From positions 248,001 to 312,000 of the forward strand of contig NW_024704743.1 in NCBI RefSeq assembly GCF_018977255.1: a stretch of 64,000 nt of DNA. The letters are read 5' to 3'. The notes beneath the pieces were generated by a model. The model worked only from the letters and a program-made list of their open reading frames with translations, was not told the DNA's origin and did no database searches. This document shows, piece by piece, positions 1 through 64,000 of this stretch (position 1 is its first letter; each line of letters begins with the position of its first letter). This stretch comes from Callorhinchus milii (taxonomy: Eukaryota). The translations under genes were made by a program, and so were the position numbers.

Positions 1-444
1 AGAGAGAGATACAAGGAGAGAGGCTTCGGATTCTGTTCCAGGAATAGTGAGTGTCTGCATTCCGGCCAAACACAGCCAGGAAACCGCGAGCGAGAGGGGA
101 CCCGGGTTCGATTCCCGGGCAGGACAGGGGGCGAAACCTTAGGCAAGTTTCCTTACCCCCCTCCACACACACACACACACACACACCCCTCTGTTTACAC
201 CGCAGTCAGTAAGAACCCGGTTGTTAAGTCGATTGGCAGATCGCCTTTTTCCGAAGGGGTAACAACCCCTCCCCACAAAAACTTGGTCACTCAATCCACG
301 ACTGTTTGCGGGGACGTCGCTGTGCGCAATTGGCTGCCGCGCTTGGCCCACAACCCAGTCACTACGCTCGACAGTGTGTCCTGCGAAGGGCTTTTGAGGC
401 GTCTCGATGACACCATAAAGCGCTATATCAATTGCAAGGATTAC

Positions 445-476
<32 letters not shown>

Positions 477-559
477 GTCACCCACAACCAGTCTCAAACG
501 ACTTGACGCGGAATTGCTGTCAAATGTGACTGTGTCCGTTTGTGGGGCTGAGAAGAGGG

Positions 560-634
560 GAATCGGTTTCCTCTCTTCTACTATCTCCGTCTTCTCTTTC
601 TCACTCTCTTTCTCTGTCTGTCTTTTTCTCTGTC

Positions 635-666
<32 letters not shown>

Positions 667-1155
667 GCTGTGGTCTGCTCCTGTTTCTCCCTCTCCCCCT
701 CTCTTTGTCTCACCCTTTCCCTCTCTCTTTCCCTCTCTCTGTCTGTCTTTGTCTGTCTCTCTCTCTCTCTCTGTATATATATATATATATATATATGTGT
801 GTCTCTCTCTCTCTCTCTGCCACTCTCTGTCGCTCTTTCTCTACCTTCCTCTCTGTTACTCTCCCTCTGTGTCTCTGCCTCTCTCACTCTATCTCTCCGT
901 GGCTCTCTCTTGGTCTCTCGCTCTATCCGTCTCTCTCTCTCTCTCTCTCTGTCTGTCTGTCTCTCTCTGTGTAATAATCCCTCCACCAAAAACTGAGAGA
1001 TTATTAACTGAGGGATTAATAAATTATTTATTTATCCCTTTATATCTCTGTCTATCTCTGTATCTCTCTCTCTCTCATCTCTCTCTCTCTCTCTCTCTCC
1101 CTCTTTGTGTCTCTGTCTCTCTCACTCTCTCTGCCTCTCTCTGTCTCTCTCTCCG
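560..1155. repeat. (CT)n-rich compound microsatellite with an (AT)n patch
   Basis: Directly visible; explains the SLSL/ERER ORFs. Confidence 0.95.
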
Positions 1156-1704
1156 AGTGCCGGGTGATGTATGTGCTGTGTCCCCACCAGGTCAATGTGA
1201 GCGCAGTCAGTCAATCCACTGTTATTTTCTTTGTCCTCGTTCATCCAAGTGGAATTTGGCTGAGAGCAGGCGGAGAGGGGGGGGGGGGGCGGGCGGGCGG
1301 GGGAATGGGGAATAGTAGGTGGATGGAGGAGGGTCGGGGGGTGGGGGGGGGACACGGGACAGTATGACTGTCTGACTGGTGGAGAGTGCGCAGGGGAGGG
1401 AAGAGAGAGAGGTTGAAAGGACAGGGGAAGAGGACTGGGGGTGGGGGGGCTGGGGTGGTGGGAGGGTGGGGTGGGGGGGGCCGGGGTAGGGTGAGGTGGG
1501 GGGAGAGCGACACACGGAAACACAGCAACGGGCGTTCAGTGTGAGCCCGAGAGCGACTCCTCCGGGTGGTCTAACGCGCGGAATTTCTTAACAGATTTCC
1601 CAGTATCACACCGCGGGGTTAATTAAGTTGACCCCAACGTTCCCAGTGATTTCCCCCCCAACCCCAAACGCGGGAGTCATACCTCTCTCTCTCTCTCTCT
1701 CTCC

Positions 1705-2125
1705 CGCGGTCCTGACTGTAGCTCAGTGGTGAGAGCCACTCTCGCCTCGCAAGCGAGAGGTACCGGGTTCGATTCCCGGGCTGGTCAGGGCGGGTTTCCT
1801 CACTCCACACGCACACGCACACACACAGACACGCACACGCATGCACACACACGCCTCTGTTTACTTCGGAGTAAGTAGGAAGAGTCAGTCGATCGGCGCA
1901 TCGCTTTTCCGGGGGGGGGAGAGGGGGTAATAAACCCTCGCCCCCCCCCCCAAAAAAAAAAGTCATTCATCGGTCACTCGATCCACCCACGGTCGCGCGG
2001 GTCCTCTGCTGCGCGCCATCGGCCGCCCCGCTTCGCCCGCAAAAAACCCACGCCCGAGTCGCTTCGAGACCTCGCAACCGGGCGACGAGGCGGCCCATCA
2101 AACGGCCCCTCTCGGGCCGTTATTA
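1705..2125 (+). mobile_element. tRNA-derived SINE copy with a strongly GC-shifted 3' half
   Basis: Head tgtagctcagtgg...ggttcgattccc is intact; the body aligns to the other copies with many A/T to G/C changes. Confidence 0.85.
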
Positions 2126-2729
2126 GCACCGTTGCGGTGCAGTGGGCGGCGCGCGCGGTGGGGGCGGGCGGGGGGGGTGGGAGGGAGGGGGAGAAAAGAG
2201 GCCGAGGGCTTCCCGGTGGGCCGGCGCCAGTGGCGAGCGGTGGGGCATTCTCCGAGCTTGAGGTCAGATGTTGACTCAGCGTTGAGATCCCCATCCGGCC
2301 ACAGACTGTGATTGTTGGGCGGTGATTCAGCCTCGGTCAGTGCTGACACAGCGGGTCTGGGTCTGTGTGTGCGTGTGCGCGCGCGCGTGCGTGTGTGTGT
2401 GTGTGCGTGTGTGTTTGAGCGTGAGTGCCGGCTTTATCTCAGTGAATTTGTTTGCTCAGTAATTAGCTCAGGTTTGGCCGCAGAGTACGGATCACTCTCC
2501 GCCGCGAAGCACTGAGCGACCGGGACAGGTGCGTAGATTGAGTTAAGTGTCCGTGTGTATTTAATCACTGTTTTTTTTTGTGTGTGTGTGTATGTGTGTG
2601 TGGTGTGTGGGAGGGAGGGTTGGAGTGGGGTGGGTGGGGGTTTACTCAGGAGAGGGGGGAATTACACAGTCAATGCAAAACACACGGACGTCCGAGCGGA
2701 TACACCGTGTGGAGTCCTCGGTCACCGAT

Positions 2730-3730
2730 AAAATAATAATAATAATAATAATAATAATCCTTCCGTTTGATACAGCGCCTTATCACGTCGTTGAGACGTC
2801 CCAAAGGGCTTCGCGGGATACACTGTAAAGCGAATTGACTGTGTATTCTGAGGGCGGAACGACCCCACAAACAGTCGTGGATTGAGTGACCAAATCATTG
2901 TTATTATTATTTTGGGGAGGGGAGGGGTCATTACCCCCGACAAAGCGATCCGCCAATCGACTGACGACCGGGTTCCTGATTACTGCTGAGGAAACAGAGC
3001 CGCGCGCGGAGTAAGGAAACAGAGCCGCGCGCGGAGTAAGGGAACAGAGCCGCGCGCGGAGTAAGGAAACAGAGCCGCGCGCGGAGTAAGGGAACAGAGC
3101 CGCGCGCGGAGTAAGGGAACAGAGCCGCGCGCGGAGTAAGGAAACAGAGCCGCGCGCGGAGTAAGGGAACAGAGCCGCGCGCGGAGTAGGGACGAGCCGC
3201 GCGGAGTAAGGGAACAGAGCCGCGCGCGGAGTAAGGGAACGGAGCCGCGCGCGGAGTAAGGGAACGGAGCCGCACGCGGAGTAAGGGAACGGAGCCGCGC
3301 GCGGAGTAAGGGAACGGAGCCGCACGCGGAGTAAGGGAACAGAGCCGCGCGCGGAGTAAGGGAACGGAGCCGCGCGCGGAGTAAGGGAACTGAGCCGCGC
3401 GCGGAGTAAGGGAACAGAGCCGCGCGAGGAGTAAGGGAACGGAGCCGCGCGCGGAGTAAGGGAACGGAGCCGCGCGCGGAGTAAGGAACGGGGGCCGCGC
3501 GGAGTAAGGGAACGGAGCCGCGCGCGGAGTAAGGGAACGGAGCCGCGCGCGGAGTAAGGGAACGGAGCCGCGCGCGGAGTAAGGGAACAGAGCCGCGCGC
3601 GGAGTAAGGGAACGGAGCCGCGCGCGGAGTAAGGGAACAGAGCCGCGCGCGGAGTAAGGGAACAGAGCCGCGCGTGGAGTAAGGGAACAGAGCCGCGCGC
3701 GGAGTAAGGGAACTCGCCCAAGGTTTCGCC
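2730..3730 (-). mobile_element. tRNA-derived SINE copy containing an internal 25-bp tandem expansion
   Basis: (AAT)n tail and body from 2730 to about 2990; the SINE resumes after the array (ctcgcccaaggtttcgcc). Confidence 0.85.
2990..3712. repeat. 25-bp minisatellite (GGAACAGAGCCGCGCGCGGAGTAAG), about 29 copies
   Basis: Directly visible periodicity. Confidence 0.95.
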
Positions 3731-3782
3731 TTAAAAGAAAAATAGAGAAATAGTTACAGAGTGATACAGCACGGAAATAGGT

Positions 3783-4710
3783 CCCCTCTCCCACACCCCT
3801 CCATCCCCCTCTCCCGCACCCCTCCATCCCCCTCTCCCACACCCCTCCATTCCCCTCTCCCGCACCCCTCCATCCCCCTCTCCCACACCCCTCCATCCCC
3901 CTCTCCCACACCCCTCCATCCCCCTCTCCCACACCCCTCCATCCCCCTCTCCCACACCCCTCCATCCCCCTCTCCCGCACCCCTCCATCCCCGTCTCCCA
4001 CACCCCTCCATCCCCCTCTCCCGCACCCTCCATCCCCCTCTCCCACACCCCTCCATCCCCCTCTCCCGCACCCCTCCATCCCCCTCTCCCGCACCCCTCC
4101 ATCCCCGTCTCCCGCACCCCTCCATCCCCCTCTCCCGCACCCCTCCATCCCCTCTCCCGCACCCCTCCATCCCCCTCTCCCGCACCCCTCCATCCCCCTC
4201 TCCCGCACCCCTCCATCCCCGTCTCCCGCACCCCTCCATCCCCCTCTCCCGCACCCCTCCATCCCCCTCTCCCGCACCCCTCCATCCCCCTCTCCCGCAC
4301 CCCTCCATCCCCCTCTCCCGCACCCCTCCATCCCCCTCTCCCGCACCCCTCCATCCCCCTCTCCCGCACCCCTCCATCCCCCTCTCCCGCACCCATCCAT
4401 CCCCCTCTCCCGCACCCCTCCATCCCCCTCTCTCGCACCCATCCATCCCCCTCCCGCACCCCTCCATCCCTCTCTCCCACACCCCTCCATCCCCCTCTCC
4501 CGCCCCTCCATCCCCCTCTCCCGCACCCCTCCATCCCCCTCTCCCGCACCCCTCCACCCCCCTCTCCCGCACCCCTCCATCCCTCTCTCCCACACCCCTC
4601 CATCCTCCTCTCCCACACCCCTCCATCCCCCTCTCCCGCACCCCTCTATCCCCCTCTCCCGCACCCCTCCATCCCCCTCTCCCACACCCCTCCATCCCTC
4701 ACTCCCACAC
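3783..4710. repeat. 23-bp C-rich minisatellite (CCATCCCCCTCTCCCGCACCCCT), about 40 copies
   Basis: Directly visible periodicity; G-tract-rich on the - strand. Confidence 0.95.
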
Positions 4711-4765
4711 CTCTGGGAAAGTTCCGGGACTCGGACCTACCTGATCGAACGCTTTGCCTCTGCAG

Positions 4766-4911
4766 GAGAGTTGGGAGCGTTGGAGCCGAGGAGCTCCGGG
4801 ACAGAGCAGAGCGCGTCCGCGGAACAGCCCCCAACCTCGGTCAGCGAGAGGTCGGCGGTCTATCAGTCTAAAATACCCGGAGCCGGTATTTTGGGTTGCC
4901 CGGCAAAAGCG
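4766..4911 (+). CDS. XIRP1: Putative upstream coding exon of the XIRP1 locus (phase 1 to 0; [10 protein letters not shown]...[13 protein letters not shown]...PAKA)
   Basis: Acceptor tttgcctctgcag and perfect donor GCG|gtgagt around an open frame. [10 protein letters not shown] resembles the SL(K/R)(E/D)RxAKYQAAV motif of XIRP2/LIMA1 N-termini as recalled. Confidence 0.6.
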
Positions 4912-5740
4912 GTGAGTATTCGGCATTCCCGACATTCCTGCTGTCAGTCTGATGTCGGCAGGGGCCGGTCGCGGGGTCACTGGGACTCAACAGCCGCTCA
5001 AACTCTGCGCCCACACAAAATACACAGTCACTACTCTGCGAAGCGCCTCGAGGCGTCTCGAAGACGTCAACAAATGACATTTGTAGAGCGCTGGGGCACC
5101 CCGGGGCGCTGGGCACTGATGGATTTGAACCTGGGGGTGGGGTGCGGTTTGGGGGATCAGGGAGGGGGGTGGAGGGCGGGGAGGGTAGGGTAGGGGGTAA
5201 GGGTGGGGGGGGGGGCGGGAGTGTGAGCGAAGGCGCTGTTGCGCCCCAAAGGAGGCAAAGGGACTGTGGGATGGAGTTCCAAAGGGTTGGGGGGCAAAGA
5301 GGCCGTGATGGCCCGACCCTCGATGGTGGTGGGGGAACAGGACGAGGGCCGGAGACGCGCGAGGAACACACGAGCTTCGAATCGCGAGCAGATTAAAGAC
5401 GTCTCAAGTTCCCCCCACGACCTTCAAGTCAACGTCCTCTCTCAATTGGCCTCGACAGGGAGTCAATGCAACCTCCACCCAGTACGACAGCGACACCTGC
5501 CGTCGATTTGATGGCACTGCAGTGCACATGGGGTGGGGGGGGGGGGGGGGGGGGTGGGAGAGGGCGGACGGAGCGAAGCACGTCTCGCCCACAAAGTACA
5601 CAGTCACTACGCTTACGCTTCACGGTATATTGTGTGAAACGCTTTGAGGCGTCCGAACGACGCGATAAGGCGCCTTATCAAATGCAATTTATTATTATTA
5701 TTATTATTATTATGGGGGTCTTATCGGTGTCTGTTTACAG

Positions 5741-5794
5741 GTTGTCTCATCACCTGAAATCGTCGCTCCAAACAGGAGCCTTCATCAGATCGAG
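5741..5794 (+). CDS. XIRP1: Putative 54-bp upstream coding exon (phase 0 to 0; VVSSPEIVAPNRSLHQIE)
   Basis: Acceptor ctgtttacag and donor GAG|gtaagg around 18 open codons. Phase is compatible with both the 8017 and 17258 acceptors. Confidence 0.6.
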
Positions 5795-6099
5795 GTAAGG
5801 GTGGGGGGGTGGGGGGTGGGGGGTGGGGGGGCGGTGGGTGTCTGATGGTCGTTGGCATTTTCTCTGTGGGTAAATGTGTGTCTTTATTCGTGTTTCACTG
5901 TGGTTTACCCCCTCAATCCTCACCCCAAACACCCGCTCCCAAGGTCACAGGTCTCCAGAGGTGTAACCAGAGGACACGGGTTTAAGGTAATTGGCAGAAG
6001 AACCAAGAGGGGAGACCGGGAGACTATTTTTTTTTAAACCCAGAGAGTTGTTACGTAGTGCCTCGGAAAGGCCGGTGGAAGACTCGGGCGCAGAGACGC

Positions 6100-6490
6100 G
6101 GAAAGTGAAAGAGAGGAAGAAGAGACCGGAGATGGAGAGGCAGAGAGGAATGATGAGATAGAGAAAGAGAGATGGAGAGAGAGAGAGAGAGTGAGATGAA
6201 GAGTTAGGTGGTGAGAGAGAGAGAGAGAGAGAGGAAGAGCGAAAGAGAGAGGGAGACAGAGCAACGAAGAAAGATAGAGAACAAAACGGAGACGCAAAGA
6301 GGAAGGGTGAGATGGAGAGATGTGTGAGAGAGAGAGAGATTGCAAAGGAAGAGAGAGAGAGAGTGAGAGGGCGGTGTGGGGTGGGGGGGGGGGGGGGGAG
6401 TGGGGCAGAGGGAGTGAGAGACAGACAGAGAGAGGAGTGGGGGAGGGAGAGAGAGGAGATGTCTCAAAGCAAGAGAGAGAGAGCAGGTGG
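6100..6490. repeat. (GA)n-rich low-complexity tract
   Basis: Directly visible. Confidence 0.85.
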
Positions 6491-6774
6491 TGGTGGGTGG
6501 GTTGTGGGGAGAGGTGAAGCAGAAGTGATTGGGGTGACGTTCCCGCTGAGTGAGATTTTTTTCCGGTGTGTGGATTCTTTGTTAAGAAATATACTAACGC
6601 CCACAAAATACACGGTCACTTCACCCTACGGTGTATTCTGTGAAGCGCTTTGAGACGTCTCGACGACGTGATGAGGCGCTAATGTCAAATGCCAGGATTA
6701 TTATTATTATTATTATTATGAACTATCGCAAAATTAGACCCAATTCCTTCTGTGTCCGTGTTGGTGTGTACACC

Positions 6775-7110
6775 TGTGTGTGTGTCTGGGGGTGTGTGTG
6801 TGTGTCTGGGGGTGTGTGTGTGTGTCTGGGGGTGTGTGTGTGTGTCTGGGGGTGTGTGTGTGTGTGTCTGGGGGTGTGTGTGTCTGTCTGGGTGTGTGTG
6901 TGTGTGTCTGGGTGTGTGTGTGTCTGTCTGGGTGTGTGTGTGTGTGTCTGGGGTGTGTGTGTGTTCGTGTCTGGGTGTGTGTGTGTGTCTGGGTGTGTGT
7001 GTGTGTCTGTCTGGGGGTGTGTGTGTGTGTCTGGGTGTGTGTGTGTGTCTGTCTGGGGGTGTGTGTGTGTCTGGGGGTGTGTGTGGGGGGGTGTCTGGGG
7101 GGGTGCGCGC
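6775..7110. repeat. (GT)n microsatellite punctuated by CTGGG(G)
   Basis: Directly visible. Confidence 0.93.
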
Positions 7111-8016
7111 GCGCATGTTTGCAGTGGTTTTGACTAATATGCGCTTAAAGGGACATTAAAGCGCGTCGATCGGACATTCCTGGCCAATGAGATGACATCG
7201 TTTGCATTGTGAGCGTGTGACAGGCACCATCACACACGCACACGCTCACGCGCACGCACACGCCCTCCGCCCGCGCTCCGAGGAAATAACAACTTTCTTT
7301 AACATAAGCGGACTCACCTTAAGGTGGTTGAGGCCAGAAAGGACACTGGGACTCATTGAAACAGCAGCCGGACCCTGTGATGGCGGGGAGTGGGGGGGGG
7401 GGGGGGGGGGGGGGGGAGGGCGGGTGTTCTGGAGGGAGCAGATCAGATGGCCTGAAAGGGTCTTCTTCATCCAAACCGATCTTGCGAGGCTCGCCACCAA
7501 GACTGTACTCTCTCGGAAACCAGTGACCGTCCTCGCTCGGAGACCGATAACTCAGCCTGGCTCATCGGCAGGACCTGGAAGGACAGACCGGTCACTTGTG
7601 TGTGTTGGGGGGTGGGGGGGGGGTGTCCAGGGAGTCAACACCCTCAGCTCCAGTTGACCCTGCAAGCCAAAGCCCTAAGGGTAGGGTGGTCCTAGCTGGA
7701 CAAGCAACGGGAAAAGTTTGCCGAACTGTGTGCTGTGACCATTAACCAGCGCCGTGTGCAGTTTGTGTGCAAGAGTGGGATCGCAGAAGTCGGAGGAAGA
7801 AAAGAAAAAAGTTTCTCCCTTCACATCCCTCCCTCCCTCCCTCCCTCCCTCCCGCTTTGACTCATTACTAACAGCCTGGCTTGAGTTTGAAAGAAAAAAA
7901 AACATTAACTAACAGAGAAAAGGTGGAGGAGACCCCCACCTCTCACCCCCATTCCTCCTCCTCCTCCCCCCCTCCCTCCTCTCCTCTCACCACCTTCTCA
8001 CCTTGTTTCCACGAAG

Positions 8017-11000
8017 ATGGAGAGGAACGAAGACAGAAACCGGGAGCGAGAGGGAGTGGGGTCCACGGAAGGCTTGCCGCCCCCTCCCCCCGACCCCTCG
8101 GCCTTGCCCCTGCCGCCCCCTCCTCAATCACTCGCCCAAACCAGGCAGCAGCGCCAGATCAATGAGTTGAAGCGACTTTACCGCCACATGCGGCCCGAGC
8201 TGAGGAAGAACATGGAGCTGGTACTGAGCGAGGAGTGGGGGGAGGTCTTGGACGCAGAGCGGGTGGCCTCGGGAGCCACCGCGGAGACCCCCGACCTCTC
8301 CCCCCCCGGCGAGGTCCAATCCATGCGATGGATCTTCGAGAACTGGCCCCTGGACATCATCGGGGACCATCAAACCGCCAAGCGTCTGAGAGAAGAGGAG
8401 ACCGTGCCTCTTGGGGATGTGAGAGGGACCTCGCAGATGTTCGAGGCCCAGAACCTAACGGAGACGGGGGACCAGCGAACGGAGACCCCCAGGGTGGAGA
8501 GGGGGGACGTCCGCACGGCTCTGTGGCTATTTGAGACCCAACCCATGGACTCGCTCAACAAGGTCTCCACGGAGGAGGGGGAGCTCCAGGAAGCAGTGCT
8601 CAGGGAGAGGGAGGCCATCCCCGGGGGGGACGTCAGCGGGGCCAGGCTCCTCTTCGAGACCCAACCCTTGCACCGGGTGGGACGCAGCGGGTCGGCCGAA
8701 GAGCGCAGCGTCCTTCAGCTACGTTCGGAGATCCAGGAGCTGAGCGGGGGGGTGAGCCGGACGGTGGGGCTGTTCGAGACCGAACCGCTCTGCGCCATCC
8801 GGGAGCCGGGGGGTGTCATGCACCGGGTGCGCTCGGTGTGCCGGGAGGAGATACAGCACAGCGATCAGGCCAAGAGCGCGCGCTGGCTCTTCGAGACCCA
8901 GCCCCTGGGGGACATCAGTGGAGGAGAGCACTCGCCAATGGTCAGGGTGGTCCGGGGCATCTCGCTGGAGGAGGAGGCCGGGCGGGGGACCGGGGGGGTC
9001 GGTGTCGGGCGAGCGCGCTGGCTGTTTGAGACCCAACCACTGGACGCCATTCGTGAGCGGAGCTCGGAGCTGGCGGAGGAGTGCGAGAACATCAAGGTGG
9101 TGGAGGGCGGAGACGTCAGAAAGTGGAGGTCTCTGTTCGAGAGCAAACCTCTGGACTCGAGGCCCCCGGGCGAGGGGGAGGGCGAGGAGGTGGGGGGGGA
9201 GACGAGGGAAGCGGTCACCGGAGGGGACGTGCGTTCCACCCTCTGGCTCTTCGAGACGCAGCCCATGGACTCCCTGAGGGACAGCTTCGAGGTGGGGCAG
9301 CTCAGGAGGGTGGTGACGGAGGAGGAGAAGGGGGATGTCAAGCAGAAAGCCCGGGAGTTCGAGAGCCGGCCCCTGGAGGTCACCCGGGGCCAGCCCGGCG
9401 AGGAGAAGGAGGAGGCGGCGGACGTCAGGAAGGGAGACGTCAAGGCCTACCAGCGCCTCTTCGAGAGCCTCCCACTGGACGGGATCAAGGAGCCGGGCGG
9501 GGAGATGGTCGCCATACGTTCCCAGGTCATCGGGGGCAACGTGCGGGAGAGCCGGGCCTTGTTCGAGAACCCGCCGCGCTACGCCATCGCCGACGGGGCC
9601 GGGGGTTACCACCAGGTCAGGACAGTGAGCCGGGAGGAGGAGGAGGCGATGGGCAGCGGGGGGGACGTGAGGAACTACAGGTGGGTCTTCGAGACACAGC
9701 CTCTGGACCGGCAGGGGTGCGAGGAGGCGCAGCTGGTGAAGGGAATCACCAAGGAGGAGGCGTGGGTGGGCGATGTGGGCACCGCCCGCTGGCTCTTTGA
9801 GACACAGCCCCTCCGGGGCCTGGCACCCGATGCCGGGGGCGAGACGGAGGAGCAGAGGAAGGGCGGCGGCGAGGTCAAGACATGCCGTTGGCTCTTCGAG
9901 ACGCCGCTGGCCGACGCCCGGCTGGAGCGGGCGCAGAGGGAGGCCGACACCGCCCCGGGGACGGGAGGCGACGTCCGACGGTGGACCTGGCTGTTCGAGA
10001 CGCCGGAGGTGCCGGGGGAGAGCGCGAGCGGCGAGAGGAGCTTGAAGGTGACGGGCCGCGCGGACTCGGACACCGGCACGGCGAAGCACCTCTTCGACTC
10101 GGAGCCCGTAGTCGTCGGTGGAGGCGGCGTGAGATACACCAGCAAAGTGGACGTGCGCTCGGGTGACGTCTCCAGGGAGAAGGAGATCTTCGAGAGGTCC
10201 TCGCTGGACGCCATCGGGGAGGAAGCCAGATCCGGGGACGGGGAGGAGCAGGGGCCCGAGCCGGGGGCCGTCCGCAGGTTCACCTGGCTCTTCGAGAACC
10301 GCCCCATGGATGCCATCGGGGAGATGGACGCCCGCCCCGCTTCCAGCTGGGCCGTGGCTGACGTGGCCGCGGGGGACGTAGGCGGGAAGAGGTTTGTGTT
10401 CGAGACGCGCTCGCTGGACCGAATCGGGGGCGACGAACCCTCCCCCTCGCCCTCTCCGGCCCCCGCCCTAAACCCGGAGCCCGGAGTCCCAGGTGGGGTC
10501 CGCTCCCGCACCATGCTCTTCGAGAGCCGCCCGCTCTACGCCATCCGCGACCGCGAAGGTCTCTACCATGAGGTGACCACGGTGAAGAAGGACGAGGTGG
10601 TGAGGGGGGACGTGAGGGGAGCGCGGTGGCTGTTCGAGACCAAACCCCTGGACTCCATCCGGCCCTCGGACGAGGTGTTCGTGATCCGCGCCGTCACTCA
10701 GGAGGACGTCCATCGCGGGGACGTGACGGCCGCTCGCTGGAGGTTCGAGACCCAACCCCTGGGCTCCATCGGGGACCAAGCCCCTCCACCCAGCGCCAGG
10801 ATGGTGGAGGAGGTCCAGGGAGGGGACGTGAGCTCGGGCAGGGAGATATTCGAGCAGGAGCCGGCCAGGAGTTACGTGAGGACGGTCAGCGTGAGCGACA
10901 TCCAGAGCGGAGACGTTAGGACGTCCACCTGGCAGTTTGAGAACCTCCCCATCGATTCCCTCAAGGGCTCGGCCGAGGAGAGCGAGGGGCAGGTCAGCAC

Positions 11001-14000
11001 AGTCCACCGGGAGGACGTGGAGAAGGGAGACGTCAAGAGGTGCACTTGGCTCTTTGAGTCTCGCCGGTCGGACGGGTTTGGGGACGCGGGCGCCGGGCAG
11101 CCCACCCGAGAGGACGTCCCGCCCGGCGACGTCAAGTCGACAACGTGGCTGTTTGAGACCACCCCTCTGGACGCCTTCCAGCAGGGTCCGGGCAGGCAGG
11201 AGGTCGGCCCTCCGGCCGGCCAGAGCGTGAGGAGTAGTTTAAGGTCGCTATGTGCCGCAGGAGCCGTGCGGTCGGGCGGGCTGGCGATCGAGTCCTGCCG
11301 AGTGGGCACGGTCAGCATGGTCAAATACCGAGTGGCGGGCACTGACGAGGGCACGAACAGGGGGTGCGTGGGTGAGGCGGACATCCTGAAAGAGGAGGTC
11401 ATCCACGGGAACCTCCAGAGGATTCTGGTGGAGCTGCTGGACAAGACCAATGTGGCTCCGCAGGGCATTCTCCTCCGAGAGGACAAAGATGGCCGGATCT
11501 CCTCAGCCAAGGTCCAATTCTTCAGCCGGCCGCAGCCGGGGGCCGAGCAGGAGGCAGCCCACTCTCCCGACCTCAGGGTCATCCACGATCTTCTCCGGCC
11601 GGGCTCCTCGGTCAAAAAGGGCATCTTGATCCAAGAGAGCGGCAAGGGCGAAGCTGAGATGACCGTCTACTCGCTGCTCGACCGCGCAGAGGCTCAGACC
11701 GAGACCAGGGGAAGGGCTGAGAATGGCAAGTCCATGGTGGGTTCTCTCCCAGCCAACAACCAGGAGCAACCAGCTCCAAGCCTGGCCGGGCAGCAAGAGA
11801 GCGGGAAGAGCAGGAACGTTCAACTCATTGCCAGTTGCGTCGATGCGGGCGATTTGGACTCCCTGAAGAAGGAAGAACCTGTCCAGGAGAAGGAGAAGGT
11901 GGAGGAGAAGGTTGCCCAGAGGCGCTTCGAGGAGATTCCTGGCACGGTGAATACCAAAGAAGTGAGAGGAACTAAGGTCTCCTCGGTTGCCTGCAGTCTC
12001 ACTCCAGAGATCCAGGGAGCGGGAGAAGCCCGTGTGAAATTGGGTCGTTCTGCCCATGTCCATCGGGCTCACAGGCCCTGCCTTGGACCAGCGGTGACGG
12101 TGTCTCGAGGGGAGGATTCGGGCCTGCAGGACGGGGCTTCTGGAGCCAGCGAGCAGCAGCTACAGGTGGCAATGGAAGGCATGAGGGAGGCCACAGCCCA
12201 GGCGCAGGCCCATGGTCGAAGCAGCCAGCACAGAGCCGGAGTAGGCCCAAGCCCAGCACTGAGCCCCAGCCGGAGCCAGCAGGTCAGTGAGATCGCGGGG
12301 GATCGAGGAGGTGGAGGAGGAGGAGGCCTCGGCCGGCCCACGGTCCCAGCCACCGCCCGCTGCCAGAGTCACGGGGCCTCCCACCAAGCAGCCTCGGCCC
12401 AGACTGTGTCCACCAGCCTTCATGGCTTGGGGAGGCTTGGGTTGGAGAGCTCAGCGCTGGGTGTTGAGACTGGGTCAGTCCCAGGTCTGGGACGGGGCCT
12501 AGGCCGAGGCTTGGGACTGGATTTGGGCCTAGACCAAAGCCTGGAGCTAGGCCCGGGCCTGGGGCCGGAGCACAGCCTCCCCCGCCTCGCTCTTTGCGTT
12601 CAGGACCGAGTTTGCCTCCCGCCACAGCCTGATGCTCCCTCTCCTCCTCTCCCCCCAGCTTCACTGAGGCAACAACAACAACAACAACTACAACTACAAC
12701 AGCAGCACCAACAATATCCAGCTTTGGCCTCCTCCAGTTCCAACTCTACCTCCAGGCCTGAGGCCGACACTCCGCCTGCCCCAACCCCAGCTCCAGGCCG
12801 CGGACCCAAGCCCAAGCTGCCTCCCAAACCAGCCCATTTGCAAGACCTTCCCCGCCGTGTGAGCAACAGCCAAAGAAAACCACATTCGCTCAACAGAGGC
12901 CCTCAGCCCGAGAGTAGGCCCCAAGGCCTTGTCCAGGCCTCGCCAGCGCCCATGGGCCTGAGAGCAGAGGAGGAGGAGTTTAGCAGCAAGGTCGAGGCGA
13001 AGACCAGAGTCCCCAGGACACCCCTGCAGATGGCCGAGGAGGAGCACAGGAGCAGGAGGAGAGAGGGAGAGAATGTGGCCCTCAACAAGGAGGGGAGAGA
13101 GACCTTGCTGAGGGAGCCCAAGGCTAGGGGCCGGGAGACGGAGAAGGAACGCCGCAAGAGGCTGTCCCTCCACAAGGAGGAGATTGAGAGAGGCCACGTG
13201 GAGGCGGCCATGGACATTTTCGAGAGCCTGAGGAGACGCGAGGAGCTGCAGAAGATCTTGACCAGCGTGGGGGAGTTTGAGGAGGGGGAGACGTCACGGG
13301 TGGATGTCAGGGCTCTGAGGAGCCTGTTTGAGGAGATCCCCGAGTGGGTGGTGGGGAGCAAGGAGGAGAAGACAGTGGCCAAGGGTCCGCAGGGGCCTCA
13401 TGGCTCCAAGACGGAGGCCAAGGGGGTCGAGGATACCCCCTCACCCTCCGTCAGGGTGGTCTTCCAGGACCTGGAGCGGGCGAGCTCCGAGGTCATCCGC
13501 CTGAAGGAACAGACCCTGGCCAAACTTGTTGAGATCGAGGACTCCATCCAGAAGGCCCTACGCTCCGTTTCCAGCCTTCGCTCGGAGGCTGACATCGCCG
13601 GCCTGTCCGGGCTTTTCCGGGAGTCGCTGGACTCTGAGACGCCAGCGCAGAGGCAGGGGCGAGTGAGGGTCACTCCAGCGTTAGAGGTCCCCTCCCCCAA
13701 CCCAAGGGTCCTCGTCCCCTCCCCCTCCTCCCCATCCTACATCTCCATCCAATCCGCCGCCCGTAAGCCAGACCACCCCCTTAAGAGGGCGGCGCTAGGG
13801 GCCCAGCCCCCGACCGCTCCCCCGGACACCGGCCGCTCACCGCTGGTCTCTCCCGCTTCCCCAAAGCCGCCTCCGCTCTGCAACGGAGCCCCACTCGACC
13901 CCGCGAGCGAGGGCGTCCCTTTAAGCGCGTTCAAAGGGGCGGGCGCCTCGTGCCCCCGGAGCAAAAGCGTGGTGGAGTTCAACACCGGCTCGGCCCAGGG

Positions 14001-14280
14001 CGAGATCATAGGCACCACCATAGTGACCGAGGAATACCAGCAGATCGACAGCTTTGGCCACAAGCTGGTGACCTCCAAAACCTCTACCACGGTCACCAAA
14101 CAAAGCGAGTCCCAGCCCCCCAACAGGTACCACCAGCTCACCCCCTCCCCATCCTCCCTCCTCCAGCCCAGGTGCCCGTCGGTGAGAGCCGAGGAACCGG
14201 GGCCCTGCCCACCAGCTGCTCCCGGCATCGGTGTGGTCTTTCTCTCCTTCGGTAACCCCACCGCCTCCGTCAAGAGGTGA
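8017..14280 (+). CDS. XIRP1: Xin actin-binding repeat-containing protein 1, giant Xin-repeat exon (2087-aa ORF)
   Basis: About 27 repeats of the type G(D/E)VxxxxWLFETxPLD. N-terminal proline-rich LPPPPP/LPLPPPP followed by QQRQINELKRLYRHMRPELRKN, MRWIFENW, LRSEIQEL and DVRSTLWLFETQPMD..VGQLRRV, which match XIRP1 rather than XIRP2 as recalled. A polypyrimidine tract and AG (8015-8016) lie directly before the ATG. Confidence 0.93.
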   Translation: MERNEDRNREREGVGSTEGLPPPPPDPSALPLPPPPQSLAQTRQQRQINELKRLYRHMRPELRKNMELVLSEEWGEVLDAERVASGATAETPDLSPPGEVQSMRWIFENWPLDIIGDHQTAKRLREEETVPLGDVRGTSQMFEAQNLTETGDQRTETPRVERGDVRTALWLFETQPMDSLNKVSTEEGELQEAVLREREAIPGGDVSGARLLFETQPLHRVGRSGSAEERSVLQLRSEIQELSGGVSRTVGLFETEPLCAIREPGGVMHRVRSVCREEIQHSDQAKSARWLFETQPLGDISGGEHSPMVRVVRGISLEEEAGRGTGGVGVGRARWLFETQPLDAIRERSSELAEECENIKVVEGGDVRKWRSLFESKPLDSRPPGEGEGEEVGGETREAVTGGDVRSTLWLFETQPMDSLRDSFEVGQLRRVVTEEEKGDVKQKAREFESRPLEVTRGQPGEEKEEAADVRKGDVKAYQRLFESLPLDGIKEPGGEMVAIRSQVIGGNVRESRALFENPPRYAIADGAGGYHQVRTVSREEEEAMGSGGDVRNYRWVFETQPLDRQGCEEAQLVKGITKEEAWVGDVGTARWLFETQPLRGLAPDAGGETEEQRKGGGEVKTCRWLFETPLADARLERAQREADTAPGTGGDVRRWTWLFETPEVPGESASGERSLKVTGRADSDTGTAKHLFDSEPVVVGGGGVRYTSKVDVRSGDVSREKEIFERSSLDAIGEEARSGDGEEQGPEPGAVRRFTWLFENRPMDAIGEMDARPASSWAVADVAAGDVGGKRFVFETRSLDRIGGDEPSPSPSPAPALNPEPGVPGGVRSRTMLFESRPLYAIRDREGLYHEVTTVKKDEVVRGDVRGARWLFETKPLDSIRPSDEVFVIRAVTQEDVHRGDVTAARWRFETQPLGSIGDQAPPPSARMVEEVQGGDVSSGREIFEQEPARSYVRTVSVSDIQSGDVRTSTWQFENLPIDSLKGSAEESEGQVSTVHREDVEKGDVKRCTWLFESRRSDGFGDAGAGQPTREDVPPGDVKSTTWLFETTPLDAFQQGPGRQEVGPPAGQSVRSSLRSLCAAGAVRSGGLAIESCRVGTVSMVKYRVAGTDEGTNRGCVGEADILKEEVIHGNLQRILVELLDKTNVAPQGILLREDKDGRISSAKVQFFSRPQPGAEQEAAHSPDLRVIHDLLRPGSSVKKGILIQESGKGEAEMTVYSLLDRAEAQTETRGRAENGKSMVGSLPANNQEQPAPSLAGQQESGKSRNVQLIASCVDAGDLDSLKKEEPVQEKEKVEEKVAQRRFEEIPGTVNTKEVRGTKVSSVACSLTPEIQGAGEARVKLGRSAHVHRAHRPCLGPAVTVSRGEDSGLQDGASGASEQQLQVAMEGMREATAQAQAHGRSSQHRAGVGPSPALSPSRSQQVSEIAGDRGGGGGGGLGRPTVPATARCQSHGASHQAASAQTVSTSLHGLGRLGLESSALGVETGSVPGLGRGLGRGLGLDLGLDQSLELGPGLGPEHSLPRLALCVQDRVCLPPQPDAPSPPLPPASLRQQQQQQLQLQQQHQQYPALASSSSNSTSRPEADTPPAPTPAPGRGPKPKLPPKPAHLQDLPRRVSNSQRKPHSLNRGPQPESRPQGLVQASPAPMGLRAEEEEFSSKVEAKTRVPRTPLQMAEEEHRSRRREGENVALNKEGRETLLREPKARGRETEKERRKRLSLHKEEIERGHVEAAMDIFESLRRREELQKILTSVGEFEEGETSRVDVRALRSLFEEIPEWVVGSKEEKTVAKGPQGPHGSKTEAKGVEDTPSPSVRVVFQDLERASSEVIRLKEQTLAKLVEIEDSIQKALRSVSSLRSEADIAGLSGLFRESLDSETPAQRQGRVRVTPALEVPSPNPRVLVPSPSSPSYISIQSAARKPDHPLKRAALGAQPPTAPPDTGRSPLVSPASPKPPPLCNGAPLDPASEGVPLSAFKGAGASCPRSKSVVEFNTGSAQGEIIGTTIVTEEYQQIDSFGHKLVTSKTSTTVTKQSESQPPNRYHQLTPSPSSLLQPRCPSVRAEEPGPCPPAAPGIGVVFLSFGNPTASVKR

Positions 14281-14339
14281 GGCAGGTTGGGTTGTCGCCT
14301 GAGAATCTCTTCACCGCCAGGACCACGCAAGCCAACCCT

Positions 14340-14545
14340 CAACCCCCAGCCCCAACTCCCCCCAACTCCAGCCCCAGGTCCTGACCCCAATCCTGGCCCC
14401 CAACACAACCCTAAACCCCAGCCCCAACTCCCCCCAACTCCAGCCCCAGGTCCTGACCCCAATCCTGGCCCCCAACACAACCCTAAACCCCAGCCCCAAC
14501 CCACAACTCCAGCCCCAAACAGCCCGACCCCAGCCCCAACCCCAA
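14340..14545. repeat. C-rich tandem duplication in the XIRP1 3'UTR/intron
   Basis: The block cccagccccaactccccccaactccagccccaggtcctgaccccaatcctggcccccaacacaaccctaaa occurs twice in tandem, plus partial copies. Confidence 0.85.
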
Positions 14546-15160
14546 CCCTCAGTCCCAGCCCTACCCTTAAGCCCTAACCTCAACCCCCCCCCACCCTGCC
14601 CTCATCCCCCATCCGGGTCCGTAATTATTTCACCCCCAATAACACGGACCCATCGCCACTGATCCCTACTATCTCTCCCAAAAAACCTCATCCCAGGAAT
14701 AACGAGGAGGAAGGAATCCCGGCGGAAATCCGTCTACTCTGGAATTAAGACGCCCCCCCCCACCACCCCACCCCACACCCATCTCCCGCCCCCACCCCCT
14801 ACACACATACACGCACCACACAGAGAATGACGTGTGCTTTAGTGACTAGATCACTAGAAATTCCGGTATTATTTAGCGTCCCCCCCCCCCCACCCCCCTC
14901 CCCCCCCACTCCATCCTATTCTATTTTCTCGCACTTTGTAGTTGCAGCTCCCCCCCTCCCCACAATAATACAGTAAGACGTAACGGTCTCTCCTTTTCGC
15001 TCTATAAACTGCTCGCTCTCTATTCTCAAATGTTTCTCTCCCCCCCACCCCCCCACCCCTTTCTCCCTTCTCCCCACCTCCCCCCCCCACCCCACGACCC
15101 CCTCTCTCTCTCTCTCTCTCCCCCTTTTTTAATATAATTACTTTTGATTACTTTCTGGTT

Positions 15161-15166
15161 AATAAA
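15161..15166 (+). terminator. Candidate polyadenylation signal for the Xin-exon-terminal XIRP1 transcript
   Basis: AATAAA about 880 nt after the 14280 stop, followed by T/GT-rich sequence. Confidence 0.45.
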
Positions 15167-16044
15167 TCCTTTTTATTATTTGGTGATTATTTCTTTTCTC
15201 CTGTCTTCTTTTCTGAATTCTCTGACCGGGGGGGGGGGGGGGGAGGTGGGTGGGTGGGTGGGGTGGGGGGGTGTTGTGTGTGCTGGGGGGTAGTGCGTGA
15301 GGTATGTGTGTGGGTGTGGGGAGTGGGTGGGTCGGGGGTGATTTTGCTCTGCAATAATCCAACGTGTTAGGAAACGTGTTGATTGTGATATATTTGGTAT
15401 CGATATTATTTTATTGCTGTATTATTATATTATTATGAACTTGTTATTTCTCGGCTTTCTATACCTCACCCATTGATAATAATCCTTGCGTTCGACACAG
15501 CCCGGTCTGAAAAACGCTTGACAGATTTTACTGTTAAGTGTAGTGACTGCGTTCGGTGGGTGAAGCCCATTTCCTCACAGCGAGTGACCACCGATTTTGT
15601 TGGCAAACGGGCTGCCGCCTTTCGGCCGGAAGGAGGCCATTCAGCCCATCGGAGGGATTGAGGGAGGGAGGGAGTCCCAGAGCTTGCTGAGGAGGGACAG
15701 TCACTCTCACTTCTGAGTCAATCACTCGGACTCTCTCACCTTGTGTCCGCCTGGCTCAGTTTGTGGCACACTTGCCTCTCACTCAGATGGCATGCCCAAT
15801 TGGCTGCACTTTGTTTCGACCACAAAATACACAGCCACTACACTTTACGGTACATCCCGTGAAGCACTTTGAGACGTCTCAACCGCGGGATAAGGCGCAA
15901 CACGGTGGATTCAAGGCTCGGACCAGGTTTTGAGCTCACAGGCCAGGGTTACACTCCAGGGCAATGGTGGCGGAGCACTGGCGATATTCACACAGGAAAA
16001 CTACATTGCGTCGTCAGAGGTGCCAATGAAATTCATGATACTTG

Positions 16045-16390
16045 GGAGTTCTGTAGTTTGGTGGTTAGAGCGAGAGGACCCCGGTTCGATTCCCAGACGG
16101 GGCATAACCTCAGGCAAGTTTCCTTACCCCCACACGCCCCTGATACCCCGGCAGTAAGTAGGAACCCGGTGGTTAGTCAATTGGCAGATCGGTTTTTCGG
16201 GGGTAATAATCCCTTCAAAATAAATAAAAAATAATAATAATTTGGTCACGACTGTTTGTGGGACATTGCTGTGCGCAATTGGCTGCCGCTTTTCGCCCAC
16301 ATGCTATACAGTCTACAGTATTTTCTGTGAAGCCCTTTGAGACGTTTCGAAGACGTGATGAGGCACGATATCAAATGCAAATATTATTAT
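16045..16390 (+). mobile_element. tRNA-derived SINE, near full length
   Basis: B box ggttcgattcc, shared body (gtaagtaggaacccgg...gctgtgcgcaattggctgcc) and (TAT)n tail. Confidence 0.85.
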
Positions 16391-16829
16391 TGTCCACCCA
16401 CAAAAACCGAGATCAACAATTTGCATTTACTGCCTGTGTGGTAGCGTCTCAAACGGGTTGAGGAGCTTTTATCCGTCCAAACCTATTGCTCTCTACGTAT
16501 TTTCGGGGAAGTGTTCCATTTCTATCTCTGAGATTTCTCGCACTGTGTAGGTGGGATTCATGGAATTGCCAGTTTGGTTTGAAGACACTTAAGCAACGGT
16601 TATGGGTTTCCGCCTGTGTCAGGCACTCGGCCGACCAAAAAAAAAAGAAGATATTTGTGGTGGGTGGTGGTGGGGGGCGGAATATGCGAGACCAAACACA
16701 ACCTCTAGCCCTTGTTCTATCTTCTCTCCAATACTTTCCAGCCTCGGTCACCCATTACAACAGGATTTAATAGAAACGTTGATGGGAGAGTGGAGGTGCA
16801 GTGGAGTGTGTAGGTCTCTGGCAATTGTG

Positions 16830-17190
16830 GAGTCCCATAGTGAGCACTCGCCTCACGAGCGAGCGGACCCGGGTTCGATTCCCTGGCGGGGGGCAAAACC
16901 TTATGCAAGTTTCCTTATTCCACACACCTCTGTTCACCTCGCAGTAAGTAGGAACCCGGTTGTTAGTCGATTAGCGGATCACTTTCCGGGGCTAAAAATC
17001 CCTCCAAAAAAATGTGGTCGCTCAATTTTCAGGAATGTTTGTGGGACACTGCTGTACGCAATTGGCTGCCGCATTTCTCCCACAAAATATACAGTCAATT
17101 CACTTTAAAATATATCCGTGAAGCGCTTAGACATGTCTGAAGAACAACGTGACAAGGCCCTGTATCAAATGCAAGGATTATTATTATTAA
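16830..17190 (+). mobile_element. tRNA-derived SINE
   Basis: Same family; ends ~70 bp upstream of the LIM exon acceptor. Confidence 0.85.
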
Positions 17191-17257
17191 TTAGGATTCC
17201 CCACCAGCCACCGGGCTCCACCACCATCTCATCAACTATCTCTCGTCTCGGTTTCAG

Positions 17258-17379
17258 AGCCCGGCGACCGACCTACTTAATTCTCATCAAAGCCCGGCCC
17301 AGTCAGTGAACCAACTGACAGCAGACAAGCCTCGGACTCTCTCCAGCTTCCAGTGTATCATCTGCCACAGCAACCTGAG
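17258..17379 (+). CDS. XIRP1: LIM-domain exon 1 (degenerate first zinc finger; ...LTADKPRTLSSFQCIICHSNLS)
   Basis: Acceptor ctcggtttcag and donor AG|gtcagt, phase 0 to 2. LxADK...FxCxxCxSxLS matches the XIRP2/LIMA1 LIM exon pattern. Confidence 0.78.
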
Positions 17380-17551
17380 GTCAGTGACTGACCTATCCCC
17401 AGCCCTAGCCTTTCCCTATCACCATCTCGGCCGTCACCCAAAGCCTATCACTGCCCTTGCCCCTTCTCGCCCTAACTCACTCCTCCCTTCACCTTGACTC
17501 ACCTCTCCCAGCCCCAGATCCCCAATTAATCCACATCAACAGAAATTTGTG

Positions 17552-17832
17552 GTGTCCTGTAGCTCAGAGGTGAGGACACTCGCCTCGCAAGCGAGATGAC
17601 CCTGGTTCGATTTCCAGCCGGGCCGGTTGTTAGTCGATTGGCGGATCATTTTTCCGTTGGGGGGTGGGGGGGGGGATAACCTCAAAAAAAATAATAAATC
17701 GGTTTGAGGGACACTGCTGTGCGCAATGGGCTGCCGTCTTTCGCGCACAAAATAGTGCACTTTACAGTATACTGTCCCGAAGACGTGATAAGGCGCTAGA
17801 TCAAATGCAAGCGTTATCATTATTATTATTAT
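17552..17832 (+). mobile_element. tRNA-derived SINE with an internal deletion, in the LIM intron
   Basis: Head gtcctgtagctcag..., body and (TAT)n tail. Confidence 0.85.
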
Positions 17833-17873
17833 TTGATGTTTATCATTTTAAAAACATCTTGTTTCTATTCCAG

Positions 17874-20800
17874 CTTAAATGGTTATGCTTCAATGAAGGG
17901 GGACTTTTACTGCATCCCTCACTTTCAGCAGCTGCTCAAGTCAGAGGGCTTTCACGGGGAAGAGTTTAAACCTGAGCAGAAGAGTAATGGACCCTTGGAG
18001 GGAGACGGCGCTGATCCCAAAGCCCAAGTTGAAGAATCGAGAGGGCAACTGAGCAGGACAACCAACGTTGGGGAAACAAGTCAACGGGATGTCATCCTCA
18101 GTCCTGCCCACACTAGCAAGCTTGACCTTGAGCCGAGCGGAAAATCAGGGTCACCCAGGAAGCTGAAAATTACTTGGCCTCCTCCTAAAGAAGCCCAGAG
18201 GATTGTAGACCAAATCGCAATGTTGATAATACTCAACGCCTACTACCAGCCCCGGTCAATGCCTCTGAACTGGACCAAAGCCAACCCTTTGAGGACAACC
18301 CCAAGGAGTTTGAGCGAAAGGAGCACTTTGTTACATCCGACCACATTCCTTTAGGATCGAGTGTTAAGCATGGAAACGAGGACATCAACGGAAAACCCGA
18401 ACACACCATGAGGGAGCTCAGGTCCTCGCCCCAAGCCAGGGGGGATAATAAGGACCACCCCAGTATCAAGGAACTGACCCGGGTTTTTGAACTGGGAGAC
18501 TCAAGCAGATCCATTGGGAAGAATGTAAAGCAGGAAATGGCGACGGAGACTGAAGGAGATCTCAAAGGGAGCAAAGAGAAGCCCAGCGTTTCATCCCAGT
18601 TGAAGACAGACGAACTGGCCCAGAGTCTTAAGGAGCTGAGTGAGATTTTTGAGTCGAATGCTTCGGGGGAGGTGAGTGGAAAGGAAGCGAACTGTGAAGA
18701 TCCGGTGAAGAACGAAGACAAGCTCCATCTTGTTTCAGGCCCTGAAGTCAGAGCTGAACAACAGGACCTGAGTGAGCGGAGGCAGAGTTTTGAGCTTAGT
18801 GATGAGGACAGACCCAATGAAGGGACAGTTGTAGTGGCCACCAAACCTGGAGAAAGCCCAGAGGGACTGAGAGACAAGAGCATTGAAGAGTCTTTAGATG
18901 ACGGAACAAGTTGTGAAGACAGGGGTAGTTTGGAGGAGTCACTGCTGACCACACCAGCACTATCACCGAGCACGTTACCGAGCTCAGATAGTCAAGCCAC
19001 CTCGGTGCTCAGCTCCCCGCACTCGAGTGAAGGTAAAGATGAATCAATGTCAAATTGTGATACCAATTCCCCCAGCGAGCAGACAGACACTAGTGCCTCC
19101 TCAGCCAGTCTCGCTGTTCAAGATCCCATGGAAAACGGGCAAGAATGTATTAAAAGCACAACAAAGGGAATGGGCGAGTTTGGCGAGACGTCCATTGAGA
19201 TCGGACAGGAGGACGAGGACCGATTGACCGCCAGCCAGGATACCTCAGATGTGGCTGAGGAAGCTCTGGTGAGGGACATTGGAGTGGCTATGTCTGCCTC
19301 ATCCAGCGAGGATTACAATTCTTGTTTAGACAGTGATATCTCAGAGGAAATGTCTACTGTTCTGGAGGACAGTGATGAGGCTGACAGGGATCAGCTCCAG
19401 TCGCTTGATGTTTCTCACCGAGAGGATGAGAAGGGAATCGCTGCGGAAACACTCCAGATTGAGAGGAAAGAGACAGAAACTGATGAGAATTCAGAGGTTT
19501 CCAGAGCAAACCAGGATGGTGTGATTGCTGATGAACCAGCTGAAAATAAGGAAGATATCAAGACGGAGAATCCATCACTCAATATTGGGGAGCAAGATAC
19601 AAAGGAACAAGTGGCTTTGGACCCTGAGGTGGACAAGACATTCAATTCTGAGGTGGACAAGATGATGGACATGACTTTGAATCCGAAGATGGCCATTAAG
19701 AATTCCTCTAATAAGACCACTCTTGCAAAGGAAACGGCGAAAGCAAAAGGCCCCAGTAAAAGTCCGTTGGCCAAACTGTTTGGCTTCAGTGACTCAGGTA
19801 ACGCCAAGAAGACAACAGCAGAACAACTCAAACCACACAAACCCAACTCACAATCAGCATCCAATCTGGAGAAAACTCAGGAACAAAAGGTTTCACATCC
19901 AGAGAAATCTCAGGAAAAAATCATCTTCGATCTGGAGAAAGCTCAGGAACAGAAGGTTTCAGATCCAGAGAAATCTCAGGAAAAAATCACCTCTGATCTA
20001 GAGAAGTCTCAGGAAAAAATCACCTTCAATCTGGAGAAAGCTCAGGAACAGAAGGTTTCAGATCCAGAGAAATCTCAGGAACAAATCACCTCTGATCTAG
20101 AGAAGTCTCAGGAAAAAATCACCTTTGATCTGGAGGAAGCTCAGGAACAAAAGGTTTCAGATCTAGAGAAATCTCAAGAAAAAATCACCTCTGATCTAGA
20201 GAAATCTCAGGAAGAAATCACCTTCGATCTGGAGAAAGCTCAGGAACAGAAGGTTTCAGATCCAGAGAAATCTCAGGAAAAAATCACCTCTGATCTAGAG
20301 AAGTCTCAGGAAAAAATCACCTTCGATCTGGAGAAAGCTCAGGAAAAAAAGGTTTCAGATCCAGAGAAATCTCAGGAACAAATCACCTCTGATCTAGAGA
20401 AATCTCAGGAAAAAATCACCTCTGATCTGGAGGAAGCTCAGGAACAAAAGGTTTCATATCCAGAGAAATCTCAAGAAAAAATCACCTGTGATCTAGAGAA
20501 ATCTCAGGAACAAATCACCTCTGATCTAGAGAAATCTCAGGAAAAAATCATCTCCAAAGTGGAGAAATTTCAGAAACAAGGAGCCTCCGATTCAAAGAAA
20601 ACCTCTAAGGAGCCAGAGGTAAAGGAGGATGGGAGCGAGGACCTCCTGGTCCTGAGCGGATCACAAACATCAAGCGAGCATTCGACAGAGGCTAGCCTCA
20701 ACACATCGCTGACCGAACTCCCCATTGAACCAACCAAAACCACTACGGAGCAGACACAGCCCAACTCTGTCATGGGCAAAATGGCTGGAACTAACGCGGT

Positions 20801-20954
20801 TGAAAGCAGACCCACTGGGGGGAACGTGGCAAGCGATGTCACCGACCTTTTCGACCCACTCAGTCAAGATCCCAACCCCGGCACGGAACCCAGCCAGCAA
20901 CCCAACAGCAGCCCCAACTCTGCTGACCTCTTGGACTTCGAAGACCGTGGTTAA
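17874..20954 (+). CDS. XIRP1: LIM-domain exon 2 / terminal exon (LNGYASMKGDFYCIPHFQQLLKS...KLKITWPP...acidic tail), with a 1-nt frameshift near 18190-18230
   Basis: Acceptor ttctattccag in phase 2 completes C-x2-C-x17-C-x2-H. The LIM frame stops at 18354, while the -1 frame is open from 18189 to 20954 (contains the 848-aa ORF 18408-20954). Confidence 0.7.
19866..20591 (+). repeat. Coding 33-bp (11-aa) tandem repeat, 22 units, (L/P)EK(S/A)QE(K/Q)(I/K)(T/V)(S/F)D
   Basis: Counted from the translated ORF 18408-20954; higher-order period of three units. Confidence 0.93.
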
Positions 20955-21526
20955 TCTGCAGAGCAATTCACAGTCCACCAAAAAATTACTTTGAGCCTTG
21001 TAACTGTTTAAGGAAAACCTCAATGTGTTATCTATTTCTCACACCCCACTCCTCGACCTGCGACCCGCTTTGCTTGGCTGGCTCCAACCTCCTGCTTGTC
21101 CCTCGTCCCCTCCACTCCACCATTGCATTTCAGCCACTACGCCCCCAAAACTCTGGAACTCCCTTCTTTGTGTGTCTTCAGATCAAATCTGAAGACCTTC
21201 CTCTTTGACCGCACTTACTGGCTCAGCTTCAGGCTCTGCCACTGTTCACTCTCCGAGTCGCTACCCTGCGTGAAGGGCGCTGTGTAAATGCAAGTTGTTG
21301 TTCATCCTCAACCAATGTTCATCCTTAATCATTTAGTCACGAGAGTATCAGTTAGAAGACAGTCCTTCAACCCATATGATCTCATCCTTTCACATACTAC
21401 CGTCCACTCACTACACCATTGAACAGTTTATTAAACGACACAGTAGGAGGTGACTGGAAGGTATCAATGTAAGACAGTTTGCAAATTAGCCCACGGGAGA
21501 GGTTAGGAGGATGTTTTTCTATGGAC

Positions 21527-21872
21527 AATAATAATCCTTGCGTTTGATATAGTGGCTTATCACGTCTTCGAGATGTCTCAAAGCGCTTCACAGAATATAC
21601 CGTACAGCGAATTGACTGTGTATTTTGTGGGCGAAACGCAGCAGCCAATCGTGCACAGCAGCGTCCCCACAAACAGTCGCGGATTGAGTGACATTTTTTT
21701 CAAGGGATTATTACCCCTGGAAAGCGATCTGACAATCAATTAACAACCGGGTTCCTACTTACTGCTGAGTAAACAGAGGCGCGTGGAGTAAGGAAACGTG
21801 CCCAAGGTTTGCGAGTCAAACCCGGGTCCCCTCACTTGCGAAGTGAGCGTGATAACCACTGCACTACAGGAC
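21527..21872 (-). mobile_element. tRNA-derived SINE
   Basis: Reverse complement of the family, from tail to head (ctacaggac). Confidence 0.85.
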
Positions 21873-24836
21873 TATTCAGCCCATCAGCCATCAGCTAGAG
21901 TGCTCTAACCAATATATTACTTGGATTGTAAGCTCAACAAATGCAGGCTTGAACCTGCCAACACGTTGACGAACCCCCAGCATTACCTCTGATCCGGTTT
22001 GTCTCCACTATAAATGCCAGGCAATGAATCGATGTCTCGTTGGCCATCTCCACATGAACGACAAGAGAATCCCGGACTCTGCTCATTAAAAATCCAGTGG
22101 AAGACCACCGAGCGATTCAGTCTCCATAATTACAGCTGCGGGAAGGAAACGGGACCGGGAACTGTGCCGTCTCCCCGTGAAAAAAAAGACTCAATCCCGT
22201 CGTGTTAATATTGTTGAGCTGAGCTAGACCACTCGGGACAGTTTGTGACAGTGACGCTCAGTAGGAACTGGAGGAGGTCATTCAGCCCCTTGAGCCTGTT
22301 CCGCCATTCTATTAGATCCTGGCTGATCCGTACCTCAACTCCAATAGCCCACCTTCGCTCCATATCCCTTGACACCCTGACCTAACAAACACCTCTCCAC
22401 CTAAGCCTCGAACATTTCAATTGAACCAACATCCAAAGCCTTTTGAGGGAGAGTTCCGGATTTCCACTACACTTTTGCGGGAAGAACGGCTGTTAAATCA
22501 TTAAATAGTTGACGCTGATCGATAATGTGACTCGGTTTTCCTTTATGTAAACGTTAAACCTTGATCACCGTGCATCGAAATGTATCACAAAGTTTCGATG
22601 GATTATTAATAATATTCCTTACATTTGGCACAGCGTCGCTCACGTTCGAGAGGATATCCCAAAGTGCTTCACAGGATATAATGTAAAGTGCAGGAGCCAA
22701 CTTATGCACTATTCCTCCAGCGCTGCATTGGAGCGTCAGCTTAGACGATGTGATTCCAAGTCCCTACGCGTGGCTTGAACCCACAACCGTGACCCTTTAT
22801 GAGTTGAGAGCGCCACCACTGAGCTAGGCTGACACGTGCAGTGTAGTGACTGTATTTTATAGGAAACAATATCGCAACAGAAAAGGAATAAAGAAAATTA
22901 AGACCAGCAGAGGCGATTTGGCCCATTGAGCCCACTCCACCACCACGTTCCCATACTCCTCCTTCTCTTACTGATATATTTAGTGCACTTCACTTAATTG
23001 CATAATTCACTTAATTGCATGATAGCCCTTCAATTTCATTCATAACAGCACAATTGCACTGGTTGAGGAATTGACCTCGTGGGTGTGTGTGTGTGGCAGA
23101 GAGTGAGAGGAAGAGAGCCAGAGTGTCAGATAGGTGAGCCAAAAGAAAGGCAACAACAACTTGCATTTATATAGTACTCTTCACGTCGGGAGGACAACCC
23201 AAGGCAGCGCAGTGACTAGAGTGTAGCACCACTAAAGAAATTGTGGTAAGTGCGTACTCCCTATAATTGCATCCGGTCCCGATTCCATGCAATTATACAG
23301 AGTGCTCTGTAACGCTTTCTAACTCTTGACGTCTGACTCTTCATCTATGGATCTTTGATGGAAGTTGCTCAACATTGTTATAAGATTCCGACTCCCTGTA
23401 CTGTAGTGGTGCCTCACAAGCGAGAGGACCTGGGTTCGATTCTCAGGGATTGAAACCATAGCCAAGTTTCCTTACTCCACAGGCCTCGGTTTACCTGGCA
23501 GTAAGTAGGAACCTGGTTGTTAGTCAATTGGCGGATCGCTTTCTGGGGGTAATAATCCCTCCACTTCAAAAAAAATAATAATTGGGTCACTCAATCCACA
23601 ATGTTTGTGGGAAGACTACTGTGCTGCTACGTTTCGCCCATAAAATATATCCTGTGGATGGCTTTGAGATATTTCAAAGATATAAGACGCTGTATCAAAT
23701 GCAAGGGTGATGATTATTGCCTATACAATACCAAATTATATTTGTATAATGCCTTTCACGGCGGGAGGACGTCCCAAGGTGCTGGGCAGTCAGGGATTTG
23801 GACCCGAGCTGGGATAGGGTTGGGATCAGGTTTGGGTGGAGGGCAGCCGAAGGCACAGTTGAAGAGGAGGGTCTTAAGATATGCCTTGAGGGAGTCGAGG
23901 GAGGGAGCGAGGCGAGGGGACTGTGGGATGGAGTTCCAAAGGGAAAAGGCTGAGAAGCTGAAGGACCGACTGCTGATGGTGAGGTGGGCAGGGCTGGGGA
24001 TGTGGAGCAGGCCAGAGACTGCTGAGCGGACATTGGGTGTTTACCCGTGGCCTCCAACCGCAACACTGGAGAGCCATCAGCTCTAACCCACAGCTTCATA
24101 CCAGGCACATAGGCTGTTCTACTCCAAGGACCGACAGGGGGCTCTGCAGCCAGAGAACGAGCAGCTCCCAGCGAGCCACCAATCAACTGATAACCGTGTC
24201 CCTGTTTACTGCTGGGTAAACAGAGGCGTGCGGGTGGAGTAAGGAAACTTGCCTATGGAATGCGCCCCATCACCCAGGAGGGACCCACCCTGATTACCTA
24301 ATCTCAGAGAGTATTGGCGAGAACCCAGCCTTGGAGCCCCCCCGAGTGTGCACTAACTGCTGGAGTTCAACCAGCTACACCGGGTCAGGAACGTCATGGA
24401 GGCAGTCAGTTGAGGTGTTCGGGCAGAAGACAGATGGGTACTTGGAACAATAGCAATAATCCTTATGTTTGAGATAGCGCCTTATCTTGTCGTAGAGATG
24501 TCTCAAAGCGCTTCACAGAATATATTGGAAAGAGAATTTACCATATTTTGTGGGCGAAAAACGCGGCAGCCAATTGCGTACAGCAGCGTCCCACAAACAG
24601 CCGGTTATAGTTTTCGAAAGGGAACTGGATACGTACTGAAAAAGTGCTATGGGGTAAGAACGGGGGAGTGGGGATGAGTTGGTAGCCCTTTCAAAGAACC
24701 AGCACAGGGACAGTAGGCCGAATGGCCTCCTTCTGTGCTGTAAGATTCTACGATCCTAATTGACTGACCAAATTATTATTATTTATTTTGGAAGGGTTAT
24801 TACCCCTCCGCACCCTCAACGGTAGGGGTACACGTG

Positions 24837-25150
24837 GAGTCCTGTAGCTCAGTGGTTAGAGCACTCGCTTTGCAAGCGAGAGGACCCGGGTTCGATTCCC
24901 GGCAGAGGGCGAAACCTTGGGCAAGTTTCCTTACCCCACACGCCTGGTAATAATCCCTCAAGAAAATAAAATAATAAAAATGTGATCACTTTAATCCACG
25001 GCTATTTGTGGGGACGCTGCTGTGCGCAATTGGCTGCCGCGTTTCACCCGCAAAATATAGTCAATTCACTTTACAGTATATTCTGTGAAGCGCTTTGAGA
25101 CGTCTCGAAGACATGAAAAAGCGCAGTATCAAATGCAAGGAGTATTATAT
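24837..25150 (+). mobile_element. tRNA(Ala)-derived SINE, representative copy of the dominant family (dozens of copies and fragments in the window)
   Basis: A box TAGCTCAGTGG, anticodon arm ctcgc-ttTGCaa-gcgag and B box GGTTCGATTCC. Deu-domain-like tttgtggg..tgctgtgcgcaattggctgccgcgtttc, then an L2-like 3' end (tgaagcgctttgagacgtc...aaatgcaag). Confidence 0.9.
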
Positions 25151-26448
25151 TCTATGAGGACGCTTGAGGATATGAAGGTAGGAAAATAGATTGGAACATT
25201 TCAACAAAATGGAACTGGCTCCTTCCATTTCTGTGATAATCCTCGTATTTCTTACAGCGCCTTTCACATCGGGAGGACGTCCCCTTGACAGGGTTACTGC
25301 AAAGTGCTATGACCATTTGGTAGGTGGGCACAGCAGCCGATTTGTACACAGAATGTCCTGCGAACAGCGTTGAAGCGAATAATTGATTTTATCTGCAACA
25401 ACTTGCACTTACGTAGCGTCTCTGAGCACTTATCTAGAGTAAGCCTTGCATTTGGTATAGTGCCTCAGTACTTCGGAAGGAAGTCTCAAAGCGCATCGCA
25501 GGATTTACTTTAAAATGCAGTGACTGTATTTGTAGGCGAACGAGGCAGCTAATTGCACAGAGTGAGTGACCAATTTTATTTTGGGGTTTGTCGGTCAGGA
25601 CAACGGGAGAGAAGCTCCCTCCTCTTTTCAAATAGCGCCGTGAGATCTTTAACGTCCGCCTGAACAGGCAGACGGGACCTCGGTTTAAAGTCCCATCCTC
25701 AGGACGGTGGGATCGTTGGCCAGGACACTTTTTTTTAATAATAATCCTTGCATTTAACACAGCACCTTATCACGTTGTTGAGAACAACAACAACAACAAC
25801 AAGATTCCATTTATAGAGCGCCTTTCACGTCAGGAGGACGTCCCAAGGCGCTGCACAGTTGGGTCATGACCCGAGCAGGGGGGAAATGGTCAGGGTGAGG
25901 GGAGGGAAGGGAGGGAGCGAGGAGGGGGGAAATGGTCAGGGTGAGGGGAGGGAAGGGAGGGAGCGAGGAGGAGGAAGAGAGTCGAGAGGGGAGCTGAAGG
26001 CACGGTCAAAGAGAAGTCTCAAAACGCTTCACAGGCTATACTACAAAGTGAATTGAGCTGTGTATTTTGTGGGCGGAACGCGGCAGCCAATTACCCACAG
26101 CAGCGTCTCACAAACAGTCATGGGTTGAGTGACCAAATTTGTTTTTGGAGGAATTATTACTCCAGAAAGCGATCCACCAACCAATTAACAACTGGGTTCC
26201 TACTTACTGCTAGGCAAACAGAGGCGTGAGGAGTAAGGAAACTTGTCTGAGGGATAGAATCCGTGTCCTCTCGCTTGCGAGGCGAGCACGTTAACCACTA
26301 CGCTACAAGACTTCTCGAAGCTCATTCTGAACCCACAACCTTCTGATACGAGTGGTGCGACACACCGGACCGTATCTGTGACCCAAACGCCCACCGAGGG
26401 CTGGCAAACCCCCCACCTTTAAACAGCACGATAGGAGATTGTTTGCTC

Positions 26449-26454
26449 TTTATT
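26449..26454 (-). terminator. Candidate OXSR1 polyadenylation signal (implies a 3'UTR of about 3.2 kb)
   Basis: TTTATT on + (AATAAA on -) at the end of an AT-rich, non-repetitive stretch. Other candidates exist near 27080 and 28226. Confidence 0.4.
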
Positions 26455-28789
26455 GATTAAAAGGAATCAGGAAAATCATGCAATAAAAACCCAAAGGATA
26501 ATCATGTTTTTTTTTTAAAAAGTCACGATATTTTACACCTTTGTTGAGTTAGAATAAGAAATGACACCAAATTGTGTTAACCTCAGCAATCACCTCTCCA
26601 GTTATAGGTGTTAATAAGTAAAGCCACACCTTAACCTTAACTCCCCCGCTCCCCCCCAAAAAAAAGTTATTGAAAACCATGTAAGTGGATGGTGTGAAAA
26701 GTCCCACAACCTTCTGCGTTGGAAGACAATTCACAAAATGGTGGACATATTCACTGCAGTTTCATTTCTCTTCAAATCTTATGCGGAGCCGCTAACTGTT
26801 TTTTGTTTGGTCAGCCGGACGGGTGTCTTGACACATGTGGAAACCCGTCGCTTAAGAGTCTCCAAACCCAAGTGAGAATTCCATACATCATCCCCGCCCA
26901 CACACGGAAATTCCAGATTGGCAAGACCCAAGGCTTCGGGACCCCAGAGTGTTCATCAAAGCCACTAACAAATGTCAAGGCTAACAGTTATTCCCCCCCC
27001 AACCCCAATTTAAAGTAATACTAAACAAATGCGCTGTATGTAAACATGCGTTGGATTACATCAATCACCTCTACGTGCATTTATTCCCAAATTATTTCAC
27101 CTCATCGTATACAGTCGTGCTTGCTTTCAAATGATCCATTTGAGTTCCTTCCCCCATTTCCCCCCCGCCCCTTCTCCGGAACTCTTTTCTCTCCTCTGCC
27201 CTCCCCAACAACCCCCACCCCACCGCGGAACAAACAAAGACAAAACACCTAAATCACCAGTGTGTGAGAGGATGTAGTTTTCCAGTGTGTACTAGAGAGA
27301 TCACCATTGACATCAAGGCATGGTGCAAGCCATCACCCGAAAACAGTGCAAATCCCCACCTTTTGCCCCAGCTCTCATTGACAAGCAACAAGCCAACTCT
27401 GGGTTGTCTCATCAGCAGTGCCCTGGAGTACTGCAGACCCGACTGGCTCAGGAATCGGACTAGAGACCATCACAGAGGGTAGACTTGGTTTTGGACTTCC
27501 ATTGCCAAGCACATCACCTTGGAGCCAACTCAGCTCCAGAAAAGATTCCACCTACTTTCCCCCAACTCCCCTCCAAACCATGGGCAGGTCTCTTGGCTCC
27601 CGCTGCTATGATTCCCGCTGCTCACCTCTCCTATCGCAACCCACCCCACCCCACTCCCCCCAAAGTTCTCGCTGAGCCTTCAGTCACCAGGTATCTACTT
27701 TGACTCAGTTTGATTCTTGGGAGCAGAAGGCGTCATCTTATTTGTTGTAAATAATTAATAACCCTTAAATTTGATACAGCGCCTTATCAAGTTGTCGAGA
27801 CGTCTCAAAGCACATCACAGAATATATTGTGAAGTGCAGTGACTGTGTATTTTGTGGGCGTAACGTGGCAGATAATTGCGAACAGCAGTGTCCCACAAAG
27901 TCATGGACTGAGTGACTGAATAATTTTTTGGGGTGGGGGGTGAGAGCAATCTTCTGCCTTCGGTATTCAAACAATTACAGTTCCCGTACAGATATATATG
28001 GTTACTGACAATGTAATTACACTCAGTATATTGTGTGGAGCACTTTGAGACGTCTCAATGACGTGATAAGGCACTATATCAAATGCGAGGATTATTATTA
28101 TAATTCCAGCTCGCCCTATTTGTACAGCCAGCCAAGATCTTGTTATATTTGGCTCAAGCTCATTCAGACTCCTATAAGTGTCTTACAGTGACAGGCACTG
28201 GATTTACACTCCGCAATAGTTAGTATTTATTATCATTGGCAAAATAAATTGGCTCCAAAGTGGCAGTGATTTCATCACTCCCACACACTCCGCGTCCAAA
28301 CCCAACCCCACTCGGATTCTGTCATTAATAATCTTGTTTCATTTGGATTCTAAATTGATCGGTTATTGGAAAATTTTAAGTCGAGAAGACTTGCCATCAT
28401 TGGGACAAACTCGAACGCTCCAGAGATTTCACATCAGGTGCTATACACCCCCTTCGCACGCGCATTTACACACACACGCACTTACGCTCATGAAGAGACT
28501 TTGTTTCCCATTGCCAAAGACCACTCCGGATCATCATCGTCACAAAGTATAATAATAATAATCTTTTGCAAGAAAAAAAATTAAGTGTTCCTTTTGATTA
28601 GTTTCCAAAAACAAATCATCTGTACTGATGTTACAGAATTCGGCCGAGTCACTGAACCACATAGTCTAATGCATTGAGAGTCTACGAACTACTGCGGGGG
28701 GGGGGGGGGGGGGGGGGGCGGAGGGAAGGGGTTGAGCCAGATTTAGGGGGAGGGACACAATGAGGGGTGGGGCTAGGATTGGGGGAAGG

Positions 28790-29290
28790 CCGAATGGAGG
28801 GATGGAGCCGGTGGTGGTGGAGGGGCAGAGGGACGGGTGGAGTCGGTGGTGAGGGAGGGGCAGAGGGAGGGGTGGAGCCTGTGATGGGGGAGGGGCAGAG
28901 GGAGGCGTGGAGCTGCAGTGGAGGAGGGGCAGAGGGAGGGGTGGAGCCAGTAGTGGGGGAGGGGCAAAGGGAGGGGTGGAGCTGGTGGTCGGGGCGGGGC
29001 AGAGGGAGGGGTGGAGTCAGTGGTGAGGGTGGGGCAGAGGGAGGGGTGGAGCTGGTGGTCAGGGCGGGGCAGAGGGAGGGGTGGAGTCAGTGGTGAGGGT
29101 GGGGCAGAGCTGGTGGTCGGGGCGGGGCAGATGGAGGGGCGGAGTCAGTGGTGAGGGTGGGGCAGAGGGAGGGGTGGAGCTAGTGGTCAGGGCGGAGCAG
29201 AGGGAAGGGCGGAGTCGGTGGTGAGGGTGGGGCAGAGGGAAGGGTGGAGCTGGTGGTGAGGGTGGGGCAGAGGGAGGGGTGGAGCCAACA
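28790..29290. repeat. G-rich degenerate minisatellite (GGGGCAGAGGGAGGGGTGGAG...) in the probable OXSR1 3'UTR
   Basis: About 35-bp recurring unit, directly visible. Confidence 0.85.
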
Positions 29291-29654
29291 GGGGGGAGTG
29301 GGGGGGGGGGTGGGGGAAGAGAGAGAAAAACTAATCTCTCTGATCAGTAGTCAGTCAAAAATAAGGCAATTAAAAAAAGATGGATGTGAACGCTGCCCGT
29401 TGAGAGCCCAGACGGTTGGATATTGCATGCAGTAAGTAACCTAGTAAAGCACTTGATGCTCCATCACTTATGTAGTCCAAACACTCCAATCACTTCCTAT
29501 TACGCTGAGTTTGCAGCAAGTGGGGTTTGTGCCTCACAGGAGGTGAGCACGGAGACCCACCCCCCACATGTACCAAATACGTCGCTCTTTGGCAGAAGTC
29601 GCTTCCGTTTTTAGGCCAATACCAGTGAGATACCCATTCACAGACCGGGTTCAG

Positions 29655-29685
<31 letters not shown>

Positions 29686-29690
29686 GCGAT

Positions 29691-29765
29691 TTAACTAATG
29701 GTAAGTTGTGCAAATCCTATGAGTTTAATGTCGTCTGGTAGATCGGATTCTTCCGCCCCGCAGGC
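29691..29765 (-). CDS. OXSR1: OXSR1 last coding exon (ACGAEESDLPDDIKLIGFAQLTIS*)
   Basis: cccacag acceptor, conserved KLIGFAQL C-terminus, TAA stop at 29693-29691. Confidence 0.95.
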   Translation of the reverse strand, partial: ACGAEESDLPDDIKLIGFAQLTIS

Positions 29766-29936
29766 CTGTGGGTTTGAGGAAAGAATGAGGCGGTTTATTT
29801 CCAACTCGGGTTTGACTTTCCGCAAATATTAATAATAATTGTTATTTTTATTAACGCCAAGTATATAGTTTGGGTCACGACATGCCATGCGACTGCCAGG
29901 AAGGCGAGAGGCGAACTAGAGCCAGCCTATACTCAC

Positions 29937-30001
29937 CAATTTGAAGGTGACTGATCTATTGGTAGCTGGTTCGTCAACTATTTTCTGTAGATTTGCTGCA
30001 A
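29937..30001 (-). CDS. OXSR1: OXSR1 exon 17 (VAANLQKIVDEPATNRSVTFKL)
   Basis: 65 bp, AG/GT boundaries. Confidence 0.95.
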
Positions 30002-30633
30002 CTGAAAAGAGAAAGAACATTTCAGTCATAAAACAACAACAACTTGCATTTACACAGTGTTCTTCAGTGCCTCGGAGCACTTACTAGTGGCATAGCCTGA
30101 TGGCGAGGCAGGGGGTGGGGGGGGGGGGGGGGGGGGGGGGAGAGGAAGGTCTTTAGGTGCGATCTGAAAAAAGGGAAGGAAGGGGCAAGCTGGAGGGAGA
30201 AAGTTACAAAGTTTTGGGGGCATAGTGGCCGACGTCTCAAAGAGCTTCTCAGGACATATTGTAAAGCGGTTTGACGGTGTATTGGGCGAAACATGGCAGC
30301 CAATTGCACACGGCAGCGTCCCACTAATGGTCATTTTTTTGGGAGGGCTTATTACTGCTGGAAAGCAATCCGCCAATTGACTAACAACCTACTTACTGCT
30401 AGGTAAACAAAGACATGTGTGTGTGTGTGTGTGTGTGGGGGTAAGGAAACTTGGGTCTAAGCTTTCGCCCTGCCCGGAAATCAAACCTGGGTCCTCTCGC
30501 TTGCAAGGCAAGCGCTCTAACCACTGAGCTATAGGACGATGCTCAAACCAGGAGCACATTCATCGTCCTGTATGTGTCTATTGTAATGTTCGAGAGACGC
30601 AATGGTGCAGTGTCTTTGTGCTGAGCATTGCTC

Positions 30634-31100
30634 TCATTGCTTGACCCCCAAATAGGCTTTGCTGGCTTGGAGGCCATGAATGAAAGGTAGGACAGAACCT
30701 TGAAGGTTGAGCAGGGAGGAGGATTGAGTGGTCCACGGTATCAAAGGCAGAGGGAGCCCCGGTCGCACATGGTCAGGATGTCCTTTGTGACCTTGACCAG
30801 AGCAGTTTCTGGTGGGCAGCACGGAAACCCGATTGGAGGGGGTCATAGAGGAAGTGAAAGGAGAGGAAAGAGTAAAGCTGGGAGGCAACGGCTCTCTCAA
30901 GGACCTTGGTTAGGAAGGGGAGATTTGAGATGGGCCGGTAGCTGGCTAGCTGTGATGGGTAAAGGGAAGGTTTCTTCAAGGTGGGGATGATAGTGGCTGT
31001 TTTAACGGTGCCAGATGACAGGGAGAGCTTAATGATGTTGGCGAGTAGTGGGGCAAGGAGGTGGAGCTGGGATTTAAGAAGAGCAAAGGGTAAGGGCAGG
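30634..31100 (-). mobile_element. L2-clade LINE ORF2 (reverse transcriptase) fragment, degraded
   Basis: SYRPISNLPFLTKVLERAVASQL...DPLQSGFR, and SAFDTVDHSIL in another frame. Confidence 0.88.
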
Positions 31101-32078
31101 AGAAAACATCTCCTGCTAAGGATTGCTAAGGTTGGAAGCGGGGTGGTTCAGGGTGGGGTAGGTCATTCAGTGAATCTATAGAGATCGGGATCCCGGGATC
31201 CGTTACTGTGAAGCGCTCTGAGACGCCGTCTGGCGTGGAGGGAGCTATATAAATCCAAGTTGTTGTTATTGTTGTAGAGATGGATCATACAGAGGTGGAA
31301 GCGGTGGTCTACATGACCAGCTCTGCGCCCCCCCCCCCGCCCTAAACTGCAACCCAAACCGCGTTGTACGGCAGGCAGAGGAAAGAACATGCGAGATAGC
31401 ACAGACAGTCACTTTGGAGAATACAATCAACCAACTGCACATCAGCGCAGACATGAAATCATTTTAAATTGCAGCTTTGCGGGTGACAATTATAACCTAA
31501 AACTTCTGAAGTTGATTGGCTTAATGATGGGTTTTCCGGGCTGAGCTGAGCTATGTCTGTGTGGCGTCTTGGCATCAGAGTAGCAAAGGAAGTGGGTAAG
31601 TCAGTCAAATAACAAGTTACGACAACGCAATTCTGGGATTGAAAACCCACGTTTATGATAATAATAATAACAGTCCTTGCGTTTGATATAGTGCCTTATC
31701 ACGCCGTTGACTCTCAAAGTGCTTCACAGGATATATTGTCGAGTGGAGTGACTGTATTATGTGGGCGAAACACGGCAGTTAATCGTGCATAGCAGTGTCT
31801 AACAAAGAACTGTGGATTGAGAGACTAAATTTCTCTTTTATTTGAAGGGATTATTACCCCCGGAAAATGATCCTGCAATCGAGTTCCTACTCACTGCTCG
31901 GTAGACAGAGGCGAGTGGAGCAAAGAAACTTGCCTAAGATTTCGCCCTTCCTGGGAATTGAACCCAGGTCCCTCGCTTAAGAGACGAGTGCTCTAACCAC
32001 TACGCTACACTACACTACGCTAGTTCATTTAACACATTACGACATTGTATTCAGTGCTGGGGTTCGGCTGATACTTAC

Positions 32079-32147
32079 CTATTACCACATCTTTGCCATC
32101 AACAAGTCCTGCTGAGACCAGCTCTTGGGAAACACCATCAGCTGTAT
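32079..32147 (-). CDS. OXSR1: OXSR1 exon 16 ([23 protein letters not shown])
   Basis: 69 bp, CCT domain, AG/GT boundaries. Confidence 0.95.
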
Positions 32148-32729
32148 CTGTGGGAACAATCATAGATCACCCGTTCATTACAGTGACCTTGTTGTCTACT
32201 GTCCTTCAACTTTGTCTTTCTTTCCCCGCCCCTTCTCTGATTCTCCTTAAGCTGCTCCCTTCCAACGTAATAGTAATAATAATCCTTGCATTTGATATAG
32301 CAGCTTATCATGTCTTCAAGAGCGCTCTCAAAGCACTTTACAGAATATACTGTGAAGCGAATTGACTGTACATTTTGTGGGCGAAACGTAGCAGCCAATT
32401 GCACACAGCAGTGTCTCACAAACAGTCCTCAATAGAGTGACCAATTTATTACTTTTTTTTGAAGGGATTATTACCCCCAAAAGAGCGATACATAAATCGA
32501 CTAATTTATGTCGATTAGTCGACATTAACAGAGAGTAATCAGAGAGTAAGGAAACTTGCCTAAGGTTTCGCCCTGCCTGGGAATTGAACCCAGGTCTCTC
32601 GCTTAAGAGGCGAGTGCTCTAACCATAACAGTACTTTGTATTGCAGCTTTGTATTGCAATAGAGTTTTAGGGCCACAGTGTACATTAATCAACAAAATCC
32701 TTGCTTTATACGCAAGACAGGAAACATAC

Positions 32730-32782
32730 CTCTCCCAGGTGTAAATTCAAATCGTATGTCATTCAACTCCTTCTTCAGATTT
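32730..32782 (-). CDS. OXSR1: OXSR1 exon 15 (NLKKELNDIRFEFTPGR)
   Basis: 53 bp, CCT domain ELNDIRFEF. Confidence 0.95.
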
Positions 32783-33027
32783 CTATTTGAAGGAGAGATG
32801 TTCCAATTAATACCAATTAAATAGTAATAAATAATCCTTGCATTTGATATAGTGCCTTATCACATAGTTGAGCCATCGGATAGACCTTCACAGAATATAA
32901 CACGGTGTGTACAGGTGTATAGTGGAAGGGATGTTTGTAGCGCATTTGTAGGGAATTCCGTGGAAATGGTGCGCCCATTATACTCAAACCCGTGTCACAA
33001 CAAAGAGCGGTGAGCAGAACAACTCAC

Positions 33028-33083
33028 CGTAATCTCAGCACAAGGCTGATTGGGGGCTTATGTGCCTCAGACCCAGGAGCAAC
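33028..33083 (-). CDS. OXSR1: OXSR1 exon 14 (VAPGSEAHKPPISLVLRLR)
   Basis: 56 bp, start of the CCT domain (ISLVLRLR), gtgagt donor. Confidence 0.92.
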
Positions 33084-33847
33084 CTGAAAGCAAAAGGTAT
33101 CAGATAAACAGGAGGCTGGGCAGGGGGGAAATCTTCAATACCTGTACAAACAGCGTAAAGTTAAGGCACACATTTCTTTCACCCCGGGGTTAAGGTTCTA
33201 TATATGGTGTAGGCGCTACAGTCTATTCAGACATTCAAGAGGCAGATCTTTAGATCCTCGGTGAGGAAGGTTAACAATAATCCTTGCATTTGACACAGCG
33301 CCTTATCACGGCTTTCAGACGGCTCAAAGCGTTTCACAGGATATACTTTAAAGTCAATTGACCGTATATTTTGTGGGCCAAAACAATACTAAATTACATT
33401 TCCACAGCACCTTTCACGACGGGAGGACGTGGCAGGACGCTGGACAGTCAGGGATTTGCACCCGAGCTGGGGGTTGCGATCAGGAGGCGTGTAATGCAGG
33501 TGTGGGGGGATGCAGAAGGATGAGCACCAGCCAGGCTGAATGTAAACTTATGGAACGGGCTCCCCAGGGAGACAGAAGGTGGAAGCAGAAAATATCATTT
33601 GTTTCAAGAACAAACGAGACAGATTTCTGCTAGAAATATCTGGGGATACAGTATATAGCTTGGGGATCACCATGACAAAGCGACTGACGCGATGGTGGAA
33701 GGCGTAGAAAATTCTTATGTTTCTGAGCTGTGCCTTGTATGAATCGACGAAGCCTGGATGTGAAGGAGGGTGGCGGGGACCCCTGATTGACTTTGGACAA
33801 AGAATGAAGGGCGGACCAGCAGCTGGCTGGAGCGATACGACGTGTAC

Positions 33848-34045
33848 CTGGGAGGCTGGGAGCTGATGCTGGGCTGCAGTTTGCTGGGAAGGGTCCGACA
33901 AGGGGACTGAAGGCTGGGCTGTAGGCACCACGTTGGTGTGAGGAGCAGTCGCGGGGGCGTTCGCTGTGGGCTGAGGTAGCACTTGCTGCTGGACTTGGCC
34001 GCTTGGCTGTGGAGTTGGGACCGCCGTCTCCGTTGATACGATGAG
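33848..34045 (-). CDS. OXSR1: OXSR1 exon 13, P/Q/A/T-rich linker (LIVSTETAVPTPQ...HQLPASQ)
   Basis: 198 bp, ctcag acceptor and gtacac donor, phase 0-0, at the expected position between exons 12 and 14. Confidence 0.75.
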
Positions 34046-34209
34046 CTGAGAGCAGATTGGACACCAAAATAAACCCCATCGATTTTCAATCATAAATTAT
34101 CATAATAATAAGTTGTACACTGTATAAAAAAAGCTATGGGCTGCTCTTTAGTGTGTAGCTTCAGGTCATAGCTTGATGCTAGGGATGGTACGGAGGATAA
34201 GATCAAATG

Positions 34210-34470
34210 CCGCCCTGTAGCTCAGTGGTTAGAGCACTCGCCTCGCAAGCAGGAGGACCTGGGTTTGATTCCCGGGCAGGGCGAAACCTTAGGCAAGTTT
34301 CCTTACTCCACTGCCTGTTTCCTAGCAGTTGCCTAAGGTTTCGCCCTGCCCGGGAATCAAACCCAGGTCCTCCTGCTTGCGTGGCTGTTACGTCGATTGG
34401 CGGATTGCTTTCCGGGGGGGGGTAATAATCGCTTAAACAAAATAATAATTTGGCCACTCAAGCCAGGACC
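34210..34470 (+). mobile_element. tRNA-derived SINE with an internal 53-bp inverted duplication
   Basis: Intact head; 34244-34296 is the exact reverse complement of 34329-34381. Confidence 0.88.
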
Positions 34471-35633
34471 GTTTGTGGGACCGCCGGAGAGAGCAACTCC
34501 CTTCTCTGCGGGATCTTTAATGTCCGCCCGAACGGGTAGCCGGTTTAACATCTCATCGAAAGCGTGGCCAGGAGGGGGCGGTTGAAGTCAGGACGCTGGG
34601 GCCTTTAAAAAGCAGCTCAGTTTGATGGGAAGACGGAAGGGTGGACGTTGTAGAGCGATGCGATCAGAGAGAGCGAAGAACCTTCTTTACCCAAACAAAT
34701 CTTGTGATCCCAAACCCCTCTCGCGTTAAGGCCCATAGCCTGCAGTACGGTCAGCATCCTACAGGTGGCCCCACAGCATGCATTCAATTAACCCGGGTCT
34801 CTCACTCGCGAGGCGAGGGCTGTAATCATTAAAGCCACAAGACTCCGCAGGTTTAATACGTGGTGTGGTCCCTTTTTTTTTTAAAAAAAAATCTTACAGG
34901 GCCTTTGCAAATCATTAAAACGTCGCATAAATACAACTGCGCAAACTGGAAAATGATTCAATCAGCGGTGCGTTTCACGGCACAACCTATAAATTGCGTA
35001 ATTAAAAAAAAAAACGTCGTTAGTCACATCCAGGGCTGAGGAATTTCGCAAATCAAGGCGACTTGTTTAAACACAGCAGTTACGAGGAGCTGCAAAGTGA
35101 GTGGACACTGGACGTAAGATCCTGCATCAACAGCGAGGTGAAGAGGTCACAAAACACATTTAGAAAAGCCAAGATTGTTATCTGCAAAGATTTACATAGT
35201 GCAGTGTCCCACACCCAGATTCAGTGACCACATTTTTGTTTAAAAAGGGATTATTACCCCAGGAAAGCGACTGCGGAATGATAAACAATACTTTAGGATG
35301 TACCAAGACAACAGTATTTAGGTTTGAGTAGCAATGGGGGAGTTTCAAGACAGACACCACGTCAATGTTGACATCTCTAACAAGGCTGCACCCTCTCCAG
35401 TAAAATAGTTTGCGGCTTGGTCTATAAATTAAAGTCTGAAGCTTGACCCAGAGGCGAGAGTGCTACCCGTTGTGCCAGGTTGACACCTAGACTTGTGGCT
35501 TGAAACACAGAACGCTAAGGTAAGCGTCAGCACTTTGCTTACTTGTTTTTGGAAAAAAAAATCAAATTATTTTTAATAAAGTAATAAACTTGTATAAAGA
35601 AATTCAGCAAATCACCAGGAAATCCACGCTTAC

Positions 35634-35669
35634 CTCTGGGGCCTGCATTGACTCCTTCACTCTGGGGGA
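35634..35669 (-). CDS. OXSR1: OXSR1 exon 12 (SPRVKESMQAPE)
   Basis: 36 bp, pyrimidine tract plus cag acceptor, gtaagc donor. SPRVKES is conserved with OXSR1. Confidence 0.9.
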
Positions 35670-38600
35670 CTGGTGAGAAAGAGAGAGAATAAATCAATGG
35701 GACGTGTGGAAGTACCCGTTGCATCATTACACGGAGGTTCACAGACGCGGTTTATTGCGAGCATTCTCCTACCATTGGGTGTTCCTGAAGTGGTGACAAT
35801 GGCGTCAGGATAGAGAAGGCAGGCTGTAGGGGGAGTGCTCCAGCTATACAACAGCAAAAACTATACAACAACCAAGACCCACCTCTTCGACCGCGGTTTC
35901 GGCCACCCTCCTACCCCCAATCTCCCTGCCCTCCACCCCTCCTGATCCCAACCCCCAGCTCAGTCCAAATCCCTGAATGTCCAGGGTCTTGTAATCATAA
36001 TAGTAATCCTTGCATTTGATACGGCGCCTTATCACATCATTGAGGCGTCTCAAAGTGCTTCACGGGATATACTGTTAAGTGAATTGACTGTGTGTTTTAT
36101 GGGCGAAACGCGGCAGCCAATTGCGCCCAGTGTTCTGGAGCAATGGGATGGTGGCTTCTGGGCGACATAATCAGGGGGTGACGATTTGAAAATAATGACC
36201 TTGAATTCAGTCACTGCGGAGAGTTATGGAAGCAAACAGGAACCAAACCAAAGCTGTGCCCAGGGTAGGAACAAAAGCCATCCTGGGAGATAAGCTCCTC
36301 AGTGAAACCATTCGACTCCCGCGAAGCCAGCTGCTCAACTGATAGACTAAAGCCTGACGCACTGAGCTACGCGTCAATAGGTTTGAAAGACGAGCTCCAG
36401 CAGTGCGCCCCAGCTGTGTTTGGATGGGGCGGTAACCCACAATATGGAAGCTGTTACGAGCAGCTGCCCGGAACGCTGAGGCACGACACATGCGGGTCCA
36501 AGCAATCCTCAAATGTTTACGCAAACCCATTTGTTAAAGGAATAATAAATATTCTGAAGAAAGGCTCACATTACCCACCCATAACATTTCGGGTCCATTT
36601 CATCAGAACTCAATCCACAGCTGTTTGTGGGGGACGCTGCTGTGCGCAATTGGCTGCCACGTTTTGCCCACAAAATGTATACAGTCAATTCACTTTACAG
36701 TACATTATTTGAAGCCCTTTGAGACGTCTCGAAGAAACAATAAGGCGCCATATCAAATGCAAGGATTATCATTATTGTGAGCTTCTTTCCAATGAGCTGG
36801 TAATGGCAATGCTGAGGCCAGCACTGGGACATGCAGTTCACTGCGTTGATCTCCAGTCTGGAACCCTGCATTTGGCTTCAACGCAATGGAAAGAAAATGA
36901 GGGGAGGGGAGAGAGAGAAACTACCTGCAAACTTGCCTCGCAAGCCCCCAAGCTTATCTTCCAAGGCTTGCCTTGAGGTGACCACTGCCCAACAGTACAA
37001 TTCTCATGCTATAGAATAATGATCCTTGCATTTGATATAGCACCTTATCCCGTCATTGAATCGCCTCAAAGCCCTTCACCGAAACTAAAATACAGCCACT
37101 GTCACTACTAATAGATTAACTATACAGAGGTGTCATTACTTATATCAGACAATAAAGAGGATCAGTATGGCTGCACTTGTGCAAGTCTCCACCATTTTTC
37201 TTGTGGTGACTAAAGCCAAACACGCATTTAGGCTTGGGGTGTGGTCTATTAAATGAATAATCAGTACAAAGCCACAGGAAGCCCGGCCCTGGCCTCCAGC
37301 TCTTTAAGACTTAGCTTCATGAAAATGAGTGAGAGGATCTTAAAATCGATCCGATCGATAATTGGGAGCTAGTGGGGCCTGGCAAGGACTGGTGTGAACG
37401 CGGCAGTCAATCTGCGCACAGCAATGTTCCGCAAAAGTAGCAATAATGCGAGTGCCTTGGCTCTTTTTGAATAGTGCCTTGGAATCTCTAAGGGTCACCT
37501 GAACAGGCACCCGGGACTTTCGTTCAACATTTTGCACTGTCAGTGTACACTGAGCTCAAAGTCCCGACGTGAAGCTTGAACTCACAACCTTCTGACTCAA
37601 GAGGTGAGCGCACTCCCAACTGAGCCAGGCTGACACACATTCAAACTTTCAAGACTGAGATGGATAGATGTTTGTTAGGTCTGGATATTGAGGGAAATGC
37701 GGCAAAGGCGGGTATTTGAAATTGAGCTATAATACAATGCAAAATTACATTTGTATAGCGCCTTTTACGTCGGGAGGACATCCCTGGATGCTGGGTTCAC
37801 ATCAGCCATGATCTAATAGAGTGGTAGAACAGGCTCGAGGGGCTGAATGACACCCCCCCTGTTCCTATAGCCATTCTGGGCCAAGTCTTGGAGAGATACC
37901 AAACGACTGCATCAAAGTTAAAGGAAAAGCAGCAAGCTGTGATGCCATGAAGGGGTGGCGGGGGGGGGGGGGGGGGGGGGGGGGGGGGAAGCAAGCAGCT
38001 GCTCTATATCAGAGAAAGATGGAGGGAAACTGATTTTTTTTCCTTATGTAGAGCAAAGGGTAAAAGAAAATTAAAAGCAGCTGCTGCAGGAACGAGCTGC
38101 AGTGTGCAACACCTCCTTTTCACCCAGCAATCGCAGCTGTGATCACTGTAATAATGATTATCCTTACATTTGATATAGTGCCGCATCGCGTCGTCAAGAC
38201 ATCTCAAAACGCTTCACAGAATATAACTGCAAAGTGTAGTGACTGTGTATTCTGTGGGCAAAACGTGGCAGCCAATTTGCCCGCAGCAGCGTCCCGCAAA
38301 TGGTTGTGGGTTGAGCGACGTGGGGGCTTGCACCCGCCAACGTCTGACTCAGAGGCAAGCGTGCTACCACCGTGTCAGGGCTGACGCACCCTATCACCAT
38401 GTAAAAAGCAGTTTGTGTAGTTGACCACGTTACCTGAGCCCTGACGTTTCGCAGGGACCAAGCCTCAAGAGCATTGCTATTCAAATTTTAATATTTTGAA
38501 AAATTCGCAGATTCGGGCTTAAAGTAATGATAATAACACTTGATATGGCGCTTTTCACATCTTCGAGACGTCTCAAAGTGCTTCACAGAATATGCTGTGA

Positions 38601-39246
38601 AGTTAATTGACTGTATATTTGTGGGCGAAACGCGGCAGCCAATTGCGCACAGCAGCGTCCCCACAGTCGGGGATCGAAATGACCAATTTATTATTGTTTT
38701 TTTGAGGGATTATTATCAGACGTGTGGAGTAAGGAAACTTGCCCAAGGTTTCACCCTGCCGGGAATTGAGCCCAGGTCTTTTGCTAGCGGACGATCATTA
38801 CTATTGGAAAGAGTGTGCTTTTTCTCTTGCGGTTCTCAATAAAACAAGTGACATTTTACACAGCGCCTTTCACTGCAAGTGGACTTCCCAAGGCGCTAGA
38901 CAGTTAGGGATTCGGACCCCAGCAGGGGTTTGGGATCAGGAGGGGCGGGGTGGGGGGGCTTTTGGATTAAGACGGGTCGTGCACACTGTTAAAAACAATG
39001 GTCTCCAGGCTAAAGAGCATGAGGCCACGAGAGCCAGGAAGTTAGAATTCCAGAGCTCCAATAATAACCTCTAAACAAAACATACCCTGTCATTTGGGTG
39101 GCGTGAGAGGAGAGCTACACAATCTGTACACTTAACGTGGAGCACGGGAACATAACAGCATCTGTGATATGCATTCAGAGTTCTCTTCTCCTCTCCAGGG
39201 ACGTATTCCAGGCGATGTAGAGGAAGCATGCTTCCCGTGGACTTAC

Positions 39247-39369
39247 CCGTAGCTGAGACACTGCAGCCTTCCCTTCTTCGCTCTCTTCATCCAGCTCATC
39301 GTCGCTCCACTCCCAGCCGCCATCTTCTGTCTTGTGCAGTCGGCCACTGGAGCCTGGCACACGTCTCAC
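39247..39369 (-). CDS. OXSR1: OXSR1 exon 11 ([41 protein letters not shown])
   Basis: 123 bp, WEWS S-motif. [10 protein letters not shown] and SQLR are OXSR1-type rather than STK39-type residues as recalled. Confidence 0.96.
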
Positions 39370-40068
39370 CTGCAACACAAACAACAATGTTCAGAGGAAG
39401 ATTGAGCCCTCAAGATATCTTTGCATCTCACAGTATCTATCCTCCATCCTTCAACTCCATCCAGTAGTTTGAGGTTAATAATCCCTTTAAAAAATATATA
39501 TATAATTGGTCACTTCAATCCACGACTGTTTGTGGGGACGCTGCTGTCCGCAATTGTCTGCCGTGTTTCGCCCACAAAATATACAGTCAATTCACTTTAC
39601 AGTACATTCTGTGAAGCGCTTTGAGACGTCGTGAAGACGTGATAAGGTGAGAAGAAAAGACCAGTGTGTATTTTTGTGGGCGAAACGTGTCAGCCAATTG
39701 CGCACGGCAGTATCCTACAAACAGTCGTGGATTGAGTGACCAAATTATTATTTTTGGTCTTCAGGGAAATGGGAATAGAATAGATTCATTGGAGGAGCAA
39801 ACATCACTAAACCCAAAGGCCTCAAGCGGTGACTAAAGTGAATGCTACCCTGTGTGAAGGGCATTATATAAATGCAAGGTGTTGTTGAAATCCACCCACA
39901 GTCAAACAGCCTACAGACACTTGCGGTCTGCGTTCACACTGAGTGACGACTTGGTAAAAAGTACCAATCCCAAAGAACTCGAGTCCCACTATGGCAGAAT
40001 AGTGGGAAAGTTTCACACACCGCAATGTTATCTTCGATACAAAACACACGCAAACATTTCAGCATTAC

Positions 40069-40134
40069 CTTTTTTGACCTCTCAGCTATCGTAGGTGCTC
40101 GGGTTAGTAATTTTTCTTCAAGGTATTCCTTGTT
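40069..40134 (-). CDS. OXSR1: OXSR1 exon 10 (NKEYLEEKLLTRAPTIAERSKK)
   Basis: 66 bp, AG/GT boundaries, phase 0-0. Confidence 0.93.
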
Positions 40135-40602
40135 CTAGAATTTATTTCAAAACAAAAAGAGAAACGTGTTAATAGAGACTTTCACATTCCAAGCTCTCAA
40201 TCACTAAACTCTCCTTCCCACTTCAACCTCTGAGTTGTGGGGGGAGGAGAGGGGAGAAGAAAAAGAGAGGGCTTGAGAGTCTCATCGAATGAGCCATACA
40301 GACAATTATTAGCTCCGGAATGCTTCCTGATTTCACACCTAAGTGGCCTAGCTCTGATTTTAGCATTATGAAAACAGGATTATTATTACACACACATATT
40401 TCCTCTCCAGTGATATTGAGTTACTGTATAGGATTTGACGCACTGCTTTCTACCATAGGTGTACGACCAGGAGATTGTTCAAATTTTCAGAACGTAACGC
40501 ACTAACTTATCGCACAACAATAACAATAGCAAAATTACATTTGTATAGCGCCTTTCACCTCAGGAGGACACACACACACACACAGAGAAGAATACAGCTT
40601 AC

Positions 40603-40651
40603 CTTTGCTTTTTGAAAAAACTTGTGTTTTAATAGCTCAGCTGCTGTAGGC
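40603..40651 (-). CDS. OXSR1: OXSR1 exon 9 (PTAAELLKHKFFQKAK)
   Basis: 49 bp, AG/GT boundaries, end of kinase domain. Confidence 0.94.
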
Positions 40652-43329
40652 CTGAAAAAGCAAACACAAAAAGTGAGAACTCGGGAATGAAACGGCAGCC
40701 TGGGGAAACGAGGTCCACTTGCAACATCACATCAATGTGCAATGTGAATTACCATTCAACCAGTTTGATCTCACATAAAGGGTAGTGGAAATCTGGAACT
40801 CTCTCTCCCACAAAAAAGGCTGTGGATGCTGGGTCCACTCACATTTTCAAGACTTAGGTGGATAGATTTCGGTTAGGTCAGGGTATGAATATGGAGCAAA
40901 GGCAGGTAACTGGAGTTAAGGTATAGATCAGCCATGTTCTAATAGAATGGCGGAACAAGCTCAAGGGTCTGAATTAGTTACTCACTATGTTCTATCTTTT
41001 GAATCCCTACCCTACCATCATTTAGCATTAACTACATCCCCATTCAGCTTGTCCCTCTCCTCTGAAATTCTATACTTTCTTCTTACACGGAGTATACACG
41101 CTTGCATGGACTGGCCAAATTGTTAATTTCCTTGCAATAGCACTCTATGTTGTAGCTTTCAACAACAACTAATTACATTTACACAACGCCTTCCACCTCG
41201 GGAGGACGTCCAGAATTTGGACCCCAGCTGGGGGTTATAATCAGGAGGGGTGGAGGGCAGGGAGGGTGGGGGTAGGAGGGTAGCCAAAGGCATGGTCGAA
41301 GAGGAAGGTCTTGAGTGTGCTTTGAAAGAGGCAAAGGAGGGCGTGAGGCAAAGGCACTGAGGGATAGGGTTTCAAAGAGTGGGGGGCAGAGAAGCTAAAG
41401 GCCCGAACGCCAATGGTAGGACAGGCTGGGCGGGGATGTGGAGAAGGCCAGGGTTTGCTGAGTGGAGGGAGCGGACAGGTTGATAAGGAGTTAACCTGAA
41501 TCCACACAGCTGATACTCGTGCAAACAAAGCTCCTGATTATCTAGTTTAACTAAGGTGTCCTTGCTCCACATATACGCCTCAATCACCTGGCAAGTAGGA
41601 ACCCGTTTGTTGATTGGCGGATCACTTTTCATTTCCAAAAAAATAATAATTTGGACTGTTTGTGGGACACTGCTGTGTGCAATTGGCTGCCGTGTTTCGC
41701 CCACATAATATACAGGCAATTCACTTTACAGTATATTCTGTGAAGCGCCTTTGAGAGTTCTTGAATACGCGATAGGGCGCGCAATCAAATGCAAGGATTA
41801 TTATTATTATTATTAATGAAGTGCAAAGCCTCCTGCAGTATAAAACACTCAAGTCATCCATGGCTGCTAGAAAATGCTGAGGTTATTTTCTGATGTGTTA
41901 AAGCAGTTAAACTAGACAACCTGTTGAGGTAGACTCAACTGAGATGTTTAAAAGCGAGCGCCAACACATAGTCTTCCATTTGCAACTGTTCAGGCTGACT
42001 TTAAAAGAGATGGTACTACTTAAAATAGAAGGGAGTCGCTGCACTTTACAGTAAATCCTGTGAAGCGCTTTGAGACGTCCTGAGACTGGACCTCCGTTTA
42101 ACGTCTCAACCGAAGGACAGTGACTCCAGCGAAGCAGCGTACTCCACTCCACGTAATACACTATAACCAGACTCGTCCAACTGGCCGCCTGGGGCCTCCG
42201 ACCACGCCCGGCCCGGAGCCCCGACCTCGCTCGGCTCAGGGCCCCGACCTCACCCGGCCAAGGGACCATTCCCAACATCATTGTCCGATGAGCAAATGCA
42301 GGCGATGTTCGGCAACGGGACTGGCCAATCAGGATAAAATATTGCTTGTGGGACCCCCTGGACCTTTCTTAAATCCGGCATCTGGCCCTCAGCAGCCAAA
42401 GGGTGCGACTAACCTGAACTTACACCATTTATCGGAATGTCCGCTCCAACGCAAAACAACTCTGTGCAGCTCAGAGGGATTGAGCTCAGTGCCTGCCCGG
42501 CTGCAGAGAACGTAAGAACATAAGAATTTGCTGGGCAAAACTGGACCAAGGTCCGTCTATTCGCCTTTCACCGTCCTGACAGTCGCTTGACATGTCGTGT
42601 CCCGAGCTATGCAGTTGCCCCATATATTATTTTCCAGCAGACACATGTCTAATTTGTTCTTGAAACAAATGACATTTCTGCCTTCACCGTGGGTCTCCCT
42701 AGGGAGCCGGCCCCATCGGTTTACTACAACAGCAACAACTTGCATTTATTCCGCGCCCCTTCGAACGAGGTAGCATCCTGGGCTCGCTGACGGAAGCAGT
42801 TTAGAGAGCTACGCTTCCCAGCACGAAGAAAGCAGCGAGCAGCTATTGATCGCAAGCAAACAGGAGGGAAACAGTCTGCGAAATGAACTTGGAAAGAGCA
42901 CAATGCCTTGGGTTGTTAAATGAACAAAGCACAGGCAGAGGTGGAACGAAGTCGCAGTCCCTGGGCACGGCTGGTAGTTTCACTGCCCACACTGAGCGTC
43001 ACATTTCACAAAGGCAGAATGGCGAGTGGGCGCTGGTTCCAGAACTCACGACGACGGTTTAATTAACTCTCAGGGCAGCCCATTGTACTACCCGCGGATA
43101 CTATTTCCTGTTCAATAATAAAAGAAATCATTTCATAAAGCTCCTCCCCAAAATAAACAAAAAGCGTTCAGAATGTACAGTGCACTTCAGGTTTTGAAGC
43201 ACTCAATAATAATAATCCTCGGATTTGATTGCACATCACGTCGTTGAGACGTCTCGAATTGCTCAGAATATATTGTAAAGTGAATTAACTGTACATTTCA
43301 TGGTTGAAATGCGGCAGCCAATTGCGCAC

Positions 43330-43685
43330 CGCAACAACAACTTGTACTTATATAGCGCCCTCCACACAGGGTAGTGTCTCAGAGCGCTTAACAGTGGTAC
43401 AGCCTGACTCAAAGCCGCGGGGAGGTGGCCATAAGCGCGGTCGAGGAGGAAAGTTTTCAGGCAGCACTTGAAAGAGGGGAGGGGGCCAGGCGGAGGGATT
43501 GAGGGAGTGTTTTCCAGAGTTTTGGGGCGTAGTGGCTGAAAGGGCATCCTCCGATGGTGGGGCGGTGGGTGCGAGGGACGAGCAGGAGGCTGGTGCCAGT
43601 CGAGCGGAGGCGCCAGGTGGTGGATTGGGAAGTGAGGAGGTCAGAGAGGTAGGGAGATGACAGGGAGTGAATGGATTTGAAACGT
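43330..43685 (-). mobile_element. L2-like LINE 3' end inserted into a SINE
   Basis: IHSLSSPYLSDLL...LRSTGTSLLLVPR...APKLW ORF2 C-terminus and (TTG)n tail. SINE halves lie on both sides. Confidence 0.8.
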
Positions 43686-44312
43686 CCCACAGTGGTGGAT
43701 GAGCAAATTATTTATTTCTTTATTTCTGGAAGGATTATTACCCCCGAAAAGCGATCTGACTGTCAATCGACTACCAACCAGGTTCCTACTTACTGTTTGG
43801 TAAACAGGTACGTGGAGGAAGGAAATTTGCAGAATGTTTCATTCTGCCGAGCAATTGAACATGGGTCCCCTACGCTACCAGATGACTGAAACGGAAAAGG
43901 TCCTTCAGCCCATTTGATCTCCTCATTCCAGAACACCCACTCTGTGTTTTAATACGAGTCCTAGCCTCCCAGACGCACAGGAAGATCTGCTCTTTGAAAA
44001 TAACTTGCACTATGGAACACCTTTCACACAGCACAAAGTTCTTTGCAGACAAGGCGTGAAGGTCAGAGGATTAGGCCCAATCAAAGAGATCTTCAGACTA
44101 TAACAAATTACATTTGTACAGCACCCTTCACGTTGGGAGGACGTCCCTAGTCCCTGGACAGTCAGGGATTTGGACCCGAGCCGGGATGAGGAAAGGGTGG
44201 ACGGCAGGAAGAGTGGGGATACGAGGTTGACCTAAGGCGTAGGTTAGAAACATTCTAAAAGAGGGAGGGAGTTAGTTGGAGGGATTTCGGGAGTGTCCCT
44301 GAGAGCTCTTAC

Positions 44313-44446
44313 CTTTTCTCCGGGTCTTTCTGTAGACATTGTGAAACCATCTTCCTAAAAGACTTGCCGTATCTTTTAACCATTTCCTTGTCTTGCACAC
44401 CGGTCTCTAGTGACGGAGGGTCATTCTGAAGTGTTAACATCAAAAC
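44313..44446 (-). CDS. OXSR1: OXSR1 exon 8 ([45 protein letters not shown])
   Basis: 134 bp, AG/GT boundaries, in frame. Confidence 0.95.
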
Positions 44447-44975
44447 CTGAGAAGCAAGAGGAGAACATTACACAGAGAACAGAGTTCTTACAGGGCCAAT
44501 AAAACCTTGAAGGGCTTCACAGGTAATTAATGTCAAGTGTAGCGACTACTTTTAAATTTTATTCACAGATTTGGCAACCATTTTGCGTAAACAAACCACA
44601 AAATGGCTAATTAGCAAACCAAAATGATGCATGACTGATTGGTTTGGAGGACTTGTAATTTGTGGAAAAGTTCTCCTCAAAACAACACCTGGAGCAGAAT
44701 CAGTAATGACTTTTGAAAGGTCTCGGGAAAAATAGAACCAGAGAAACTTACAGCACAGAAGGATGCCATTCGGCCCATCGTGTCTGTGCCAGCTCCCTCA
44801 AGAGCAAATCTTTCAATCCCACTGCCATTTCCCCGTACCTCTGTAGCTGACTCTTAAGATATCTGTCTAGTTCCCTCTTAAAGGCCAATACCGTTTCTGC
44901 CTCAACCACTGGTCCCAGTAGGGAGTCCCAACTACTCTGTGCGTGAAAACATTTCTCCTAATCTCCCTATTTTCA

Positions 44976-45170
44976 GGGATGAGGGACTTTAGTTATGTGG
45001 AGAGACTAGAGAAGCTGGGATTGCTCTCCTTAGAGCAGAGAATGTTGAGGGGAGATTTGATAGAGGTGTTCAAAATTATGATTTGATAGGATAGATAAGG
45101 AGAAACTGTTTCCCCTTGTGGGTGGGTCAGTAATTTAAGAATTAGATTTAATGGGACATAGATTTAAGAA
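44976..45170 (+). mobile_element. CR1-clade LINE ORF2 C-terminal fragment
   Basis: Translates as GMRDFSYVERLEKLGLLSLEQRMLRGDLIEVFKIM. Confidence 0.85.
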
Positions 45171-45473
45171 AATTCGTACATTTGGTCTCTATTTGGTCCA
45201 AATTTAAGAAGTTTCCCCAATTCTGTCCTATCTTATGTTTCTGAAAACTTAAAACGAGGTGGAATTTCAAGCTTCAGATTGTGCACTTTTCAACGTATAC
45301 TTTCCCTCAATCCCTCCGCCTTGCCGTGAAGACCTTCCTCTTTGGCTGTGGCTACACTCACCTCCCCCTCCCCCCAGCCCGGTTGCCGTGTAAATGCAAA
45401 TTGTTGCTGTTGTCTATAATCCCAGTCTCCAAATCCCAAACGACAGTGTCTGTGGTGGCAGTGGTAGTGGTAC

Positions 45474-45575
45474 CTTCATAGGCGGGTACTTGTGATAAGG
45501 AGCTGCTCCTGTAGCCAGTTCAATGGCTGTGATGCCAAAACTCCAAATGTCTGCCTTGAAATCATATCCCCTAAC
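45474..45575 (-). CDS. OXSR1: OXSR1 exon 7 ([34 protein letters not shown])
   Basis: 102 bp, AG/GT boundaries, kinase subdomain IX. Confidence 0.96.
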
Positions 45576-45817
45576 CTGCGAAGACAACACAAGACAAACC
45601 TGAGCACGGGATTACATTTATTTTTACTGCAGCCGATAAGATTATTATTACGATGTCAAATTGTATTCTGTAAACTTGCCCAGGTATCAAGTTAGCGTAA
45701 TCTAATCAGTCGCAGAATACGAGGTTGGAAAGCGATCTGCCAATCAACAAACAACCGATTTCCTACTTACTATTAGGTAAATAAAATAAGACTCCAGATA
45801 GGAGAGATCATCATTCA

Positions 45818-45997
<180 letters not shown>

Positions 45998-48900
45998 TTA
46001 CACATTAATTTCCTCCACTTTCCAACAGAAGGACAATTTATTGATCATGACAACTACGTACAGTTATATAGCACCTCTCACGCAGGCTAGAGGCTCGGAG
46101 CTCTTTACAGTGAGATGTCTAGAATGCGTAATTAGCCGCTATATCAAATACAAGGATTATTATTATTGTATTGACTGTGGCAGGGCATGACGCTGAGCCG
46201 GGAAGAGGTGACCGCAGGCACCGTCGAAGACCTGAGTTCAATTCCAGGCAGAGGGCGAAACTTTGGGCAAGTTTCCTTACTCCACACAGAGCCTAATAAT
46301 AATCCCTCCAAAAAACCAAAACAATAATAAATTGGTCATTTTCAATCTGCGACTGTTTGTGGGACATTGTTGTGCGCAATTGGCTGCCGCGTTCGCCCAC
46401 AAATATACAGTCAATTCACTTTACAATATATTCTGTGAAGCGCTTTGGGACGTCTAGAAGACGTGAAAAGCGCTATATCAAATGCAAGTATTATTATTAT
46501 TATTATTATAAGATGAAGCTCTTTAGGCGCGACCTGAAGATAGGGAAGGAAGGGGCAAGGCAGAGGGTTAGAGGAAGAGTGTTCCAAAGTTTTGGGGCGT
46601 GGTGGCTGAAAGGGAGGTCATAAGAGAGGTTCATGTGAAGAAGGCCCTTCGGCTTATTTGGTCTCACCCTTCAACAAAATCCGCCCCTCCTCCAATTTCT
46701 TAAATGCGTACTCCCTGGTAACTCAAGCTGTAGATAGTCCTGTGCGTTAAGAAATACTTCCTGGCGTTTGACCAAAAATTGAAGCTACAACAGAGGCCAG
46801 CAACAGCAACAGACAGTTTGAGGTCACCCTGAGGAACGGAGATTTGTGCATTTCTCATCCTGATCCTTCTCTTACACCCCCCACCACCCCCACAATACTA
46901 CAGCAAGTCCTGAACAGAGACATTACAAACGGAGGTCACTGGGTAGTAAGGCATGACATGGACACAGATTCAGATGATAATAATAATAATCCTTGCATTT
47001 GAAATAGTGCCTTACCATGCCGTCAAAACGACTCAAAGCGCTTCACAGGATACACTGTAAATTGAATTGACTTGTGTATTTTGTATGTGAGGGGGGGTGG
47101 GGGGATTAAGCAGGGTTCCGAAGGCCTTAATAGTAATAAACCTTTCATTTAATATAGCACCTAATTGAGATGTCTCCAAGTGCTTCACAGGATATACTGC
47201 AAAGGGTAGTAACTGTGTATTTTGTGAGCGAAATTGTTGGTAATCATTGTTTGAAGAAAACTTTCTCTGAATAAATCCACTGCCCGCTGTGAGATTGCGT
47301 AACAAACCCTCTTAACTGATTTGGTTAGTTGATGCTTTTTCTCTGTATGGCTCTCGGTATCTTATTCCCCACTGACTCACAAACTGCACAAAAACACATG
47401 GTGGTGGGGAAAAGAGGTCACCTTCCTCGTGAGCCACAATTCAATGCTGCCAGCTGATTTTTCCCAAAACAAAGGCTAGCATTGGGAGGAGTAGCGCAGA
47501 GAATTGTGTTACCAAGTGACACAAAGATATTTTCCAAGCACGTTCTACCTCCCCTTTGGCTCAGATAGTTTAGTCAGTAAGTCAATGAGCTACGTAGGAC
47601 AACGTTAGCTCTGGTTAACCCTACAAGCCAAAGCCTTAATAGGAAAGGTGGTACTAGCTGGACAAGCAGCGGAAAAGCTTGCCAGACAGAGCTCTCGATG
47701 GCAAGCTATGCAGTTTTAGCTGGTTAAGACTCCAGTAGTAACCCCAATGCACACTCTGGGATCCCCAAGCCTTGGCTCTTGCCAACCTACGCCTAATACT
47801 TTCCGGAAGTAGGTGAACAGGATGTATCCCCCCAGGGAGAGAGTGTGCATAGCATTCAACAATCTATCTCTGGGATTTCCGTGTGTAGGTGGGATGCATG
47901 GAATTCTCAGTTTGGTTTGGAGACTCAAGCCTGGTGATGGGTTTCCGTGCGTGTCAGACACCTGGCTGATCAAAAAAAGCATTGGACATGAAGGTCCCAG
48001 GTTCAGTCGTGCTGAGTTAGCAGATCTAAGAAAGGAGGTGTTGGTTTCTAATCCTACGTCTAGGCTGTCTCTTCAGGACAGTACTGGGGGAGCAGTCACA
48101 GGTGCTTACCCCTCAGACGAGACATTAAACAGTTTGTTGTCCTGTTAAAAGATCTAGTTTGAAAAGATTAGGGTTTTGCCTAATATCCTGGGTATTAATC
48201 CTTCAAATAAACTAACTATAAATGAACTCACCTTATGGACGTTTCTAGGACCTTCTTTTACCTAAAATAGCTGTCACACTTGACTACAAATCGATGATTG
48301 ACAGTAATTACTGTAATGTGCTTAAAGATGTTTTAATAATAATAATCCTTGCATTTGATACAGCACTTTATCACATTGTTGAGGTATCTCAAAGCGCTTC
48401 ACAGAATATACTGTAAAGTGAATTGACTGTATATTTTGTGGGCGAAATGCTGCAGTCAATTACACACAGCAGCGTCCCGCAAGCAGTCGTGGATTGAGAG
48501 ACCAAATTATTATATTTTTTTAAAAAAAGGGAATACAAGTGATCCGACAATTGACTAACAATCGGGTGCCTACTTAAAAATAAAAGTTGTGTCATTATGG
48601 GTGAGATTGTATGCGCAATGTTGCTGCAGCTGTGATAAATCTCACGAAACGGGATGAGAGGCATTGAAAAGGCTTCCAAGAGGCAAGCTAGTTAGGTTCA
48701 CATCACTGAATAAATTACAGGCGATGACTGAAGCCCAATGTATTTTTCATGAGGAAAGAAAAAGTACTGTTAAGTGGAATTTGATGCATTATTAAATAAT
48801 AAGGGCATGAGCTCAGGTGGATGTTGAAAGAACTTCTGTTCAAATGATGGAGCTGACTGGACAGCCTCGAATGCTGGGAACCTAAAAGGCAACACAACAC

Positions 48901-51900
48901 TCCAAATGGGGTCTGACCAACGCTCTCAACTGTGAAAGAGCTTCGTGAAGCGCTCTGAGACTCTACCCTGCGTGAAGGGCGCTGTATAAAAGTGCACGTT
49001 TTTGTTGTTCTTTCTATGGATAGGAACAGGAAGCCAATTTAATGTGACGAACACATTTAATTTAAACGGTACGTTTGGCGAGACTGATTGAAGATTAAAT
49101 CCAAAACAAATCTGTGAAAACACTACTTCAGCTTGTTTCCGCAGATTTGCTCACTCAATACACGACTGCTTGTGGGACACCGCTGTGCGCAATCGGCTAC
49201 CGCGTTTCACCCACACAATATACGGTCAATTCACTTTACACTGTGCTCTGTGAAGCGCTTTGAGATATCTCGAAGACACGATGAGGTGGTATAACAAATG
49301 CAATGATTATTATTCAGTGAGCGGGTAGTAAATGCATGGAACAGAGGCCCTAGGGAGATGCTGGAAGCAGAAAGTGTTGACTCTTTCAGGAACAAATTAG
49401 ATAGATTTAATTTAAGAAATAATATCTTGGGAAATGACACGTGCAAGTAACTGCCAGGATGACAGCAAGTGAACTGGATGAACATTGGTCTTCTTTCGTC
49501 CAGCAATCCTTATGAGGTGGAGGGATTGAGGCAGGGAGCTCCAGAGGTTTAGAAGCTGATGGTACAGCCACTGATGGTGGTGCGAATGGGTTCGGTGGGA
49601 GGGGAAGGGTTTGTGTTAGCTGAGCGAAGAAGGCGGAGTGGGGTAATGAGGTATGTGCAGGTCAGAGAGGAAGGGAAGGGCTAGGATGGGGCAGGGAGAG
49701 AAAATGATCTAATAAACTGCTTGAACAGATTCAAAGAGCCGAATGGCCTCTGCACTTACCTTAATTATCTTAGTTATCTTAAAGAGGCCTTAATTATTCC
49801 TCAACATTTTACTGTTACTTATTAACAACACTGGTTTATGTGGTGTTGGAAAAGCAATATACTGAGACAATATTTGCAGTAACACAAACAGCTCCTCTCT
49901 GTTCACTCTGATCTGAATCCCTTTGCCAGAGAGCTCTCTCATAATCTGCCAGCGTAGCACGGCAGGCAATTTCACGCGATCATTTGAGTGACATTTCTTG
50001 CATTAGTGCAAATTAATCCCACACATCTGAAAAATGTCACGCCGTGAAGTTTCACAGAAACACAAGACTTGTATCACACCTCGTAGGAGAACGTGGTTCA
50101 GCTTGCCCTCTCCTAGAACCCTCTACTCAAAACCATTGGTTTTATTTTGCCCCACTGTGTCTCCCTCCCTAGGCTCTCTACTCTCCATCCATTCCCCTAT
50201 CGTTCCCCTCATACCCTTAATTAATAATGATGAATCCTTGCATTTGATATAGTGTCTTATCACGCCATTGACACTTTTCTTTTAAACAAAAGGGATTATT
50301 ACCCCTGAAAGCAATCCGCCAATTGACTAACCAGGTTCCTGCTCACTACTAAATAACAGAGGCATGTGGAGGAAGGAAACTTGCCAAAGGTTTTGCAAAC
50401 TTGAGTCATTTTGCTTGTGAGGCAAGCCCACTAACCATTACGCTTTGAGACAGAGATAATGAATATTGCTCAATTAAATGGCTTTTTAAATGGCAATAAT
50501 GATATGGCTTTTTGCCTTTTCCCATTTACTAAGGCTTGTATGTACAAAAGCCAACACAAACAACACCCATTAACATGGCGCCCTTCATGTTGGGTAATGT
50601 CTCAGAATAATTTACCAGGGCGGGGTTAGAAGCTGAGCATAGGAAAAGGGAGAATATGTGGGTAGGAGGAAGAGGGCCATCAGCAGAGGGGCAACATGTC
50701 GGGGTAAAGTCAGGGAGTTCCAGAAGTTAAGAGGCAGAGTATTTGAAGTATTTGGGCACTGATGGCGGGAATGCTCAGCAAACTGGGTTAGCGAGCGGAG
50801 GGGACGAGCAAAGGAGCAAAGTAGTAGATCAAAGTAGCTGAGGCAAAGGAAAGTGTTCTCAGTCAGGGACTGGACATGAGGGAGAAGGAAAGCTGATATT
50901 GTACAGTCCTGTAGCTGGCTGCCGCTGCTTCCAGCACTTGTCAATGGGCTATACCAAATAAGACCTTATACTACTACTAATAATAATAATCCTTGCATTT
51001 GATATAGCCCAGCAGCCTATTGCCTTATCACATCGTTGAGCGATCTTAAAGTGCTTCACATAATATACTGTAAAGTGGATTAACTGTGTATTTTGTGATG
51101 AAACGCATCAGCTAATTGTGCACAGCGGCGTCCCACAAACAGTCTTTGATTGATTCACCAATTTTTTTTTTGAGGGATAGACCCCTGGAAAGCGATCTGC
51201 AAATCGACTGCAAACCGGATTCCCACTTAGTGCTGGCTAAACAGAGGCGTATGGAGTAGGGAAACTTTTCGCCCTATCCGGGAATCCAACCTGGGTCCTC
51301 TCGCTTGCAAAACGAGCGCTCTAACCACTACGCTACCGAAATCTGGTACCAGTTAGCCATTATATTTCACATCATGGTTGTTTGCGGGTCACTGCTGTGC
51401 ACAAATTAAGCGCCTGCTATTCGCCTACAAAAAACACAGTCACTCCACTTTAAAGTGAATTGACTGTATATTTGTGGGCAAGACCCAGCAGCCAGTTGCG
51501 CACAGCAGCGTCCCACAAACAGTTGTGGATCAAGTGACCAAATTATTATTGTTTTTTTGAGGAATTATTATCCCTGGAAAAGCGATCCGCCAATCGACTA
51601 GCAACCGGGTTCCTACTTACTGCTAGCTAAACAGGGGCACCGTAGAGTTACACAACAAAAAAATTACATTTAAGTGCTATACAGCACAGAAGGAGCCCAT
51701 TCGGCCCATCGTGTCTGTGCCGGCTCTTCGGAAAGAGCTATCCAAATCAAAATAAGTACCATTAAAAACTATATCCTGCGAAGTGCTCAGATACTTCCCA
51801 ACGTGAATGGCGCTGTACCAAATGTAAGGATCGCTATAAGATACTCATTCCAGGTATCCATTATGAACTACTCAAACCCAGGGATCCATTATGCTCTATA

Positions 51901-52806
51901 TTAGTTATTCAGCTTCTAGGTACACACTTTTTGCTGTGCAAGCTTTTTGGGTGATCAGCCAGGTGATTGACACGTGCAGAAATCCACAGCCATGCTTACG
52001 AGCCTCTAAAGCTCTCCACCCTTCTCACTGAACAATGACACATATCACACAGATCTGAACTTGCTTCTCCTAAGGGTTATTGGCGGATGCAGAATTTGGG
52101 GCCTGTCCGACATGAAAGCCAGGGCTCTTAGTCACTCACTGCGTGCCTGAGAGCTACTAGCAAATTATGAAAAGCTCAGGGTGGCGTTAGCAAGGAACCC
52201 CAATTTCATACGTTGGCAATAACTTGTGAAAGGTGACGCTCTTAATAATAATTCTTCCATTAACAGAGAGTGCCTCATCATGCTGAAAAGTCTCAAAGTG
52301 CTTCGAAGTTTTCTATAAAGTGCAGTGACTAATTGTAGACGAGCCTACATAATTTGCACACAGCAGTGTCACAACTCTTGAAGCCGCACGAGCAATTTAT
52401 CGGGCTCAGCCGCAAGAACTCTCGCCTCTCGGTCAGATGTTTGTGAGTTTACTGAGGTCGCGAGTCAGAACTCTCGAGTTCAAAGTCTAGACTGACATGC
52501 ATGCAACGCTGTCGAGTGTTGCATTGGAGTGACTTTGGTGCCGTCCTTTGGATGAGATGCTAAATTAGCCACAAAACTCTGGATCACTCTCCCTTAATTC
52601 CTCCACCTTATCCCTTCCTTCCCCATCTTCAAGACCTTCCTCTTCGATCGCGCCTACTGCCACCTTTCCCCTCCCTGCCCCCCGGCTCAGTGTCATGCTC
52701 CGCCACTGTCAAGCGCTCCGAGACGCTGCCCTGCGTGAGGGGCGCTATTATATCAATACAATTTGTGTTATTTCAAGACTTTCGGGTCGGTGCCGACAGT
52801 AATTAC

Positions 52807-52862
52807 CTGCAATCTGAACGGAGCCTTCTTCACCGAGGAGAATGTTTCCCGCCTTCACGTCC
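52807..52862 (-). CDS. OXSR1: OXSR1 exon 5 (DVKAGNILLGEEGSVQIA)
   Basis: 56 bp, AG/GT boundaries. Completes the HRDVKAGN catalytic loop in frame. Confidence 0.95.
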
Positions 52863-55800
52863 CTGCAAGATAACGAGAGCAGATTAGCTGTGCCGAGATC
52901 AAAAGGGAATATGCCGCCTGCGATTGAAAGCAATTAGCCTTTCCCGAAGCAGCTGTTCAAAATAACGACGAGGACCAAACTCAATCCAGCAATTTCCAGG
53001 ATGACAGACTTTCAAAGAACACCGTTGTGTTCCCTCATACGCTTCACAATCGCCACATTATTGGTTAATCATCTGGTCTGTGGGAACTCGCTGTGAGCAA
53101 AATAGCTGACACAATTGCTTATACACACTCAGTCACCGTGCACAAATTGACTACTACTGTTACCTACAAATACACAGTCACTCCACTTTACAGTATGTTC
53201 TGTGAAGCGCTTTGAGATGTCTCAACGACCTGATAATATGCTATATAAAATGTTTTAATAATATATTTATTATTATCAAGTGCTCAGAGACGTTAAGGGC
53301 GCTCCAAATACTTACGTTATAATAATATTCCTTGCATTTGATGTAGCGCCTTATTACGTCTTGGGGGAAGTCTGAAAGCGCTTCAAAGAATATATTGCAA
53401 AGTGAATTGACTGTATGTTTTGTAGCAAAATCAATTGTGCACAGCAAACAGTCATGGATTGAGTGACCAAAGTATTATCTTTATTTTGAAGGAATTATTA
53501 CTCCCGAAATAAAGTTCAAGGTGATTCTCTCCAGTCAACTGAAGGAACGACTTCCCAACCTTCTTGTTTATTTTCGGTTTCATTTATAGCCTTGGAAGCG
53601 TGCCGCAGTTAAGGAGTTATTAGAATTGTACAGGAAACTGGAGGAGTAACAATGATAAGACCCTCTGATCTTCACTGATTCCAGAAAGCAAGCAAAATTG
53701 GTTTTCTTTTTCCCGTTAGAAGATTATTAGCTGAGATTAATTTAGACGGTGGGAAAGATTCTGAAAGGGGACAACAAATTAAATAAGGAAATACATATTC
53801 CTTGAGTTGTCAAGGCGACATTGCTATAACAACAAAATGCGCCCCTCACAGGATAACGTCCCAGGATAAGGATAACGACCCAGGGCGCTTGACAGTGGCG
53901 GAGCAGGTCGCCAAGTCGGGAAGAGGTGACCGTAAGCCCAGGAGGAATGCATTCAGGCACGACCTGAAGATAGGGAAGGAAAGGAGAAGGCAGAGGGACA
54001 GAGGAAGAATGTTCCAGAGTGTGGGCGTAATGGCTGAAAACGCGGCCACTGTTGATGGAACAGAGGGCACGAGGGGATGTCTAAGAGGCTGGAGCCAGTC
54101 GAGCGGAGGAAATGGGTAGTGGGTTGGGGAATAAGCAATTCGGAGAAGCACAAACAGATTTGAAAATGAGTGTGAGGATCTTCGAATCGATCCACCATGC
54201 TAGCAGAATGCTAATAATCCTTTACGTTTGATATTTGTCCACAAAATATATCATCAATCCACTTAACAATACACACACACACACACATATATAGATTGTT
54301 ATTACTATTATAGCATCTTTCACATCGCTAGGATGTCTCAAACCACTTCCCAGGTTATACTGCAAGTGGAGTGATTGTGTGTTTTGTGGGCGAAGAAACA
54401 AAAGATAAGGTTAGAAGGAAATGTTTTACTCAGAGGTTTGGAATTCATTTCCTCAAGTGGCTCATTGAGCAATCAAAAGGGAACTGGATAAGTACCTGAG
54501 CAGTAAAAGCATTATGGATATACAAATATAGATAGGAAATAGTACACATTTTTTCCAGAGATCACTCCTCTCCCTACCCTAAGAAATCTCCCTACTTAAC
54601 TTCACAGCAAACACATATATCTTGACCAGTGATACCTCAGATAAAATTAGCCATTCACTTCACGTAGGTCAATTGCTGTGCGGTAATTGCCTGGCAGATT
54701 TCACTGCAAAAAATGTAGTCACTGCACATTACAGTAAATTCGCTGACATCCTCCCAATGTAAAAGGCACCATATCAAAAACAAGGATTATTACTATTATA
54801 ACATCCTTCCTGATATTGCCTGCTCAGTCCCCGCCTAGTAGAGATAAGGAATCCGTAGCATATTGGTTAGAGCGCTCGCCTTGCAAGCGAGAGTACCCAG
54901 GTTCGATTCCCACCTGGTGCAAAACCAAGTTTCCTTAACTCAGACGCCTTTGATTACCTAACAGTGAGCAGGAACCGATTGATAGTGGATTAGTGGATTG
55001 CTTTCTGGGGGTAATAATCTCTCCCCAAAAAAACTTGGTCGCTCAATCCAATTGGAGGGTTTCACCCTCCATAAACAGTCACTTCACTTTACAGTATATT
55101 CTGTGAAGTGTTTTCAGATGTCTGATTAACGCAATGAAGCACTATATCAAATGCATCGATCATTATTATTATAAACCCCTCCCTCAGAGAAATCACGGCG
55201 GCAGAGCTGAAAGGGGGGGGATTAATAAGAAGAGTAAATAGCGCGGCAGACATGATTGACCAACAGCGCTGAAAATGGCCAGGTTTCTATTCCTGTTTAA
55301 TACGTTTAAATTGGTAACCCAATACAATCAGAGCCTTTTGTGGTTCGAGCAATTATCAAGGTCAATCTCAGGACTCGTGTCCTTGCCAGTCTCCAGCTCC
55401 ACCTTATACTGCTGTGTCACACAAATACACAGCACACAAGAGGAGATTTTATGAGAATATCAAACACCACTCCTCGTAAGAATTTTATGTTTCACTTAAA
55501 ATTAAAGAGCGCAGGAAACCTTTAAAAGCCCTCCACGATCAGGTTCCGTGACCTTGTAAAACCCTACCAACCCGTCGACTCCCTCCGCTCTGCAGGCACT
55601 GCCCGCTCCACCATCGGAACCCGCACCATCCCTTTAGCCTTTCCTCCACCACCACCTGGAACTCAATCCCGGAGCCCCGCGGCCTCGCTCACTCCTTTGC
55701 CTCCTTCAAGGCCGTTCCTCTTTGACTGGGTCTTTGGTCAGTGGGGGAGCAAGCACCAACACAGACACGATAGGGAGAGAAATAGAGCAGGGAATGGGAT

Positions 55801-57729
55801 TAGAGTAGAAATCCAGCAGGGGAGCAAGCGTGATTTTTATGGACGTAATGATGTCTGATCAATTCCTGATCAACCTCCAGCCCGAAGCAGACTTTATTCA
55901 AACCAAGCGTGTATTTTCTGCCCAGGAGAACTTGCTGAAGGGGGCACTAGGGCACTAGCTGGGTATAGGGATTCTGGGTATAGTAATCTATTCCGAAGGT
56001 GATCAACTCCATTATCAGAGAATGAAATGTTTTCGTTCTTGGTCAACCGAGCATATGACACACACAGAAACCCATCACTGTGCTAAGAGAATCCAAACCA
56101 GAAGAAGTTCCATGCATGCCACTTACACATAGAAATTCCCATGTTTGGAATGGAATGTATAATCTCTCTCTCTCCAGATGGACAAATCCTGCTTAACTAA
56201 TTCTGCAGAGCATAAGGCACAAATTGCTCGCTCTCTTACCTTTTGCACCGTGGAAAATTGCTTCAGATCTCCGTCACTTAGTAACTGGCTTCAGGTATTC
56301 CAATTAATGAGTAGGGTTGGAGGACTTGAAGCCAGTTACTGAGTGACAGAGTCTGGGAAGAAGTTTTCAGTGGTGGAAAAATGCAGGAATGAGCAATACT
56401 TAGTACATGAACTCACATTTTTAGAACAACTTACCAACATCTCAGTGTTTCAAAAGTCAAGTGCAGTTGATTGTTTTGTCAAACATGGCAGTCATTTATG
56501 TACAGCAAGGTCCCACAAAACAGCTTAATATTCCTTGCATTTGATATAGTCCCTGTCACATCTTCGAGGCTCAAAGCGCTTCACGTGATTTACTGTGACG
56601 TGTACATATTGTGAGCAAAATTTAGCAGCCAATTGCGCACAGCAGTGTCCCACAAACAGTCTTGGATTGAGTGAGGGTAACGTCAGGGGGACGTTCCAAA
56701 GTGCTGGACAGTCAAGGAACTGGACCTGAGCTGGCGGTAGGGATCAGGGGAAGGGCAGGGAGGGTGGGAAAAGGTGCAGTCGAAGAGGAGGATCTTCAAA
56801 TGCGTCTAGAAGGAGAGGCGGACGAGCAGGTGACGTGGAGCAGGCGGAGGGAGTGGACAGGTTGATATGGGGCAAGGATAGGGGTGATGCAGAGGATGAC
56901 AAAGCTGCAGAGTTCTGGATGATCTGCAGCTTGCGGACCGAAAGTAGGGGAAAGCCGACAAGCAGGGAGTTGGCATAGTCGAGCCTGGATTTAATAAATA
57001 TGACAGGTCAAGTTACCGATTTTTTTCAACCAATCTTAGATAAGTGAAAAAAAACTCATCAAAGGTTCTACTTGAAAATGTGCTTTAAATGCTTTAAAAA
57101 TAAAAATCATACCTGTAGCCAGAAATATGCTCGCAAGCCAGAATACTTTAAAACTTTTTGTTTGAAAGGGAATGAGTCAAGTTTTTGACAAAAAAAACTT
57201 TGCATTTGACATAGTGCCTTATCACATCGGGGCTTCACAGGTTACATTGTAAAGTGAATTGACTGTGCATTTTGTGGTTGTAAAATGGTTATGTGGAAAG
57301 GGCAAGGATGTGGGATAAAAGGGATTGAGTGCTGGCAGAGACCTGAAGGGCTGAATGGCCTTCTTCTGTGTTTATAAACATCTACGGTTCTAAGGGGTCA
57401 AAATGCCTCCGTTTCTGTGTTGTAAAAATTTACGGTTTTTAACATTGCTACTGTGCAAACTGCGTTGTACAATAAACTGCACATAAAGAATGCGTGCACA
57501 CATGGATTTACAATCTAAATGCCCAGTTTCACTGGGGTCTTGTGTCCCTGAAGTTCATCTTGGATACAATCCACATTGTGAGTCAGTCTGTGGCCCAGTC
57601 ATTAAACTGGTGGTTAATGCGGCTGTGTCCTCTGGTTCTATTGTTCAGTACGAGATTAAACAACTTTTTTTTAATTTGATTTTATTGCTATAATAAACAA
57701 TCTTTGGGACATTATATTGTTATATTGCA

Positions 57730-58175
57730 TCTCATTCTTCCAGAATCTCCACCCTACCATCTTTCCATCACAAGGTCAAGCTATTTTTAATATGTGGCTG
57801 CATCCTGGCCTCAACCACCCCGCCTGGGAACTTGTTCCAGTCATTATTACCCTCTGGATAAAGAAAAGCATTGTGCTGTAATTTCCCTTCACAACTCTAC
57901 ACTTATGTCATCTTGTTCTATTGTCGTGGGACATCCTCCTGACGTAAAAGGCGCTATAGAAATGTAATTTGTTGTTGTTGTTGGTGCATCCAATAGTATT
58001 GTTCTGGATTGAAATTTTGAATCTCATTTAAAATGTTACACACTCGACAGAATTCTTCCCTCTCAAGACTGAAAAGCCTGAGCTTGTCTAGTTGTTGTTG
58101 CTGATCGCTCAATCCTCCAACAATCGGGATCAGCCTCGTTGGTCTCCTCTGCACTGCCTCTAGGACCTTAGGCAC
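57730..58175 (-). mobile_element. CR1-clade LINE fragment
   Basis: KVLEAVQRRPTRLIP..GLS...LDKLRLFSLERE motif. Confidence 0.75.
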
Positions 58176-58326
58176 TGCATGAGGACTGTGGCTACTCTGA
58201 AGCTTTAGATGTCGTAAATAATGAAATGTCTAAAAATGTATTATTTTCTTAACAGAAGCTACTGAACCATATGCAATACAAGGGCACAGAACAATAGCTC
58301 CTAAATCATCATATGATAGTTACTTG

Positions 58327-58660
58327 GTGTCCTGTAGTGATTGGTTAGAGCACTCGCCTTGCGAGCGAGAGGACCTGGGTTCGATTCCCAGGCAGGGCGA
58401 AATCTTAGGCAAGTTTCCTTACGCCACATGGATTTTACCTAGCAGTAAGTAGGAACCCAGTTGTTAGTCGATTGGCAGATTGCTTTCCGGAGGTAAATAG
58501 CCCTTCAAAAAAAATAATGGTCAGTCAATCCACGACTGTTTGTGGGACACTGCTGCGCAATTGGCTGCCGCGTTTCACACACAAAATATACAATCAATTC
58601 TCTTCACCGTATATTCTGTGAAGCGCTTTGAGACGTCTCAATGACGTGGTAAGGCACTAT
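58327..58660 (+). mobile_element. tRNA-derived SINE, full length
   Basis: Head gtgtcctgtagtg...ggttcgattccc, body and 3' end. Confidence 0.87.
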
Positions 58661-58790
58661 TTGTATTGTATCGCATTGCCTAATGAACAACCAGTGGCTG
58701 TTAGTGGGGGAAAGAGAGGAGCAGAGAAGCAGAGTCTTTTTAGGCCCGTTGTTGCAAGGCAATAAGCTAGAAACGGAAGAGTGCAGTCAC

Positions 58791-58858
58791 ACCTCACTAT
58801 AACTAATCTCTCGAGACTGGCAGGATCGCCAGTCTCGAGAGATTAGTTATAGTGAGGT
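58791..58858. other. Perfect palindrome/hairpin: 31-bp stem, 6-nt loop
   Basis: ACCTCACTATAACTAATCTCTCGAGACTGGC-aggatc-GCCAGTCTCGAGAGATTAGTTATAGTGAGGT. Confidence 0.95.
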
Positions 58859-60078
58859 TTGATCATTATCAAGATCATTATATGAGGACGTTCACTATCG
58901 TAGCGTTTAGCTGTCAAAGAGGCAGCCCTCTCCATTGACCTACCGGATTGGCGTTAGAATCATTAAAACTCTGGGTTTGTTAGAAGCGGAATTGATTATA
59001 GTGAGTAATCACTATAATCAATTCTGCGTTTCAGAGTAATATGTGCAATAAAAATGCAAGGTTTTTGCATCTAACCCAGTAGCTGTTACGTGGAAACGTC
59101 CCAAGTGCTTTGCGAGGTGGGCATGGTAGTCTGGTTCCTGATTCAAGTGGGTCTGCAAGGCACTGTTGATGACAGACTAGCCAGTCTGGGTCATCACCAG
59201 GGCTTGGGAGAGGCAGCAGATCAGTGCAGCGATTCTTCCCACTCAACTTCCCACTCCCTCTTAACCCTGCAAGCCACAGCCCCAACGGCAAGCTATGCTG
59301 CTTCTGGTGTTTAGACTCCATAAAGCTTGGTTCTCAGTCTGTTTTGAATCCGCATCAGCATGGCGATGGGTTTCTATGTGTGTCAGACACGCAATTGATC
59401 AAAATATAATGAGAAGCACTGCGTAGCTTCATCAGCCATCGAGTGCTCATTAATTCCCAAACTAACTTGAGAGGGACAAGGTGGCTGAGCGTTGAACAAA
59501 ATGCTTCTGTATTACCGGTTCTGTCTCTGCAGGTCAGCTTGCCACAGTCAGCAGCTCACACTATAAAATGACACTCACACACACACAAACCACCATTAGT
59601 TTGTGCAATCAACAAATAACACTACCAGCACAATAAATGAAGAAACAGGAGTAATATTCCCCGATTTTCAGAGAGACCCAATAATATTCAAATAATAATC
59701 CTTGCAGTTAATGTAGCGCCTCCTCCCGTCGTTGAGATGTCTCAAAGCGCTTCACAGGATACGCTGTAAAGTGAATTGATGTATTTTGTGGGTGAAACGC
59801 AGCAGTCAATATCCACACAGCAGTATCCCATAAACAGCCATGGGGGTGGAGGTTGACGGTCAGGACACCGGGTGAAACTCCTTTCTCTTTCCAATTAGCG
59901 ATGTGGGATCTTTAACATGCGCCTGAACAGGCAGACGGGACCTGGGTTTAATGTCCCATCCAAAGAACAGTGTCTCCATCAATCCCCTCCCCATGCGTTA
60001 CATTTGAGCATCAGCTTAGACTATGTGATTCCAAGTCCCAACGTGGGGCTTGAACCCACAACCTTCTGACTCAGAGGT

Positions 60079-60130
<52 letters not shown>

Positions 60131-62982
60131 ACTACCACTGAGCCAGACTGACATAATGGAAGCTCGTGCCCACCATTTGCCCCGAGGGGTGTGTGAGGGG
60201 GTTCATGAGTGCAGGTTGCAGTATCACACTGGATTCCTGGGATCATGACGCACTATTAGCAAACTGGGCCTTTAGTGCTGCTATCCGGCAATCCCACTAG
60301 AAAGCTAAGGGGCTGCCTTGACATCCCTGAAATGACTGAATAATTTTCTGGACAGACATGGATAGCTATCTGCCTGGGGACGGGATGGGAGAACAGATGG
60401 AGATAATCAAAAAGCCGGCTGGAACATGACGGTTCCTGGTGCCTGGGAACTGAGAGGCCAAAGGAGGAGATTGGTCGGAGATGAATAATGTAGGATGTGA
60501 GTTAAGATTAGATATTCTGCTCCAGGGTTGCTGCGGGAAATGGGGGGCGGAGAGGAGAGAGATTTTCTCAGCAAACTAAACGGGGCTCAGTGGAGCATGT
60601 GACGGAGGGGGAATGAATGGTTTATTCTCGTACATAACACTGTCTAATTATCTTATATAACATGTGATACCAAAATGCATCAAAGCACTACAGACTGTTG
60701 ATTTATAGGCAAACGAGGCAACCATATGCTGTACATGGTAAATCATCACAAACAGCCATGAAAAGAATATCCGATTTATCAGGAACTGACATCTCTCCTC
60801 CAAAAGTGTCATGGCATCTTTATCGCCCACCACAGCAGGTAGTTGGGGCCTCAATTTATCACTTCAGGAGAGGGGTAGACTGACTGTGTGTATTCCCTAC
60901 TTCAACAACAACTACTTGCAGTGCCTTTGCCTTGCCTCCTCCCTTTCCTCCTTCAAGGCCGGTCTCAAGACCTTTCTCTTTGACCGTGCCTTCAGCTCCC
61001 CTCTCAACTCTCTACCCCCTCCTCGCTCCCTTCCTTCCCTCCCCTGACCATTTCCCCCTTGCTCGGATCCTGACCCAACTGTACAGCGCCTTGGGACGTC
61101 CTCCCGACGTGAAAGACGCTCAATAAATGGAATCTTGTTGTTGTTGAGGTCAGCGTCCGGAGCTCTAAGGACGATAAAGCATCGCCGATCAGATAGCTGA
61201 ATAGATAGCACACAGCTGTACAGCGGCTTACACATTAGGAGGATGTCCCAAGGCACGGGAAGGTCAGGGATTTAGACCAGAGCTGGGGGGCGGAGGGCAG
61301 GGAGAGTGAAGGTAGGAGGATGGCCAAAGGCGCAGTCGAAGAGGAGGGTCTTGAGACTTGTCTTGATGGAGGTAAGGGAGGGGGTGAGGCGAAAGGACAG
61401 TGGGATGAAGTTCCAAAAGTGGAGGCATAGAGGCTGAAGACTTGACCGCTGATGATGGGGAGGGGTGTGGTACGCGAAGCAGGCCAGAGACTGCTGAGCG
61501 GAGGGAGCAGACAAATTGATATGGGGTTAACAGGGTCTCAGAGGTCATTAGTGGGTTAAATACAGCGTGACACAGGCAATACCCATGTGCAGGTGGCAGG
61601 TGTATGTTGAACACTGTCTGAATCGGAACATTCTGAAGCAAGGGGACGTCCTCCTGCGACATCTGTAAAGCGCCTGACGTGAAAGGAGTTATACAAGTAT
61701 CATTTATTGTGGTTAAAGAATCTTACAGCACAGGAGGCCATTCGGCCTATCGTGTCTGTGCCGGTTCTTTGAAGGACCTACCAACCAAGTCCCACTCCTC
61801 CACTCTTACCCCATTGTTTTGAAAATATTTTTCCTTTTTAAGTACCTATCCAATTCCCTTTTGAAAGCTACTATCAAATCTGCTTCCACCACCCTCCCAG
61901 GCAGTGCATTCCAGACTGGAACAACTCTCTGGGTACAAATAAAAGCTTCTCCTCATCTCCCTTCTGGTTTTTAGATCTGTTCTGAGCATATTGGATACCT
62001 GGCTAACCAAAATAAAAAATGCAACTAGTCTTCCCCAAGCACTGCTTTTCCCCCACCTCGCCAACCATGTATTGTGTGCCAATAATTGCAAGCTAGTTTG
62101 TATTGTGGCATTTCTCTCCCCCTCCCCCCATTCCCAATTAGGAGCTGTGCTGACTGCCTAAACAGCATTACACAGACACTGGAACAGAGAAAAGACTTTC
62201 ATTCATCACAGCTGTGAATGTTGAAAAAAGAATCCCTGTTTGATATCGCATCTACAACACTGATGGGTCTCAAAGCACTTCACAATAATTACTACTAAGT
62301 AGATTCTATGTGTTTGTAGTCAAACAAAGCAACACATTTGCATACAAGATCCCACAAACAGCCATAAGGTGAATGACTAATTTTATCAGGATTTTTGGCC
62401 AAGACCCCAAACTCCTTTCTCTTTTTAAATCCTCCACAATATCTTTAACCCTGTCCTTGGCTGAAATGGAGCAAAAAAAAACTGAATCCTGATCAGGTAG
62501 ATGCAACCTCAGTTTAACGTAACATCTCATTCGAAGGATGGCACTTCTGACAGAGCAGCATCCCAGTACTACAGTAATCAGCATAGCCTGGACTGCGAAA
62601 CCCAAATTCCAACTTGTGGCTGACATTTTAGTCCAGAACTGGGTGATGCTGCATCGCTAGACATGCCATCCCTTGAGTAAGACTTTAAACTTACCTGACA
62701 GCTCTCAGGGTAGGAGAGTTAATCTCCTGTGTCTCACCTTCCTCTAAGACTGAATTATTAAAAAGTTGGCTTAATAATAATAATCCTTGCATTTGATATA
62801 GCACCTTATCCCGTTGTTGAGAGGTCTCAAAGCGCTTCACAGAATATACCGTACAGTGAATTGTTTAAGGTTTTGCCTTGGATCCTCTCGCTTGCAAGGC
62901 GAGTGCTCTATCCACTAATTTACAGGACTCCTGTAGAGGAAAGGCCATAGGACTGAGCCAGGCCAGAGCCAGGTGTGCTTAC

Positions 62983-63124
62983 CTGTGAATCTGTCCGTTC
63001 TTGTGAAGATAGTCCAGCCCCTCCAGCACCTCCTTCATAATGGTTGCAATGACGGCCTCCTCCAGAACCCCAGTCTTGTGGTCTCCTCTGGCCACCACGT
63101 GTTTAATAATATCTAACACAGAAC
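62983..63124 (-). CDS. OXSR1: OXSR1 kinase exon (homologous exon 4; [48 protein letters not shown])
   Basis: 142 bp, AG/GT boundaries, kinase subdomains V-VI of the OXSR1/STK39 family. Confidence 0.95.
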
Positions 63125-63379
63125 CTGCAAAGCACAAACACAAAGCAAGGATCACTAGGTTTCTATCAAAAAATTATATGACCCCTTTACCTTAAAAAGG
63201 AGTCAGCTACAGGGGTATTGGAAAGGCCAGGTAAATGGTACCTCTTCACGTCCACTGCCCTGTATCGGCAGCTGGGCTTTCTGGTATTCCATCCCAGAGT
63301 CTCTTTGCCTAGCCCCTGCCCTCACCTCTTTCAAGGTCTGTCTCAATACCTTTCCCTTTGAACCAACTTCGGAGGCTAT

Positions 63380-63745
63380 CTGGCCCATGCAGTTTCTTTG
63401 AAAGAGCTACCAATTAGTCCCCGCTCTTACCCCATAGCCGTGCAAATTTTTCCTTTTCAAGTAACTAACTAATTCCCTTTTGAAATCTACAATCGAATCT
63501 GCTTCCATCACCATTTCCAAATTGTAGCAACTCTGTTTAAAAAAAATTCTCCTCATCGCTTCTCTGGTTCTTTTGCCAATTATCTTAAATCTATGTCCCT
63601 TGGTTACCGATCTACTCCCCATAGGAAACAGTTTCTCTTTATTTACTCTATCGAAACCCCCACATAATTTTGAACACCTCTGTTAAATCTCCCCTTAACT
63701 ATCTCTGCTCTAACAATCCCAGCCTCTCTAGTCTCTCCACATACT
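63380..63745 (-). mobile_element. CR1-clade LINE 3' end
   Basis: SVTKGHRFKIIGKR...RRIFFKQ...FKRELVSYLKRKNLHGYG. Confidence 0.85.
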
Positions 63746-64000
63746 CTTAACTTCCCAAGTATCTTTTACCTTTTAAAACAACGCATCCAATTTGAGTTCA
63801 AAGAGTTTATAAATAGCTTCTCATCACTTTGTGCTGCATGCGGTCGAGAGAAACGAGTGAAGTACAACTGTAATGAGTTGCCTGGCCAAGTTGGCAGAAC
63901 CAAAGGAATGTGATCTATTAAAGGCCAGAGCTTTCTGAAGCATCTCAAGATCCTGAACAGACTCACCGCCACTGAGCAGCTTCATCACCAGCCACAGCTC

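Follow-up and report, generated by a model that had tools for sequence, protein, structure and literature searches.

A probable second, Xin-less product of the chimaera XIRP1 gene, with a half-decayed LIM domain

The window analysed here, 64,000 nucleotides of the Callorhinchus milii genome, carries a giant Xin-repeat exon with short coding exons before it and two LIM-related exons after it, all on the forward (+) strand, which raises the question of whether the giant exon can be bypassed to give a second protein. Such skipping is described for XIRP2 in the available passages of PMC3280289 and PMC10259482, where it yields a protein made of N-terminus, LIM and C-terminal domain, with short forms in mouse and from zebrafish xirp2a/b. 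For the muscle gene XIRP1 of mammals and zebrafish, the same passages of PMC3280289 describe a product "encoded by a large exon" whose only splicing is intra-exonic. For the chimaera we consider it likely that XIRP1 has two products, a Xin protein and a Xin-less protein made by a skip to position 17258.

On the combined criteria of tree, BLAST, C-terminus and synteny, the locus is identified as chimaera XIRP1. In a 12-row FastTree phylogeny that included a single XIRP2 row, the Xin ORF was the partner of elasmobranch XIRP1 with a support of 88; it forms a long branch there and is a compositional outlier. BLASTP with the Xin protein gave 1036–1256 bits against 11 XIRP1-type proteins versus 920 bits against XIRP2 of its own genome, and just one of the 120 matches listed for the Xin ORF bears the name XIRP2. 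The C-terminus is of the filamin-binding type, with a TSTTVTKQSE...F.FGN end conserved with other XIRP1 proteins. In human, XIRP1 is syntenic with WDR48 and GORASP1; here we found a WDR48-family match at 865 kb and a GORASP match at 880 kb of the same contig (C2), 0.6 Mb downstream of the locus. Three results count against synteny: no CSRNP was found on this contig, the RPSA-family matches lie elsewhere in the genome, and a MYRIP-family match is 36 Mb away. The sequence-only reading had already assigned the ORF to XIRP1, and the tree of the Xin region, BLASTP, the C-terminal end and the WDR48/GORASP linkage bear it out. Between 21000 and 64000 no gene was recognised by eye among ORFs of at least 75 aa.

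The gene starts about 8.4 kb upstream of the window's first position, and its six upstream coding exons encode 266 aa in total. The RefSeq model (XP_042188448.1) already joins the last two of these, exons A and B, together with four exons outside the window, to position 8017. Exon A, the fifth coding exon (4766–4911, 146 nt, ending in phase 0), contains an SVxERxAxY motif common to XIRP1 N-termini of other vertebrates and resembles exons of XIRP2 and LIMA1 in the same genome; exon B (5741–5794, 54 nt, phase 0 to 0) ends at the donor where the two products would diverge. The Xin exon ORF (8017–14280, 2087 aa) contains 17 Pfam Xin stretches (PF08043, E 1e-126), and its ATG lies at the acceptor, immediately 3' of a pyrimidine tract and AG. 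AG/GT ends are present at exons A and B, the 8017 acceptor, the exon at 17258–17379 and the 17874 acceptor, so that the exons, splice sites and phases first proposed for 4766–4911, 5741–5794, 8017 and 17258 stand. Because the ORF's stop lies inside the exon, however, the "skippable cassette", as it had been called, may be better described as an alternative last exon. The first AATAAA past the stop (15161–15166) may serve the Xin product as its poly(A) signal. A promoter motif scan, which found no CArG, six M-CAT matches and, in ATT repeats, two weak MEF2-like matches, was not interpretable. Neither exon A nor exon 17258 gave a meaningful Pfam match, and the tail gave none either.

The first LIM exon (17258–17379, 122 nt, phase 0 to 2) is degenerate. 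None of the four canonical zinc ligands of finger 1 is left in it (L, H, T and S stand where C, C, H and C are expected), and it holds the first two ligands of finger 2, all four of which are kept across the two exons (C, C, C, H). Pfam LIM (PF00412) did not match exon 17258 or 17874 scanned singly at E up to 1, and a genome-wide LIM scan, in which 150 of 219 candidates were scored, gave no match at the locus. When a profile of 19 other LIM segments was searched against 2541 six-frame pieces of the window, it recovered exon 17874 at E 6.5e-10, more than expected by chance; exon 17258 alone reached E 1.6, and the joined exons scored 54.6 bits. The intron between them interrupts the same codon in phase 2 in all four paralogues of this genome (XIRP1, XIRP2, LIMA1 and LIMD2). 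The EPLIN motif that follows the LIM domain is diverged in the window and, by eye, intact in XIRP2, LIMA1 and LIMD2; of the 16 homologous LIM rows, 15 likewise keep it, newt being the exception. A LIM tree left the window's LIM unplaced, on an end branch of 10 changes per column versus a median of 0.31. The early description as a LIM-type protein was overstated, finger 2 being intact and finger 1 without ligands.

The last exon (17874–20954) comprises the remainder of finger 2, the decayed EPLIN motif, a single KLKITWPP (18160–18183) and a long acidic tail. The joined exons are stop-free through the LIM-like segment and KLKITWPP, and as assembled their frame then runs into a stop at 18352–18354 while the tail (ORF 18189–20954) is in a different frame. 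The break lies at 18199–18203, between KLKITWPP and the tail, where a G absent from the assembly at 18199 was found in all three covering sequencing runs (X1, X2, X7), and all three old RefSeq isoforms read through it. The missing G is an assembly error, and its presence in the three runs rules out a real frameshift or a hidden intron. With the G restored, the Xin-less product is 1333 aa long and the last exon is open for about 1027 codons. Because the G is missing only from the assembly, the claim that splicing 5794 to 17258 gives an in-frame product with an acidic tail is true for the animal and not for the assembly. Within the tail are a KSPLAKLF motif (19758–19781) also found in sturgeon and several teleost tails, a coding tandem repeat (19897–20554, 6.6 copies of a 99-nt unit), and a terminal DLLDFED (20925–20945) that fits a clathrin-box pattern and that alone is not enriched over shuffles.

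Ten of the 13 tail differences listed are non-synonymous, so there is no sign of strong constraint. Together with the long LIM end branch and the fact that finger 1 and the EPLIN motif are gone, this would suit a skipped transcript that in the chimaera encodes no more than a functionless, decaying relic. We regard this as unlikely given the length of open frame in the last exon and the retention of the four finger-2 ligands, KLKITWPP and KSPLAKLF; the last-exon contig is also the deepest exon contig listed for run X2, although expression can be judged only poorly from contig depth.

Transcript evidence comes from assembled contigs of four of the 13 listed runs, none recorded as RNA, the RNA status of X2 being a guess by the mapping tool. 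Splice support is provided by one contig of this one run: 3097 nt long at depth 86, it meets the window at 17872 with 1065 letters before that point, and so enters exon 17874 with 1067 upstream bases that do not come from the Xin exon; no Xin-exon bin of X2 exceeds depth 22. The six upstream coding exons and the first LIM exon would account for 920 of these bases, and the 147 left fit UTR. The mapping skipped 5679–5840 (exon B) as repeat, and dispersed repeats took up its joint table, so junction 5794–17258 was not displayed; a depth of 8.57 in the exon-B bin of X2 was discarded as support, since repeat cover near 6052 explains it. None of the Callorhinchus milii proteins in the databases has the upstream exons connected with the LIM exons. 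The 2014-era RefSeq annotated the downstream exons as futsch-like (844–954 aa), with isoforms starting at 17893 inside the last exon, and a separate transcription unit with its own promoter would agree with this and with the undisplayed junction, all the more as short private exons are possible in 14840–17257 because repeats swamp that stretch. It is nonetheless quite improbable: no long piece of the X2 contig upstream of 17258 is among the pieces listed, the upstream bases fit the coding and UTR lengths just given, and homologues join the same N-terminus to LIM. Very unlikely is a main role of the downstream exons in extending the Xin exon at its 3' end. In favour of it, the sole AG|GTRAG donor consensus in 8017–15500 (14275–14282, a candidate) overlaps the Xin stop codon in phase 2, as at the 17874 acceptor, so that donor 14276 would be in frame to 17874 (Xin plus tail) and out of frame to 17258, and fusions of Xin to tail or LIM are predicted for proteins of sturgeon, Arapaima and Synaphobranchus. 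Against it, another X2 contig runs unspliced through 14276 to 14325, and nothing of the Xin exon is present in the deep last-exon contig; such a form could be a minor third product.

Bypass of the Xin exon, giving a second protein akin to EPLIN, an actin regulator, with its zinc-binding LIM half decayed, is therefore the most likely reading. The unannotated EPLIN-like isoform first suggested gains indirect support in its Xin-less form, whereas the upstream-to-Xin splice was already in RefSeq and only half of the LIM is left.

Homologues point the same way. Among 61 matches to an N-terminal profile, 13 carry an intact LIM without a Xin-type exon, and in three the N-terminus is followed first by Xin and then by LIM; none of the LIM forms among the 61 is from an elasmobranch or a sauropsid. 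The Xin-less models, several of the homologous models being gene predictions, come from teleosts and the newt Pleurodeles. Named "LIM domain-containing" or "LIM zinc-binding domain-containing", they share the chimaera's N-terminus and its branch to Xin-type or LIM sequence; in Denticeps, RefSeq isoforms have 261 residues in common, after which one path continues with M (Xin-type) and the other with FQ (LIM). A single WPP with a long acidic tail, as in the chimaera, occurs in four of the 13. The LIM of the models retains all eight ligands, whereas that of the chimaera is half decayed. In one teleost group, unlike the chimaera, the Xin repeats are decayed and little sequence follows the LIM. Word-based searches for Xin-less homologues (one protein among 69 candidates and one among 8000) are no evidence of absence. 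The chimaera has the XIRP2/LIMA1-like layout proposed as pre-duplication structure, yet this is not special to its lineage, and its copy is the decayed one.

Since teleost and newt models hold a Xin-less form with intact LIM, XIRP1 looks by sequence like a fourth EPLIN-class paralogue beside LIMA1, XIRP2 and LIMD2. A query with the XIRP2 last exon gave four matches in the genome, namely these three and the window's last exon, and Xin matches occur only on C2 and contig C6. Like the system that makes the XIRP2 short isoform, known as XEPLIN, chimaera XIRP1 has short exons, a giant Xin exon and two downstream LIM exons; as the other paralogue it differs in a Xin exon with a starting ATG and its own stop, one WPP motif instead of two, no terminal IKRNR motif, a tail of 917 aa against 375 aa and the half-decayed LIM. 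LIMA1 and LIMD2 share with it homologous LIM exons and a KxxIxWPP motif, and LIMA1 also an upstream SVxER/SLKDR-type exon, but both lack a Xin exon and have kept LIM and EPLIN motif intact. With published XIRP1 of mammals and zebrafish it shares Xin repeats, a proline-rich start and the conserved C-terminal end; it has six coding exons before and two after the Xin exon where the published gene has one large exon. In human, the available text of PMC3305314 counts three EPLIN-class members, LIMA1, XIRP2 and LIMD2. A limited literature search found no published statement of XIRP1 as a member; the available part of PMC2478706 has no passage on LIM, exon or shark, and PMC3306315 and PMC7709239 held nothing relevant.

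We propose that both products would share a start of six upstream coding exons ending at the phase-0 donor 5794. Joined to 8017, this gives the RefSeq-annotated Xin protein of 2353 aa, which ends in the Xin exon; joined to 17258 and then 17874, it would give the 1333-aa protein with N-terminal motifs, half a LIM, KLKITWPP and acidic tail. As both acceptors are in phase 0, splice-site choice would select the product, and it is probably linked to whether a poly(A) site past the Xin stop is used. The layout probably derives from an EPLIN-class ancestor, the four paralogues sharing the LIM intron. With its own ATG and stop the Xin exon is self-sufficient, which would let later lineages lose first the LIM exons and later the coding exons upstream. 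As finger 1 and the EPLIN motif have decayed in an open frame, the short product would work through its N-terminus and tail, most likely as an actin-associated scaffold and not through LIM, by analogy with mouse XIRP2, the one case for which the available text of PMC10259482 describes actin binding and force sensing of a short product.

More speculatively, and with considerable doubt, XIRP1 of non-amniote jawed vertebrates may encode a Xin-less protein that has been overlooked, could be a major product and would be the fourth EPLIN-class paralogue so far missing. Its acidic tail, with clathrin, adaptor and EH-domain-type motifs (DLL/DLF/DIF, DPF, NPF), would link actin to clathrin-coated membrane; the chimaera would keep this role despite the loss of half the LIM, and fish xirp1 big-exon mutants would not be nulls. 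Zebrafish xirp1 is reported as dispensable in the available passages of PMC3280289, and, if the zebrafish layout is the same, truncations in the big exon would leave the short product untouched, a point that matters for that dispensability. On the main reading, the two-product design dates from before the XIRP1/XIRP2 split and completes an EPLIN quartet, and the published description of XIRP1 as a gene with one large exon is to be revised. A series of decay would then run from an intact LIM in ray-finned fish and newt, through half a LIM in the chimaera and upstream exons with no LIM form found in turtles and birds, to one coding exon in mammals, as published.

The window lies at C2:248001-312000 of the Callorhinchus milii genome, and residues 40-1300 of its Xin ORF (8017-14280) match a named C. 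milii XIRP1-like record at 100%. XIRP1-like proteins of sharks and rays come next, with about 51%; the best 120 of 1169 matches include one named XIRP2. Genome-wide, Xin repeats occur in two places, this locus and C6:29.61 Mb, where the gene has an intact LIM domain and a CSRNP gene nearby and is taken as XIRP2. The assignment to XIRP1 made from sequence alone was borne out by BLASTP scores (1036-1256 bits against 11 XIRP1-type proteins, 920 against the same genome's XIRP2), by the C-terminal TTVTKQSE...F.FGN common to the window ORF and XIRP1 and not present at the end of the XIRP2 ORF, and by WDR48 and a GORASP 0.6 Mb downstream, which neighbour XIRP1 in human. Family searches for CSRNP and RPSA gave no match near the locus; the two CSRNP loci found lie on C6 and C27, and a MYRIP family match lies 36 Mb away. 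A FastTree (12 rows, a single XIRP2) also groups the window with elasmobranch XIRP1 with support 88, on a long branch of unusual composition, and otherwise agrees with the species tree. Elsewhere in the window, an open frame of 182 aa at 33548-34096 (minus strand) includes a stretch rich in Q, P and A.

AG/GT signals and the predicted phases are present at all five proposed exon ends. The splice of exons A (4766-4911) and B (5741-5794) onto 8017 is not new: RefSeq XP_042188448.1 (2353 aa), named 'LIM domain-containing protein' although it has no LIM, already includes it. Four further coding exons precede the window (C2:239618-239721, 241153-241204, 242155-242499 and 242866-242962), so that the six total 798 nt, or 266 aa. 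DNA-level boundaries were defined in the C. milii genome only; homologous N-termini stand ahead of the Xin exon in Heptranchias, sturgeon, turtle and bird models, and by eye an M directly follows the upstream part in 49 of 49 printed rows, many of them near-identical isoforms. Two long intronic minisatellites lie just before exon A (2989-3713, 25 nt x 29; 3783-4711, 23 nt x 41). Within 7150-7300, an M-CAT match at 7175 stands beside a CCAAT, 840 nt before the Xin ATG, and may mark an internal promoter that would give a Xin-only transcript.

The downstream exons (17258-17379 and 17874-20954) had been read as encoding a LIM-type protein, which stands as to homology but not as to an intact domain. 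A search with the XIRP2 last exon gave four genome matches, to XIRP2 (C6), LIMA1 (C27), LIMD2 (C23) and the window from 17884 onward (E 0.008), the first three named from sequence features. All four share a phase 2 LIM intron in the same codon, with first LIM exons of 122 nt in the window and 134, 134 and 137 nt in the others, and a profile from 19 related LIM segments gives the joined window exons 54.6 bits. Finger 2 retains its ligands (C, C, C, H), but finger 1 has L, H, T, S in place of C, C, H, C, the EPLIN motif has diverged, and Pfam LIM matched neither exon when they were scanned separately; the branch is too long for tree placement. LIM matches score identically on C1:17.97-18.00 Mb and on C44:0.52-0.55 Mb, which are likely a duplicated haplotig.

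When the exons are joined without the Xin exon, the frame is open through the LIM-like segment and KLKITWPP (18160-18183), as proposed, but stops at 18352-18354, and the acidic tail as assembled is in a different frame. Since an extra G follows 18199 in all three runs with covering contigs (X1, X2 and X7, the last covering introns like DNA; X4 has no cover there), and three old RefSeq C. milii proteins read past the stop, this break is an assembly error. Restoring the G gives, by arithmetic, a Xin-less frame of 1333 aa. On C6 (about 29602500-29602900, minus strand) the giant XIRP2 ORF ends at 29602590 where another frame resembles the C-terminal segment of XIRP2; a further frameshift in the assembly may be the cause.

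Four of 13 listed runs, none of the 13 recorded as RNA, were compared as contigs. A spliced Xin-less contig exists in one of them: a 3097-nt X2 contig (depth 86) aligns to 17872-19890 from its position 1066, and because it begins to match at 17872 it does not follow the intron before 17874. The two bases that it matches before 17874 would come from an upstream exon with AG at its end, such as 17258-17379. No Xin-exon bin exceeds depth 22 in X2 and no other piece of the contig was listed, so the 1067 upstream bases are not from the Xin exon; they would fit 920 coding plus 147 UTR bases. Short private exons within 14840-17257 may instead feed the downstream exons; the comparison skipped 5679-5840, around exon B, as repeat, and its joint table was filled by repeats. 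With one contig from one run in support of Xin-less splicing, we infer the 5794-17258 junction.

A HMMER profile of five aligned N-termini gave 61 matches, of which 13 have an intact LIM without a Xin-type exon, 3 have both, 8 have the Xin-type exon only and 37 neither. The LIM-only forms among 20 checked include those of Pleurodeles (1427 aa), Labrus, Mastacembelus, Astyanax, Gymnothorax, Anguilla, Clarias, Paramormyrops and Denticeps; no shark, ray, turtle or bird LIM form is among the 61. The trait extends beyond this lineage, as teleost and newt models have the Xin-less form with LIM intact. Denticeps RefSeq isoforms share 261 residues and continue with MAE (Xin-type) or FQ (LIM), Arapaima and Synaphobranchus predictions run N-terminus, Xin, LIM, WPP, tail, and the Heterodontus model terminates two residues past exon B. 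The newt is linked to XIRP1 by weak N-terminal similarity (profile E 5e-14, BLASTP E 1e-5 to 2e-4), and its protein has no BLASTP match to the chimaera protein. A teleost group (P0158, P0165/P0179, P0170, P0172, P0203) has an XIRP1 N-terminus, Xin repeats that have decayed and short isoforms whose LIM is intact, and is probably a second copy; 'LIM domain-containing protein' names both this group and the chimaera and coelacanth Xin proteins that have no LIM.

XIRP1-type products carry one WPP motif, whereas XIRP2 and LIMA1 carry two. The window shares a KS(P/A)LxKLF-like motif with sturgeon and three teleosts; chimaera and sturgeon tails gave no tail-wide BLASTP match. D[LI][LF] and NPF patterns can serve as endocytic motifs. 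Among seven patterns picked after viewing the sequences, D[LI][LF] exceeds 500 shuffles in six of six bony-fish tails (p <=0.024, uncorrected), and does not in the window and newt tails (3 each, p 0.056, uncorrected); the XIRP2 control has 2 (p 0.054), LIMA1 none, and NPF occurs in three of eight tails. Ten of the 13 tail differences listed (41 rows lie beyond these) are non-synonymous. The tail includes a coding 99-nt repeat (19897-20554). Old RefSeq isoforms measure 844, 910 and 954 aa where 1020 aa is computed, which suggests that the repeat differs in copy number or that introns were modelled wrongly.

Product choice would rest on competing acceptors and poly(A) choice; the first AATAAA is at 15161, and an X2 contig extends to 14325. 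The single AG|GTRAG in 8017-15500, at 14275-14282, overlaps the Xin stop and is a candidate donor that would join in frame to 17874. Elasmobranch XIRP1 proteins end K/R/N-R/K-C/S/F, and those of coelacanth, lungfish, turtle and bird mostly KK; judging by the proteins, such endings could be encoded with a GT at the corresponding position. The short product probably acts as an actin-associated scaffold. PMC10259482 describes the N-terminus of mouse XIRP2 as a presumed F-actin binder and reports that its C-terminal domain, not LIM, is recruited to strained fibres, which by analogy offers a reason why LIM could decay with the frame kept.

PMC3305314 lists three human EPLIN-class genes, and full-text searches of mainly open-access papers showed no account of a LIM isoform from XIRP1. 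The XIRP2 short-isoform system very probably extends to XIRP1, an apparently undescribed feature whose Xin-less form is already latent in database models and whose LIM is half-decayed in C. milii.
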